From an uncultured Candidatus Rokubacteria bacterium (GTDB lineage Bacteria > Methylomirabilota > Methylomirabilia > Rokubacteriales > CSP1-6): a stretch of DNA of 64,000 nucleotides. Below the pieces are notes generated by a model. It was not told where the DNA came from. It saw nothing but the letters and a program-made list of their open reading frames with translations, and did not search any database. Shown one piece after another: positions 1-64,000 of the stretch (the stretch's first letter is position 1; each line of letters begins with the position of its first letter). The stretch lies in assembly GCA_963762145.1 (NCBI GenBank), contig CAVXJS010000014.1, positions 160,001 to 224,000 of the forward strand, given 5' to 3'. The position numbers and the translations under genes are program-made.

Positions 1-76
1 GACTCAGGCACGCAGCGCGGCAAAAATTTGACTCGGCGGCCCGGCGGCGCCTAGGCTCTTGGGCACGGAGGGAGCC

Positions 77-364
77 ATGAAGATGCTGCCGCTGGCCGTG
101 CTGTTGCTGCTCGCGAGCGCCGGGATCGCGCCGGCCCAGACGAAGTCCCAGGGCCAGCTCGACCTGGAGTACAAGCAGCGGACGCCCGCCCTCCGCCCGG
201 TGCCGCCGCGGAAGGTCGAGGAGGACACGGCGCAGGCGGTGCGAGAGCTCAGTCGCCAGCGTACGGATCGCATGCTGCGTGAGGCCGAGCCGAAGCCGCC
301 CCGCAGGCCCGATCTCGACCGCGACGTCACGCAGGGTATCCAGAACCGCGGCCTGAACCGCTAG
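77..364 (+). CDS. small secreted hypothetical protein
   Basis: GGAGGGAG SD before ATG77; signal peptide MKMLPLAVLLLLASAGIAPAQ; TAGGCT -10-like hexamer upstream. Confidence 0.75.
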   Translation: MKMLPLAVLLLLASAGIAPAQTKSQGQLDLEYKQRTPALRPVPPRKVEEDTAQAVRELSRQRTDRMLREAEPKPPRRPDLDRDVTQGIQNRGLNR

Positions 365-414
365 TCGAGGGGCGGACGGCGATAAGGCCGCCCGGCTTCC
401 CACGTGGCTGATGG

Positions 415-3400
415 CTAGCGGCGCTTGCGCGCCGCTGCCCTTCCTCTGCGTGGGCGGGGCTGGGTCTCCTCCAGGATTGGGACGCCGTCGCGGTAGTTGA
501 CGTGGTGGCCGGGCACTGCGGGAACCCTTGGGCCTGGGGTGATGATGCCGACCAGGTTGAGGGGGTCGCAGGCAGAGACGCGGACGGTCTGGCCCGAGGG
601 CTCCTCGCGGCGGATCGCGCGCAGCGCCTCCAGGGCCTCGGGGGCGGCGAACTGCTCGCCCACGAAGCCGCCCACGATGCGGCCGCCGCGAAGATCGCCG
701 CGCATCTCGAGCCGGCGGTAGACGCGCAGCAGATCGCGCCAGGCGGGGACGTCCGGCTCCCGCTGCAGCAGATCGCGAAAGACCACGCCGTAGCGCTTCA
801 CGTACTGCCTCGCCTTGGCCTCGACGAGATCGTCGGCCGCCGGGGTGGCGGGGGGCAGCAGCCGGGCCCAGCGCCCGGTCCCGGGCGAGGGCCGGAGCGC
901 GACGGGCCGGCCGGGTCGCGCGCGGCGCCGCTTCTCGCCGTGGAGCAGGCTGCGCAGGCCGGCGAAGCCGTCGCCGGTGACGAGCCCGGCGGTCACCAGC
1001 TCGCAGAGCGCTTCCTCGACCTCGATGCGGAGCCGCCGCACCGCGGTGGCGATGTCGTCCACGAAGGACGCGCCCGTGCGCTCGAGGTGCGCCAGCACGT
1101 CACGCGCGGGCCCGGACGGCTGGATCGGCGACGCTCCGGCGGGGGTCGTGGCATCCGGCGGCGCGGGCCGCGGCGCGAGGAGCCAGGCGAGATCGCGGCG
1201 GAGCAGCAGCGCCACCGGCACCGTCGCGGACAGGCGTCGGCCGGCATGTCGCGCGCTCTCGTGCAGCCCGAGCCGTCCCCACACCACCTCGCCGGAGAGA
1301 CAGAGCTCGTCGAGCCAGCCCGGCTGGTAGCCGGCCACGCGTGACGACAGGAGGTCCCGCTCCCACACCCCCGCGGCGGCCTCGAAGCCTTGCAGGCGCT
1401 CGATCACCCGCAGCAGGCCGTCGCGGCCGTGCTGCTGGGTCGCGGGCCGCGCGTGCTGCCAGGACAGGAGGAAGCGCATGAGCACCGCGGGCGACACCGG
1501 CTCGATCAGCCGGCGCAGGCCGTCGAGGGTACGCCGGTGGATGCGCGCCAGCAGCCGTCGCTCGCACCACTCGACTTGCTCGCTCGCGATCGCCTCGGGT
1601 GTGAACCGCCCGCGGAGCACGCCGCCCTCGGCCTCCACCGCGGCCAGCGCCGCGTCCACCTCACCGGGGGTGACGTCGAGCGCGGTCGCGAGCGCCGCGG
1701 TGGTGGTGGGGCCGACCAGCCCGAGCCGCGCCCGCACGAGCTCGACCAGCGCGCCGTCCCGGTCGGCCCACGCCGCGGCCCGCCGCGCCGGGGGCTCGAT
1801 CAGGTCGGGCTCGAAGCGAGCCTCCGGCCAGACGGTGGCGGCCAGGGACCGCCGCTCGGCCGGCACCCAGAAGACGTGGTCGCCGTGGGGGAGCCGGGCC
1901 GCACGACCGGCCGCGATCAGCTCGTCCAGATAGCCGGTCCACGCGCTGCCGCCCTCGCGCTCGGGCAGCGCGCCCAGGTCGAGCAGCAGATCGTGCAGCT
2001 CGTCGGCGTTGCGGAGATCGGGCCAGGCCTCGTCCACCACCGCGGTGATCGCGGCGGGGTCGAGCCGGCCGACGTCGTCGGCCACGGAGGCGGGCAGGCC
2101 GCGGCGGAGCGTGACCGCACGCGCGCGGCGCTCCTCGAGCGGCGCGTCGTCGAGGAAGGCGTAGGGATTGGCGTTCAGGATCTCGTGCGCGAAGACCGAC
2201 GGCTCGGGCGTCTCGCGGGTCACGCGCCGGATCTGCCCGGCGTGCAGCGCGGTGAGCGTGGCGCGCAGGCCCTCGATGTCCATCGCCTCGGTCAGGCAGT
2301 CGCGCAGCGTCTCCCGCACGAGCGGGTGATCCGGCACCTCGATGGGCCCCGGCGCCGCGTTGTCCTGGCAGGCGAGCTGCTCGGGGAAGACCGCGACGAG
2401 GAGATCCTCCGCCCGCATGCGCTGCAGATACGGCGGCACCTTGCGCCCGTTCTGCCAGCGCAGCAGGGCGAGCGAGCGGTTGGCGTTCCAGCGCCAGCGC
2501 GTGTTGAACATCGGCGCCTGCAGCGCGGCCTGGATCAGCAGCTCCTCGATCCCGCCCGGGTGCAGCATCTCGAACACCGCCTCGAGCGGGAAGCTGTGCT
2601 GCGGCCCGAGCGAGAGCAGGACGCCGTCGTCGGTGGCGGCGGCCTGCAGCTCGAAGTTGAAGCTGTGGCAGAGCCGCTTGCGGAGCGCCATGCCCCACGC
2701 GCGGTTGATCCGGCCGCCGAAAGGCGCGTGGACCACGAGCTGCATGCCGCCGGCTTCGTCGAAGAACCGCTCCACCACCACCGTCTCGCGGGTGGGCACC
2801 GCGCCGAGCGCGGCCTTGGCGGCGGCGATGTAGTCGCGGGCGAGCAGGGCGCCGCGCCGGTCGAGGCCGGTCTCGCGCTCGAGCCAGGCCGCCGCGCTCT
2901 CGGGGTCGTGCAGGCGATCGGCCACGCCCTGCCGCACCGCGGAGAGCTCGGCCGACAGCTCGAGGGTGCGCGCCGGCCCCTCGCCGAGCCAGAACGGAAT
3001 GGTCGAGGGCGCCCCGCCCGCGTCCTCGACGCGCACGCGGCCGCTCTCGATCCGGCGGATGCGCCAGGAGCTGTTGCCGAGCAGGATGACGTCGCCCGCC
3101 ATCGACTCGATCGCGAAGTCCTCGTCGAGCGAGCCGATCGTGGTCTCGTCGGGCTCCAGCACGACCTCGTAGCTCGCGTTGTCCGGGATCGCGCCCCCCG
3201 AGGTGAGCGCGGCCAGCCGCGCGCCGCGCCGCGCCTTGAGCCGGCGCGCCACCCCGTCGCGATGCAGGCGCGCCGCGAAGCGGCCCCGCCGCGTGGCGAT
3301 ACCCTCGGCCAGCATGTCCACGACCTCGTCGAAGTCCTCGCGGGCGAGCGTCGCGTAGGGCGCGGCACGGCGACAGAGGTCGAAGAGCCGGTCCTCGTCC

Positions 3401-4662
3401 TGCTCCTCGCACGCGCAGATCGCCACGATCTGCTGGGCGAGGACGTCGAGCGGCGCGTGGCGCAGGCTGAGCCGGTCGATCTCGCCGCGTCGGGCCGCGC
3501 GCACCAGGGCCGCGCACTCCACGAGCTGGTCGCGGGTGAGGGGGAAGAGGCGCCCCTTGGGCGTGGCGATCAGGGCGTGGCCCGAGCGGCCGACACGCTG
3601 GAGCGCGGTGGCGATCGAGCGAGGGGAGCCGATCAGGCAGGTGAGATCGACCGTGCCCACGTCGATGCCGAGCTCGAGCGACGCGGTCGCCACCACCAGC
3701 GAGAGCTCGCCCGCCTTGAGCCGCTGCTCGGCGTCGAAGCGCCGCTGCCGGCTCAGGCTGCTGTGGTGCGCGGCCACCCGCTCGGCGCCGAGGCGCTCGG
3801 CCAGATGGCGCGTCACCCGCTCGACCAGACGCCGCGTGTTGACGAACACCAGCGTCGAGCGGTGCGCCCGGGCGAGCTCGGCGACGCGATCGTAGATCTC
3901 CTCCCACTGCTCGTTGGTACAGACCGCTCCCAGCTCGTCGCCGATCACCTCGATGGCCAGGTCCATGTCGCGGCGCTGGCCCACGTTGACGATCTCGGGC
4001 AGCGGCCGCTCCGCGCCCACCAGGAGCCGCGCCGCGGTCTGGATCGGCCGCACGGTGGCCGAGAGGCCGATCCGCTGCAGGCGCTCGCCCCGCGCGGCCA
4101 CCAGCTCCGCGAGCCGCTCGAGGGACAGGGCCAGGTGCGCGCCACGCTTGTCGCCCGCCACCGCGTGAATCTCGTCCACGATCACGGTGCGCACGTCGGC
4201 GAGCCAGCGCCGACTCGACTCGGCGGTGAGCAGGATGAAGAGCGACTCGGGCGTGGTCACCATGACGTGCGGCGGCCGGCGCCCGATCAGCCGGCGCTCG
4301 TGGGCGGGCGTATCGCCGGTGCGGACCGCGGTGCGGATCTCGGGCGCGGGAAGCCCCGCCGCCCGCGCCGCCACGGCCAGCTCGGCGAGGGGCTCGTCCA
4401 GGTTGCGCCGCACGTCGTTGGAGAGCGCCTTGAGCGGCGACACGTACAGGATCGCGGTGCGGTCTGCCAGCCGGCCCTCCACCGCCTCGCGGAAGAGCCG
4501 GTCGAGGCAGGCCAGGAATGCCGCGAGAGTCTTGCCGGAGCCGGTGGGAGCGGTGAGCAGCACGTCCCGCCCCTCCGCGATGAGCGGCCAGGCGCCGGCC
4601 TGCACCGGCGTGGGCTCGGTGTAGCGGGCGCGGAACCACGACTCGACGACGGGGTGAAACAT
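415..4662 (-). CDS. lhr: Lhr-family DEAD/DEAH-box ATP-dependent helicase (long form)
   Basis: PTPVQ Q-motif, APTGSGKT Walker A, DEIH, GLSAT, LELGID, QRVGRSGH; long C-terminal extension; start taken at MFHPVV. Confidence 0.9.
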   Translation of the reverse strand: MFHPVVESWFRARYTEPTPVQAGAWPLIAEGRDVLLTAPTGSGKTLAAFLACLDRLFREAVEGRLADRTAILYVSPLKALSNDVRRNLDEPLAELAVAARAAGLPAPEIRTAVRTGDTPAHERRLIGRRPPHVMVTTPESLFILLTAESSRRWLADVRTVIVDEIHAVAGDKRGAHLALSLERLAELVAARGERLQRIGLSATVRPIQTAARLLVGAERPLPEIVNVGQRRDMDLAIEVIGDELGAVCTNEQWEEIYDRVAELARAHRSTLVFVNTRRLVERVTRHLAERLGAERVAAHHSSLSRQRRFDAEQRLKAGELSLVVATASLELGIDVGTVDLTCLIGSPRSIATALQRVGRSGHALIATPKGRLFPLTRDQLVECAALVRAARRGEIDRLSLRHAPLDVLAQQIVAICACEEQDEDRLFDLCRRAAPYATLAREDFDEVVDMLAEGIATRRGRFAARLHRDGVARRLKARRGARLAALTSGGAIPDNASYEVVLEPDETTIGSLDEDFAIESMAGDVILLGNSSWRIRRIESGRVRVEDAGGAPSTIPFWLGEGPARTLELSAELSAVRQGVADRLHDPESAAAWLERETGLDRRGALLARDYIAAAKAALGAVPTRETVVVERFFDEAGGMQLVVHAPFGGRINRAWGMALRKRLCHSFNFELQAAATDDGVLLSLGPQHSFPLEAVFEMLHPGGIEELLIQAALQAPMFNTRWRWNANRSLALLRWQNGRKVPPYLQRMRAEDLLVAVFPEQLACQDNAAPGPIEVPDHPLVRETLRDCLTEAMDIEGLRATLTALHAGQIRRVTRETPEPSVFAHEILNANPYAFLDDAPLEERRARAVTLRRGLPASVADDVGRLDPAAITAVVDEAWPDLRNADELHDLLLDLGALPEREGGSAWTGYLDELIAAGRAARLPHGDHVFWVPAERRSLAATVWPEARFEPDLIEPPARRAAAWADRDGALVELVRARLGLVGPTTTAALATALDVTPGEVDAALAAVEAEGGVLRGRFTPEAIASEQVEWCERRLLARIHRRTLDGLRRLIEPVSPAVLMRFLLSWQHARPATQQHGRDGLLRVIERLQGFEAAAGVWERDLLSSRVAGYQPGWLDELCLSGEVVWGRLGLHESARHAGRRLSATVPVALLLRRDLAWLLAPRPAPPDATTPAGASPIQPSGPARDVLAHLERTGASFVDDIATAVRRLRIEVEEALCELVTAGLVTGDGFAGLRSLLHGEKRRRARPGRPVALRPSPGTGRWARLLPPATPAADDLVEAKARQYVKRYGVVFRDLLQREPDVPAWRDLLRVYRRLEMRGDLRGGRIVGGFVGEQFAAPEALEALRAIRREEPSGQTVRVSACDPLNLVGIITPGPRVPAVPGHHVNYRDGVPILEETQPRPRRGRAAARKRR

Positions 4663-4811
4663 TGCATCAGTATAGTCAGATTGTCTCCGGCCCGCATTCG
4701 AGAGCGCCCGTCGACGGGTCGGCACGACGGCCACCAGACCGGCGGTCCTCAGCTCGCGGGGCATGTCCCGCCTCCGCACCCGGCCGACGCTGGTAGACTC
4801 GCACCCAGACC

Positions 4812-5837
4812 GTGAAGAAAGATCACATCGACACCCTCTGCTCACCCGAGATCCCGCGGCGTGCCTTCATGGCGGCCCTCGCGGGCGGCCTCCTCGCCGC
4901 GCCGCTCGCCGCCGAGGCGCAGCCGGCGGGGAAGGTGCCCAGGGTCGCGTATCTGAGCGCTTCCTCCGCGGCGAGCGCCACATGGGGCGTCGAAGCCTTT
5001 CGGCAAGGATTGCGCGAGCTCGGTTATATCGAGGGACGGAACATCCTGATCGAATACCGGTGGGCGGATGGGCGGTTCGACCGCCTCCCTGCCCTTGCGG
5101 CCGACCTGGCCCGTCTTGCGGTGGATGTCATTGTTGCATCGAACACGCCCGCAGCCTTGGCGGCGAGAAATGCGACGGGCACGATCCCGATCGTCCTCGT
5201 GACAAGTGGCGATCCGGTGGGATCGGGGCTCGTCGCCAGCTTGGCGCGGCCAGGCGGGAACGTCACGGGGCTGAGCCTGTTTTCGACTCTGGCGATGAGC
5301 GGAAAGCAGCTGGAGCTACTCAAACAGGCATTCCCGACAGTCAGCCATGTAGCGGTGCTCGCCAATCCCGCGAATCCGCCGACGGCTGGCCTCTTGACGG
5401 AGACCGAACTCGCGGCTCGACCGCTCGGCCTGCGGCTTCGCGTCGTGCCGGTACGAGAGCCGAAAGAATTCGATGACGCATTCGCCATGATGAAGAACGA
5501 GCGCGTCCCGGCTCTCTTGGTCATAGCCGATCCCTTGGTCAATGATCACCGAGGCCGGATCGTTGCCTTCTCGGCGACAAACCGGCTCCCCGCAATCTAC
5601 CCGTACAGGACGTTCGTGGACGCGGGGGGCCTCATGTCCTACGGCGTGGATCTCTCCGATTTGAGTCGGCGTGCTGCGACCTATGTCGACCGGATCCTCA
5701 AGGGCGCCAAGCCCGCCGAGCTGCCCATCGAGCAGCCCACCAAGTTCGAGCTGGTCATCAACCTGAAAACTGCCAAGGCGCTCGGCCTGACGATCCCGCC
5801 GTCGCTTCTGCAGCGGGCGGACCAGGTGATCGAGTGA
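4812..5837 (+). CDS. ABC transporter substrate-binding protein (ABC_sub_bind type)
   Basis: RRAF/AEAQ signal, SLARPGGNVTG, C-terminal EQPTKFELVINLKTAKALG; exact start uncertain. Confidence 0.9.
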   Translation: MKKDHIDTLCSPEIPRRAFMAALAGGLLAAPLAAEAQPAGKVPRVAYLSASSAASATWGVEAFRQGLRELGYIEGRNILIEYRWADGRFDRLPALAADLARLAVDVIVASNTPAALAARNATGTIPIVLVTSGDPVGSGLVASLARPGGNVTGLSLFSTLAMSGKQLELLKQAFPTVSHVAVLANPANPPTAGLLTETELAARPLGLRLRVVPVREPKEFDDAFAMMKNERVPALLVIADPLVNDHRGRIVAFSATNRLPAIYPYRTFVDAGGLMSYGVDLSDLSRRAATYVDRILKGAKPAELPIEQPTKFELVINLKTAKALGLTIPPSLLQRADQVIE

Positions 5838-5960
5838 GCGCCAAACACTGGTACGCGTCGAGTAACCGGTTCAGGCGACGTCGAGTGGTCAGCCGCTTTG
5901 ATGGCCACCATGCGATAGCCGTCAATCAGTGGACGGCCGCGCTCGCCGCTTCCAGAGCGG

Positions 5961-6164
5961 CTAGGGCGGCCCGGTCCAGTCCTTTCGCTCCTGCTCGCTC
6001 AGGACCCGGTGGCAGTCCGCGCAGCGGCAGGCCTTGTCCGAGCAGTTGAGTCGGTTGCCGCCCAGCTCCGTGAGCACGCCTTCACGCCGGACCAGCAGTC
6101 CGGCGCGCCGGCCAACCGGGAACCGGTCGTGTCCGTCCCTTGGACACTCCGCGCGAATCGCCAT
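5961..6164 (-). CDS. small Cys/His-rich hypothetical protein (possible zinc binder)
   Basis: AGGAGG SD upstream of ATG; CPRDGH and CSDKACRCADCH motifs; fills an otherwise empty gap. Confidence 0.55.
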   Translation of the reverse strand: MAIRAECPRDGHDRFPVGRRAGLLVRREGVLTELGGNRLNCSDKACRCADCHRVLSEQERKDWTGPP

Positions 6165-6281
6165 CGCCCGCCCTCCTGACCGCGAGGCTACTGCGCGGCC
6201 TGCGCGTTGTCCAAGCCGTGAGAGCGACGCGCGGGACTGCTCGTCGCTCGTACCGAACGCCGGTGCGCTATGCTACCCGCC

Positions 6282-7526
6282 ATGATTCCAGGCCCGCTCG
6301 TCGCTCTGTTCGCGCTGGCGCTGGCACTGGTCGTTTCGGGCGCACCTCCGCTCGCCGAGGCCCAGCGTCCTGCGGTCAGCCGCAGCGGCATGCTCGACGG
6401 CGCGGACTACCTTATCGAGGTGCCGGCCAACTGGAACGGCGGGCTCGTCGTCTTCGCGCACGGGATCCAGCGAGGGCCGGGCAAAGGCGACGTGCGCATC
6501 CCGCCGATCGCGAGCCACATCATTCGCGAAGGTCATGCGTGGATCGCGTCCGGCTACCGGGCGCGCGAGTATCAGCCCCACCTGTTCATCGAGGACCTCG
6601 TCGCGCTCCGCGAGCTGTTCCTGAAGGAGATCGGGGCGCCGCGCTGGTCGATCATCTACGGCCAGTCCATGGGCGGCCACATGACCGTCGCGTCCCTGGA
6701 GCTGCGGCCGGGTCTCTACCAGGGCGGTCTCTCGGAATGCGGGCTCGTCGACGGCATCGGGATCGCCGACTACCTGATGGCGTACACCGCCGCGGCCGAG
6801 CTGATCTCCGGTGTGCCCATCCTCGATGTGCCCGATCGACTCGCGTTTGGACCGCATCTCGCAGGTGTCGTACGGGCGCTCGGCATGCCGGGCTCGTACA
6901 CCGCGCGCGGGCAACAGTTCGACAGCGTGGTCAAGTTCCTGATGGGTGCCGATCGGGCCGGCAACGACCTGCCGCTGCGCCTCCAGGGGCTCCAGGCGCG
7001 GTACCTCGCCAACATCATGCACCGCCCCAAGGACGTCGAGAACGACCCGAACCCGGGCCTGCGCGCGGCGAGCACCGTCCACGTCAAGTACCGGATCGAT
7101 CCTGGCCTCGGTCTCACCGAAGACGAGCTCAATGCGCGCGTCAGGCGGATCCACCCGGTGAAGGACGCCCGTTCGTCGACCGCCAACCCGGTGTATGCGG
7201 AGCCGACCGGCCGGCTCACGGTGCCCCTTCTCACCCTGCACGAGACCGGTGATGCATGGGTCCCGCTGAGCCTCGAGCAGTCGTACAAGCGCCGCACCAT
7301 GCTGGCGGGGACGGACCACCTCCTCGTGCAGCGCGTGGTACGGGCCCCGAGTCACTGTGGCGTCGACGGGGAGACGCGGCGGCAGGCGTTCGACGATCTC
7401 GTCGCGTGGATCGAGCGCGGGGTGCGACCGGATGGCGAGGACGTGCTCGCCGCCGATCTCTCACGTATCGGACTCAAGTGGACGCCCTATCTCCACGTGG
7501 AGGACCCGCTGGCCCCGCGCCGCTGA
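6282..7526 (+). CDS. secreted alpha/beta hydrolase
   Basis: signal peptide ending AEAQ; AHG oxyanion segment; GQSMGG nucleophile elbow; ETGD and SHC catalytic candidates. Confidence 0.8.
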   Translation: MIPGPLVALFALALALVVSGAPPLAEAQRPAVSRSGMLDGADYLIEVPANWNGGLVVFAHGIQRGPGKGDVRIPPIASHIIREGHAWIASGYRAREYQPHLFIEDLVALRELFLKEIGAPRWSIIYGQSMGGHMTVASLELRPGLYQGGLSECGLVDGIGIADYLMAYTAAAELISGVPILDVPDRLAFGPHLAGVVRALGMPGSYTARGQQFDSVVKFLMGADRAGNDLPLRLQGLQARYLANIMHRPKDVENDPNPGLRAASTVHVKYRIDPGLGLTEDELNARVRRIHPVKDARSSTANPVYAEPTGRLTVPLLTLHETGDAWVPLSLEQSYKRRTMLAGTDHLLVQRVVRAPSHCGVDGETRRQAFDDLVAWIERGVRPDGEDVLAADLSRIGLKWTPYLHVEDPLAPRR

Positions 7527-7568
7527 CCGATTGACTAGGCCGTCACACCTCCGTAGCCTTGTCGCGTC

Positions 7569-8819
7569 ATGACGGCCTCGTCCGAGACGGTGATCGTGGG
7601 CGGCGGGCACGCCGGGCTCGCGCTCAGCTATCACCTGGGCCGGCTCGGGCGCCCGCATCTCGTCCTCGAGCGGGGACGGGTGGCCGAGCGCTGGCGGAGC
7701 GAGCGCTGGGACTCACTGATGTTCCAGTTCCCCAACTGGAGCCTGCGTCTGCCCGGGCAGGAGTATCGCGGCAACGACCCGGACGGCTTTGCGACGCGCG
7801 ACGAGGTGATCGCGTTCATCGAGCGCTACTGCGAGCTCGTCGTCGCGCCCGTGCGGACCGGGGTGCGGGTGGATCGCGTCCGCCCGACGGACGGCGGCTT
7901 CCGGCTCGAGACCACGGACGGCGCCCTCGACGCCGCCAACGTCGTCGTCGCCACCGGTCCCTATCAGGAGCCGATCCTGCCGGCGCTTCGGCACGCCCTC
8001 CCGCCCGCGGTGGTCCAGGTGCACGCGAGCGGCTATCGCAATCCGGCACAGCTCCCGGCCGGGTCGGTGCTGGTGGTGGGCTCCGGCGCCTCCGGCTGCC
8101 AGATCGTGGAGGACCTGCTCGCGGCGGGCCGGACCGTGTACTTCTCGGTGGGCCGCCACCGGCGCTACCCGCGCCGCTACCGCGGCCACGACATGTTCTG
8201 GTGGATGGAGCGGATCGGCGCGCTGGACCAGACGCTCGACGAGCGCACCGACGCGCGCGAGCGGCCGAACCCGCTCGTCACCGGGGTCGGCGGCGGCCAC
8301 GAGATCGACCTCCGCGACTATGAGGTGGCCGGTGTCACGCTGCTCGGGCATCTGCGCGATGTCACCGGCTCGCGACTCCACCTGGCCGATGACCTGGACG
8401 CGCTCCTGGCCGCGGGCGACGAAAGCGTCGGCGTGTTCACGCGCGCCGTGGATGCCTACGTCGCGCGGTCCGGCCTCGCGGCGACGGCGCCGCCGCCGAG
8501 TCCGCCGTCCCACGGCGCGTCGTCGGCGCCGGTCCGCGAGCTCGATCTGGCCGCTTCCGGCATCACGTCGGTGGTCTGGGCCACCGGGTTCCGGCGCGAC
8601 TTCGGGTGGATCGACGCGCCCGTCTTCGACGAGCGAGGCGAGCCGGTGCATCGGCGCGGCGTGACCGGCTGCGCGGGGCTCTACTTCCTCGGGCTGCCGT
8701 GGCTCCACAAGCTCAAGTCATCGGTGCTGTGCGGGGTCGGGGACGACGCTGCCCATCTCGCCGACCATATCGCCGCGGACGCCTCGCGTCTCCGGCCGGG
8801 ACTGATCAGGAGGGCGTGA
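7569..8819 (+). CDS. FAD/NAD(P)-dependent oxidoreductase (flavin monooxygenase-like)
   Basis: GGGHAG and GSGASG Rossmann motifs, HASGYRNP, WATGF, GLYFLG. Confidence 0.85.
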   Translation: MTASSETVIVGGGHAGLALSYHLGRLGRPHLVLERGRVAERWRSERWDSLMFQFPNWSLRLPGQEYRGNDPDGFATRDEVIAFIERYCELVVAPVRTGVRVDRVRPTDGGFRLETTDGALDAANVVVATGPYQEPILPALRHALPPAVVQVHASGYRNPAQLPAGSVLVVGSGASGCQIVEDLLAAGRTVYFSVGRHRRYPRRYRGHDMFWWMERIGALDQTLDERTDARERPNPLVTGVGGGHEIDLRDYEVAGVTLLGHLRDVTGSRLHLADDLDALLAAGDESVGVFTRAVDAYVARSGLAATAPPPSPPSHGASSAPVRELDLAASGITSVVWATGFRRDFGWIDAPVFDERGEPVHRRGVTGCAGLYFLGLPWLHKLKSSVLCGVGDDAAHLADHIAADASRLRPGLIRRA

Positions 8820-9922
8820 TGGCCATCGAGTTCATCGGCATGATCGGAGTGCGGCCCGAAGGGGCCGACGGCGCCGCGGTGCACGTGATCGGCGGCGAGA
8901 TCGACATGGCGTGGGTCCGGGAGTTCTCCCGAGCCCACGAGCGCGCCGGCTTCGACAAGGTGCTGGTGGGCTACACGTCCACCTCCGCCGACGGCTTCCT
9001 GGTGTCCGCGTACGCCGCAGCCCACACCGAGCGGCTCGGCTATCTGCTCGCCCACCGCCCGGGCTTCGTCACGCCCACGCTGGCCGCGCGGAAGGCGGCC
9101 ACCCTCGATCAGCTCTCGGCCGGCCGGCTCGCGCTCCACATCATCACCGGCGGCAGCGACGCCGACCAGGCGCGCGATGGCGATTTCGTGGACCACGACA
9201 CGCGCTACCGCCGCACCGACGAGTACCTCGGGGTCATGCGGCGCGTGTGGACGGAGGCACGGCCCTTCGACCACGCGGGGGAGTTCTACCGTCTCACCGC
9301 CGCCTACTCGGACGTCAAGCCGGTGCAGCAGCCCCACGTGCCGCTCTACTTCGGCGGCGCCTCGGAGGCCGCGCACCGCATCGGCGTCCGGCACTGCGAC
9401 GTCTACATGCTCTGGGGTGAGCCGCTCGCCGCGATCCGTGACCGCATCGCGACCGTGCGCGCGGCGGCGGCCGAGGCCGGCCGGGAGCCGGGCGCGCCGC
9501 GGTTCAGCGTCTCGCTACGGCCGATCATCGCGCCCACCGAGGCGCAGGCCTGGGTCAAGGCGCACACGATCCTGGAGCAGGTGCGGACCAAGCAGGGCCA
9601 GCGCGCCGTCCCCCAGCCCGAGGCGATCGGCGCCCGCCGGCTGGTGGACTTCGCGCAGCAGGCCGACGTGCACGACAAGCGGCTCTGGACGCCGATCGCG
9701 GCGGCCGTCGGCGGCCAGGGCAACACCACCGCGCTGGTGGGCACGCCCGAGCAGGTGGCCGAGGCGCTGCTCGATTACCACGATCTCGGCGTGACCACGC
9801 TGCTGATCCGCGGCTTCGATCCGCTGAACGACGCGATCGAGTACGGCCGCGAGCTCATCCCCCTGGTGAAGACCGAGGTCGCCCGCCGCGAGCGGGATCG
9901 CGCGGCGGCGCTCGCGCGGTGA
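8819..9922 (+). CDS. LLM-class flavin-dependent monooxygenase (SsuD-like)
   Basis: LAHRPG, ATLDQLSAGR, YFGGASEAA, WGEP, ALVGTPEQVA; TGATG coupling to upstream gene. Confidence 0.9.
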   Translation: MAIEFIGMIGVRPEGADGAAVHVIGGEIDMAWVREFSRAHERAGFDKVLVGYTSTSADGFLVSAYAAAHTERLGYLLAHRPGFVTPTLAARKAATLDQLSAGRLALHIITGGSDADQARDGDFVDHDTRYRRTDEYLGVMRRVWTEARPFDHAGEFYRLTAAYSDVKPVQQPHVPLYFGGASEAAHRIGVRHCDVYMLWGEPLAAIRDRIATVRAAAAEAGREPGAPRFSVSLRPIIAPTEAQAWVKAHTILEQVRTKQGQRAVPQPEAIGARRLVDFAQQADVHDKRLWTPIAAAVGGQGNTTALVGTPEQVAEALLDYHDLGVTTLLIRGFDPLNDAIEYGRELIPLVKTEVARRERDRAAALAR

Positions 9923-10503
9923 CGCGGCTCCTGGCCGTCGTGGGCGCGGTGACGCCGCCGGGGCGCCTCGACGCGGCGGTGCGCTTCGCGGCCGACCGCG
10001 CGGCGGACCACGGAGGTGATCGGCGCGATATCTCCGCCACCGTCCTGAGCCTCGGCGCGCACCGCGTCTCCTTCGCGGACGGCCGCCCGCTCGACCGCTA
10101 TCCCGACGATACTGCGCGCGTCGTCGGCGCGATCGCCGAGGCCGACGCCGTGCTGCTCGCGAGCCCGGTCTACCGCGCCTCGTTCACCGGCGCGCTCAAG
10201 AACCTGCTCGATCTCACCCCGGTGGAGGCGCTGCGGGCCAAGCCGGTCGGGATCGTGGCGATGGGAGCGACGCTGCATCACTACCTGGGGGTGGACTGGC
10301 AGCTCCGCGCGGTGCTGGCCTGGTTCGGGGCGCTGGTGGCGCCGACCAGCGTCTACCTCGAGTCGGGCCACTTCCAGGACGGCCAGCTCACCGACCCGGC
10401 CGCACGAGCCGGCCTCGGCGACCTGGTCGGCGCGCTCGTCGCGATGGCGGGCTACCCCCGGGATCAGGCGGGCCCACCCCCATTGGCCGCAGGCCGCGGC
10501 TAG
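9919..10503 (+). CDS. NADPH-dependent FMN reductase (SsuE/MsuE-like)
   Basis: SPVYRASFTGALKNLLD motif; GTGA overlap with LLM gene. Confidence 0.88.
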   Translation: MTRLLAVVGAVTPPGRLDAAVRFAADRAADHGGDRRDISATVLSLGAHRVSFADGRPLDRYPDDTARVVGAIAEADAVLLASPVYRASFTGALKNLLDLTPVEALRAKPVGIVAMGATLHHYLGVDWQLRAVLAWFGALVAPTSVYLESGHFQDGQLTDPAARAGLGDLVGALVAMAGYPRDQAGPPPLAAGRG

Positions 10504-10537
10504 ACGCGCGCGCTAGGGTAGGCCTCGTTCGGGGCCT

Positions 10538-11095
10538 TCAAGGCCCCTTTCGATCAACCAGTCCGCGGATGACGTCGCGCGCGGCCTCGCTCTTCCAGTC
10601 GCGGCCGCCGACGATCCGGCCGACCAGACGCCCCTCGCGGTCGACCAGGTAGGCGGTGGGCGGTCCAAAGACGCCGTATGCCCGCCCGGTGAGGTCACCC
10701 GAGGCGTCGAGAAGCACCGGCGCGGTGTAGCCGCGGGCGGTCACCGTGCGCTTCACGATGTCCGCGCTCTCGCGAAAGGTGATCAGGAAGACGTCGAGCC
10801 CCTGTCCCTTGAATTCCTCGTAGAGCCGATTGACGGAAGGTAACTCCTCCCGGCAGGTCGTTCACCAGGTGGCCCAGAAGAACAGCAGCAGCGCCTTGCC
10901 CTTCTGGTCTTCGAGCTTCACGGTGCGGCCGTCGAGCGCGGGCAGGGCAAAGGCGGGCGCGGGGCGGGGCGACTCGTAGGCCTGGACGCCCATCTTTTCC
11001 CAGGCCGGCGGCGCGGCGGCGGGTTGCGCCGCCGCGGCCCCGGCCCAGAGCGCGGCCGCGATCAGGGTGACCGCGGCGAGCGGGCGCGCGCTCAC
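10538..11095 (-). CDS. TlpA/ResA-like thiol-disulfide oxidoreductase, selenoprotein (UxxC), with signal peptide
   Basis: FFWATW-TGA(10862-10864)-TTCREELP continues in frame to YGVFGPPTAYLVDREGR; SECIS-like hairpin at +10; GTG start overlaps upstream stop. Confidence 0.9.
10834..10852 (-). promoter_or_regulatory. bacterial SECIS-like hairpin
   Basis: CGGGAGG-AGTTA-CCTTCCG, 7-bp stem (one G-U) starting +10 after UGA. Confidence 0.75.
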
Positions 11096-11652
11096 GCGCC
11101 CGAGTCCTTGAGCGCCTTCAGCACCTCGGCCGGATCGAGCAGGTCGAGCGCATTGTCCTGGATCTTCATGAACCGGACCACGCCGTTCTTGTCGATCACG
11201 TAGTACGCGCGCTTGGCGTAGCGGAAGATCGGGCTCTTCTCGTCGGTGACCAGCGCGTCGTAGCCGGGCAGCATCGTGCGGCGGAAGTCGGACAGGAGGG
11301 GATAGCTGATCTTGTTCTGCTTGGTGAAGGCGTCCAGCGTGGCCGCGTGATCGGCGCTGATGCCCACGACCTGGGCGCCGGCGGCGGTGAACTGGGGCAA
11401 GGTCTCCTCGAAACCGAGGAGCTCCTTGGTTCAGGTATTGGTGAACGCCTGGATGAACGTGAAGACGACGACGGGGCCCTTGGCGGTCAGCTCGGACAGC
11501 TTGACCGGCTTGTTCCCCGGGCCCGGCAGGGTGAAATCGGGCGCTTTCTGGCCAACTTCCAGGGCCGCGGCCGGGCCGGCCGAGCCGAGGACGGCGACGC
11601 CCAGGCCGATCAGCAGCAGGGCCGCGATCAGCAGGGGAGTGATTCGACGCAT
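11092..11652 (-). CDS. secreted peroxiredoxin (AhpC/TSA, BCP/AhpE-like), selenoprotein (TxxU)
   Basis: signal peptide; VGQKAPDFTL; QAFTNT-TGA(11431-11433)-TKEL continues in frame to GISAD, PLLSD, RAYYVIDKNG; AAGGAG SD. Confidence 0.9.
11404..11421 (-). promoter_or_regulatory. bacterial SECIS-like hairpin
   Basis: perfect CTCCTCG-GTTT-CGAGGAG stem-loop starting +10 after UGA. Confidence 0.8.
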
Positions 11653-11739
11653 GGCGCTCTCCTTTCGAGGGTCGAGGGTGACACCCACACAACGAGCGGC
11701 GGGCTCCCGAAGTTTCCAGGCCACGCGCATAATGCTCGC

Positions 11740-12556
11740 ATGAATCGGTCGGTCGCTGCAGAGGCTATCGTCCCGGACCGGATGGCCTGGCGGATCCACC
11801 GGGAGCGGGTGCTGCTGGCCGGCTGGGGCCGGGCCATCCTGCTGCAGATCGCCCACCCGAAAGTGGCGCGCGGGGTGGCCGAGCACAGCGGGTTCGCCAG
11901 CGACCGGTGGGGGCGGCTCCGGCGGCTGCGGCGCACGCTGACCGCGATGCTCGCGCTGACCTTTGGCTCGGAGGCGGAGGCCGCGGCCTCGGCCGCGCGG
12001 ATCAATGCCATCCACGACCGCGTGCACGACCGGCTCGAGGGGCCGGAGGCGTACAGCGCGCACGATCCCGAGCTCGCTCACCTGGGTGCACGCCACCCTG
12101 GTCGAGTCATTCCTGCTGACCTACCGCCTCTTCGTGGGACCGGTGACGAGCGAGGAAGGCGATCGGTACTGCGCGGAGGCCGCCGGCATCGAGCCGGCGC
12201 TCGGCATCCCGCCGGGCCGGCTCCCGCGGACGGAGCGCGCGCTCCGCGAGTATCTGGACGGGATGCTGGCGGGCGGCTCGATCGAGGTGACCGACACCGC
12301 CCGGCGCCTCTCGCTCGAGATCATCAGGCCGCCCGCTCCGGCGATTCTCCGGCCCGCGCTCTGGCTGGCCGCGCTGCCGGCCGTCGGCCTCCTGCCCCCC
12401 TCGATCCGCGAGGCCTACGGGTTCCGGTGGAGTGACGGCCGGGCGCGGGCGCTTGGCGTGCTGGCCGCCGTGACGCGCGGGAGCCTCCCGCTGACGCCGC
12501 CGGGTCTTCGCTACTGGGCGGTGGCGCGCCGGGCGGAGCGGCGGGTGCGGCGGTGA
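11740..12556 (+). CDS. oxygenase MpaB / DUF2236 family protein (one frameshift near 12075)
   Basis: RAILLQIAHPKVARGVAEHS and YSAHDPEL|LTWVHATL lie in different frames. Confidence 0.8.
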
Positions 12557-13011
12557 GCGAGATCACGGTCGGGGTCGAGTCGCCTCGCCAGGCCGACGTC
12601 CTGCGCCTGATCGAGGCGCTCGACGTCTACCAGAGCGGGCTCTACCCGCCCGAGAGCAATCACTTCCTGGACGTGGAGGGGCTCGCGGCGCCGAGCGTGC
12701 GCTTCTTCGTCGTCCGGCGGGACGGACAGGCCCTGGGCTGCGCGGGGCTGCGGCTCGATCCGGCGGGATGGGGTGAGCTGAAGCGGATGTTCGTGGCCCC
12801 GGAGGCCCGAGGGCTCAAGGTGGGGCGGCGCCTCCTCGATCAGATCGAAGAGGAGGCGCGCCGGGAAGGGCTCGTGTCGGTGCGCCTCGAGACCGGCATC
12901 TACCAGCCGGAGGCGCTCGGGCTCTACCGCTCCGCGGGCTACGTGGAGCGGGAGGCCTTCGGCGACTACGTCCCGGACCCGCTCAGCGTCTTCATGGAGA
13001 AGCGCCTCTGA
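12553..13011 (+). CDS. GNAT family N-acetyltransferase
   Basis: ELKRMFVAPEARGLKVG, LETGIYQPEALGLY. Confidence 0.9.
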   Translation: MSEITVGVESPRQADVLRLIEALDVYQSGLYPPESNHFLDVEGLAAPSVRFFVVRRDGQALGCAGLRLDPAGWGELKRMFVAPEARGLKVGRRLLDQIEEEARREGLVSVRLETGIYQPEALGLYRSAGYVEREAFGDYVPDPLSVFMEKRL

Positions 13012-13319
13012 CGACCCCACCACATGCCGCCCAGCACCGCGGCGGTGCCGCCCACCCCGAGAACGCTCAGCATCATGCCGCGCCGGATCGTCTCCCGTCC
13101 GTTGCTCACGCGGACCGCCACGTGGGCCGGCATGGCCTTCAGGTCGGCGCGGATGCGCCAGCGGGCGAAGGCGAGCGGGTCGGCCGGGTGCCAGTAAAGG
13201 CCCTGGTGGTCCGCGACGCAGAGGTGTATCTCGCAGATCTGCGGGTCGACGCATCTCTCGGCTCGCCAGCCGAGCCCACGACCACGCATCCCCGGACTTT
13301 GAAGCGCCAGGCTATCCAT
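12966..13319 (-). CDS. hypothetical protein with C-terminal hydrophobic helix
   Basis: strong AAGGAGGAG SD before ATG13319; Cys/His cluster; overlaps GNAT 3' end by 46 bp. Confidence 0.5.
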   Translation of the reverse strand: MDSLALQSPGMRGRGLGWRAERCVDPQICEIHLCVADHQGLYWHPADPLAFARWRIRADLKAMPAHVAVRVSNGRETIRRGMMLSVLGVGGTAAVLGGMWWGRQRRFSMKTLSGSGT

Positions 13320-13357
13320 TGATGTCGCTCCTCCTTACCCGACGTCTGGACCCAACA

Positions 13358-13432
13358 GCGGAGGCGGGTTGAATCCTCGCCCAGAACCGGTGTGTGGACG
13401 AGGACTCCGCACCTGTTCAACCCGCTCTCCGC
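13358..13432. other. long imperfect inverted repeat / structured RNA candidate
   Basis: GCGGAG-GCGGGTTGAA pairs with TTCAACCCGC-T-CTCCGC; inner TCCTCGCCCA pairs with TGGACGAGGA. Confidence 0.55.
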
Positions 13433-13638
13433 CTCGGGTGTTCCGAACCATCAGCAAGAGCTGGGCCACGGCACGCATGGGCGGTATCCCGAACGAAAGG
13501 GCTGTTCCCGAGCGGTTCTCTCTCGTTTCGCTGCTGCGCGTTAAGAAGGATGCGGCGCGAACTGTGGAAGGAATTACCCTGAGGTAGCGCCCCGGTGGCG
13601 ATCGGCGCCCCACCAAATCACTGTGTTAGAGTACGCCC

Positions 13639-14277
13639 ATGCCTGCGGTGCTGATCACGGTCGAGGGCGTCGAGGGATCCGGCAAATCTACACAATGCGT
13701 CCGGCTCGAGCAGCATTTATCAGAGCGTGGCCTCCAGGTCGTGCGCACCAGCGAGCCCGACGGCACACCGCTGGGCCTGCGGGTGCGGGCGCTGTTCGAG
13801 GCTCCCGGCCCCACGCCGACGCCCCTCACCCAGACCTTCCTGTTCATGGCCGCCCGGCAGGAGCACGTCACGCGGGTCATCGCACCGGCGCTCGCGCGGG
13901 GCGCGGTGGTGATCTCCGACCGTTACGCGGACGCGACGGTGGCGTACCAGGGGTACGGCCAGGGCATGGACGTCCAGACCATCAGGGAGCTGAACATGCT
14001 CGCGACGGGTGGCGTGCTGCCCGACCTCACCCTGGTGCTGGACCTCGACCCGATCGCGGGCATGCGGCGCATCCGGGGACGCGCGCTGGACACCTTCGAG
14101 AAGATGGACACCGCCTTCCACCGCCGCGTGCGCGAGGGCTACCTGGAGATCGCGCGCGCGGACAAGAATCGCGTGGTGGTGCTGGACGCCGATCGCGAGC
14201 CGGACGCGCTGCACGCCGACGTCGTCCGCGCGGTGGACGACCTGCTGGCGCGGCGGGGAGGCGTCCGTGGCGCTTGA
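13639..14277 (+). CDS. tmk: thymidylate kinase
   Basis: EGVEGSGKST P-loop, EPDGT, DRYADAT, AYQG. Confidence 0.95.
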   Translation: MPAVLITVEGVEGSGKSTQCVRLEQHLSERGLQVVRTSEPDGTPLGLRVRALFEAPGPTPTPLTQTFLFMAARQEHVTRVIAPALARGAVVISDRYADATVAYQGYGQGMDVQTIRELNMLATGGVLPDLTLVLDLDPIAGMRRIRGRALDTFEKMDTAFHRRVREGYLEIARADKNRVVVLDADREPDALHADVVRAVDDLLARRGGVRGA

Positions 14278-15157
14278 CGCGATCCGCGATCAGGACGAGG
14301 CGGTCACGCTGCTGCGCCGCGCGATCGCCTCGGAGCGGGTGGCCCACGCCTACGCCTTCGTCGGCCCGGAGGGCTCGGGTCGCCGGGCCACCGCGCTGGC
14401 CTTCGCGGCCGCCCTCGTCGCGCCGCAGGGCGGATCGGGCGCCGTCCGCGTCGAGCGCGGCAGCCATCCCGACGTGCACCTGCTCGGGCCGACCCCGCCG
14501 CCGAGCAATCCCAAGGGCACGCCGGCCCTTCGCATCGAGGCGATCCGGGAGCTGGAGCGCCGGGCCTCGCTCAAGCCGGCCGAGGCCGCCTGGAAGGTCT
14601 TCATCGTGGACGAGGCCGAGAAGATGACGGCCTCGACCCCGCAGGCGCTGCTCAAGACGCTCGAGGAGCCGCCCGCGCGGACCGTGATCATTCTCGTGCT
14701 CTCGCAGATCCGCGCGCTCCCCGCCACCGTGCTCTCCCGCTGTCAGGTGGTGCGCTTCCGCCCCCGGCTCGTGGAGGGCGCGCCCGCGCTCCTCCCCGAC
14801 GTTCGCGGCGAGGCGCATGCCCGCAGCCTGCGGGTCCTGGCCGAGGCGCGCGCGCAGGGGGTCGAGGCCATCCTGCGCCTGGGCGATCAGGTCGGCCGCG
14901 ACCGGCCGGCCGCGGAGGCCTTCGTCCAGGCGTGCTGGCTCTGGCACCGCGATCTGCTCTGCGGGCTGGTCGGCGCGTCCCCGAGCCTGGCCGTCTTCGG
15001 CGAGGCCGCCCTGAAGGCGGGAGGCGCGCGCCCGCTCGAGGAGGTCCTCGCCGCGCTCCGCGATTGCCGCGAGGCGTGGTTCGCGCTGCAGGGGAGCGTC
15101 TCGCCCCGGCTGAGCGTGGAAGTGCTGCTGGGCCGACTCACCGGAAAGGCCGCCTGA
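14267..15157 (+). CDS. holB: DNA polymerase III subunit delta'
   Basis: HAYAFVGPEGSG, HPD, ALLKTLEEPP, TVLSRC; follows tmk. Confidence 0.9.
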   Translation: MALDAIRDQDEAVTLLRRAIASERVAHAYAFVGPEGSGRRATALAFAAALVAPQGGSGAVRVERGSHPDVHLLGPTPPPSNPKGTPALRIEAIRELERRASLKPAEAAWKVFIVDEAEKMTASTPQALLKTLEEPPARTVIILVLSQIRALPATVLSRCQVVRFRPRLVEGAPALLPDVRGEAHARSLRVLAEARAQGVEAILRLGDQVGRDRPAAEAFVQACWLWHRDLLCGLVGASPSLAVFGEAALKAGGARPLEEVLAALRDCREAWFALQGSVSPRLSVEVLLGRLTGKAA

Positions 15158-15158
15158 C

Positions 15159-16050
15159 ATGACCGAGCCGATCGAGCCCGCCGCGACCGCCGCCTCGGTG
15201 GCCGAGGAGACGCCCCAGTACCTGATCGGGGTGCGGCTGCGCGAGCCCCTCTTCGCCGAGGACCATCTGACCACCGACGGCGATCTCCACGTGGGCGATC
15301 TGGTGCTGGTGGACCTGGGAGGCGGCATCGCGGTGGGCGAGGTGCGGCGCCCCAAGCGTCCGCTGCCCTCGTTCAAGCGCGATCGTGTCTACCGCCGGGT
15401 CGTCCGGCGCGCCACCACCGCGGAAGCGAACGAGTGGCGCGACCGCCGGGCGCGCGAGGTGCGTGGGGTGGAGACGTGCCAGCGGATGGCGCGCGCGCGC
15501 TCGCTCGCCATGAAGATCGTCGACGTGGAGATCGAGGCCTCGCGCCGCCGCGTCACCGTCTTCTTCAACTCGGAGGAGCGGGTGGACTTCCGCGACCTCG
15601 TGCGCGACCTCGCCCGCGAGTTCCACGCCCGGATCGAGATGCGCCAGATCGGGGCGCGCGACACCACCAAGCTCCTCGACGGCATCGGCCCGTGCGGCCG
15701 CCAGCTCTGCTGCTCGTCGCACCTGCGCAAGTTCGATCCGATCTCGGTGAAGATGGCCAAGGCGCAGGACATGCCGCTGACCGACAGCCGGCTCCTCGGC
15801 AACTGCGGGCGGCTCAAGTGCTGCCTCCTCTACGAGTTCTCGACCTACGAGGAGCTGCGCTCGCGGCTGCCGCGGGTGAACACCGCCTGCTCCGGCGGAC
15901 TGCGGCGGGGGCGGCTGCATGACCGGCAAGGTGCGGTCGCTCCGGGTCCTGAAGCAGTCGGTGGTCGTCGGCTTCCCGGACGGCACCGAGGCGGAAGTCC
16001 CGCTCGACCAGCTCACCTGGGAAGGGCGCGACCACATCAAGCCGGCCTGA
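15159..16050 (+). CDS. PSP1-domain protein (RicT/YaaT family), frameshift near 15895
   Basis: RVDFRDLVRDL, RIEMRQIGARD, GPCGRQLCC, GNCGRLKCCLLYE; C-terminus in a shifted frame. Confidence 0.85.
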
Positions 16051-16069
16051 CGGCCGGGCGACCCGGCGC

Positions 16070-17991
<1,922 letters not shown>

Positions 17992-17992
<1 letters not shown>

Positions 17993-18747
17993 TGCGCGCC
18001 GTGCTCGGGGAGACGTTCCGCCTCCTCGCCCGACACCTGCACCTCTTCACCCTGATCTCGCTGACGGTGTGGCTGCCCACCCACCTCCTGCTGAACTATC
18101 TGGAGTTCTTCGACCCGGGCGAGGACTCGACCGGCCGAGCGCTACGCATAGTCCTCACCGCGCAGGTGGTGCTCGATCCCTTCGTGGTGAGCGCGCTGCT
18201 GTCCGCGCTCGCCCGTATCAAGCACGGGGTGCCGGTCACCTACTGGCAGGCCCTCGCGGAGGGCTTCAGCGCGTGGCCCCGCCTCATGCTCGTGCGCTTC
18301 GTCGTGATCTGGGTGCTGCTGTTGCCCTCGCTCGGCTGGCTGGCCATCTACCAGGCCGGGCCCGCGGTCCGGATCGTGGGGAGCCTGGGGCTCATCGGAT
18401 TGACCGTGCTGATCCTCGCGCTCCTGGTGCGCTTCGCGCTCGTGGATTCGGCGGTGGTGCTCGGCGGGGCTTCCGTGTTCACCGTCTGGCGGCAGGCGGC
18501 CGAGCTCACCGCGGGCCAGCGCTGGAGCATTCTCTGGACCGCCACCGCGCTCTTCGTGCTGATCTTCGGCGTCGCGATCGCGGGCGGTCAGGCCTTCCGG
18601 ACCGTGCCCGGCGCCAACCACTTCGTGGCGCGGGTGCTCTTCGACTGCATCCTCGCGGTGGCGCAGTCCCTCTTCACGATCGCGCTCTTCCTCTTCTACT
18701 GGCGGAAGCAGGAGATTCCGGCGCCGGTCGAGCCCGCCCGGACGTGA
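17992..18747 (+). CDS. multi-pass membrane hypothetical protein
   Basis: about 6 hydrophobic segments; GTG overlaps metG stop. Confidence 0.75.
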
Positions 18748-19765
18748 CCGACCGGGGTCCCGCGCTCGCGCCGCGCCTGCCGCTGGTCGGCTGGCTCGGC
18801 GGCTGGCCCATCTCGATCTTCTCGCTGGCCCTGGGCCTGGCCACCCTGTTCGTCTTCCGCCGCGGCCTGCCGCACGTGGGCTGGATCGTCGGGCTACCTG
18901 CTGCTCCTGTGGCTGCTCTTCGTCGTGATCACCGAGCTCCGCAGGCCGCTCACCGAGCGGCGGGCGCGGGCTCGTGCTCTCCGCCGCCGACTACACGATC
19001 CAGACGCTCTATCACAACCTGCTGCTCTTCGTGCTGCCCGCCTACTACGCGGCGGCCACGCTCGACTCGCGGAACGTGGTGTTCCCCGCGCTCGTCGCGA
19101 CCGGCGCGCTCGTCACCGCGATCGACCCGGTTTACCGACGGGTGGTGGCCCCCCGGCGCTGGCTCGGCCACGCGCTGATGGGCTTCTCCATCTTCGCTGC
19201 GCTCAACGTCGCGCTGCCCCTGGTCGGCCTCCAGCCCATCCTGGCGCTGCAGGCCAGCGCGGTGATCGCCGCGCTCGCGCTCGCGCCCGCCTTCCGGCGC
19301 GAAGGGGTCTCGGGCTGGCTGCGCGCCCACGCCATGGCGCTGGCCGCGGCGGCGGTCGCGCTGGTGCTGGTCTGGTTCGCGCGGGGGCTCGTGCCGCCCG
19401 CGCCGCTCTTCCTGGCCCGCACGGTGGCCGCGCGCGGCGTGGCCGACCTCGAGCCGGTGGAGCCGGTCGTGGGCGGACTGGTGGCCGCGGCGACCGTGCG
19501 CGAGTGGGGCGAGCTGGCCGCCTACACCGCGGTCTACGCCCCGGCCGGGGTGCGGCAGCGCATCACCCACGTCTGGTGGCGGGACCGGCGGCAGCTCGCC
19601 CGCGTGGTCCTGCCGACCCCGGTGCTGGGTGGCCGGCGCGAGGGATTCCGCACGTATTCGCGCTTCACGGATCTCAAGGCGCCCGTCGCGGGCGCGTATC
19701 GGGTGGATGTGCTGACGGCGTCCGGCCAGCTCATCGGCCGCCTGCGCTTCACCGTCACCCCCTGA
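18744..19765 (+). CDS. membrane protein with DUF2914-like C-terminal domain (frameshifts 18890-18975)
   Basis: LLFVLPAYY, AYTAVYAP, GGRREGFRTYS, GQLIGRLRFTV. Confidence 0.7.
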
Positions 19766-19774
19766 GAGGGCGTC

Positions 19775-21079
19775 ATGGACAGTATATGGATCGAGATGGT
19801 CCTGATCGGCGTGTCCATCATGGCGAACGGATTCTTCGCCGGCTCGGAGATCGCGCTGATCTCGGCCCGCCCGGGCCGCCTGGCCGAGCTGCGCGACAAG
19901 GGACTCTCGGGCGCCGCGGTGGCGGCCGCGCTCAAGCGCGAGCCCGAGCGGTTTCTGGCCACCATCCAGATCGCCATCACCCTGGTGGGGACCCTGGCCT
20001 CCGCGGTCGGCGGAGCGGCGGCGGTGGACGCGCTCCAGCCGTGGCTCGCCGGCCTGAACTTGCCCGGGGCGACCCGGTGGAGCGGGCCGGTGGCCCTCGG
20101 GATCGTGATCCTGCTCATCAGCTTCTTCTCCCTCGTCCTGGGCGAGCTCACGCCGAAGGCGCTGGCCCTGCGCAATCCCGAGTCCTGGGCCGCTCACGTG
20201 GCGCGGCCCATCGCCTGGCTGGTGCGTGTGCTCGACGCGCCGAGCCGGGTCCTCACGTGGTCCACCCGGATCGTCCTGATCGTGATCGGGCACCGCGACA
20301 CCCCGCCGGCCCCGCTGGTCTCCGAGGAGGAGGTGAAGTATCTCGTCCGCGAGGGCGCGTCTCAGGGCGTGTTCGAGGCCCACGAGAGCGACCTCGTCCA
20401 CCGCGTGTTCCAGTTCACCGACACCGCGGTCCGCCACGTCATGTCGCCGCGGCCGAACATCCGGGCCCTCGACATCTCGACGCCGCCGGACGAGGTTCTG
20501 AAGCGGGCGGCCGAGCTGGGCCACACCCGGCTGCCGGTGCATCGCGGGAGCCTGGAGCAGACGGTGGGGGTGGTGGTGATCAAGGATCTGCTGCGCTGCG
20601 CCGCCGAGGGCACGACCCCGGTGCTCGAGCAGCTCCTTCACGCGCCGATCTTCGTGCCGGAGGTGACCCAGGTCAGCGACGTGCTGCGGATGTTTCAGCG
20701 GCGCCGGCTCCACCTGGCCCTGGTGGTGGACGAGTACGGACAGGTGGTCGGGCTCGTCACCACCGAGGACCTGCTGGAAGAGATCGTGGGAGAGATCCGC
20801 GACGAGGGCGACAGCCCGCGGCTCGAATCGGTCACCCGGCTGCCCGACGGCTCCTATATCATCGACGGCACGGCGACGATCCGGGATCTCCGCGAGCAGG
20901 TCGGGCTGCCGCTCGACGACTCGCCCGACTACCAGACGGTCGCCGGCTTCATCCTGCACCGGCTCGGCGTGGTGCCGCGGTCGGGCGCGACGCTCCACGC
21001 GGCCGGCCATCGCTGGACCGTGCTGGACATGGAAGGCCCTCGGATCATGAAGGTGAAGGCGGAGCCGGAGCGAGCCTGA
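19775..21079 (+). CDS. hemolysin/CNNM family protein (DUF21-CBS-CorC)
   Basis: [35 protein letters not shown]. Confidence 0.92.
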
Positions 21080-21871
21080 TGCCGCTCTTCGACACGCACG
21101 CGCATCTGCATTTTCCCGAGCTGCTGGCGGACCTCGACGCGGTGCTGGAGCGCGCGCGGGCCGCCGGGGTGACCGGGATGGTGACCATCGGCACCGATCG
21201 CGAGACCAACCCCGCCGCGGTGGCGCTGGCCGAGCGCGTGCCCGACGGTCTGGGCCACCGTGGGCATTCATCCCCACGACGCGGGCGAGGCGACCGAGGC
21301 GGACTACGAGGCGATGGAGCGGCTGGCCCGCGGGTCGGCCCGGGTGGTGGCGCTGGGGGAGATGGGGCTCGACTTCTTCCGCAACCTCTCGCCCCGAGCG
21401 GCGCAGGAGACGGCGCTGCGCCGGCAGCTCGACATGGCGCGCCGGCTCGGCAAGCCGGTCGTCGTCCACTGCCGCGACGCGCACCCGGAGGCGCTCGCGA
21501 TTCTCGCGGCGGAGCGCGTCCACGAGGTCGGCGGCGTCATGCACTGCTTCTCGGCCGACGTGGACGTGGCCAAGCGCTGCCTCGACCTGGGCCTGATGAT
21601 CTCGCTCGCGGGGCCGGTGACCTACAAGAACGCGCGCGCGCTGCCGGAGGTCGCCCGCTTCGTGCCCGCCGACCGCCTGGTGGTGGAGACCGACTGCCCG
21701 TTCCTGCCGCCCCATCCCCATCGCGGGCAGCGCAACGAGCCCGCGTGGGTGGCGATCACCGCCGCCCACGTGGCCGATCTGCGCGGCGTCTCGTCCGAGG
21801 CGCTCGGCCGGACCGTCACCGAGAACGCGCACCGGCTCTTCCACCTCCCGATCCCCGAGCTCCCCCGCTGA
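21079..21871 (+). CDS. tatD: TatD family hydrolase (frameshift near 21247)
   Basis: DTHAH, GIHPH, GEMGLD, HCRDA, HCFS, ETDCPFL. Confidence 0.9.
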
Positions 21872-21896
21872 TCACCACACACGAAGGAGTCGCCTC

Positions 21897-22676
21897 ATGG
21901 CCTACTCGGACATCCTCTTCGAGGTCAAGAATCAGGTGGCGTGGCTCACGATCAACCGGCCCGACAAGGGCAACACCTTCCGGCGGCAGACCGTGCTCGA
22001 GATGACGCAGGCGCTCAACGAGGCGCGCAACGACGCGGGGGTGCGGGTGGTGGTGATCACCGGCGCGGGCGACCGCTTCTTCTGCATCGGAGGCGAGAAG
22101 GAGCCCAACGACGGCCTGCTGCACTACCACAACGTGCCGCCGGTGGTGGATCTCTACACCCTCATCGACATGATGCCGGTGCCGGTCATCGCGATGGTCA
22201 ACGGGTTCTCGGTGGGCGGCGGCAACGTGCTCGCCAACATGTGCGATCTCACGGTGGCGAGCGAGCAGGCGACCTTCCGGCAGGTGGGACCGGCGATGGG
22301 CTCCTACGACGCGGGGTTCGGCACCTGGTACCTCGAGGACTCGGTGGGGCGCAAGCGCGCGAAGGAGATCTGGTACCTCAACCGCAAGTACAGCGCGAAG
22401 GAAGCGCAGGCGATGGGACTGGTCAACGACGTGGCGCCGCACGCGGAGCTGCGCGCGCGCACCGAGGCGATGTGCGAGGAGCTGAAGAAGCGCGGGCCCC
22501 AGGCGCTCGCCGCGCTGAAGGCCGCCTTCCACGCCCGCCACAACGGGGTGGCCGGCCTCTCGCGCGTGTCGATCGACCACCTGGTCGCGAACTACTACCA
22601 CACCGAGGAAGCCAAGGAGATGGGCCGGGCCTTCAACAGCAAGCAGGACCCCGACCCCGACAAGTTTTATCGGTAG
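21897..22676 (+). CDS. crotonase-family enzyme, MenB/BadI-like
   Basis: INRPDKGN, FCIGG, GGGNVL, GPAMGSYDAGFG, AKEIWYL. Confidence 0.8.
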   Translation: MAYSDILFEVKNQVAWLTINRPDKGNTFRRQTVLEMTQALNEARNDAGVRVVVITGAGDRFFCIGGEKEPNDGLLHYHNVPPVVDLYTLIDMMPVPVIAMVNGFSVGGGNVLANMCDLTVASEQATFRQVGPAMGSYDAGFGTWYLEDSVGRKRAKEIWYLNRKYSAKEAQAMGLVNDVAPHAELRARTEAMCEELKKRGPQALAALKAAFHARHNGVAGLSRVSIDHLVANYYHTEEAKEMGRAFNSKQDPDPDKFYR

Positions 22677-22688
22677 TCCACCTCACAA

Positions 22689-22723
22689 CCCTCTCCCCTC
22701 AGGGGAGAGGGCAGGGTGAGGGG
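22689..22723 (+). repeat. palindromic repeat family A copy (convergent gene junction)
   Basis: CCCTCTCCCC-TCA-GGGGAGAGGG-CAGGGTGAGGGG. Confidence 0.8.
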
Positions 22724-22746
22724 TGGTCGAAGGTGAGAGGGCCGCC

Positions 22747-23040
22747 CTACGCCCGCGCGAGCACGGCGAGCGCCCGCGGCAGATCCGCGGCGGCGACCAG
22801 CAGCAGCACCTCGGCCTGGTGGCCCACGCTGAAGGGATAGACCGAGGGCGCGAGCCGGCTCCGCGGCACCACCGTGATCCCTTCGCTCTCGAGCAGCCCG
22901 CGGACCACGAGGGCTTCCGTCTGATCGCGGCAGCGCCGTGCCTCCACCAGCTCCGCGGCATCGCGACCGGGCGCGGGCGGCTTCGGGGGAGGCGTCGGGA
23001 AGCGGATGATCTTCGCGCGCCGCGCGGCCATGCCGCTCAT
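22747..23040 (-). CDS. DUF2007-like small protein
   Basis: EALVVRGLLESEGI...VLLLVAAADLPRA pattern. Confidence 0.7.
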   Translation of the reverse strand: MSGMAARRAKIIRFPTPPPKPPAPGRDAAELVEARRCRDQTEALVVRGLLESEGITVVPRSRLAPSVYPFSVGHQAEVLLLVAAADLPRALAVLARA

Positions 23041-24227
23041 GCTAGCACGCCGGGCCGGTGCCTCCAGCGAAGGCGCCAGAAGCAGACGAGCGCGGTGACG
23101 CCGGCCACCGCGATGGCGGTGGTCATCGGACGCGCGGTGCCGTCCCAGAAGTGGCCGACCGCGACGCTGTAGAGCGCCGAGCCCGTCATCTGGAGGAAGC
23201 CGGCCACCGCGGCCGCGAGGCCGGCCATGCGCGGGAACGGGCCGACCGCGCCGGCCATGCCGTTCGGCAAGGCGAGGCCGAGCCCGATCGCGAACACGAA
23301 CATCGGAGCGATCACCGCGGCCACCGTCAGCACCCCGCTCCAGGCCAGCGCGGCCAGCAGCAGCCCGCCCGCGGCGCCCAGGATGGTGCCGGAGAGGATC
23401 GTGCGGTCGAGCCCGAGCTGCGCGCCGAACCGGCCGGAGAGGAAGGTGCCGGTCATGATGCCGACCGCGACCGAGCCGAAGCAGAGCCCGAACTGGCTCG
23501 GCGAGACCCCGAGCACACCGATCAGCACGAAGGACGAGCCGGAGATGAAGGCGAACTGACCGCCGAACATCAGCGCGTTCACGAGCACGTAGGCCACGTA
23601 GCTCCGGTCGGTGAGCAGCTCCGCCACGTTGCGGCCCATCTGCCCCGGCTGGAGCGCGGTCGGATCCTGGCGGACATTGGTCTCGGGCACGCCCACGATC
23701 ATCAGCGCCACCAGGAACGCCCCCGCGCCCGCCAGCACGAAGAAGATCGCGCGCCAGCCGAAGGCCTCGTGCACGTAGCCGCCCAGGATCGGCGCCAGCA
23801 TCGGGTTGAGCGACTGGAACATGCTCATGTAGGAGAACACCCGTGCGGCCCGCTCGCGGTCGTAGAGGTCGCGGATCACCGCGCGCGCTACCACGGGTCC
23901 GGTGCCGCCGCCCAGGGCCTGGAGCACGCGCGCCCCGATCAGCACGCCGATGGTGGGGGCGAGCGCGCACGCGAGGCCGGCCACCGCGTAGAGGCCGAGG
24001 CCGCCGATCAGCACCCAGCGGCGGCCGAAGCGGTCGGAGAGCGGGCCGTAGACGAGCTGGGAGGCCGCGAAGGCCATCAGGAACAGGGTCACCGTGAGCT
24101 GCGCGACCGCGGCCTCGGCGCCGAACACCGCGGCGATGGTGGGCAGCGAGGGCAGGAACATGTCGATGGACAGGGCGCCCAGGCCCACCACCGCGGTCAG
24201 CACGAACTCCACGCGCACCTGGCTCAT
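23037..24227 (-). CDS. Bcr/CflA family multidrug efflux MFS transporter
   Basis: SIDMFLPSLP, GPLSDRFGRR, ARAVIRDLY, APILGG. Confidence 0.92.
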   Translation of the reverse strand: MSQVRVEFVLTAVVGLGALSIDMFLPSLPTIAAVFGAEAAVAQLTVTLFLMAFAASQLVYGPLSDRFGRRWVLIGGLGLYAVAGLACALAPTIGVLIGARVLQALGGGTGPVVARAVIRDLYDRERAARVFSYMSMFQSLNPMLAPILGGYVHEAFGWRAIFFVLAGAGAFLVALMIVGVPETNVRQDPTALQPGQMGRNVAELLTDRSYVAYVLVNALMFGGQFAFISGSSFVLIGVLGVSPSQFGLCFGSVAVGIMTGTFLSGRFGAQLGLDRTILSGTILGAAGGLLLAALAWSGVLTVAAVIAPMFVFAIGLGLALPNGMAGAVGPFPRMAGLAAAVAGFLQMTGSALYSVAVGHFWDGTARPMTTAIAVAGVTALVCFWRLRWRHRPGVLA

Positions 24228-24265
24228 ATACACCACCCAAGTCGGAAGCGGTAGAATGCGGCAGT

Positions 24266-24306
24266 AGCTCGGCGAGGCGCAGCCGAAGGCGAGCCGAGCG
24301 GATACA
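24266..24306 (+). repeat. repeat family B copy (intergenic)
   Basis: AGCTCGGCGAGGCGCAGCCGAAGGCGAGCCGAGCGGATACA; 38/41 identical to reverse complement of 30872-30912. Confidence 0.8.
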
Positions 24307-24361
24307 AGTAGGGAAGTCACGGTGGCTTCGGCACACGCCCAGCGACGGAGAGCCGAAACGC

Positions 24362-25651
24362 ATGGACAAGTTCGAATACTTCAGCGGCTTGCCGGAAGTG
24401 GGGATCGTCCCGCGGGCCCCGCACGTGGGCCCGCTGCTCCGCCACGTCCACGAGCAGGAGCACGGGCGCGGCGGCTTCGCGGGCCAGGTCAGCCACACGT
24501 ATCACCTCTACCCGCCGAACAACTGGCTGCCGGGGGAGTCCCGCGCGCTCGAAGGATGGGCGCCGGCCTGGGAATCGCCCCTACGCCCGGTGGGCGGCGC
24601 GCACCACGCCCTCGGGGTCGCGCGGCCGCGGGAGCCCCGCGACGTCTATCGGGGCATGGCGCGCCTGGTGGCCAATGCCACCGTGGCCATGAACGTGACC
24701 GCGCCCGCCGCCCCCATGGACTACTTCTTCGAGCACCACTCGGCCACTCTCGTGTTCTTCATCCACGAGGGCGGCGGCACGCTCGAGACCCTCTTCGGGC
24801 CCATCGCCTACGGCCGCGGCGACTTCCTCATCGTGCCCAAGGGCATTCCCCACCGGTTCGAGCTGGCGCCCGGGTCCCAGTACTACTGGGTCTACGAGAG
24901 CTTCGCGGGCGATCCCGAGAAGTCGGAGGCGGCCACCACCGGGCAGTTCATCACCCACAGCCGGAGCGACTACCGCTTCCCGCGCTCGCTCGATACCCGC
25001 AACGAGGCGGGGCGTTTCGAGATCGTCTCCAAGGTCGGCTCGGTCTACACGCGGCGGGTGCACCCGACGCATCCCTTCGACGTGGTGGGCTGGCGCGGCG
25101 ACTACCTGCCGTACCGCTTCGCGGTGGAGGACGTGCGGCCGCTCACCGCGGATCGCTCGCACGTGCCGCCGTCGGGCCACACCATCTTCAAGCTCCCCGG
25201 CTGCTACCTGTGCGTCTTCACGGTGCGCTCGGTCGAGAAGGAGGGGATGTGGCTGCCCTTCTTCCATCGCAACCTGGACTACTGCGAGACCATCGGCTAC
25301 CACTGGGGCGACTTCTTCAGCCGGGGCGGGGTGATCCGGGAGGGGATGGTCACCGTCCATCCCGTCGGGCTGCCCCACGGCCCCCAGCCGTCCGCGCTCG
25401 CGGCGTTCATGGACGGCCAGCGTCCCGCCCGGCACAACGAGGTCGGCATCATGGCCGACTTCACGAACCCGGCCCAGATCTCGGAGTACGCCCTCGGGCT
25501 CTCGGAGCCCGACTACATGAAGAGCTGGAGCGCCTACACCACGGACCCGCGCTTCACCCACCGGCCGGAGCGCCTGGCCGACGTGCGCGCGCTCGCCGAG
25601 GGACTGGCCGAGGCCCGGGACGAGCTGCGCCCGCGCTCCGACGCGCCCTGA
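24362..25651 (+). CDS. homogentisate 1,2-dioxygenase family protein
   Basis: EQEHGRGGF, HPFDVVGWRG, HVPPSGH, PFFHRNLDYCE, HPVGLPHGP; divergent from canonical HmgA. Confidence 0.8.
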   Translation: MDKFEYFSGLPEVGIVPRAPHVGPLLRHVHEQEHGRGGFAGQVSHTYHLYPPNNWLPGESRALEGWAPAWESPLRPVGGAHHALGVARPREPRDVYRGMARLVANATVAMNVTAPAAPMDYFFEHHSATLVFFIHEGGGTLETLFGPIAYGRGDFLIVPKGIPHRFELAPGSQYYWVYESFAGDPEKSEAATTGQFITHSRSDYRFPRSLDTRNEAGRFEIVSKVGSVYTRRVHPTHPFDVVGWRGDYLPYRFAVEDVRPLTADRSHVPPSGHTIFKLPGCYLCVFTVRSVEKEGMWLPFFHRNLDYCETIGYHWGDFFSRGGVIREGMVTVHPVGLPHGPQPSALAAFMDGQRPARHNEVGIMADFTNPAQISEYALGLSEPDYMKSWSAYTTDPRFTHRPERLADVRALAEGLAEARDELRPRSDAP

Positions 25652-25652
25652 C

Positions 25653-26657
25653 ATGCTGCGGTTCGGGTTCTTCTCGGTGGTGGACCACTACCCGCAAGAG
25701 CTCGGGCGCACGACGGCCGACTTCTACGGCGAGCTGCTCGAGCAGGCCGAGGCCGCCGACGCGCTCGGCTTCGACTCGTTCTGGGTGGCCGAGCACCACT
25801 TCCACGAGTACGGCGGGGTTCCGCGCCCGCCGGTGTGGCTGGCCGCGGCCGCGGTGCGGACGCGCCGGATCCGCCTCGGGTCGGGGGTGGTCGTGCTGCC
25901 GTTCGACAACCCGCTGCGCACCGCCGAGGACTACGCGATGGTCGACGTGCTCTCGGGCGGCCGCCTCGACCTCGGGGTGGGCTCGGGCTACCTCACGCAC
26001 GAGTACGCGGGCTTCAACCTCGACCCGGAGGAGAAGCGCGCGCGCTTCGAGGAGGCGCTCGAGGTGCTGCTCCGCGCGTGGACCGGCGAGCGCTTCTCGT
26101 ACGAGGGCCGCTACCATCGGGTCCGTGACGTGCAGCTCAACGTGCGGCCGGTGCAGCGGCCGCGGCCGCCCATCTGGGTGGCCACCCTTCGCGCCGACAG
26201 CGCGCCCCGCATCGGGGCTCGCGGGTTCCCGGTCATGCTGATCCCCTACGCGAGCGCGGAGACCCTGGCCCAGATGGCCGAAGGGGTGGCCGACTACCGG
26301 GCCGCGTTCGTCCAGGCGGGGGGCCGCCCCTCGGCCGCCACCGTGCCGTTCGGTCTCCACCTGCACTGCGCGGAGAGCACCGCGCAGGCCCGGGCGGAGG
26401 CGCGCGAGTGCATGGAGCGCTACGTGCGCACGCGACTCTACGCGGTGCAGCGGCCGTTCGAGACCCTCGTCGACCAGGACGTGGTGGCGTTCGGCGATCC
26501 CGAGGAGATCGTCCGGGTCGCCCGGCGCTACGAAGCGGCCGGGTTCACGCATCTCCTCGCCATCGGCAACTTCGGCGGTCTGCCCCACAAGCAGGTGCTG
26601 CGGTCGATGGAGCTCATGGCGCGGCACGTGCTGCCGCGCTTCGCGACCGCATCGTGA
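25653..26657 (+). CDS. LLM-class luciferase-like oxidoreductase
   Basis: WVAEHHF, AEDYAMVDVLSGGRLDLGVGSG. Confidence 0.9.
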   Translation: MLRFGFFSVVDHYPQELGRTTADFYGELLEQAEAADALGFDSFWVAEHHFHEYGGVPRPPVWLAAAAVRTRRIRLGSGVVVLPFDNPLRTAEDYAMVDVLSGGRLDLGVGSGYLTHEYAGFNLDPEEKRARFEEALEVLLRAWTGERFSYEGRYHRVRDVQLNVRPVQRPRPPIWVATLRADSAPRIGARGFPVMLIPYASAETLAQMAEGVADYRAAFVQAGGRPSAATVPFGLHLHCAESTAQARAEARECMERYVRTRLYAVQRPFETLVDQDVVAFGDPEEIVRVARRYEAAGFTHLLAIGNFGGLPHKQVLRSMELMARHVLPRFATAS

Positions 26658-27706
26658 GCCCGCGCGCGCTCTCGACCCGCGACGCGCAGCTCCCCGCCGC
26701 GTACTCCGATCGGCTCGAGGCGCTCTCGCTCGCGCCGCTGTGGACCGCGCTCCACGCGCTGCTGCCGCCCGAGCGGCAGACCCGGGTGGTGCCGCACCGC
26801 TGGCGGTGGAGCGAGCTGCGGGCGCCGCTGCTGGAGGCCGCGCGCCTGGTGCCGATCGAGCAGGCCGAGCGACGGGTGCTGGTGCTGTGCAATCCCGGGC
26901 TGCCCGGCAACTTCTCGGCGACCGCCACGCTCTACGCGGGCCTGCAGATCATCCTGCCCGGCGAGGCGGCGCCCAGCCACCATCACACCGCGGCCGCGCT
27001 CCGCCTGATCGTCGAGGGCGACGGGGCCTACACCACGGTGGACGGCGTGAAGTGCGCGATGGAGCCGGGCGACTTCATCATCACCCCGCCGATGCGCTGG
27101 CACGACCACGGCCACGAGGGCCGCGAGCCGGTGATCTGGCTGGACGGGCTCGATATTCCGCTCGTCCGTAGTGTGGAGGCGAACTGGGCTTCGGCGATGA
27201 AGCCGGCGGCCGCGCCCGCGACCGAGACCGATTCCTCCCAGGACGAGCTCACCGCGGCCGGCCTCGTGCCACGCCAGTCGCGCTACGAGGAGACCGGCTA
27301 CCCGCAGGTGCGCTGGCCGTGGCGCACCGCGCGCGCCGCGCTCGCGGCGATGGCCGCCACCGCGCCCCGGCGCGCGTCGGTGGTGCTGCGCCACGTGAAC
27401 CCGCGCACCGGCGAGTACCCCCTCAAGACGATGGGCTCCGAGGTGCGCTGGCTGCGGCCCGGCGAGGAGACCAGCGCGGAGCGCCGCACCGCGAGCGAGG
27501 TGGTCCACGTGATCGAGGGACAGGGCGAGAGCCAGGTCGGGGACCGGACGCTCGACTGGCAGGCCGGCGACGTCTTCGTGGTGCCGCCGTGGCAGCGGAC
27601 CACGCATCGCAACCGCTCGGGCCAGGCTCCCGCCTGCCTCTTCCATCTCAACGACGAGCCCGCCATCCGCGCTCTCGGACTCTGGCTCGAGGAAGTGGAC
27701 GAATGA
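26654..27706 (+). CDS. bicupin dioxygenase, gentisate 1,2-dioxygenase-like
   Basis: AERRVLVLCNPG, TLYAGLQ, HHHTAAALR, WHDHGH, WLDGLDIP. Confidence 0.88.
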   Translation: MSPRALSTRDAQLPAAYSDRLEALSLAPLWTALHALLPPERQTRVVPHRWRWSELRAPLLEAARLVPIEQAERRVLVLCNPGLPGNFSATATLYAGLQIILPGEAAPSHHHTAAALRLIVEGDGAYTTVDGVKCAMEPGDFIITPPMRWHDHGHEGREPVIWLDGLDIPLVRSVEANWASAMKPAAAPATETDSSQDELTAAGLVPRQSRYEETGYPQVRWPWRTARAALAAMAATAPRRASVVLRHVNPRTGEYPLKTMGSEVRWLRPGEETSAERRTASEVVHVIEGQGESQVGDRTLDWQAGDVFVVPPWQRTTHRNRSGQAPACLFHLNDEPAIRALGLWLEEVDE

Positions 27707-28425
27707 CGCCCCGCTACGAGTCCCTGATGGAGGTCGTCCGCTCGCGCATGACCAACCGCGCCTTCGCGCCCGCCGACATCCCCCGGGCGCACGTCGAGAT
27801 GATCCTCGAGGCGGCGCGGCACGCCCCATCGGGCGCCAACGCCCAGCCCTGGCACTTCGTCGTGGTCACGGACGAGGCGGCCAAGGCCGCGATCGGCCGG
27901 TGCTTCGTGGACGAGCAGCAGCACCGCGCGAAGCTGCGCATGGGGTTTCCCACCCCGAACTACAACGGGGTGAAGACCGCGCCGGGGCTCATCGTCATCG
28001 CGGCCGACTTCCGGTTCGTGCGCGCGTTCCCGGTGCTCAACGACGGCTCGGACCTGGACCGGCTCTATCATCAGAACGCGGAGCGTATCCTGCTCCAGTC
28101 GGTGGCCGCCGCCACCATGTCCGCCCACCTGGCCGCCGCCGCGCTCGGCTACGCGGTGTGGTGGATCACCGCGATCGGCCAGGAGGACATCCAGAAGCAG
28201 GTGAAGCCGCTGCTCGGCGTGCCCGACGAGCTCGGCATCATCGACGTCATGTGCTTCGGCCCGCCGCTCAAGCCGTCCTACAAGCGCTGGAAGAAGCGCC
28301 TCGACCAGATCGCGAGCTGGGACCGCTTCGATCCCGCCAATCTCATGACCGACGGAGAGATCGACGAATGGGTGAAGACCACGCGGCACAAGGTGATGTA
28401 CCGCGACGAGAGCCGGGTGGACTGA
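27703..28425 (+). CDS. nitroreductase family protein
   Basis: RMTNRAF, APSGANAQPWHF. Confidence 0.88.
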   Translation: MTPRYESLMEVVRSRMTNRAFAPADIPRAHVEMILEAARHAPSGANAQPWHFVVVTDEAAKAAIGRCFVDEQQHRAKLRMGFPTPNYNGVKTAPGLIVIAADFRFVRAFPVLNDGSDLDRLYHQNAERILLQSVAAATMSAHLAAAALGYAVWWITAIGQEDIQKQVKPLLGVPDELGIIDVMCFGPPLKPSYKRWKKRLDQIASWDRFDPANLMTDGEIDEWVKTTRHKVMYRDESRVD

Positions 28426-29366
28426 TGACCCCTCTCATCCCGGTCGACCGCGTTCGCGTCACCACGGTGGTCGACAACTACATCGACGCGCTCCGACAGG
28501 ACGAGAAGGTCGCCCGCCGGCACAGCGCCTTCGTGGCTCGGCAGATGGTGGACCTGCGCGCGGAGCACGGCCTTGCCCACCTCGTCGAGATCACGCGGGG
28601 GCGCGAGACGACGCGGATCGCCTTCGACTTCGGCCCTTCCGAGGCCGCGATCACCCACAACTTCCGGGTGCTGGGCCTCGATCCTGCCGCCGTCGACGTC
28701 CTCGCGCTGAGCCACGGCCACTGGGATCACTTCGGCGGGCTGCTCGGTTTCCTGCGGACCTATCGCCCCGCCATGAAGAAGCCGCTGACGTTCCACGGGG
28801 GCGCGGATCACTTCCTCCCGCGCTGGAACCAGCGCGGGGCCGACCGCGTCAGCATGGGCCGCCTCTACCGCGAGGAGATCGAGCGCTACGACGTCGGGGT
28901 GGAGACGGTGCGGACGCCGACCCTGCTCGCCGAGGGCGCGCTGCTGAGCGGGGAGATGCACGAGGCGGAGGCGTTCGAGCCGATTCCGGCCAATCTCCAG
29001 GTCGAGCGTGACGGAGCGATCGGGCCGGACGATTTCCTGGGCGAGCAGACCCTGATCGCGCACGTGAAGGGCCGGGGCCTCGTGGTGGTGACGTCGTGCT
29101 CCCACCGCGGGATCGTCGGCATCTGCCGCAATGCCGCGCGCATCGCGGGCGTCTCCAAGGTCCACGCGGTGATCGGCGGCTTCCACCTGAGCGGCCTCAA
29201 GGAGGAGCGGGTCACGCGGGTGGTGGACGCCTTCCGGGCGCTCGAGGTGGACTGGGTGGTGCCGCAGCACTGCACCGGGCTCGAGTCCATGGCCACCCTG
29301 CTCCACCGCCTTCCGTCCGAGACGGTGGTGACCTCGGTCGGCTCCACCTTCACCTTCGAGGCGTAG
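28425..29366 (+). CDS. MBL-fold metallo-hydrolase
   Basis: AEHG, SHGHWDHFGG, CSHRGI, GGFHL, HCTG. Confidence 0.88.
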   Translation: MTPLIPVDRVRVTTVVDNYIDALRQDEKVARRHSAFVARQMVDLRAEHGLAHLVEITRGRETTRIAFDFGPSEAAITHNFRVLGLDPAAVDVLALSHGHWDHFGGLLGFLRTYRPAMKKPLTFHGGADHFLPRWNQRGADRVSMGRLYREEIERYDVGVETVRTPTLLAEGALLSGEMHEAEAFEPIPANLQVERDGAIGPDDFLGEQTLIAHVKGRGLVVVTSCSHRGIVGICRNAARIAGVSKVHAVIGGFHLSGLKEERVTRVVDAFRALEVDWVVPQHCTGLESMATLLHRLPSETVVTSVGSTFTFEA

Positions 29367-29368
29367 GG

Positions 29369-29434
29369 CCCCTCGCCCTCGAACCCCTCGCCTTCGAACC
29401 CCTCACCCTGCCCCTCTCCCCAGAGGGGAGAGGG
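29369..29434 (+). repeat. family A palindrome preceded by two 15-bp tandem units
   Basis: CCCCTCGCCYTCGAA x2, then CCCCTCACCCTG-CCCCTCTCCCC-AGA-GGGGAGAGGG; convergent junction. Confidence 0.75.
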
Positions 29435-29437
29435 TTC

Positions 29438-30379
29438 TTACTCGAGGTCGCGGGCGGCGGGGAGGCCGCCGGCCGCGGTCGCCGCGCGCACCGCGCGCGC
29501 GATCGCGCGCGCCACCAGGGCCGCGGCCTCGCGGCCGAGGACGTCCACGTCGGCGCGCGCGGTACCCACCGAGAGGCAGAAGAGCGCGTCGCCGTCGGTG
29601 CCGAGATGCGGTGGCGAGAGCGCGAGGGTGAAGCCATCCATCGCCAGGCCGGCCAGACGCGCGGCGCCCGCCTTGTCGAGGGCCGCCGTCGTCGCCACCA
29701 GGCCGATCGTGGTATTGGTCGGGCGGAACGCGGGCGGCCGGGCGCCCGCGGCGAGGGCCGCGCCGGTGTCGATCAGCCGGCGGCCGCCGGCGGCGTCGCG
29801 GGCTCCCGCGATGAGCCGACCGGTCTCGGGATCGCGCACGTCGCCCACCGCGTTGACCGCCATCAACGCGCCGAGGTGCACGCCGTCGCGCTCCAGGACC
29901 GCGCACCCGAGCCCGCCCTTGGTGGCGCGCGCGATGCCGTGGAGCTTGCCCACGCTGGCGCCGGTGCCCGCGCCCACGTTGCCCTCGGCGACGGGCCCCG
30001 GCTGCGCGGCGGCGGCGGCGCGATGGCCCATCGCGCGATCGGGGCGCGCGGTGGAATCGCCCAGGCCCAGGTCGTAGAGGATGGCGCCGGCCACGTGCGG
30101 CACCACGGTCTGGCTCGTGGGGAAGCCGACGCCCCGCTCCTCGAGGTAGCGCATCACGCCCCAGATCGCCTCGAGGCCGAAGGCGCTGCCGCCGGCCAGG
30201 ACGACGCCGTCGAGGGTCGGGACGAGATGGCGCGGGTCGAGGAACTCGAGGCCGTGCACGCCGGCGGCCCAGCCGCGGATCTCCACCCCCCCGACCGCGG
30301 GCGCGTCGCTCAGGATCACGGTGCAGCCGGTGAGCCCGACCGCGTCGGTGACGTGGCCGACCCGCAGGCCGGGGATCAT
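29438..30379 (-). CDS. P1/S58 family peptidase (DmpA-like)
   Basis: GLRVGH, TGCTV, LAGGSAFGL, GNVGAGTG, NTTIG, DGDALF. Confidence 0.88.
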   Translation of the reverse strand: MIPGLRVGHVTDAVGLTGCTVILSDAPAVGGVEIRGWAAGVHGLEFLDPRHLVPTLDGVVLAGGSAFGLEAIWGVMRYLEERGVGFPTSQTVVPHVAGAILYDLGLGDSTARPDRAMGHRAAAAAQPGPVAEGNVGAGTGASVGKLHGIARATKGGLGCAVLERDGVHLGALMAVNAVGDVRDPETGRLIAGARDAAGGRRLIDTGAALAAGARPPAFRPTNTTIGLVATTAALDKAGAARLAGLAMDGFTLALSPPHLGTDGDALFCLSVGTARADVDVLGREAAALVARAIARAVRAATAAGGLPAARDLE

Positions 30380-31588
30380 GAGCGCGTGCGGCGGGCCGGC
30401 GCGCGACTGACGTCGTCCAGGCGGGTGCGGCCCAGCGCGACCTCGGAGGCCATCTCGATGCCGCGCGCGGCGAGAGCCCGCGCGAACGGGATGGCGATCG
30501 CGGACCGCGTGGCATCCGCGAGCGCGGCCGCGGTCTGCTCGGCCATCGCGGCCGGCTCGAGGCGTCTGGTCATCCGGAAGATCTCCGCCATCTCGCGCAG
30601 CCGAGACGCCCAGCGCCGCCGCGCCGCATCAGGGAGCTGCGCCTCGACGACGCCGTCCACGATGGAGGCTTCGCGCTGGGCCTTGACCTGATCGGAGACG
30701 ACGAGACGGCTCTCGCGCACCTGGAGCAGCGCGAGCGCCTCGTGCTGCACGCGCGCGGGGTCGATGAACCAGCCCATGAGCTCGGGGAGGTCGAGGAGGC
30801 TCGGAGGAGCGGTCGAGGAGAGATTCGGTCGCTGCGGCCGGGGTGGGCATGTCCACCGGAAGCTTCTCTTCTGTATCCGTTCGGCTCGCCTTCGGCTGCG
30901 CCTCACCAAGCTTCGGCCGCAGGTCAGCCCGTGACTGCACCCCGGCGGCGGCAAACAGGCGCCGCCATCTGGCGAACTCGGGGGGTGGCACGGTGCCGAG
31001 GCGCTCGTGCAGCGCGAGGGCGTCGGCGACCAGGGCGCAGGCGCGGGCGCCGTCCACTTCCACCCACGGCAGCTTCTGGCTCTCGCGCAGGCCGCGTAGC
31101 TCCGCCTCGAGCCGCTTGCGGGCGATGGGCCCGCCCGCGGCGTCCATGATGCCCGCCTCGTCGTTCAGGATCAGCGAGCAGAGCCGCAGACCGCCGCCCA
31201 GGCCGCCCTCGAATAGGATCCACGCGGCGCGGGAGCCGCTGCCGTCGATGCCGGAGAGCCAGGCGCGCACCGGGTGCTCGGCCGCCCGGGTCACCACCGG
31301 CCGCGCGGGCGCCGTGGCGGCCGGGCGCGGTGGGCGGAGCCCCGACTGATCGAGCCGGTAGAGGGCGCGCCGGACCGCGCGCCGGTGGTCCTTGTCGGGG
31401 GCCGCGGCGTCGAGGCGCTCGAGCAGTGGCAGCGCGCCGGCGCCATGCCCCTTCACCAGCGCGCGCAGGGCATCGTCGAGCACGGACGGGCTCACGCGGG
31501 CCAGCGCGGGCGGGTCACCGCCGGCGAGCGCGGCCTCGAGGGCGGCCAGGCAGGCCGCCGCCTCGTCATGCGGGGCGCGCGTGGTCAT
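30376..31588 (-). CDS. hypothetical helical protein (frameshift near 30800; internal family B repeat)
   Basis: coding-like frames joined at LLDRS|LLDLPEL; coupled to both neighbouring genes. Confidence 0.65.
30872..30912 (-). repeat. repeat family B copy inside a CDS
   Basis: translated as part of KLGEAQPKASRTDT; 38/41 identical to 24266-24306. Confidence 0.8.
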
Positions 31589-32142
31589 TCGGCGAGGAGC
31601 GCGCGGAAGAAGGGATCGGCGGGCCAGGCCTCCGCGGGCACCGCATTCGCCCGGAAGTAGACCTTGCGCGCGTAGGTGAGCGCGCCCGCGTACATCTCGA
31701 AGCGATCGGCGAGGCGGCGATAGAGGGAGGCGTCGGCCTCGGCGCCCGCGCGCGCCACCTCCGCCACGAAGCGATAGGCGAGGCGCCCTTCGTGCTCGTA
31801 GTAGCCGGTGACCGCGAGGCCGTCCACGTAGTCGCGGAAGACTCCCGTCATGAAGAGCGTGTAGTCGCCGATCTGCCGCCGCAGCACGCGCTCCGTGCCC
31901 GGGTTGAAGCCGGGCGCTTGCCAGTCCCACACGTGCTGGATCGCCAGCAGCGAGTCCGCGACCGTGTCGAGGCGCCGGCCGGGCAGCTCGCGGAGCGTGC
32001 GCAGCGCTTCGGTGCGGACGAAGCGGGTCAGCAGCTCGGTGAGATACCGCAGGGCGGGCGCATCGTCGATCGCCAGGTCACCGAAGGCCTGCCGGGTGAC
32101 GCTCTCGAAGAAGCGGGGAAGCAGCCCGGTCGATCCGCTCAC
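31585..32142 (-). CDS. hypothetical protein
   Basis: YLTELLTRF, RQIGDYTLFMTGVF, YYEHEGRLAY; coupled overlaps at both ends. Confidence 0.75.
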   Translation of the reverse strand: MSGSTGLLPRFFESVTRQAFGDLAIDDAPALRYLTELLTRFVRTEALRTLRELPGRRLDTVADSLLAIQHVWDWQAPGFNPGTERVLRRQIGDYTLFMTGVFRDYVDGLAVTGYYEHEGRLAYRFVAEVARAGAEADASLYRRLADRFEMYAGALTYARKVYFRANAVPAEAWPADPFFRALLAE

Positions 32143-32933
32143 GGGCCGGCGCGCTTGAACTGGACGTTGCGGGGCAGGTTGCTCGGGCTGGTATAGGTTC
32201 CGCGGAGCACGGCCCCCTCCCAGGTCAGGGAGAGCGAGACGGGGTAGATCGAGCTGCTCTGTCCGCTCGAGCGACCGATGAGCGAGACCTGCGCGCCGTT
32301 GGCGGAGCCGGTGCCGGACGCCCGCGCGGTCGTGCGATCGGTCACCAGCTCCCAGTCCCATTCGAGCTGCGACCCGGTGCCCCTGATGTCGAGGACGGAC
32401 CGGTCACTCCCGTTCCAGCGGCCGGCCAGGGAGGGGCGCCGCGGCCCCGGTGGTGGCGGCGGGGGCGGCGGGGGCGGGGGTGTGAGGGCGCCCGGCGTCA
32501 CGCCATCCACCAGGCGCTTGCGCATCGTGGCGTACTCCGCCTCGGTGATCCGCCCGCGCGCCTTCAGGTCGTCGAGCTGGGCGAGCTGCTGCTCGAAGCT
32601 CTGCCGCGGTGCCTGCATCGCCGCGACCTGCGCCGCCGCGTTGAACTCCTCGTTCCTCTCGATGCCGCGGTAGAAGCCGGGCGGCGGCGGCTCGTACTGC
32701 TTGTCGCGCACATAGCCTCGGCTGTTCAGGCAGGCGCGATAGTAGTCCCGGGCGGCGTCGACGGAGGCGCTGCCGCGAGGCAGCGCGGCGACCGTTTGCT
32801 GCACGCACGCCTGGTTGTCCTGCGAGAATTGCTCGGGCGAGGCGCCCGCCTTGGACCAGTAGAAGCGGGCACAGCCGGTCAGGGCGCCCGCCAGCAGGAG
32901 CAGCAGGACCGGGCTGAGGAGGGCCTTCTTCAT
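32139..32933 (-). CDS. lipoprotein with SHOCT-like domain and poly-Pro linker
   Basis: MKK..LTGC lipobox; LAQLDDLKARGRITEAEYATMRKRL; run of 10 Pro; GAGGAG SD. Confidence 0.8.
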   Translation of the reverse strand: MKKALLSPVLLLLLAGALTGCARFYWSKAGASPEQFSQDNQACVQQTVAALPRGSASVDAARDYYRACLNSRGYVRDKQYEPPPPGFYRGIERNEEFNAAAQVAAMQAPRQSFEQQLAQLDDLKARGRITEAEYATMRKRLVDGVTPGALTPPPPPPPPPPPGPRRPSLAGRWNGSDRSVLDIRGTGSQLEWDWELVTDRTTARASGTGSANGAQVSLIGRSSGQSSSIYPVSLSLTWEGAVLRGTYTSPSNLPRNVQFKRAGP

Positions 32934-33022
32934 CGTTGATCTCCTCGCAGGGACAATCGGTGATCGATCGATCATAGCGCAAACCTTTTGCTTCCTCGAA
33001 ACGGGGTGGTAGGCTTCCCGGC

Positions 33023-33328
33023 ATGAGGCCCGATGGGATGGCCCTCCCCGGAACCCCGACGACGACGGCACGGGTCGCCCGGCGCATCAAGCCCCGGCGG
33101 CCCTGGATGCTGATCGCCGCCTGCCTCCTGCTGGTGGGACTGAGCGTGACGCTCTGGGGGAAGTGGGTCGAGAACCGGGAGCGCGCCGACCGGCTGGCCG
33201 CCGAGCTCAAGAAGGTCTACGTCGAGGCCGAGAAGCTTCGCACCGAGGCCACCGTCGCCAAGCAGCGCATCACCCAGCTCGAGCGCCAGCTCCGCCGGCC
33301 AACGCGGGGCGCCCCCGACCCGCGCTAG
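33023..33328 (+). CDS. small single-TM coiled-coil protein
   Basis: one hydrophobic helix followed by heptad-rich segment; -10 hexamer directly upstream. Confidence 0.65.
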   Translation: MRPDGMALPGTPTTTARVARRIKPRRPWMLIAACLLLVGLSVTLWGKWVENRERADRLAAELKKVYVEAEKLRTEATVAKQRITQLERQLRRPTRGAPDPR

Positions 33329-34434
33329 CCCCGACCGGCCGACCTGCCGATCGTCTTGTCCCATACCTCGAGCAGCCGCCGGTTCTGCTCCGCCGTCCCC
33401 ACCGCGATCCGGAGGTGCCCGGGGAAGCCCACGCTGGCGCCGTCGCGCACCAGGATGCCCGCCTGGAGCAGCGCGGCCCGCAGCGCCCCCGCGTCGTCGC
33501 CAACCCTGGCCAGCACGAAGTTCGCCTGCGAGGGGGGAGACGGCGCGCCGCGCTCGGTCAGCGCGGCCTGCAGCCGGGGCCGTTCCTCCAGGACCACGCG
33601 CCGCGTCCGCTCGAGGTGCTCGGGGTCGCCCAGCGCGGCTGCCGCCGCCACCTGGGCGAGCCGGTTGACGTTGTAAGGCGCGCGCACCCGGTTCAACCGT
33701 TCGATGTGCTCTGGCCGCGCGATGGCGTAGCCCACGCGCAGCCCCGCCAAGCCCGCGATCTTGGAGAAGGTCCGGAGCGAGATCAGGGTGGGATACCGCC
33801 GCTGGAGCACCACGCCGTCCGCGGTGTCGTCGTCGTCGCAGAAGTCGATGTAGGCCTCGTCGAGGATCACGAGCGGCGGGTCTCCGCCGAGGGCATCCAG
33901 GAAGCGCTCGAGCGGCCGGCGCCGCACGATGGTGGCGGCCGGATTGTGCGGGGTGCAGACGATCACGCATTTCGTCCGCGGCGTGACGCGGGCGAGCATG
34001 TCGTCGAGATCCTGCTCGTAGCCCTTCAGCGGGCTCTGCACGACGGTGGCGCCCGAGAGGGTCGCCTCGGTGCCGTAGGGCTCGAAGGCCGGGTGTGGGA
34101 TCACCACCTCGTCGCCGGGGTCGAGCGACGCGCGCGCCAGCATCGACAGGAGCTCGTCGGCGCCGTTGCCGAGCATGATGGACTCGGGCGCCGCGCCGAG
34201 GCGCTTGCCGAGCGCCTCCCGCACCTCCGTGGCGCCGCCATCCGGGTAGAGATGGGCGCGCGGGGCCTCTCGCCGGATCGCCTCGATCACCCGCGGTGAC
34301 GGACCGAGGGCGTTCTCGTTCGCGGACAGACGCAGGATGCTGTCCAGCCCGAGCTCTCGCGCCAGCGCCTCGAGGGATTTGCCGGCGTCGTACGGGGCCA
34401 CGCGATCGAGCGCATCACGCCAGAGCCGTCGCAT
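33325..34434 (-). CDS. hisC: histidinol-phosphate aminotransferase
   Basis: LSANENALG, GNGADE, PHNP, DEAYIDF, RTFSKIAGLAGLRVGY. Confidence 0.92.
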   Translation of the reverse strand: MRRLWRDALDRVAPYDAGKSLEALARELGLDSILRLSANENALGPSPRVIEAIRREAPRAHLYPDGGATEVREALGKRLGAAPESIMLGNGADELLSMLARASLDPGDEVVIPHPAFEPYGTEATLSGATVVQSPLKGYEQDLDDMLARVTPRTKCVIVCTPHNPAATIVRRRPLERFLDALGGDPPLVILDEAYIDFCDDDDTADGVVLQRRYPTLISLRTFSKIAGLAGLRVGYAIARPEHIERLNRVRAPYNVNRLAQVAAAAALGDPEHLERTRRVVLEERPRLQAALTERGAPSPPSQANFVLARVGDDAGALRAALLQAGILVRDGASVGFPGHLRIAVGTAEQNRRLLEVWDKTIGRSAGRG

Positions 34435-34486
34435 AGGGCGCCCATTGTAACTACGATAGTCACTGCGATACAAGTTCGCGCCAAGT

Positions 34487-34515
34487 TTGACTTTCTTCCC
34501 GCTCCACGCTACCGT
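34487..34515 (+). promoter_or_regulatory. sigma70-type promoter of glnD (leaderless)
   Basis: TTGACT-N17-TACCGT, 6 nt before ATG34522. Confidence 0.65.
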
Positions 34516-34521
34516 TTCGCC

Positions 34522-37230
34522 ATGTCTGCGGAACTGCTTCGACAGGTTCGCCGCGTCGAGGCACAGGCGGAGAGGGGATTCGACGGCAGCGTGGCCGAGC
34601 GCGCGGAGCGTCGGCGACGGCTGAGGCTCGAGGTGCTGCGCCAGCACCTCACCTCCAACGTGGATTTCCTCCGCGCGGCCCATCTCGGCGGCGCCTCCGG
34701 CCAGCAGTCGGTTGCCGCCTATGCCGGCTTCATGGACATCTTCCTGGGCACCCTCTACCGCCTGGCGGTGGACGACGCCAAGCGCGAGGGTCTGACGCCG
34801 AGCCCGCTGGTGCTGGTGGCGCTGGGCGGCTACGGCCGCGGAGAGCTGCATCCTCTCTCCGATCTCGACCTCATGCTGATCTACGACGGCGAGATGAGGC
34901 CCTACGTGCAGCGGGTGACCCAGGGCCTGCTCTACGCCCTCTGGGACCTGGGCCTGCAGGTCGGCCACGCGGTGCGCAGCCTGCCCGACTGCCTCGCGAT
35001 GGCGCGCACCGACTTTCCGAGCCGCACCTCGATGCAGCAGGCGCGCTTCCTGGTGGGCGACCGCCGCCTGTTCAACCGCTTCCGGAAAGTCCTGGCCGAG
35101 AACGTCTACCAGAAGGACTTCGGCCAGTTCCTCGAGACCACCCTGACCGAGCGCGATCAGCGCTATCGCAAGTTCGGCGGCTCCCCCTACATGGGCGAGC
35201 CCAACGTCAAGGAATCGGCGGGCGGGCTGCGCGACATCCACACCGCGATGTGGCTGGCCTCCACCAAGTTCGGCACCCGGACCCTGCGGGAGCTGGCCGA
35301 CAAGCGGCTGATCAACGAGCGCGAGCAGAAGACGACCGACGAGGCCCTCACCTTCCTGTGGCGGGTGCGGAACGAGCTGCACTTCCTCTCCGGGCACAAG
35401 AACGACGTGCTCTCGCGCGACATCCAGCCGCAGATCGCCAAGAACTTCGGCTACGCGGGCGACGAGCTGTCGCTGCCGGTCGAGAAGTTCATGCGCGACT
35501 ACTACCTCCACGCCCGCGTGATCCACCGCGTGTCGCGGCGGCTGATCGCCCGCTGCCGGGAGACCCTCTCGCGCCGCGCCTCGGTTCAGCGCCGCGCGCG
35601 CCAGGAGGCGCTCGCCGACGGCCTCATCGTGCTCGACGAGCAGCTCCACCTGGCCCAGCCCGACGGGCGGGCGTTCCGGGAGGATCCGGTACGCCTGATC
35701 AAGGTCTTCTGGCACAGCCACCATCTCGGCTTCGAGCTGGGCGTGGAGGTGGAGCGGGCCATCGAGGACTCGCTCGACCTGATCGACGACGCCTTCCGGG
35801 CCTCGGCGGAGGTGCGCGACCTCTTCCTCGGGATCTGCCGGAGCTGGGGGCGGACCGCGCAGACGCTCCGGGAGATGCACGAGCTCGGCGTGCTCGGCCG
35901 CTACATGCCCGAGTGGGGCGCGCTGACCTGCCTCGTGCAGTATGACGTCTACCACAAGTTCACCGCCGACCAGCACTCGCTGATCGCGGTGCAGAACCTG
36001 GAGGCGCTCGCCCCGGGCCAGTCGCCGGACTCCGAGGGCAATGCGCAGGTGGTGAGCGAGCTGGAGCGCCCGGGCCTGCTGATGCTGGGCATGCTGCTGC
36101 ACGACATCGGCAAGGGCAAGGGGCACGGCCACGTCGCCAAGGGCATCCCGTTGATCGAGGCGCTCGCCGCGCGGATCGGCCTGCCCCCCGAGGACGCCGA
36201 CAAGGTGGTGTTCCTGGTGGCCCACCACCTCACCATGTCGCACATCGCCCAGCGCCGGGACATCGACGACCCGAAGACGATCGAGACCCTCGCGGAGATC
36301 TGTCAGACGCCCGAGCGCCTGCGCATGCTCTACCTGCTCACCTGTGCCGACATGCGCGCGGTGGGCCCCGGCGTCATGACCGGCTGGCAGGCCCAGATCC
36401 TCTGGGATCTCTACGCGCGCGTGCTCGCGCGCCTCACAGGCGGCCAGCGCGAGCGGCCCTCACGCGAGGGGGTGGCGCAGCGGGTGACCGAGGCCATGCG
36501 CGGCGACGTGGCCCGCACCGCGGTGGCCGCGCACCTGGCCCTGCTGTCCGAGCGCTATCTCACCACCACGTCGCCTCAGCGCATCGCCGCGCACCTGCGG
36601 CTGCTCGACCGGCTCGCGGACGGCGGCGTGCTCGCCACCGAGCTCTTCCACCATCCCGACCTGGGCTCCTCCGAGCTGGTCGTCGCCACCCAGGACGTGG
36701 CCGGCCTCTTCTCGCTCATCGCGGGCACGCTCGCCTCCCAGGGGATCAACATCCTCTCCGCCCAGATCCACACCCGCGCCGACGGCATCGTGCTGGACAC
36801 TTTCCAGGTGAACGATCCCTTCGGCGAGGCGGTCACCGAGGAGGCGCGCTGGCGGCGCACCCTCGAGGCGCTGCGACGCGTGCGGCGCGGCGAGACCAGC
36901 GTGGAGGATCTCCTCGCGCGGCGCCGGGCGGTGCACCCGAGCGGCGAGAGCGTGGCCGGGCCGCCCAAGATCTCGGTGGACAACCAGATCTCGGACAGCC
37001 GGACGGTGGTGGAGGTGAAGTGCCCCGACCGGGTCGGACTGCTCTACGTGATCACCCGCACGCTGTCCGCGCACGGGCTCGACATCGCGAGCGCGCGGAT
37101 CGCCACCGAGATCGATCAGGCCTACGACACCTTCTACGTGACCGACCGGCAGGGCCGTCGCCTCGAGGACGAGGCGGCGATGGCCCGCGTTCGCGAGAGC
37201 CTGGAAGACGCCTTGCTCAAGCCACTCTAG
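34522..37230 (+). CDS. glnD: [protein-PII] uridylyltransferase
   Basis: ALGGYGRGELHPLSDLD, EPNVKESAGGLRD, HD domain LLHDIGKG, two ACT domains. Confidence 0.95.
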   Translation: MSAELLRQVRRVEAQAERGFDGSVAERAERRRRLRLEVLRQHLTSNVDFLRAAHLGGASGQQSVAAYAGFMDIFLGTLYRLAVDDAKREGLTPSPLVLVALGGYGRGELHPLSDLDLMLIYDGEMRPYVQRVTQGLLYALWDLGLQVGHAVRSLPDCLAMARTDFPSRTSMQQARFLVGDRRLFNRFRKVLAENVYQKDFGQFLETTLTERDQRYRKFGGSPYMGEPNVKESAGGLRDIHTAMWLASTKFGTRTLRELADKRLINEREQKTTDEALTFLWRVRNELHFLSGHKNDVLSRDIQPQIAKNFGYAGDELSLPVEKFMRDYYLHARVIHRVSRRLIARCRETLSRRASVQRRARQEALADGLIVLDEQLHLAQPDGRAFREDPVRLIKVFWHSHHLGFELGVEVERAIEDSLDLIDDAFRASAEVRDLFLGICRSWGRTAQTLREMHELGVLGRYMPEWGALTCLVQYDVYHKFTADQHSLIAVQNLEALAPGQSPDSEGNAQVVSELERPGLLMLGMLLHDIGKGKGHGHVAKGIPLIEALAARIGLPPEDADKVVFLVAHHLTMSHIAQRRDIDDPKTIETLAEICQTPERLRMLYLLTCADMRAVGPGVMTGWQAQILWDLYARVLARLTGGQRERPSREGVAQRVTEAMRGDVARTAVAAHLALLSERYLTTTSPQRIAAHLRLLDRLADGGVLATELFHHPDLGSSELVVATQDVAGLFSLIAGTLASQGINILSAQIHTRADGIVLDTFQVNDPFGEAVTEEARWRRTLEALRRVRRGETSVEDLLARRRAVHPSGESVAGPPKISVDNQISDSRTVVEVKCPDRVGLLYVITRTLSAHGLDIASARIATEIDQAYDTFYVTDRQGRRLEDEAAMARVRESLEDALLKPL

Positions 37231-37824
37231 ATGCTGCGCCACTACAAGGCCGCGCTGACCCGGCTGGGCGATCCGCTCGCGCGCGCCCTGCTCCGGGCGC
37301 GCGTCCGGCCGAATCACCTCACCATGGTCGGGCTCGTGGTCAGCATCCTGGCCGCCTGGGCCCTTTCCCAGGGGCAGCTGCGGATCGGCGCGGTGCTGCT
37401 GGCCCTGGCCGGGCTCTTCGACTTCTTCGACGGCTCGCTCGCGAGGCTCGCCAACAGCGTGAGTACGTTCGGGGCCTTCCTCGACTCGGTGGCCGACCGC
37501 TATTCCGACCTGGTGGTGCTGCTGGGGGTGGTGCTCTATTACCATCGCGCGATCGACACCACCGGCGTCTTCCTCACCATGGTCGCCCTCGTCGGCACGA
37601 TCATGACCAGCTACACCAAGGCCCGCGCCCAGTCGATCGGCGTGGCCTGTGACATCGGGCTGATCGAGCGTCCCGAGCGGCTCATCGTGCTCATCGCGGG
37701 CGCGACGTTCAACGTGCTCACCCCGGCCATGATCGCGCTCGCCGTGCTCACCAACGTGACCGCGCTCCAGCGCATCCTCTACATGCGGCGCGCGGCGGCC
37801 ATCCGGGAGCGGATCCTCCACTGA
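37231..37824 (+). CDS. CDP-alcohol phosphatidyltransferase
   Basis: PNHLT, DFFDGSLAR...GAFLDSVADRYSD, SYTKARA. Confidence 0.92.
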   Translation: MLRHYKAALTRLGDPLARALLRARVRPNHLTMVGLVVSILAAWALSQGQLRIGAVLLALAGLFDFFDGSLARLANSVSTFGAFLDSVADRYSDLVVLLGVVLYYHRAIDTTGVFLTMVALVGTIMTSYTKARAQSIGVACDIGLIERPERLIVLIAGATFNVLTPAMIALAVLTNVTALQRILYMRRAAAIRERILH

Positions 37825-37868
37825 CCGGCGAGCGCGGGCGGGCGGGGGCGGCTGGTACACTGGCAAGC

Positions 37869-39944
37869 ATGAGGCGGCTGACCGCGGCGGCGTGTCTGAT
37901 GTCCGTGGTGCTGGTGGGAGCCGCGCCGGCGGGTCTTTCCCCGGACCTGCGGGAGCGATTCGCGGCCGGACTCGCCGCGCAGAAGGCGGGCGACTGGGCG
38001 GTCGCGGGCAAGGAGTTCGCCGATCCCGGGTGGGCCGGAACCGTCCTCGAAGACTACGCGCTGCTCTTCCAGGCCGAGGCGCAGCTTCGCCAGGGCGACG
38101 TGGTTGCGGCGCGGGCGCTGGCCTCCAAGGCCACCGATCGCACGCCCGAGAGCCTCACGCCCTCCGCCCTGATCCGCGCGGCCGCCGTGCGGCGGGAGGC
38201 GGGGGATCCGACCGGCGCGGTGACGGTCCTCCAGCGCGTGCTCGCCCGCCTGACCGACGCGACGGACGCGGCGCGGGCGCGCTACGCGCTGGGCGAGGCG
38301 CAGCTCGCCGCGGGTGACCAGAAGGAAGCCGCGCGCGTGTTCCAGGCGCTGTGGCTGCAGGCGCCCGCCACCTTCGGGGACGCGGCGGAGCGCCGGCTCA
38401 AGGCGCTGGCGGATACCGGTCTGACGCCGCCCCCGCCGAGCGCGGCGGAGCGGGCCGCGCGCGCGGAGCGGCTGCTCGCCTCCGGGCTGATCGAGCGGGC
38501 CCGCCTGGAAGCCGAGGCCCTGGTCGCCGAGAAGCCGCCGACCGAGCCGCTCGAGCGCGCCCTTCGGGTGCTGATGAACGCCTCGCGCCGGCTGGGCCGC
38601 GACGATGCCGCGCTGGCCGCCGCCAACGCCGGCCTGGCCGCCGCGCCGGCCGAGCGCCGCGCGGGGTGGCTGCTCGATCTGGCCCGGCTCCGGCAGCGCC
38701 GGGACCGCGAGGCCGCGCTCAGCACGCTGGATCGGCTGGTGCGCGAGTATCCCAAGAGCAACGACGCGCCGGACGCCCTCCTGATGAAGGCCGAGCTGCT
38801 CGAGGCCGCCGCCCGGTCCGCCGAGGCCGAGAAGACCTACGTGAAGCTGGCCGCCGATTACCCGGACGAGGACGAGGCGGCCAGCGCGCTCTGGCGCCTC
38901 GGCTGGATCGCGTGGTTCCGAGGCAATCACACGGACGCGACCACGCGATGGTCGCGCCTGCAGGGCGCGCGCGGCGGGCAGGCGTTGCGGGAGTCGGCCA
39001 CCTACTGGGTCGGCCGGGCCTGGGAGCGGCGCGGTGATCGCGACCAGGCGGCCCGTCAGTTCGCGCAGCTCCTGCGGGATTCGCCGCGCACCTACTACGG
39101 CCTGCTCGCGGCCAAGCGCGCGCCCGCCCCGCGGGGCGCCGCCGAGGGCGAGACGAGCGCAGCGGCCAAGGCCGCGCCCGCCTCGAGCGCGGCGGCCTTC
39201 GTGTTTCCGGCGGATCCCGGCGAGGCGCTGCAGGGCGATCCGCGCTTCGACCGCGCGGTCGCGCTGCGCGAGGTGGGGCTGCGCGAATACGCGGACGAGG
39301 AGCTGGACGAGCTGACCCGCCGCTCGGCGGGCGAGCCCCGGCGGCTCTACGGGCTCTCCGCCGCGTACGTCGCGGACGAGCGGTACCACATGGCCCTGCG
39401 CATCCTGCGCCGGAGCTTCCAGGGCTCCGCGCGCAGCGGCGGGACGCCGCCGCGCGAGTTCTGGGAGATGTTCTATCCGCTCGGCTGGCGCGACGCCCTC
39501 ACCGCGGCGGCGGGCCGTGCCTCGGTCGATCCGCTCCTGGTCGCGGCGGTGGTGCGCGAGGAGTCGTCGTTCTATCCGCTGGCGCGCTCGCGCGTGGGCG
39601 CCCGCGGGCTCATGCAGCTCATGCCCGACACCGGCCGGGCGGTGGCGCAGGCCCGCCAGATCCCGTTCCCCGACGCGGAGGTGCTCGATCAGCCGGTGAC
39701 CAATATCGAGATCGGCACGATCTTCTTCGGCGGCCTCCTGCGCGAGTTCGGCGACGCGCGGCTCGCCGCCGCCGCGTACAACGCGGGGCCCACGCGTGTG
39801 CGCGAATGGTGGACGAACCGGAAGACGGACGACCTGGAGGTCTGGGTCGAGCAGATTCCCTACAACGAGACGCGCGCGTTCGTGAAGCGCGTCATGCTCT
39901 CGTGGCAGGAGTATCAGCGGGTGTACGGCGAGAAGCAGTCCTGA
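37869..39944 (+). CDS. slt: soluble lytic murein transglycosylase with TPR-like repeats
   Basis: signal peptide; REES, GARGLMQLMP, AYNAGP, IPYNETRAFVKRV. Confidence 0.9.
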   Translation: MRRLTAAACLMSVVLVGAAPAGLSPDLRERFAAGLAAQKAGDWAVAGKEFADPGWAGTVLEDYALLFQAEAQLRQGDVVAARALASKATDRTPESLTPSALIRAAAVRREAGDPTGAVTVLQRVLARLTDATDAARARYALGEAQLAAGDQKEAARVFQALWLQAPATFGDAAERRLKALADTGLTPPPPSAAERAARAERLLASGLIERARLEAEALVAEKPPTEPLERALRVLMNASRRLGRDDAALAAANAGLAAAPAERRAGWLLDLARLRQRRDREAALSTLDRLVREYPKSNDAPDALLMKAELLEAAARSAEAEKTYVKLAADYPDEDEAASALWRLGWIAWFRGNHTDATTRWSRLQGARGGQALRESATYWVGRAWERRGDRDQAARQFAQLLRDSPRTYYGLLAAKRAPAPRGAAEGETSAAAKAAPASSAAAFVFPADPGEALQGDPRFDRAVALREVGLREYADEELDELTRRSAGEPRRLYGLSAAYVADERYHMALRILRRSFQGSARSGGTPPREFWEMFYPLGWRDALTAAAGRASVDPLLVAAVVREESSFYPLARSRVGARGLMQLMPDTGRAVAQARQIPFPDAEVLDQPVTNIEIGTIFFGGLLREFGDARLAAAAYNAGPTRVREWWTNRKTDDLEVWVEQIPYNETRAFVKRVMLSWQEYQRVYGEKQS

Positions 39945-40417
39945 TGAGCCCGCGCCCGGCCCCCCTCTGGCGGCTCGCCGCCGCCGCGGTGGCCGACGCG
40001 CTCCTCGGCGTGATCGCCTGGAGCCTCGCCGCCATGTGGCTGCTCGTCGCGGTCTTCGTGGTTCGCACCCGGCCCCTCGACGCGCTCGACGGTCTCATCC
40101 TGGTCCTGGCGATCCTGGGGCTCGGCGTGGTGCTCCACGTGATCTATCACACCGTGCTGGTCGGCGGCTGCGGGCAGACGGTCGGGAAGATGCTGATGGG
40201 CGTCGCGGTCGTGCGCCGGGACGGCGCCCCCGCGGGCTACGGGCGGGCGCTGCTGCGGTGCGTGGGCGGCGGGCTCTGCCTGCTCACGCTCGGGCTCGGG
40301 CGGGTGTTCGTGCTGTTCACGCGCGACCGGCGCGCGCTGTCCGACTTCGTGGCCGGGACCCGGCCGATCGCCACCCCTCACCCTGCCCTCTCCCCTGAGG
40401 GGAGAGGGAGGTACTAG
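39944..40417 (+). CDS. RDD family membrane protein
   Basis: WRLAAAAVAD, GQTVGKMLMGVAV, RRALSDFVAGT; tail encoded by repeat A. Confidence 0.85.
   Translation: MSPRPAPLWRLAAAAVADALLGVIAWSLAAMWLLVAVFVVRTRPLDALDGLILVLAILGLGVVLHVIYHTVLVGGCGQTVGKMLMGVAVVRRDGAPAGYGRALLRCVGGGLCLLTLGLGRVFVLFTRDRRALSDFVAGTRPIATPHPALSPEGRGRY
40374..40408 (+). repeat. family A palindrome in RDD 3' end
   Basis: CCCCTCACCCTG-CCCTCTCCCC-TGA-GGGGAGAGGG. Confidence 0.8.
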
Positions 40418-41118
40418 CGCGGGGGCTTGGCCCGCGCGACGGGACTGGCCGCCGGCCTCGGCGCCGGCTTGGCCGGGGCCTCCAGCGGGGTGAGCGCGGC
40501 CAGCCGGTCGTCGAGCGTGGGATGCGTGGCCAGCAAGCCCTCGAGCCCTTCCTTCTCCCGGGGCGTGTGGTTGGCGATGGTCTCCAGGGCAGTGGCCAGC
40601 GTCCGGCGCGGCGCCGGCTGGCCCATCGCGCGCAGGATCTCGACGGCCTTCTGGTCGGCTTTCAGCTCCTGCTGACGGCCGAAGGCCCGCACCACCAGCG
40701 GGTTGACCACGAAGTCGAGCAGCCCGGCGCCCGGCACGAAGAGGCCGAGCGCGCCGAAGCTGGCGGTGAGCGACAGCGAGAGCTTGCGCCGGGTGCCCAC
40801 GTGGCCCATCACCTCGTGCGCGACCTCGTGCGCCACCACCGCCTCGACGACCGGGTCCGGCTGGCGCATGAGCCCGTCGGTGAAGTAGAACGTGGCGTCC
40901 TCGTCACTGTAGGCGGCCACGGTGGGGCTCTTGATGAACGCGAAGCCGTACCGCTGCGGGTCGTCGCCCGCCGCGACAGCGGCGCGGTAGAGGATGTGCG
41001 ATACGCGGCCGGTCGCGGGCTGGGCGGGCGAGGCATAGTAGGCCCCCTCGGGCGTGCTCGCGCAGGCCACGAGCAAGAGGGTTGCCGCGAGCGCCGTTAC
41101 GCTACCCCGGATCCCCAT
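40414..41118 (-). CDS. M48 family zinc metalloprotease lipoprotein
   Basis: LVAC lipobox, AHEVAH, QELKAD, THP. Confidence 0.88.
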   Translation of the reverse strand: MGIRGSVTALAATLLLVACASTPEGAYYASPAQPATGRVSHILYRAAVAAGDDPQRYGFAFIKSPTVAAYSDEDATFYFTDGLMRQPDPVVEAVVAHEVAHEVMGHVGTRRKLSLSLTASFGALGLFVPGAGLLDFVVNPLVVRAFGRQQELKADQKAVEILRAMGQPAPRRTLATALETIANHTPREKEGLEGLLATHPTLDDRLAALTPLEAPAKPAPRPAASPVARAKPPR

Positions 41119-41306
41119 GGTCTGAGCCCTCATCTTAGGAGGGGGCGCGCTCCGTGCCCGTGGAAATAAGGGTGGCGGGCGGGGTGCCACCGATGGGGGA
41201 TCGACGCGACGGGAGCCGCACCCGGTGGGGGCGAAGGGTTCACACCGTCGTGACATCCGCCGGGTGCCGCGCTGTTACACTCGACGGCACGGGAGGACGG
41301 GCAGAC

Positions 41307-42271
<965 letters not shown>

Positions 42272-42272
<1 letters not shown>

Positions 42273-42913
42273 TGACCCGGCGCGGCCGCGTCGCGCTCAA
42301 GGTCGCGGTGTGGGCCGCCTGCCTCGCGCCGCTCGCGTGGCTCCTGTATCGAGCGGCCGCCGACGATCTGACCGCGAATCCGATCAGCTTCATCACCAAC
42401 TGGCTGGGCGACTGGACGCTGCGCATCCTGCTCGCGAGCCTGGCCATGACGCCGCTGCGGCTGCTGTTCCGGTGGTCCTGGCCCGTGACACTGCGGCGGC
42501 TGCTCGGTCTCTTCGCCTTCTTCTACGTCTTGCTGCACTTCTCGGTCTGGCTCGTGCTCGACCACTTCTTCGCGTGGGGCCAGATGGGGAGCGATATCGT
42601 GAAGCGGCCGTACATCACGGTGGGCATGGCCGCGCTGGTGCTGATGATCCCCCTGGTCGCCACCTCCACCGCCGGGGCCATCCGGCGCCTCGGGGGGACG
42701 CGCTGGCAATGGCTGCACCGGCTGGTCTACGTGATCGGCCTCTGCGCGGTGCTGCATTACCTCTGGCTTGCCAAGAAGGCCAATCCCGACCCCTATTACT
42801 ACGCGGCGGCGTTCGCCCTGCTGATGGCGATCCGCGCCTGGGACTGGCTCCGCCGCGCGCTGCGGGCGGGCCCCTCACCCCGGCCTTCTCCCCAGCGGGG
42901 AGAGGGAGCCTAG
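42272..42913 (+). CDS. msrQ: protein-methionine-sulfoxide reductase heme-binding subunit
   Basis: RRLLGLFAFFYVLLH, KRPYITVG, WLHRLVY. Confidence 0.94.
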
Positions 42914-42990
42914 AGAACACAAAACCCTCTCCCCGCTGGGGAGAGGGCGCAGTGTGAGCCGCAGCCGTAGGCGAGGCGAGCGAATTACAA
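42871..42990 (+). repeat. composite repeat cluster: two family A palindromes plus a degenerate family B copy
   Basis: A at 42871-42906 and 42925-42947; B-like GTGAGCCGCAGCCGTAGGCGAGGCGAGCGAATTACA at about 42954-42989. Confidence 0.7.
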
Positions 42991-43012
42991 AGTCAGGCGG
43001 GATCTCCCCCCG

Positions 43013-43291
43013 CTACTTCGACGGCTGGTAGTACGGGTTGTCGCCCGAGGCGTGGTCGGTGGTGTCCAGCACTTCCTCGATCTCGGGGATCTCTTCCTTG
43101 ATCAGCCGCTCGATGCCCTGCTTCAGGGTGACGTCCGCGGCGCCGCAACCCTGGCAGCCCCCGCCCATCTGCAGATACACCTTGTTGTCCTTGACGTCCA
43201 CGAGCTGGACGAATCCGCCATGCCCGGCGACGGCCGGGTTGATCATGTTCTCGATCAGGTCCTGCACCTTGGTCATCAGCTCTTCGCTCAT
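43013..43291 (-). CDS. NifU/Nfu-domain Fe-S cluster carrier
   Basis: INPAVAGHGG, GGGCQGC, DTTDHASGDNPYY; GGAGGAG SD. Confidence 0.9.
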   Translation of the reverse strand: MSEELMTKVQDLIENMINPAVAGHGGFVQLVDVKDNKVYLQMGGGCQGCGAADVTLKQGIERLIKEEIPEIEEVLDTTDHASGDNPYYQPSK

Positions 43292-43487
43292 GGGGCTCCT
43301 CCAGGGGACTGTCGAACTACGGCCCCTACTGTACCACCAACCGGCGCGGCCCACGATGTCGGCGGCTCGCGACGAACTTGCCTGCTCGGTAAGCCTCGGC
43401 GGGCAGTCCGTTCCAGGGTCCCTCCCTCGTCATCCCGCCACGCCGCGGATCGCCCCCTACCGGCCCGGATAGGCCGGCGGCCAAGGC

Positions 43488-43503
43488 GGGCACAGCCCTT
43501 GCT
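43488..43503 (+). promoter_or_regulatory. sigma54-like promoter
   Basis: GGGCACAGCCCTTGCT (GG-N10-GC) upstream of the CBS operon. Confidence 0.55.
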
Positions 43504-43529
43504 GCCCCCCCTCGGCGAGGGAGGACGAT

Positions 43530-43997
43530 ATGACGGACGAACGCATCTCTCGAGCAGGCCGAACGCAGGACCACACGGTCAGCGACACGATCCGGGACGT
43601 CATGAGGCCGACCCCGAGGGGCCTGACCGTGGACGCCATGATCTCCGACGCGGCCGAGGTGATGCTCCGCGAAGACATCGGCGACGTGATCGTCCTCGAC
43701 GAGGATCGCCTCTACGGGATCCTGACGGATCGCGACATCGTGGTCCGGGTGGTCGCGGAGCGGCGCGACCCCTGCCAGACCCGGCTCGGAGACGTCTGCA
43801 GCCGCCAGCTGACGACGATCGGTCCGGACGACAGCGTAGGCCAGGCGCTCCGCCTGATGCGGGAGAAGGCGATCCGCCGCCTGCCGGTGGTCGAGGCCAG
43901 CGAGGTGGTCGGCATCCTGACGATCGGCGACATCGCGGTCGAGCGGGATTCGCGGAGCGCGCTGGCGGACATCTCCGCCGCGCCGCCGAACACATGA
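43530..43997 (+). CDS. CBS domain protein
   Basis: GILTDRDIV, IRRLPVV, GILTIGDI. Confidence 0.9.
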   Translation: MTDERISRAGRTQDHTVSDTIRDVMRPTPRGLTVDAMISDAAEVMLREDIGDVIVLDEDRLYGILTDRDIVVRVVAERRDPCQTRLGDVCSRQLTTIGPDDSVGQALRLMREKAIRRLPVVEASEVVGILTIGDIAVERDSRSALADISAAPPNT

Positions 43998-44656
43998 GAC
44001 GGCCGGTCCAGGCGGCCTACGAAGCGGAGGCGCGGCGCATCGGGGGGGCCGTCGCGCTCGTCGTCGCGATCGGGGCGGGGGTGTGGGCCCTCGAGCGCGC
44101 TCGACACGGGCGCCGGGTGCCGAAGCGTCGGCCGGACATGCCGAGGCTGGCCGGCGGCCGGGGCGCCCACATCGAGCGAACGGTCACGATCCTCCGGTCC
44201 CCCGCGGAGCTCTACGCCGAATGGCATGACCTCGAGCGCCTCCCCCGGATCATGTCGCATCTCGAGTCGGTGACCCCGCTCGTGGGCCTGCGGTCGCGCT
44301 GGGTCGTCCGTGGACCGGTGGATACGAGCCTGACGTGGGAGGCGGAGATCGTGGCCGACGAGCCCGAGCGCCTCATCGCGTGGCGGTCGGTGGGCCAGGC
44401 CGACGTGCAGCATGCCGGGTCGGTCCGGTTCACGCCCGCGCCCGGCAACCGCGGCACCGAGGTCAAGGTGATCCTCACCTATGATCCGCCCGCCGGCCGG
44501 CTGGGCGTCGCGCTGGTGACGATACTTGGCCGGAGCCCCGACCAGGACGTCCGGGAGGACCTGCGGCGGTTCAAGCAGCGGATGGAGTCCCGCGAGGTCG
44601 CCACCGCCCCGATTTCTCGCAGGACCCGGCGGCTCGAGCCGGCGAGGAGCGCCTGA
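43994..44656 (+). CDS. SRPBCC (cyclase/dehydrase-like) protein
   Basis: [35 protein letters not shown]. Confidence 0.88.
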
Positions 44657-44657
44657 G

Positions 44658-45836
44658 ATGCGCGCGCTCGTGTGGCGGGGCGCCCGGGACGTGCGCGTGA
44701 CCAGCGCACCCGACCCGGAGATCGTCAATCCTCGCGATGCCATCGTGAAGGTGACGGCCACCGCGATCTGCGGCTCGGACCTGCACCTCTACAACGGCGT
44801 CATCCCGACCATGCAGTCCGGCGACGTGCTCGGCCACGAGTTCATGGGTGAGGTGGTCGAGGTCGGGCCCGGCGTGACGACCCTGAAGCCGGGCGACCGG
44901 GTGGTGGTGCCGTTCGCCATCGCCTGCGGGGGATGCTGGTATTGCCGGGAAGGGCTCACCTCGCTCTGCGACAACTCGAACCCCAACGCCTACATGGCGG
45001 AGGCCCTGTACGGCTTCTCCGGCTCCGGGCTCTTCGGATACTCACATCTCTACGGCGGCTATCCGGGCGGACAGGCCGAGTACGTGCGCGTCCCCTTCGC
45101 CGACGTCGGGCCGCTGCCCGTTCCGCCGTCCGTCTCCGACGAGCAGGTCCTGTTCCTGAGCGACATCCTGCCCACCGGGTACATGGCGGCGGAGAACTGC
45201 GGGATCCGTCCCGGCGACGTGGTGGCGGTGTGGGGGGCCGGGCCGGTCGGGCTCCTGGCGATGAAGAGCGCGCTCCTGCTCGGCGCCGAGCGCGTGATCG
45301 CGATCGATCGCTGGCCGGCCCGGCTCCGGCTCGCGGAGAGCGGCGCGAAGGCGGAGACCCTCGACTACGGGGAGATCGACGACGTGGTCGAGGAGCTCAA
45401 GCAGCGCACGGGCGGTCGCGGGCCGGACGCCTGCATCGACGCGGCGGGGATGGAGGCGCACGGGACGACGCTCGATGCGCTGTACGACCGGGCGAAGCAG
45501 GCGGTCCGGCTCGCCACGGATCGCTCCCACGCCCTCCGCCAGGCCATCCAGGCCTGCCGCAAGGGCGGGACCGTTTCCGTGCCCGGGGTGTACGGCGGCC
45601 TCCTCGACAAGTTTCCCCTCGGGGCGGCCTTCGCCAAGGGGCTGACGATGCGCATGGGGCAGACCCACGTGCACCGGTATCTCCGGCCGCTGCTCGGGCT
45701 CATCGAGGCGGGACGCCTCGACGCCACGTTCATCGTGAGCCACCGGTGGCCGCTGAGCCGGGCCGCGGAGGCGTACCGGATGTTCAACGACAAGAGCGAC
45801 GAGTGCACCAAGGTCGTGCTCGATCCCACCGCATGA
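44658..45836 (+). CDS. zinc-dependent alcohol/formaldehyde dehydrogenase family
   Basis: [34 protein letters not shown]. Confidence 0.92.
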
Positions 45837-46858
45837 GCGGAGACCGGCTCGTGCGACTCGGCGCGATCGTGGGCGTCGGCGTGGCGCTCGCGGCGGGCGC
45901 GGTGATTCGCCACCGCCGGCGCTGGGAGCTGACCGATCGCACCGTGCTGGTCACGGGCGGCTCGCGGGGGCTGGGGCTGCTGGTCGCGGAGGAGCTCCTG
46001 CGGGCCGGTGCGCGCGTGGCGATCTGCGCGCGGGATCCGGACACGCTCGATCGCGCCCGCGCGCAGCTCGCCCAGGTTGCCGCCGGCCGGGTGCTCGCGA
46101 TCCCGTGCGACGTGTCGGTGCGCGAGGACGTGGAGAGCATGGTCCGTCAAGTCACCGAGCAGCTCGGCCCGATCGACGCGGTCATCAACAACGCGGGCAC
46201 GATCCTCGTCGGGCCGGCCGACGTCATGGAGCTCGAGGATTTCGAGGAGGCGATGGACGTCAACTTCTGGGGTCCGCTGCACGCGATCCTGGCCGTGCTG
46301 CCCGGGATGCGGCAGCGGGGCGCCGGACGGATCGTCAACGTCGCCTCGATCGGCGGGAAGATCAGCGTGCCCCACCTCCTGCCGTACAGCGCGAGCAAGT
46401 TCGCGCTGGTGGGGCTCTCCGAGGGGCTGCGCGCGGAGCTCGCCATCGACGGCATCCAGGTCAGCACGATCTGCCCCGGCCTCATGCGGACCGGCAGCCC
46501 GCGGCATGCCCGGTTCAAGGGGCGCCATCGTGCCGAGTACGCCTGGTTCAGCATCAGCGACTCGCTGCCGCTCGTCTCGATGAGCGCGGAGCGAGCGGCC
46601 CGGCAGATCGTGGACGCCCTGCGGCACGGAACCGCGGAGCGGATCCTCTCGCTGCCGGCCCGGCTGGCGGTGGCGGTGCACGGGCTCTTCCCGGGCCTGA
46701 CCGCGGACGTGCTCGCCCTCGTGAACCGCGGGCTGCCCGGCAGCGAGGGCGAGCCGGCCGGTCGGCGCGTGAAGGGGGAAGCCAGCACCTCGGACGTCTC
46801 CCCGTCGTGGATCACCACGCTCAACGAGCAGGCCGCCCGTCGAGCCAATCAGGTGTGA
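45833..46858 (+). CDS. short-chain dehydrogenase/reductase
   Basis: [17 protein letters not shown]. Confidence 0.92.
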
Positions 46859-46865
46859 GCCGGCC

Positions 46866-48404
46866 CTAGCGGGCGATCTCCCCGACGACCCGCACCCGGG
46901 TGCGGAGGGAGTTGCCCGGCAGGTAGGCCAGCGGGAGGTCCTCCACCTCCACCACGTTGATGGTGGCCCGGTCGGCGCCGGCCGCCACCGCCTTGTCCTC
47001 CGCGGCGCGACGGGCGCGCGCGATGGCCTCGTCCCGGGTGAGGTCCTGGAAGATCTGGTCCACCTCGCCGCTGACCTGGGCGATCGCGGCCCCCACCGCG
47101 TTGGCCACCGCCTGATGCGGCACGTTCAGGACCTCGGAGACACCCGCCAGGCGCGGCGGCACCAGGAACGAGCCGCCGCCCACCGCGATCAGCGGCGCGT
47201 CGCCCGCGTCGGTCTTCATGCGGTCCACGCCTTCCTCGATCATCGCGCGGATGCGCGCGAGCGCCCCGTTCACCAGCGTGGCGGGCAGCGAGGCGACCCG
47301 CTTGCGGTCGCCCAGATCGATGAGCCCGGCGGCGACCGCGACGTCGGTGACGGTGAGGACGTCGCCGCCGAAGACGAGGGCCTGCTCGGTGAGGCGATAG
47401 CCCACGCTGGCCGGGCCGATCGTGAGCGCCGGCGCGCCCACCACCCGCGTCCCGCCGCCCAGGCCCAGCGACAGCAGGTCGGGCATGCGGAAGAGGGTGC
47501 GGACCCCGCCGATCTCGACCACGCTGTTGGCCTCGCGCGGGAAGCCGTGGCGCAGGCTGCCGATATCGGTGGTGGTCCCGCCCACGTCCACCACCAGCGC
47601 CTCGTCGCGCTTGGACAGGAACGCGGCGCCGCGCATCGAGTTGGTCGGCCCGGAGGCGAAGCTGTAGACCGGGTACTCCTCGGCGACCTCGGCCAGCATG
47701 ACCGTGCCGTCGTTCTGGGTCAGATAGAGGGGCGCCTTGATGCCGCTCGCGCGCAGGGCCTCCGTGAACGCGCGCGTGGTCTTGCGGGCCAGCTCGATGA
47801 GGCAGGCGTTGAGCAGCGCCGCGTTCTCGCGCTCGAGCAGGCCGATGCGGCCCAGCCGGTGCGACAGGGTGACCGCGACGTCCGGGCAGGCCTCGCGTAA
47901 GATCGCCGCCGCTTCTTCCTCACACGTTGCGTTGAGCGGGGAGAACACCGCGGCGATCGCGACCGAGCGGATGCCGGCCTCGCGGATGCGCCGGGCCGCC
48001 GCGCGCATGCCCCTGGCGTCGAACGGGACGAGGGGGCGGCCGTCGAACTCGTGGCCGCCTTCGAGCATGACGACCTCGGCGCGCACCAGCGCGGCCAGGT
48101 CCTCCGGCCAGTCCACGAAGGGCGGCAGCGAGGCGCCCGAGGGCAGGCCGACGCGCACCGCCGCGACCCGGCCCAGGTCACGCCGCTGCACCACCGCGTT
48201 GGTGAAGTGGGTGGTGCCGATCATCGCCGCGTGCGCCTCGCGGGCGCCGGGCGCCTGCTGCACCAGCGCGGCGAGGGCGCGGGTGATCCCGGTCGTCACG
48301 TCCGGCGTGGTGGGGGTCTTCACTCCCGCCGCCACCACGTCGTCTTCCAGCAGGACCGCGTCGGTGTTGGTCCCGCCCACGTCGATGCCGATGCGCCGTC
48401 TCAC
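46866..48404 (-). CDS. hydantoinase/oxoprolinase family protein
   Basis: IGIDVGGTNTD, GTTHFTNA, SGPTNS, DVGGTTTD, ANAVGAA. Confidence 0.9.
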   Translation of the reverse strand: MRRRIGIDVGGTNTDAVLLEDDVVAAGVKTPTTPDVTTGITRALAALVQQAPGAREAHAAMIGTTHFTNAVVQRRDLGRVAAVRVGLPSGASLPPFVDWPEDLAALVRAEVVMLEGGHEFDGRPLVPFDARGMRAAARRIREAGIRSVAIAAVFSPLNATCEEEAAAILREACPDVAVTLSHRLGRIGLLERENAALLNACLIELARKTTRAFTEALRASGIKAPLYLTQNDGTVMLAEVAEEYPVYSFASGPTNSMRGAAFLSKRDEALVVDVGGTTTDIGSLRHGFPREANSVVEIGGVRTLFRMPDLLSLGLGGGTRVVGAPALTIGPASVGYRLTEQALVFGGDVLTVTDVAVAAGLIDLGDRKRVASLPATLVNGALARIRAMIEEGVDRMKTDAGDAPLIAVGGGSFLVPPRLAGVSEVLNVPHQAVANAVGAAIAQVSGEVDQIFQDLTRDEAIARARRAAEDKAVAAGADRATINVVEVEDLPLAYLPGNSLRTRVRVVGEIAR

Positions 48405-49474
48405 GCGAACACCGAGCGGAAGTCGAGGTCGTAGCCGAAGGCGCGGGGGCCGACGTGCTCGATGCCCTTGGGGGTGAGCAGGATCGGCGGCGCGGGGAGG
48501 GCGATGACGGTCACGCGCTGGCCGTAGCGCAGCAGCTCGGTGCCGATCGCGTCGCCGGCGACCGTGTCGAGCACGCAGATGAGGTCGGGGGTCATGACCC
48601 GTGGCACGTCGTCGAGCCAGCCCACCGCGAACTCGTTCTGGAAGGCGAGCTTGAAGGTGTGCCCGCGGAATTGATCGAGGCCCTCGATGGTGGCGGTGCC
48701 GCGCAGGAAGCCCTCGGTGGTGCGGCGCGCGATGTCGTGGATCTTGCCGCTGAAGATCTTGAGGCCGCCCTCCGCCTCCAGCACCGCGTCGATCGGATCG
48801 CGGTGGGCCCGGCGCGCGGCCTGGACCGCCCGGCCGATGCCGATGGCCTTGGTGGTGGAGCCCAGGATCGCGCACTCCTTGATCTCCTTGCCGGTGCGCG
48901 GGGCCTTGCAGGTGGAGGCGATCGAGCCGACCTCGACGCAGGCCTTGCGGCTGATGCGCTCCATCCACTTCCAGGAAGCCGCGCGCGCCACCACCACCGC
49001 GTTGTCGCGCACGTCGGCGAGGGTGAGCGGGTACATCTTGAGGTCGTGGATGGCGAAGCTGGTCATCTGGGCTTCGGGGAACGCGCGCCCCATGCAATCG
49101 CCGTCGATCACCGGGAGATCCAGCATCGCCGCGGCCATGAACGGCTGGATCGAGTTGCCGCCGCCGATCTCGAGCGACATGAGGGCGCGGAACTTCCGCC
49201 CGAGGTACTCCTCCATCATGGTGACGGCGAGCGCCATCGTCTTGGGGTCGGTGAGCCGCTCCTGGCCGACCAGCGGCGCGCCCATGTTGGAGACCACCGC
49301 GACCAGGTCGTCGTCGGCCAGCTCGGACGCGTCCATGAGCCGGCAGACTATTCCCTGCCGGTAGAGCTGGCGCATGTTGAGCAGCGCCAGGTAGGGGCTG
49401 CCGCCGCCGCCGGTGCCCAGGATCCAGGCGCCGATGGCGAGACTCTCGATCTCCTCTGCGGACACCGGTCGCAT
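48401..49474 (-). CDS. DUF917 family protein
   Basis: LGTGGGG, MGAP, EIGGGN, DGDCMGRAFPE, FQNE, PDLI, LRYG. Confidence 0.9.
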   Translation of the reverse strand: MRPVSAEEIESLAIGAWILGTGGGGSPYLALLNMRQLYRQGIVCRLMDASELADDDLVAVVSNMGAPLVGQERLTDPKTMALAVTMMEEYLGRKFRALMSLEIGGGNSIQPFMAAAMLDLPVIDGDCMGRAFPEAQMTSFAIHDLKMYPLTLADVRDNAVVVARAASWKWMERISRKACVEVGSIASTCKAPRTGKEIKECAILGSTTKAIGIGRAVQAARRAHRDPIDAVLEAEGGLKIFSGKIHDIARRTTEGFLRGTATIEGLDQFRGHTFKLAFQNEFAVGWLDDVPRVMTPDLICVLDTVAGDAIGTELLRYGQRVTVIALPAPPILLTPKGIEHVGPRAFGYDLDFRSVFA

Positions 49475-49487
49475 CAGGTCTCTCTCA

Positions 49488-50261
49488 TCAGAAGCCGGTG
49501 AACTCCTCGAGCCCCATGAAGCGCGCGATGCCCAGGACGAGCACCAGGGCCACCCCGATGGCGAAGGCGGACACCGCGGCCGCGGTGGGGTCGAAGGAGT
49601 ACTTGAGATAGGCGAAGAGCTCGATGGGGAGCGGGGTCAGCTTCGCGCTGGTGAGGAAGAGCGACAGGGTGAAGTTGTCGAAGGAGATCGCGAAGGCGAA
49701 GATCGCGCCCGCCACCACCCCCGGCTTGATCACCCCCAGAGTGATCTCGAAGAACGCGCGCACCGGGTGGGCGCCGAGGCTCTGGGCCGCCTCCTCGAGC
49801 GCCATGTCGAAGTGGGTGAGGGTGGCGGTGACGGTGCGGATGACGTAGGGCGTGGTCACCACGATGTGGCCGATGAGCAGCGCCGAGTAGGAAGCGTGCA
49901 TCTTCAGCAGCGTGTAGAACTGGAGCAGCGCGACTCCGGTGAGGATCTGCGGCAGCAGCAGCGGCGAGGTCACGAAGGCGTTCAGCATGTCGCGGCCGCG
50001 GAAGCGCCCGCGCACCAGGACGATGGCGGCCGCGGTCCCGATGACGGTGGACGCGAGCGCGGTCCAGATCGCGAGCTCGGTGGAGAGCCAGAGGGCCTGC
50101 ATGAACTCGCGCCGCTGGAAGAAGTTGGCGAACCACTTGAGCGAGAAGCCCTGCGGGGGAAACGTGAAGTAGTTGCCCGCGTTGAACGCGGCCAGCACCA
50201 CCACCACCATCGGCAGCAGCAGGAACGCGTAGACCAGCCCCACGACCGAGCGGAGGATCAT
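49488..50261 (-). CDS. ABC transporter permease (PotC-like)
   Basis: LEEAAQSLGA EAA loop, SFDNF. Confidence 0.9.
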   Translation of the reverse strand: MILRSVVGLVYAFLLLPMVVVVLAAFNAGNYFTFPPQGFSLKWFANFFQRREFMQALWLSTELAIWTALASTVIGTAAAIVLVRGRFRGRDMLNAFVTSPLLLPQILTGVALLQFYTLLKMHASYSALLIGHIVVTTPYVIRTVTATLTHFDMALEEAAQSLGAHPVRAFFEITLGVIKPGVVAGAIFAFAISFDNFTLSLFLTSAKLTPLPIELFAYLKYSFDPTAAAVSAFAIGVALVLVLGIARFMGLEEFTGF

Positions 50262-51104
50262 ACGATGCCGCGGAGCGCGCGCTCGGTCACCTTGATGTAG
50301 ACCGCGATCAGGGCCACCGAGATCACGAGCAGCACGAAGGCGTTGGCGGCCCCGAACGGCCAGTCGAACACCGAGAGCACCTGCTCGTAGACCACCATCG
50401 GCAGCACGTGCACCTTGAACCCGCCGAGCAGGATCGGCACCACGAACGAGCTGATCGCGAGCGAGAAGACGAGCAGCGAGCCCGCGAGGATGCCGGGCAG
50501 CGACAGCGGCAGGGTGACCTCGAAGAAGGCCCGGCGCGGCGAGGCGCCCAGGGTCTGCGAGGCCTCGATCAGCTGGGGCTCGATGCGCTTCAGCACGCCG
50601 GTGAGCGACAGCACCATGAACGGCAGGAACACGTGCACGAGCGCCAGGGTCACGCCGAACTTGTTGTACATGAGCGGCAGCGGCTTGGTGATCCAGCCGT
50701 GCTGGGTGAGGGTGGCGTTGATGAGGCCGCGGTCGGCGAGCAGGATCATCCAGCCGTAGCAGCGGATGACGATGCCGACGAGCAGGGGCGACAGGATGAA
50801 CACGATCAGCAGCGGCTTCCAGCGCGAGCGGGTCAGGGCCAGGTGATAGGCGAGCGGGATAGCCCATCAGCAGGGAGACCACGGTGGTGAGCACGCCCGA
50901 GCCACAGGGTGTCCGCGAGCACGCCAGGTAGTACGTGTCGGTGAAGAAGCGGACGTAGTGGTGCGGGGTGAACGTCCACTCGAACTGGCCGAACGACTGG
51001 CGCGAGAAGCTGATCGCGAGCATCAGCACGAGCGGGGCCGCGAAGAACACGGCGAGCAGCAGGACGTAGGGCCCCAGCAGCAGGACGCGGGCGCCGCGGG
51101 TCAC
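50258..51104 (-). CDS. ABC transporter permease (PotB-like), frameshifted 50820-50930
   Basis: [25 protein letters not shown]. Confidence 0.85.
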
Positions 51105-51107
51105 GGG

Positions 51108-51786
51108 TCAGCGGCCGAGCAGCTCCGCGGCGACGCGGGCCACGAGCAGATTGGCCACCAGCGTCGGCGCGCCGGTCAGCGCGGCGATCTCGTCGCGCGT
51201 CTTGCGGCGGAAGCCGATGCAGTCCATGACCACGAGGCCCGCGTGGCCGGCGCGCAGCGCGTCGGCGGCGCGGCGCACCGCGGCGGGATCGTTCTCCTCG
51301 TAGGGGGAGAGCGGAGCGACGTGGGCGTCGAATCCCGAGGCGCGCCAGCGCGCGGTGGTCTGCGGCACGTGGCGCTCGGACGGGGTGAGCACGCCCAGGC
51401 GCCCGGGGAAGACCATGGCGCGGAGGAGGCCGAGCAGGAGCTGCTGCGGCTCGAGGAACGGCCGGCGCGCCCGGAGCTTCGGGAACTCGCCGGTGCAGAG
51501 GAGCACGTTCAGCGCGGCCCCGCGATCCTCCAGCGCGGCGATCTTCGCCTCGATGCGCGGGATCATCTTGGTCTTGCCGACGAAGACCGACGAGCCGTCG
51601 CCGAGCCGGGTGACGATGATCTCGTCGTCGCCCTCGGGCGCGAGCGGCGCCATCTGCTCGCGGCGTGAGCCCGTCGAGCGCGCCCGCCTCGACGATCTCG
51701 ACGTCGCCGCCGAGGATCGCCGCCATGTCCGGCACCACGTCGCTGCGCGGCGACTGCCCCACCGTGATCAACCCGACCTTGGTCAT
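51108..51786 (-). CDS. AroM family protein (frameshift near 51665)
   Basis: [35 protein letters not shown]. Confidence 0.85.
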
Positions 51787-52905
51787 GTCCGCTCCTCCTT
51801 GCCGAATGCGTCCTGCCCGATGGTTTCCGGCCCGATGGTGTCGTGGATGATGCGGGCGTCGGCGGCCGCCCAGCCGGCGCGCACGCGGGCGCCGGCCTTG
51901 AAGCGCACCTCGCCCAGCTCGACGGCCTGCAGCTCGAGCCCCGCGTCGCTCTTCAGGATGTAGCGCACGGTCTCGCCCTGGTAGACCACGTGCGCCACCG
52001 TCATCGGGAGCACGGTGTCCAGCGCGCCCGGCGGGGTCGAGCGGATGCGCTCCGGGCCGCAGCGCGACCGCCACGGTCGCGCCGGCCGGCGCCGGCGCCG
52101 GTGGCCGCGAGCGTGGCGCCGCGCGCAGTCGACGACGCCCGCGGCCACGGCGCGGCCGGACAGCAGGTTGATGTTGCCGATGAAGCTGGCGACGAACGCG
52201 GTGCGCGGGCGTCTCGTAGAGCTCGCGCGGCGGCGCCACCTGCTCGACGCGCCCGCGGTGCATCACCGCGATGCGGTCGGACATGGTGAGCGCCTCTTCC
52301 TGGTCGTGCGTCACGTAGATCGTCGTGATGCCGACCTCGCGCTGCAGCCGCTTCAGCTCGATCTTCATGTGGTCGCGCAGCTTCTTGTCGAGCGCGCCGA
52401 GCGGCTCGTCGAGCAGGAGCACGGCCGGCCGGGTGACGAGCGCGCGCGCGAGCGCGACCCGCTGCTGCTCGCCGCCGGAAAGCTGGCGCGGATAGCGCTC
52501 GCCGTGGCCGGGGAGCTGCACGAGCGCGAGCGCCTCGGCGACGCGCCGCCCGATCTCCGCCCGCTCCACGCGCTGCATGCGGAGGCCGAACGCCACGTTC
52601 TGCGCGACGGTGCGGTGCGGGAACAGCGCGTAGTGCTGGAACACCATGCCGACGCGGCGCAGGTGCGGCGGCACGCCCGTGACGTCGGCTCCGTTGATCG
52701 CGACCACGCCGGCGTCCGGCGTGACGAAGCCGGCCACCGAGCGTAGCGTCGTCGTCTTGCCGCAGCCGGAGGGGCCGAGCAGCGTGAAGAACTCGCCCGG
52801 CACCATGGCCGAGCGAGACGCCGTCGAGCGCCAGAGTCGTCCCGTAGCGCTTGACGAGGCCGGTCAGCGTGACGGTGCCGCTGCGCCGGGCGCGGCCTCG
52901 GTCAA
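51783..52905 (-). CDS. ABC transporter ATP-binding protein (PotA-like), several frameshifts
   Basis: [31 protein letters not shown]; start approximate. Confidence 0.85.
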
Positions 52906-53932
52906 CGCATCTCCCGGTTCCACTTCTCGGTCCACAGCGGCCGCTGCTTGGCCACCTGCGCCCAGTCGAACACCACGAGCTTCTCCACGTCGGCCGGCCC
53001 GCTGATGATCTTCCTCGCCACGTCCGGCGGGCAGCTTCACCGTCCGGTTGGTCGGGCTCCAGAAGAGCTCGGTCGCGAAGGCGAGCTGCACCTCGGGCGA
53101 GATGTAGGCGTCGATGAACTTCCACGCGAGGTCCTCGGTTCTTCGAGCCGCGCGTGACCTGCACGATCTGGTCGAGGATGCGGCTGGCCCTCGACGGGGG
53201 CCACCCAGTCCACCGGGATCCCGCGCTTCTGGAGATCGTAGGTCCCCGCGTCGTGGAGCACGGCGATCACGACCTCCTTCTGCTCGAGCTGCTTCTCCAT
53301 CGTGCCGGAGAAGTCGACCAGCTTCGGCCGGGCGCGCTTGATGGCGGCGACGCCCGCGTCGACGTCGAAGTAGTCCTTGCCGTAGAGCTTCGAGATCATG
53401 AAGAGGAAGTTGATGCCGAGCGTGTTGCCGATGACGTAGGTGGCGCGCTTGCCCGCGTACGCCTCGTCCCAGAAGTCCTTCCACGAGGTCGGCTTCTTGA
53501 CCCCGGAGTCGGTGCGGTACGCGAGCCCGATGCGCCCCCAGAACATGGCGAGGCTCGTGTCGCCGATCAGCGCCTTCGGGTAGAGGTTCTTGATGTTGGG
53601 CGCCAGCGCGTCGTTGCGCTTGTCGAAGAAGCCGCGCTCGCGCGGGATCGGGAAGGCGGGCTCGTTGCCGAAGAGCACGTCGTACGGCGGGTTGTCGGGG
53701 CCGGCGGCGAGGAGCTTCGCCACCCACTCGGTCTGATACCGGTGACGACCTCGACCTTCACGCCGTGCTTCTTCTCGAAGGGCTCGACGAGCGCCTTCTT
53801 CATCACCTCCGACCAGCGGCCTCCGTAGCCGGTGACGACGAGCGTGGGCTGCTGGGCCTGGACGGGGAGAATCGGGAGGAGGAGCGTGCCGGCCAGGATG
53901 GCGATCAGGACCACGGTCAGGCGACTTCTCAT
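52902..53932 (-). CDS. extracellular solute-binding protein (PotD/thiamine-like), frameshifted
   Basis: signal peptide, GYGG, PFEKKHGVKV, PTSWKDFWD, SPEVQ. Confidence 0.85.
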
Positions 53933-54033
53933 GAGCAGGCCTCCACTGAGGACGCGATGGGGAAACGGGCAGGGCGAGTCATCGATGTGGCCTCTGCTTT
54001 TCTCACGAACCCCACCGATGTTCAAGGAGGAAG

Positions 54034-54468
54034 CTAGAGCGTCTTCAGGACCTCCGCGGGCCAGGCGCGGGCATCCACGCGGGCGTGCCACTCCTTGATC
54101 TTGCCGTCCCGGTCGATCACCACGCCGACGCGTGCCGCGCCCTTCTGCGGGTCCGCGTTGGCGCCGTAGGCGGTGCCGATGGTGCGGTCGGTGTCGCAGA
54201 TCAGCGGGAAGTTGAAGGAGAACTTCTCGGCGAACTGCTTGTTCTCGGCGGGGGTATCGAACGACACCCCGAGGATCACCGCGTTCTTGCTGTCGTACTC
54301 GGCCTTCAGGTCGCGGAACCCGCAACCTTCGGCGGTTCAGCCCGGGGTGTCGGCCTTCGGGTAGAACCAGAGCACGACCGTCTTGCCCTTGAAGTCCGCG
54401 AGCTTCACGGGGTTGCCGTTGTGATCGCGGCCGGTGAAGTCCGGCGCCTTGTCTCCCGGGTTGAGCAT
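54034..54468 (-). CDS. bcp: peroxiredoxin BCP/PrxQ, selenoprotein (peroxidatic Sec, resolving Cys)
   Basis: FYPKADTPG-TGA(54337-54339)-TAEGCGFRD in frame; AAGGAG SD. Confidence 0.92.
54309..54327 (-). promoter_or_regulatory. bacterial SECIS-like hairpin
   Basis: GGTTGCGG-GTT-CCGCGACC starting +10 after UGA. Confidence 0.78.
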
Positions 54469-54496
54469 GGAGGTCTCCTTGGTGGCCGCCGGCGAG

Positions 54497-54889
54497 CTAG
54501 GCGCAGCCGGCGCGAGGTGTCCCCGGCGCCCGTCGAGGCACGAGGGTGCAGGCGAAGGTGGCCGGCTGCTTGCGGTGCTGCTCGAGCAGGGCCGCGAGCC
54601 GGGCCAGGGTGCGATCCCGCTTCGCGAGGCCGATGCCGTAGATGGCCAGGTCGTTCACGAGCCGGAGATAGAACACGTGCTGGGCGTCCCCACCGGCGCC
54701 CATGCAGGGCGTGGGCTTCTCGGCCAGCCGGAGCAGGGGGCCGAAGGCCTTCGTGTACTCGTGGAGGGTGGGCTCGTCGCGCAGGTCGCGGGGCACCTCG
54801 GGGAACCGGGCCAGCAGCTCGTCCACCGACATCGGCGCCGCGGTGAAGCATCCCCGCTGTTCGAGATCTTGCCTGCGGCGGATCTGCAT
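54497..54889 (-). CDS. hypothetical protein
   Basis: TATACT -10 and GGAGG SD upstream of ATG54889; alternative start at 54832. Confidence 0.65.
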   Translation of the reverse strand: MQIRRRQDLEQRGCFTAAPMSVDELLARFPEVPRDLRDEPTLHEYTKAFGPLLRLAEKPTPCMGAGGDAQHVFYLRLVNDLAIYGIGLAKRDRTLARLAALLEQHRKQPATFACTLVPRRAPGTPRAGCA

Positions 54890-55038
54890 GGTGTGGGCCC
54901 TCCGCCCAGAGTATAGCCGGTTGGTGATGTCGACGCTCGCGGAGACGGAAGCGCCGGACATTGCGCTCGGGCCGAGCCTGGCGGAGAATCGCCGCCGTGT
55001 TCCCGCGCACGGTGACCACGGACGAGGGCATCCGGTAG

Positions 55039-56073
55039 ATGGCGACGTCGGCGCCCCGGGTGCAGACGGTGCTGGGCCCCATCGCGCCCGCCGACCTGGG
55101 GCCGACGCTGATGCACGAGCACCTGCTGTGCGACATCCGCCATCCCGAGCAGCGGAAGCCAGACGACCTTGGTCCGGAGCTGGCGCTCGACAACGTGTGG
55201 GCCATCAACTACGGCACCGTGAAGGGCGCGGCGCGGAATTACCTGCTGGACGCGCGCGACGTGGCCACCGACGAGGTGCGCCGCATGGTGGCCGCGGGCG
55301 GACGGGCCATCGTGGACCTCTCCTCGGGCGGCCTCAGCCCCGATCCGCTCGGCCTGGTCGAGATCGCCCGGGCGACCGGCGCGCACGTGATCTTGGGCTG
55401 CGGCCACTACGTGCACGACTACCAGGATCCGTCCAACGCCACGCGCACCGTCGAGGACCTGGCCGAGGAGATCGTGGAGTCGGTGGAGGACGGCGTGTGG
55501 GGTACCGACGTGCGCGCCGGCATCATCGGCGAGATCGGCTGCAGCGCGCCGTGGACGGCGCTCGAGCAGCGGGTCATGCTGGCCGCGGTGCTGGCCCAGC
55601 GGCAGACCGGCGCCGCCATCAACGTGCACCCGGGGCGGCATCCCGACCAGCCGCAGGAGGCGGCCGACTTCATCCGCGTCAAGGGCGGCCGGATGGAGCG
55701 GGTCATCATCAGCCACATCGACCGCACCGTCTTCGACGCGGACCGGCTCGGGCGCCTGGCCGACGCGGGCTGCGTGCTCGAGTGGGACCTCTTCGGGCAG
55801 GAGGCGTCCTACTACCGGCTGGCCGACATCGACATGCCGAACGACGCGATTCGCCTGCGCGCGATCCGGGGCCTGATCGACCGCGGGCACCTGGACCAGG
55901 TCCTGATCTCGCACGACATCTGCTACCGCTCGCGCCTGGTCCGCTGGGGCGGCCACGGCTACGGGCACATCTTCGCCAACGTGGTGCCGCTGATGCGCCG
56001 GCGCGGCTTCTCGGAGCGCGAGATCCAGGCGATCCTGGTGGACAACCCCCGGCGCCTGCTCACGATCGCCTGA
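55039..56073 (+). CDS. phosphotriesterase-family amidohydrolase
   Basis: TVLGPI, MHEHL, GIIGEIG, SHIDR, ISHDIC. Confidence 0.92.
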   Translation: MATSAPRVQTVLGPIAPADLGPTLMHEHLLCDIRHPEQRKPDDLGPELALDNVWAINYGTVKGAARNYLLDARDVATDEVRRMVAAGGRAIVDLSSGGLSPDPLGLVEIARATGAHVILGCGHYVHDYQDPSNATRTVEDLAEEIVESVEDGVWGTDVRAGIIGEIGCSAPWTALEQRVMLAAVLAQRQTGAAINVHPGRHPDQPQEAADFIRVKGGRMERVIISHIDRTVFDADRLGRLADAGCVLEWDLFGQEASYYRLADIDMPNDAIRLRAIRGLIDRGHLDQVLISHDICYRSRLVRWGGHGYGHIFANVVPLMRRRGFSEREIQAILVDNPRRLLTIA

Positions 56074-56086
56074 ACGGAGGGACTCC

Positions 56087-56595
56087 ATGGACCTGACCGC
56101 CATGCGCCCGATGGACCTGGACCGCATCACCGAGCTGATCGCCGGCGCCACGAAGCCGGTCAACGTGCTCTGGCAGACCGACGACTCGATCGCCTTCGTG
56201 GCGCGCGGCCGCGAGGGCCGGAGCGAGTTCCACGTCGACCCGAGCGACGAGGTCATGTACATGATCCGGGGCGACATGAACCTGCACTACCGGACGCCCG
56301 ACGGCGCGGAGAAGGTCGCGGTGATCCGGGAGGGCGAGATCCTGCACTGCCCGGCCGGCACCCCGCACTCGCCGCGCTTCCCCACGGACGCCTACGTGCT
56401 GGTGCTGGAGCGCAAGCGGCGGGCGGGCGAGCAGGATCGCTTCCTCTGGTACTGCCCGGCGTGCGACGCCCCGCTCCACCAGGCGGTGCGGCAGGTGGGC
56501 GACTGGCGCGACGATCCGGTGTCCGAGGTCTACGCGGAGTTCTACGGCTCCGCCTCGCACCGCACGTGCCGCAAGTGCGGGCACGTGGCGCCGGG

Positions 56596-56620
<25 letters not shown>
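56087..56620 (+). CDS. 3-hydroxyanthranilate 3,4-dioxygenase-like
   Basis: RSEFHVDPSDE, PHSPR, WYCPAC and RTCRKCG rubredoxin-like site. Confidence 0.85.
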
Positions 56621-57720
<1,100 letters not shown>

Positions 57721-57745
57721 CGCGCCGCTCCAGCCCGATGTGACG

Positions 57746-59188
57746 CTACAGGGGGTTCTGCGTGGTCAGGGCCAACTGGCCCCGGGTGGGCTCCGCTCAG
57801 CAGAACCACGCCTCGGTGAGGCGCGGCGGGCGCTTCCGGTCCCTCGCCATGCCGCCGGCCACCGGCGCCGGCGCGGGCACGCCGGCCGCCTGCGCGGCCA
57901 TCGCGCGCACGCTGTCGAAGATGCGCGGGGCGTCGGCCTTCATCTCCGTCGCGCGCGCCACCAGGTCCGCCGTCTCCGCCTGCAGGCGGTCCATGCGCGG
58001 ATCGGGGTGCGTCCACTTGTAGGAAAGCGTGGCCTGCTCGAGCGGGCCCAGGTGCGGCCGCAGCGCCTCGGTCTCGAGCAGCAGCGAGCCCGGCGGCACC
58101 AGCAGGCGCAGGCCGTACTGCACCGGGTCCACGTGATCGATCAGGGCCTGCGCCTCGAGGAAGTCGAGCCAGGCGCGATGCTCGTCGAGCGTCGTCCACG
58201 GCGTGAAGGCCACCCACGTGGGCCGGAGCGTGATGCCGGCGTCGCGCGTGACCGCGAGCGCGGTCAGGATGTCGGCGCGCGTGTGGCCCTTCTCGAGATG
58301 CGCGAGCACGGTGTCGCTCAGCGATTCGGCGGCGGAGACGATGAAGAGGCAGCCGGCCTCGGCCAGCGCGGGCAGGTGCGCGCGGTGGCGCAGCAGGTGC
58401 TCGATCTTCGCGGTGACGTCGAACGTGACGTCGGGCCACTCGGCGTGGAGCTCGCGCGCCACCGCGAGCGCGTGCGTGGGCCCGTTGAGGAAGTCGGGAT
58501 CGCCGAAGGTGACGTGCCGGGCGCCCGCCTCGATCTGCTGGCGGATGTCGGCCAGCACGATCTGGCGCGGCACCGCGAAGAACCGCCCGCCGTAGACCGG
58601 CGGGATCGGGCAGTGGCGGCAGCGGTGCAGGCACCCGCGGCTCGACTCCGCGTAGGCGACCAGATCCATGCGGCCGTCGCGCTCGACGTGGGTATACGTC
58701 TTGATGGAGGGCAGGCCCGCGCGGCTCGGCACCGGGAAGTCGAGGCGCGTGAGATTGGGCGCCGCGGGCTGGCCCGGCCGCGCCACCGCGGGCAGCGGCC
58801 CCGCGTCGCCCCGCTCGAGCGCGTCCACCAGCGCGAGCAGCGGCGTCTCCGCCTCGCCGCCGATCACGCTGTCCGCCCCGTGGGCGAAGAGGTAGTCGGC
58901 GTTGAGGGTGGCGTAGAGGCCGAAGAAGCAGAGGTGCGCGCCCGGATTCGCGGTGCGAGCGTGCGCGGCCACCTCCACACCCAGGCGCAGCGCGGTGTGC
59001 ATCGGCACCGAGATGGCGATGACCCGGGCGCGCGCCAGCTTCTGCGCGTCCAGCGGCTCCACCGAGACGTCCATCAGGGCCGGCCGGTACCCGGCGCGCT
59101 CCAGGAAGGCGGCCGGCCAGGCCACCGCGAGGGGCTGATGGCCCATCTCGTAGCAGGCCACGAGGAGAATGTCGCCTGGCTCGCGCAT
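57746..59188 (-). CDS. B12-binding radical SAM selenoprotein with C-U-A-E-P tail
   Basis: CLHRCRHC motif; RLTEAWFC-TGA(57797-57799)-AEPTRGQLALTTQNPL-TAG; matches the CUAEP/CCAEP-tail family as recalled. Confidence 0.88.
57767..57784 (-). promoter_or_regulatory. bacterial SECIS-like hairpin
   Basis: CGGGGCC-AGTT-GGCCCTG starting +13 after UGA. Confidence 0.72.
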
Positions 59189-59198
59189 TGCGGCCAGT

Positions 59199-60392
59199 CT
59201 ACACCTCCGGATCGTCCGGAACCGGCACCGCGCCCGGAAGCGGCTGCGCCTCGAGGCGCCAGAAAACGGCGACGGCGGGCACGGTGAGCGCCATCAGCGC
59301 CGCCGCGAACAGCAGGGGCACGGCGGGATCGCCGGTGAGGTCGCGCAGCCAGCCGGCCAGGGTCTGCGCGACCGCCATGCCGAGGTAGAAGAGCCCGTAG
59401 AACACGCCGAACGCGGTGGCCAGGTGCTCGGCGGGCACCGCGCGGGGCAGGAGCGCCATCATGATGCTGGGCGGCAGGCCGAGCAGGATGCCGGTCACCA
59501 CCAATGACACCGCTGGCATCGGCGCGGAGGCGATGGCGGTCATCCCGATCGCGGCGGCCAGGCAGCCGGTGACGATCAGCAGCTTCGGCCGGTTCACGCG
59601 GTCCGCCACCAGGCCGCCCACCGGCACCGACACGATGCTGATCCAGAGCGCGGCGCCGGTGATCAGGCCCGCCTCGCCGACGGAAGAGCCGCGTGACATC
59701 AGGAAGCTCGGCGCGAAGCTCGCCACCACGATGATGCTCGCGTTGAGCAGCGCCCAGCCGACGCCCGCGCTGATCGCCAGAGTCCACACGCGCTGCGGCA
59801 CGTTGAGGCGCAGCCGCGCCGTATCGCCGGGCCCTTCGGGCGGATCCTCGTAGAGGATCACCATGGCCGCCAGCGCGAGGGCGGCAAACACCACGGTGGC
59901 GTACTCGGCCACCCGCCACGTGGCGAGCAGCGCGAGCGGCCCCAGCATCATCAGCGCGAGCGCCATGCCGAAGGGCCACGCGGCCAGCATGAGGCCCAGC
60001 GCGGTCTGCAGCTCGCGCCCGCGGAACCAGTCCGCCACCATGCGCGCCAGCATGATGTTGACCAGCACGCCGCCGGTGCCGGACAGCGTGCGGCCGAGCG
60101 CGCCGCTGCCGAACCCGACCGCGTAGGAGACGAGGATGCCGCCCGCGATCATCAGCCCGAGGCCGGCGAAGACGACGCGCCGGCTGCCGAAGCGCTGGCC
60201 GAGCAGCCCGCCCGGCAGCGCGAAGACCACGCCGGGCAGCATGAAGAGGCCCATCAGCAGCCCCACCTGCGCCCAGGAGATGTCGAACGCGGTAACCAGG
60301 AACGGGGTGAGAGCGGCGATGGACTGGAACTGGAAGCCGAGCGCCGTGCGGGTGAAGAAGATCACGAGCAGCATCGCCCAGCGCTCGCTCAT
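59199..60392 (-). CDS. MFS transporter
   Basis: about 12 hydrophobic helices, GLLGQRFGSRR motif A. Confidence 0.88.
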   Translation of the reverse strand: MSERWAMLLVIFFTRTALGFQFQSIAALTPFLVTAFDISWAQVGLLMGLFMLPGVVFALPGGLLGQRFGSRRVVFAGLGLMIAGGILVSYAVGFGSGALGRTLSGTGGVLVNIMLARMVADWFRGRELQTALGLMLAAWPFGMALALMMLGPLALLATWRVAEYATVVFAALALAAMVILYEDPPEGPGDTARLRLNVPQRVWTLAISAGVGWALLNASIIVVASFAPSFLMSRGSSVGEAGLITGAALWISIVSVPVGGLVADRVNRPKLLIVTGCLAAAIGMTAIASAPMPAVSLVVTGILLGLPPSIMMALLPRAVPAEHLATAFGVFYGLFYLGMAVAQTLAGWLRDLTGDPAVPLLFAAALMALTVPAVAVFWRLEAQPLPGAVPVPDDPEV

Positions 60393-60775
60393 GAGGCCCG
60401 CTCCGCGAAAGCCAGCGCGAACGTGCCGTGGCAGGCGGGGCAGTCGAGGCTTCGCCCCGCCTCGAAGCGGCCGCCGGCCTTGGACGTCTGCTCGGCGCCG
60501 CAGCGCGGGCAGGGACCGCGCACCTCCGCGAGCCGCCGGTCTTCCCGCGATCGCTTCACGGCCATGATGATGCCGGCGGTGACGAAGGTGGGCACCAGGA
60601 CGAAGTGCGCCACCGGGATGAAGAGGCCGCCCAGCGCCAGCGCCCAGAACATGCCGAGCCCGGTCAACACGCGGCCCACCCGCTCGCCGGTGGTCTGCTC
60701 GATCACCACCGCGGTGCCCGGGCGCGGCGCGAAGCCGAACGCGGTGAGCGAGACCGCCACCTGGACCTGGGTCAT
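60389..60775 (-). CDS. small membrane protein with zinc-ribbon motif
   Basis: two TM helices, then CPRC...CPAC. Confidence 0.7.
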   Translation of the reverse strand: MTQVQVAVSLTAFGFAPRPGTAVVIEQTTGERVGRVLTGLGMFWALALGGLFIPVAHFVLVPTFVTAGIIMAVKRSREDRRLAEVRGPCPRCGAEQTSKAGGRFEAGRSLDCPACHGTFALAFAERAS

Positions 60776-60791
60776 GGACGGGTCGGGAGGG

Positions 60792-61886
60792 TCAGGTCCG
60801 GTAGCTGATGCGATAGATGCGCCCTGCGCCCTGGTCGGAGAGGTAGAGCGCGCCGTCGCGCCCCACGATGAGGTCCACCGGCCGGCCCCACGACGAGGGG
60901 CCCTCGAGCCAGCCGGTGGCGAAGTCCTCCACGCCCGCGGGCTTGCCGTCGCGGAAGGGCACGCGCACGACCTTGTAGCCGGTGGGCACGGTGCGGTTCC
61001 ACGAGCCGCGATAGGCCACGAAGAGGCTGCCGCGGTAGTCGGCCGGAAACTGCGTGCCCGTATAGAAGGTGAGCCCGATGGGCGCCGAGTGCGCCTGGAT
61101 CTCCACGGTGGGCGGCGTCACGCGGTCGCAGCGCGCGCCCTTCTCGAAGGCATCGTCCGGGATGGCCTTGCCGCCCATCACCAGGCAGTCGGGCCAGCCG
61201 TAGAAGGCGCCGTCGCGCACCTCGGTGATCATCTCGGGCGGCACGTCGGCGCCGCGCCAGTCGCGCTCGTTCACGGTGGCCCAGAGCACGTCGGTGCCGG
61301 GTTGGAACGCCAGGCCCACCGCGTTGCGCAGGCCGGAGGCGAAGATGCGCTCGCCCGAGCCGTCGGCGTTGTAGCGCAGCACTGCGGCGCGGCGCTTGTC
61401 GCTCTCGCGGCACACGTTGCAGGAGGAGCCCACCGAGACGTACATGGCGCCGTCGGGCCCGAAGACCATGGTGCGGGTCCAGTGGTTGCCGCCCGGCGGT
61501 AGACCGGTCACGACAACGCTGGGCTGAGTCGCCTTCATCGTGGCCGGGTCATAGCGGAAGCGCTGCACGCGCGTGCTCTCCGCCACGTAGAGCGCGCCGT
61601 CCTTGAAGGCCAGGCCGTGCGGCTGGCCGAGCCCGTCCACCACGGTCTGGATCGCGTCGGCCTTGCCGTCTCCGTTCCGATCGGGCAGCGCCAGCACGCG
61701 CCCGCGCGCCGGCTCCGAGACCAGCAGCGTGCCCGCCGGGTCCAGCGCCATGAGGCGCGGGCTGCCCACCTTGGTCGCGAACACCTCGATGGCGAAGCCC
61801 GCGGGGACCTTGAGCGGCGGCTCGTTCTGCGCGCCGGCGATGGCCGGCCACGCCAGCAGCGCCAGCGCGGCCAGCAGGCGGCTCAC
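60792..61886 (-). CDS. glucose/sorbosone dehydrogenase-like beta-propeller (secreted)
   Basis: VSVGSSCNVC, GLRNAVG, YGWP, AHSAPIG, GSWNR, GRPVD. Confidence 0.9.
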   Translation of the reverse strand: MSRLLAALALLAWPAIAGAQNEPPLKVPAGFAIEVFATKVGSPRLMALDPAGTLLVSEPARGRVLALPDRNGDGKADAIQTVVDGLGQPHGLAFKDGALYVAESTRVQRFRYDPATMKATQPSVVVTGLPPGGNHWTRTMVFGPDGAMYVSVGSSCNVCRESDKRRAAVLRYNADGSGERIFASGLRNAVGLAFQPGTDVLWATVNERDWRGADVPPEMITEVRDGAFYGWPDCLVMGGKAIPDDAFEKGARCDRVTPPTVEIQAHSAPIGLTFYTGTQFPADYRGSLFVAYRGSWNRTVPTGYKVVRVPFRDGKPAGVEDFATGWLEGPSSWGRPVDLIVGRDGALYLSDQGAGRIYRISYRT

Positions 61887-62755
61887 TTGCGCCCGGCCCG
61901 GTACCACTCGTAGATCTCCTCGCCGGTGGTGAACCACACGCCGGGTTTCTTGCGCATGTAGTCGTAGACCGCCTCGAAGTACTTGATGCGGTGCGGGACG
62001 CCGGAAATATAAGGATGCACGGCCAGCGCCATGACTCGCGGATTCTTGGCCCCTTCGGCGTAGAGCCGGTCGAACTGGTCCTTCGCACGCTGCAGCCACT
62101 CGGCGGACGTATGGTGCTGGATCACCATCATCGGGATGTCGTTGAGCTCGAGCGTGTAGGGCACGGAGACGAGCGGCCCCGACTGCGTGCGGATCTCGTA
62201 GGGCTGATCGTCGTTGACCCAGTCGGAGACGTACTCGATGCCCTCGGCGGCCAGGTAGTCGAGCGTCTCCCACGTCTCGGTGAGGCCGGGCCCGAGCCAG
62301 CCCTTCGGCTTCTTGCCGGTGAACTTCTGCAGCAGCTCGATGGAGTGCCGGATCGCGGCGGGCTGATCGGGCAGGAGATGCATCGCTCCCTGGATCACCC
62401 CGTGAGCCATGAACTCCCAGCCCGCGTCCAGCATCGCGCGGGCCACCGGCTCGTAGGATTCCACCACGTGGGCGTTGATCGCGGTGGTGGCGCGGATCTT
62501 TCGCTTGGTGAGCGCGTCGAGCAGCCGCCAGAATCCCACCCGCATCCCGTAGTCGTGCCAGGCCCAGTTGGGGACGTCGGGCACGGTGGCCACGCCCTGG
62601 GGCGCGGTGAGGTACTGGCGCGCCATCGCCTTCTCGATGTCCCACTCCTCGATGTTGACGATGGTCCACACCGCGATGCGGGCGCCTTTCGGCAGGGACC
62701 AGGGCTTGCGGGCGGCGATAGGCGAGTAGTCGAAGCGGTCGCGGGGTAGCTTCAC
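61883..62755 (-). CDS. polysaccharide deacetylase family (PuuE-like)
   Basis: NIEEW, DYGMRVGFWR, GWLGPG, ND, HPYISG. Confidence 0.88.
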   Translation of the reverse strand: MKLPRDRFDYSPIAARKPWSLPKGARIAVWTIVNIEEWDIEKAMARQYLTAPQGVATVPDVPNWAWHDYGMRVGFWRLLDALTKRKIRATTAINAHVVESYEPVARAMLDAGWEFMAHGVIQGAMHLLPDQPAAIRHSIELLQKFTGKKPKGWLGPGLTETWETLDYLAAEGIEYVSDWVNDDQPYEIRTQSGPLVSVPYTLELNDIPMMVIQHHTSAEWLQRAKDQFDRLYAEGAKNPRVMALAVHPYISGVPHRIKYFEAVYDYMRKKPGVWFTTGEEIYEWYRAGRK

Positions 62756-62931
62756 CGAGCTCTCTCCCTCCCTCGCGGAGTGTACGGCAACCGCCCGGGC
62801 TCGGCCACCGCCGACGAGTGCCCTGCGCGCGGGGCACTGAACGCCGCGTCAGTGCACCGCGGGATGTGAAGTGGCGGCCGCTGCCCCGATCCAAACTCCC
62901 GTCGCGCTTGGCGATTGGACGGGGGAAGTCG

Positions 62932-62947
62932 TGGCACGCGTGCTGCT
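62932..62947 (+). promoter_or_regulatory. sigma54-like promoter
   Basis: TGGCACGCGTGCTGCT (GG-N10-GC). Confidence 0.55.
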
Positions 62948-62959
62948 CCGCCGGACGGC

Positions 62960-64000
62960 ATGCGGATCATCATCGGGTTGCTCCACGGAATCCTGTTCAC
63001 GATCTCGGCCGCCGGTCCGAGCGAAGCCGGCAGCGTGCGCCACGTCAACGGCACGGACGCCACCTGCGGGGGAGCCTCACCCTGCTATGGCACCATCCAG
63101 GCCGCCGTGAACGCCGCGCGCGCCGGCGACACGGTCCAGATCCAATCGGGCAGCTACGTGGAGCAGGTGAGTGTGATCGCGAAGAACGCGAGCGCCACGA
63201 ATCCGGCTAACCGGATCGTCATCCAGGCGGATCCAGCGGCGGTGGTCGGCAGCGTGGTCTTGCGCGGCGCGGTCAATCAGTGCGCAGGAGGACACGCCAT
63301 CCTGGTTCGGCAATCGCGCTTCGTCACCATCCGCGGGTTGACCATCACGGGCGCCGGCGGCGCGGCGATCGCATTGGCGGGCGCCGGCGATCGAAACCTC
63401 GCGGTGCATATCGAGCGCAATCGCATCGTGGGCAACGGCGGCACAGGGTGCGACGGCGGCATCACGATCGGCACGGGGAACGCCGCCACCCTCGTCGTCA
63501 ACAACCTCGTCCTCGCCAATGGCCGCAACGGCATCTCGGCGCTCGAAGGGGAGGGTGGGCCACACACTCTCGTGCAGAACACGATCCACGGCAATGGCTG
63601 GAACGGGGTCAGCGCGACGCGGGCGCACGTGCTCCTGCTCGTCAACAACGCCATCACCGGCAACGGGACTCACGCGGGCTCCACCGGCGGTCGGGTTGGC
63701 GTGAGACGGGAGACCGCGCCGACGCCCCTCGCGATCGTCCTCCGCAACAACCTGATCTGCGGCAACCGGCTCGGCGAGATCGCCGGGCCGGTTCTCGACA
63801 GCGCCGACGGCGTGAATCTCACGCCGGCCGGGACCGAGGGGCCGGGCGTGACGGCGAGCCCCGGATGCGACAATCCCGCGCTCGTCTATCGAGACCTGGC
63901 CGGCGCCGACCATGCCTCGGGCTCGCTCGACGACGATCCAACCCCGGCGGCGGCGTCTCCGCTGATCGATCGCGGCCTCGACCCGCGCACCGTGCTCACG
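62960..64000 (+). CDS. secreted right-handed beta-helix protein (runs off the window; absent from the ORF track)
   Basis: open frame from ATG62960 to window end; signal peptide; TIQAAVNAARAGDTV; repeated NNLV/QNTI/NNAI/GN beta-helix rungs; SPLIDRG. Confidence 0.85.
   Translation, partial: MRIIIGLLHGILFTISAAGPSEAGSVRHVNGTDATCGGASPCYGTIQAAVNAARAGDTVQIQSGSYVEQVSVIAKNASATNPANRIVIQADPAAVVGSVVLRGAVNQCAGGHAILVRQSRFVTIRGLTITGAGGAAIALAGAGDRNLAVHIERNRIVGNGGTGCDGGITIGTGNAATLVVNNLVLANGRNGISALEGEGGPHTLVQNTIHGNGWNGVSATRAHVLLLVNNAITGNGTHAGSTGGRVGVRRETAPTPLAIVLRNNLICGNRLGEIAGPVLDSADGVNLTPAGTEGPGVTASPGCDNPALVYRDLAGADHASGSLDDDPTPAAASPLIDRGLDPRTVLT

Follow-up and report, generated by a model that had tools for sequence, protein, structure and literature searches.

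A conserved gene pair in Rokubacteria predicted to encode an exported, cysteine-free selenocysteine peroxiredoxin and a UxxC TlpA-like partner

Rokubacteria are an abundant, uncultured lineage of soil and groundwater. In a soil genome of Candidatus Rokubacteria (Methylomirabilota), two adjoining genes each carry one in-frame TGA at the catalytic position of a thioredoxin-fold protein. The locus raises the question of whether these TGAs encode selenocysteine (Sec) and, if so, what two such proteins might do together. We studied it within a stretch of 64,000 nt, hereafter the window. A reading made from the letters of the window, without database searches (the sequence-only reading), had proposed a coupled pair of exported selenoproteins, a Cys-free peroxiredoxin (Prx) and a TlpA-like reductase, acting as a dedicated peroxide-detoxifying relay.

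The features of the locus are collected in Table 1. The GTGA overlap between the two genes was found at 11095-11092 as first described, and in an 80-locus set the matched Prx and TlpA-like regions of relatives were spaced by -9 to +63 nt. A promoter and terminator consensus scan gave no matches. In a run listing, the stretch was present in soil metagenomes and, at small shares, in soil metatranscriptomes; these records were not counted as expression evidence. In public protein sets, both genes were represented mostly by C-terminal pieces of 102–110 aa, together with N-terminal pieces of 54–94 aa, under the names "redoxin domain-containing protein" or "TlpA family protein disulfide reductase". 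Routine annotation truncates both genes, as the sequence-only reading had anticipated for standard gene callers, so that peroxide defence and selenium use in Rokubacteria are under-counted.

Table 1. Features of the Prx/TlpA-like locus, in window coordinates.
Feature	Position	Strand	Description
Prx-like gene	11092..11652	-	ATG at 11652, TGA stop 11094-11092; 186 codons plus stop
TlpA-like gene	10538..11095	-	GTG at 11095, TGA stop 10540-10538; 185 codons plus stop
GTGA overlap, Prx stop / TlpA-like start	11092..11095	-	from sequence and translations
Shine-Dalgarno-like AAGGAG	11659..11664	-	6 nt 5' of Prx ATG, read from sequence
Predicted signal peptide, Prx	11563..11652	-	residues 1-30: MRR, hydrophobic core, Ala-x-Ala; by-eye reading
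Predicted signal peptide or membrane anchor, TlpA-like	11024..11095	-	about residues 1-24; by-eye reading
Predicted Sec codon (UGA), Prx	11433-11431	-	codon 74, FTNT-U-TKE, peroxidatic position of TxxU; single in-frame TGA
Predicted Sec codon (UGA), TlpA-like	10864-10862	-	codon 78, WATW-U-TTC, first position of CxxC; single in-frame TGA
Candidate bSECIS hairpin, Prx	11404..11421	-	7 bp, loop GUUU, loop begins 16 nt past UGA, -10.6 kcal/mol
Alternative longer Prx helix	11382..11416	-	alignment columns 18-27 with 43-52, folded by most relatives
bSECIS hairpin, TlpA-like	10834..10852	-	7 bp, loop AGUUA, loop begins 16 nt past UGA, -9.3 kcal/mol

The translations bore out a single in-frame TGA per gene at the catalytic position (codons 74 and 78), and both frames ran on, as claimed, into a complete thioredoxin fold. 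The Prx read-through product matched Pfam AhpC-TSA and Redoxin along the full domain, before and after the TGA; the TlpA-like product matched AhpC-TSA (its best Pfam match), Redoxin and Thioredoxin_8, again with the domain continuing past the TGA. The sequence-only reading had suggested looking for the Sec machinery and for homologs with Cys at the same positions, and both were found. The genome contains selA (577 bits), an adjoining selB (363 bits), a tRNA-Sec (69 bits, anticodon TCA) and selD, which has a TGA of its own at the known Sec/Cys site. Four Prx homologs with 49–56% identity (P0243, P0027, P0014 and P0016) have Cys at U74, and six TlpA-like homologs (P0125, P0126 and P0128-P0131) have CxxC, i.e. 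Cys at U78.

Conservation of the codons was followed in two overlapping sets, a first set of 30 loci and the 80-locus set, which was drawn from a public genome collection and had been assembled by many projects. Exactly one in-frame TGA occurred at the aligned Prx site in 30 of 30 loci of the first set and at the aligned TlpA-like site in 29, the remaining copy being truncated. All 80 loci of the larger set carried the TGA at the Prx site, with amino-acid identity down to about 60%, and 74 of the 80 genes adjoining downstream carried it at the TlpA-like site. Among the matches listed from a sample of 201 genomes that span residue 74, all had one TGA except one Cys paralog. Ortholog differences were concentrated at third codon positions 3' of the TGA, the same as 5' of it, with counts at codon positions 1, 2 and 3 of 6966, 6049 and 15489 for Prx and 7937, 5638 and 14628 for the TlpA-like gene.

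These observations bear on a rival explanation, in which the TGAs would be normal stop codons or errors of assembly that leave four fragments or two pseudogenes, or in which TGA is read as Trp or Gly. The fragmentary public gene calls and a few database proteins with W or G at the site would fit such an explanation. We nevertheless consider it extremely improbable, given the same-codon TGA in loci assembled by many projects, the complete Sec system in the genome, and the in-frame protein conservation and third-position variation that persist downstream. The W-bearing proteins, moreover, also have W in place of the terminal stop, which identifies them as gene calls made under another code. Both genes terminate in TGA as well, and the SECIS-type hairpins described below, which also argue against stops or errors, follow the internal TGAs only and not the terminal ones.

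The bSECIS model, as quoted from PMC13188914, comprises a loop of 3–9 nt, an upper stem of 4–16 bp, a G in the first two loop positions, a spacing of 16–37 nt and an energy not above -7.5 kcal/mol; both window hairpins lie within all of these quoted constraints. For the TlpA-like hairpin, 98.1% of cells were paired in 75 distinct sequences, two pairs had changed on both sides, and the score was matched by 0 of 500 shuffles. This hairpin is made of the genome-rare codons TTA/TTG and CCT, whose shares in the window are 0.1% (TTA) and 1.2% (TTG) of Leu codons and 4.9% of Pro codons. The claim that a hairpin follows each TGA stood for both genes in the window. The TlpA-like hairpin is conserved among relatives, whereas the Prx hairpin of the window is particular to its own clade: in 23 sequences 75.8% of its cells were paired with zero compensatory changes, and most relatives fold a different, longer helix. 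In the longer helix the share of paired cells was 96.7% and 89.4%, and 2 and 4 pairs, respectively, had changed on both sides; it was the minimum-energy fold in six of the seven orthologs folded but not in the window sequence, where it is weak (-5.8 kcal/mol) and the fold is different. Across relatives, the loop of this longer hairpin is often without G. RNAalifold recovered the longer helix from 23 Prx sequences and did not recover it from the 74-sequence alignment. An Rfam scan of 10400-11800 at E values up to 10 gave three chance-level matches and no SECIS family.

Because the Sec machinery, the conservation of the TGAs, the Cys homologs and the SECIS-type hairpins all point in the same direction, we conclude from these sequence data that the two genes are selenoprotein genes and that both internal TGAs are genuine Sec codons. 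The UGAs are predicted to be recoded by the SelA, SelB, SelD and tRNA-Sec of the genome via the hairpin just 3' of each, and the same codon, where such a hairpin is missing, is predicted to terminate both genes.

The Prx product matched AhpC-TSA (PF00578) over residues 33-161 with an E value of 5.5e-30 (104 bits against a 26-bit cut-off), the nearest solved structures were the archaeal BCPs 2ywn and 2cx3 (best PDB matches), and orthologs were present in 113 of the 201 genomes sampled across the phylum. Two unusual features reported by the sequence-only reading proved general. Cys is absent from the window product and from the products of 30 of 30 orthologous loci, and the Pro of PxxxTxxC was found in 0 of 76 alignment rows, its position being occupied by Ile in 75 rows and Val in one; the HMMER alignment to solved BCPs (2ywn, 3hjp) placed a gap at the active-site Pro. 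Within T71-x-x-U74, T71 was at least 90% conserved and nearly invariant, and the U/C column was invariant over the 76 rows, as was Arg148, whose counterpart in solved BCPs is the KRA Arg. None of the NCBIfam equivalogs BCP, PrxQ, PrxU and Prx-SUH was reached, the best score being 54.4 bits against a 140-bit cut-off. Since the scores on PrxU (29.5 bits, cut-off 270) and Prx-SUH (28.7 bits, cut-off 298) were far under the cut-offs, the protein lies outside both of these subfamilies. It is best described as a putative 1-Sec enzyme of BCP/PrxQ-like type that lacks both a resolving residue and the active-site Pro, and for which peroxidase activity is predicted.

The PxxxTxxC active site is termed absolutely conserved among the PrxQ members aligned in the Caulobacter paper (PMC3322552), so that, with the Pro missing in every row, the Prx-like protein may not be an ordinary peroxidase. 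A second exported Prx-like protein of Caulobacter, PrxL, is described in that paper as being without detectable peroxidase activity. Both points favor an alternative in which the two proteins are real exported selenoproteins that do not scavenge peroxide: the Prx-like protein would be a selenol-based reductase, sensor or relay, or the TlpA-like protein would act mainly in cytochrome c or CuA maturation, with adjacency reflecting co-regulation. Candidate substrates would be protein sulfenic acids, methionine sulfoxide, and copper or cytochrome assembly factors. We regard this alternative as rather unlikely. The catalytic Thr, Sec and Arg of the Prx are conserved, and its local motif AFTxxUTKE is similar to that of solved active BCPs.

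The TlpA-like product matched AhpC-TSA over residues 45-157 (E 6.9e-25), with 3kcm, ResA and TlpA 1jfu as its nearest solved structures. W77, U78 (shown as C), C81 and P146 were invariant in the alignment; P146 we take to be the cis-Pro of the thioredoxin fold. On NCBIfam all scores were under the cut-offs (ResA 95.2 of 170 bits, TlpA 75.8 of 230, DsbE 53.8 of 123), and neither protein of the pair attains the cut-off of any NCBIfam model. The gene is predicted to encode a UxxC thiol:disulfide oxidoreductase of TlpA/ResA-like type, with Sec as the nucleophilic residue of the CxxC motif. Homologs of TlpA and ResA are known, by their family names and from PMC3322552, in cytochrome oxidase and cytochrome c maturation, which would suit the non-scavenging alternative. 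Against it, Cys-type TlpA-like paralogs are encoded separately in the genome, and one of them adjoins a CcdA homolog in the usual arrangement for cytochrome maturation.

Both proteins carry N-terminal extensions ahead of the conserved domain. That of the Prx comprises about 30 residues, and the alignment with solved cytoplasmic BCPs does not begin before residue 31; that of the TlpA-like protein comprises about 25–40 residues, and solved soluble domains align from residues 18-45. Each combines basic residues with a hydrophobic stretch of about 20 residues and an Ala-x-Ala site. Orthologs differ in the sequence of these extensions and retain the basic beginning, the hydrophobic core and the small residues at positions -3 and -1. 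We infer that N-terminal signal sequences direct the export of both proteins. The residues that follow the RR of the Prx start do not match the usual motif of Tat signals. The start MRR is open to several readings, and one could suppose that the N-termini are no export signals, that the selenoproteins are cytoplasmic or anchored in the membrane facing inward, and that they form an ordinary cytoplasmic Trx-like/Prx couple. This we consider improbable, since the Prx extension lies wholly N-terminal to the domain of the cytoplasmic BCPs and both extensions retain their signal-like features despite their divergence. The TlpA and ResA relatives are moreover extracytoplasmic, and exported PprX of Caulobacter bears the same kind of extension (PMC3322552).

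The coupling of the two genes was upheld on a broader scale. Immediately 3' of the Prx gene and in the same orientation, all 30 loci of the first set had a TlpA-like gene; in the larger set 75 of 80 loci had an adjacent one (intact in 74, frameshifted in one), and one further locus ran into a contig end. In the other four, all of one paralog clade, the Prx copy had its TGA but no TlpA-like neighbor, so that this type of Prx could also work with another reductant. Such unpaired paralogs fit the alternative without peroxide scavenging, whereas the adjacency maintained over three families and two orders speaks against it. At locus L166, a Cys-Prx paralog is followed by a Sec-TlpA-like gene. The two genes form a conserved, often translationally coupled pair; this conserved operon pairing supports a predicted relay from the TlpA-like protein to the Prx, in which the former probably recharges the latter. 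Regarding the electron donor, the suggestion that dsbD or ccdA be sought in the genome led to two DsbD_TM/CcdA homologs elsewhere in it (C11:410104-410754 and C19:150199-150834), whose link to the pair is a prediction; in 110 loci, no CcdA/DsbD-like gene was found within 1.5–3 kb of the pair.

Taken together, we think it rather probable that the operon encodes two selenoproteins which form an exported peroxide relay running from the TlpA-like protein to the Prx, in outline a Sec version of ScsB-TlpA-PprX. In such a relay, both proteins would be exported by their N-terminal signal sequences, and the Prx selenolate would reduce H2O2 or organic hydroperoxides and be converted to a selenenic acid. 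As the Prx itself lacks a resolving residue, this selenenic acid would be open to attack by Sec78 of the TlpA-like protein, which would give an intermolecular Se-Se bond; Cys81 of the partner would then resolve this bond to an intramolecular selenenylsulfide. Finally, a CcdA/DsbD-type transporter encoded elsewhere would re-reduce the partner with electrons from cytoplasmic thioredoxin. A stricter version of the relay, to which we would give somewhat less than an even chance, is an obligate diselenide relay of the envelope: the Prx, with neither resolving residue nor Pro, would depend on its dedicated Sec partner through the intermolecular Se-Se bond, and the couple would be an over-oxidation-resistant scavenger and a hallmark of Rokubacteria. 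If so, an all-selenium Prx/reductase couple would be at work outside the cytoplasm of aerobic soil bacteria, in an oxidising environment.

As a compact and testable case of two selenoenzymes between which electrons probably pass directly, outside the cytoplasm, the pair could reveal what advantage Sec has over Cys in the Prx cycle, be it resistance to over-oxidation or fast resolution in a protein that has no resolving residue, and by which route a selenenylsulfide is re-reduced across the membrane.

Among known selenoproteins, both Sec-Prx (TxxU) and UxxC Prx-like thiol:disulfide oxidoreductases have figured as families ever since the Sargasso/GOS surveys (PMC2398784, PMC13188914). The family of Prx selenoproteins (TxxU, PF00578), which includes PrxU of Eubacterium acidaminophilum (PMC13188914 Table 1, PMC2398784 Table 2), shares with the Prx described here the AhpC-TSA fold and Sec at the peroxidatic position of TxxU. 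Its PxxxTxxU is given as conserved in PMC13188914, whereas here Ile or Val replaces Pro, and unlike that family and PrxU the present protein has a predicted signal peptide and zero Cys. The TlpA-like protein resembles the Prx-like thiol:disulfide oxidoreductase (Prx-like 1), a UxxC family with PF00578 (PMC13188914 Table 1, PMC2398784 Table 2), in its best match to AhpC-TSA, its UxxC and its TlpA/ResA-like thioredoxin fold; Prx-like 1 is defined by motif and Pfam domain only, and the likeness is at that level. The excerpts of PMC13188914 and PMC2398784 that concern Prx-like 1 make no mention of a conserved pairing with Sec-Prx. In the literature on selenoproteins of Rokubacteria/Methylomirabilota or on selenocysteine and TlpA, we did not find the Sec-Prx/Sec-TlpA pair described, although the genes may be listed elsewhere (groundwater-MAG selenoproteome survey, Haft and Tolstoy 2025); one Methylomirabilota MAG of the groundwater survey, as cited in PMC13188914, has 63 predicted selenoproteins.

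Among solved structures, the best relatives of the Prx by sequence are the archaeal BCPs 2ywn/4g2e, 2cx3/2cx4 and 3hjp (E 1e-25 to 1e-21), with which it shares the AFTxxC-TKE motif, Sec taking the place of Cys, and the KRA Arg. These BCPs are cytoplasmic proteins that rely on Cys and possess the active-site Pro, where the Prx has a one-residue gap or Ile. Bradyrhizobium TlpA (1jfu, 4txo) and Bacillus ResA (1st9 and others) can be aligned with the TlpA-like protein along its entire domain (E 1.5e-18 to 3e-25). They are extracytoplasmic CxxC reductases, and the Pro matching their cis-Pro is conserved in the TlpA-like protein as well, while their first Cys is replaced there by Sec. They are known to act on assembly factors for cytochrome and CuA, and not on a peroxiredoxin.

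The closest known pathway is that of Caulobacter crescentus, where ScsB supplies the electrons with which TlpA reduces PprX, an exported peroxiredoxin of BCP type; the link between TlpA and PprX was first predicted and tested afterwards (PMC3322552). Common to both systems are a BCP/PrxQ-type Prx with an N-terminal signal sequence, predicted in our case, and a TlpA-like partner. The electrons come from a DsbD-family membrane protein in Caulobacter, a role that is predicted here for the CcdA/DsbD_TM homologs of the genome. In Caulobacter all redox residues are Cys, whereas here Sec is predicted at both active sites; PprX has PxxxTxxC and a resolving Cys, whereas the present Prx has neither the Pro nor a resolving residue; and TlpA (CC2210) and PprX (CC1673) have distant locus numbers, whereas the genes here are adjacent and often overlap. 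The novelty implied by the sequence-only reading was therefore overstated: both selenoprotein families and the Cys form of the envelope pathway are already known (PMC2398784, PMC13188914, PMC3322552), and the advance is an incremental one, a Sec-based variant.

Gene 1 encodes a BCP/PrxQ-like peroxiredoxin (Prx) and gene 2 a TlpA-like protein, each when read through one in-frame TGA as selenocysteine (Sec, U). Gene 2 overlaps the gene 1 stop as GTGA. In both products, Pfam AhpC-TSA and Redoxin matches span the whole domain on either side of the TGA, and the gene 1 product has no Cys at all. The pair stands by itself, flanked by an MpaB-like oxygenase gene (divergent) and an FMN-reductase gene (convergent), and a consensus scan found neither a sigma-70 promoter nor an intrinsic terminator around it.

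Coordinates of the two genes, their internal TGA codons and nearby features in the window
Feature	Position	Strand	Remark
Gene 1 (Prx)	ATG 11652 to TGA stop 11094-11092	-	186 residues with TGA as U
AAGGAG sequence	six bases upstream of gene 1 ATG	-	
Gene 1 internal in-frame TGA	11433-11431, codon 74	-	only one; local motif FTNT-U-TKE
Gene 2 (TlpA-like)	GTG 11095 to TGA stop 10540-10538	-	185 residues with TGA as U
Gene 2 internal in-frame TGA	10864-10862, codon 78	-	only one; motif WATW-U-TTC
G+C hairpin	10531-10547	-	perfect 6 bp, GGGGCC / GGCCCC, loop UUGAA
MpaB/Lcp-type oxygenase gene	11740-12553	+	divergent from pair; split over two frames

In the split oxygenase gene, the frame from 11740 covers Pfam profile positions 1-93 and that of 11963-12553 covers positions 82-230; a frameshift, genuine or introduced during assembly, lies near 12000-12100. 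The G+C hairpin sits between two convergent genes, and the UGA that ends the TlpA-like gene falls within its loop; it has no T-run after it and was not picked up by the terminator scan.

The placement of an in-frame TGA at the catalytic position of both genes, claimed in the sequence-only reading, was borne out in relatives. The Prx was present in 48 of 61 genomes of the same order, the window's own included (E 1e-20 or better). Every listed match spanning residue 74 had exactly one in-frame TGA, and the single match marked as having none was partial (residues 82-186 only). In all 30 loci fetched from this search the TlpA-like gene lay directly downstream on the same strand and the Prx, free of Cys, had a single TGA at the aligned column; 29 TlpA-like copies had one TGA followed by x-x-C, the thirtieth being truncated. 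A scan of a public collection, with one genome per species, overlaps the same-order set and so is not independent; it gave 400 stretches encoding a relative. Among the best 80 of these 400, TGA stood at the Prx site in 80 and an adjacent TlpA-like gene carried TGA at its own site in 74. The other six comprised one frameshifted copy still showing W-A-T-W-U, one contig edge, and four members of a Prx paralog clade without the neighbour. Across a phylum sample of 201 genomes, 113 had a Prx ortholog (E 1e-35 or better). Within the window's order there were 89/125 in its own family and 14/16 in a second one; a family from a different order in that class had 9/15, and the other families sampled had none. 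All listed matches spanning residue 74 had the TGA except one Cys paralog. Dropping three genomes flagged as unpublished (G029 in the same-order Prx, TlpA-like-paralog and phylum tallies; G107 and G143 in the phylum sample only) alters no conclusion.

Cys was found aligned to U in homologs of each protein. Among peroxiredoxins, four full-length sequences at 49-56% identity carry Cys in the U column and lack any further conserved Cys; among TlpA-like database proteins, six have CxxC. Ortholog differences downstream of each TGA fall mainly at third codon positions, as they do upstream, and amino-acid conservation is as good after U as before it. Conservation, Cys homologs and downstream coding effectively exclude sequencing error, pseudogenes or an alternative code. 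Both genes are almost certainly selenoprotein genes with the TGAs as Sec codons. Some database proteins show W (P0003, P0005-P0008, P0011, P0127) or G (P0018, P0124) at the site. Because some of the former also read the terminal TGA as W, these are gene calls under another genetic code and not real substitutions; evidently, the caller picked code 4 or 25 on short contigs, yielding full-length but wrong proteins.

The Sec machinery, comprising selA, selB, selD and tRNA-Sec, was found in the window's assembly (6.26 Mb, 25 contigs, 88% complete). The selA and selB genes adjoin each other, with tRNA-Sec (anticodon TCA) ~1.4 kb from selA. Of two selD genes (loci L010, G000:C11:419505-420437, and L011, G000:C14:136744-137655), one carries TGA at the known Sec/Cys site (A-G-U-A-S-K), and the other has no TGA and is on the window's own contig, ~22 kb upstream of the window.

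The bSECIS model, as given in a 2026 review (PMC13188914), has a 3-9 nt apical loop with G in its first two positions, a 4-16 bp upper stem, a UGA-to-loop spacing of 16-37 nt and a folding energy of -7.5 kcal/mol or lower. A hairpin had been proposed after each TGA, and both satisfy this model, with 7 bp, 16 nt spacing, loops GUUU and AGUUA, and -10.6 and -9.3 kcal/mol for Prx and TlpA-like, respectively. Across 75 distinct sequences conservation of the TlpA-like hairpin is strong: 98.1% of cells are paired, one pair alternates between G-U, G-C and A-U, and two show compensatory double changes; none of 500 shuffles reached its score. Its codons are rare in high-GC3 frames of the window (TTA 0.1% and TTG 1.2% of Leu; CCT 4.9% of Pro), indicating selection on the RNA. 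The hairpin proposed for the Prx is clade-specific: this window type is 75.8% paired without compensatory change (23 sequences), and most relatives fold a longer hairpin starting 15 nt past the UGA. This longer form has an outer helix 89-97% paired, with both partners changed in two to four pairs, and a loop often without G. Of 7 orthologs folded, 6 had it as their minimum-energy structure; the window's sequence did not, and RNAalifold on the 74-sequence Prx set did not recover it. The Prx UGA is thus followed by a SECIS, for which the local and the longer fold are the candidates. Rfam gave no match in the region of the pair. Damage was also seen in some second or single TlpA-like copies: one has a one-base deletion inside its SECIS hairpin (L109:3771-3836), one is frameshifted after the UxxC motif (L129) and one retains only the C-terminal 98 residues (L047).

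No NCBIfam model reaches its cut-off for either protein; the highest scores are, for gene 1, thiol peroxidase BCP (54 bits vs 140) and, for gene 2, ResA (95 vs 170) and TlpA (76 vs 230), and the selenoprotein models PrxU, Prx-SUH and WAxxUGC score far under threshold. Among solved structures, the gene 1 product is closest to the archaeal BCP peroxiredoxins 2ywn, 2cx3 and 3hjp, with which the peroxidatic motif and catalytic Arg align. The subfamily is narrow, with only four members at E 1e-30 among 1.84 billion representatives, two of them fragments. As had been noted for the window's Prx, the Pro of PxxxTxxC is absent, and this holds in all 76 alignment rows (Ile 75, Val 1). In the main rival reading, which we regard as unlikely, the Prx-like protein without this Pro, or the pair as a whole, would act on some other redox client. 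Neither the U/C column nor Arg148 varies in this alignment, and Thr at -3 is nearly invariant. No Cys beyond the active-site residue occurs in 72/76 rows, so the whole subfamily, Sec and Cys forms alike, is of the one-Cys type. The gene 2 product aligns over the whole domain with ResA, TlpA and the thioredoxin-family protein 3kcm, and W77, U78, C81 and the conserved Pro146 are invariant. Both proteins have N-terminal extensions ahead of the domain present in soluble homologs, with basic residues, a hydrophobic core and small residues at -3/-1, varying in sequence and keeping this character in orthologs. They look like export signals, a prediction from sequence.

Among Rokubacteria, many further TlpA-like paralogs (37-45% identity) have one in-frame TGA (e.g. 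G020:C28:6889-7335, G050:C22:93707-94228, G029:C265:8659-9189), so that more than one family of Sec-containing TlpA-like proteins, and seemingly several, occur in this lineage; the window genome's own three paralogs (C14:43755, C7:260369, C11:409568) have no in-frame TGA. The unpaired Prx paralog clade (L149, L158, L161, L163) keeps the TGA, has no TlpA-like gene downstream and has KFVKVMD in place of RFMKIQD as its end-of-protein motif.

Pairing of the two Sec-decoding genes is conserved, often with translational coupling (matched-region spacing -9 to +63 nt in 74 paired loci). At one locus (L166, G074:C79:20400-25000) a Cys-Prx paralog (53.5% identity) precedes a TlpA-like gene with TGA (W-T-T-W-U-P-D-C), so the gene link is independent of Sec in the Prx. 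The Se-to-Se peroxide relay of the sequence-only reading, in which the TlpA-like partner recycles the exported Prx, is in our judgement the probable function. From general peroxiredoxin and thioredoxin-fold reductase chemistry, and from the account in PMC3322552, the exported Prx selenolate would reduce peroxide, the N-terminal Sec of the partner's UxxC would attack the resulting selenenic acid, the partner's Cys would resolve the mixed Se-Se bond, and a CcdA/DsbD-type transporter would re-reduce the selenenylsulfide. Two DsbD_TM/CcdA homologs were found elsewhere in the genome, one adjoining a Cys-type TlpA paralog; across 110 loci, none lay close to the pair.

The novelty implied earlier was overstated. 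Our literature searches turned up no account of this conserved Sec-Sec pair, although an earlier listing is possible in the survey of a Methylomirabilota MAG with 63 predicted selenoproteins, mentioned in the review (PMC13188914). The component families, however, are already listed, as Sec-Prx (TxxU) and UxxC Prx-like thiol:disulfide oxidoreductases (PMC13188914 Table 1; PMC2398784 Table 2), and the envelope pathway is known. The Cys-based Caulobacter ScsB-TlpA-PprX pathway (PMC3322552) is the functional analogue, and the predicted export signals here match the N-terminus described for exported PprX. The pair is probably a selenium-based, operonic form of this known envelope pathway, made from known selenoprotein families.
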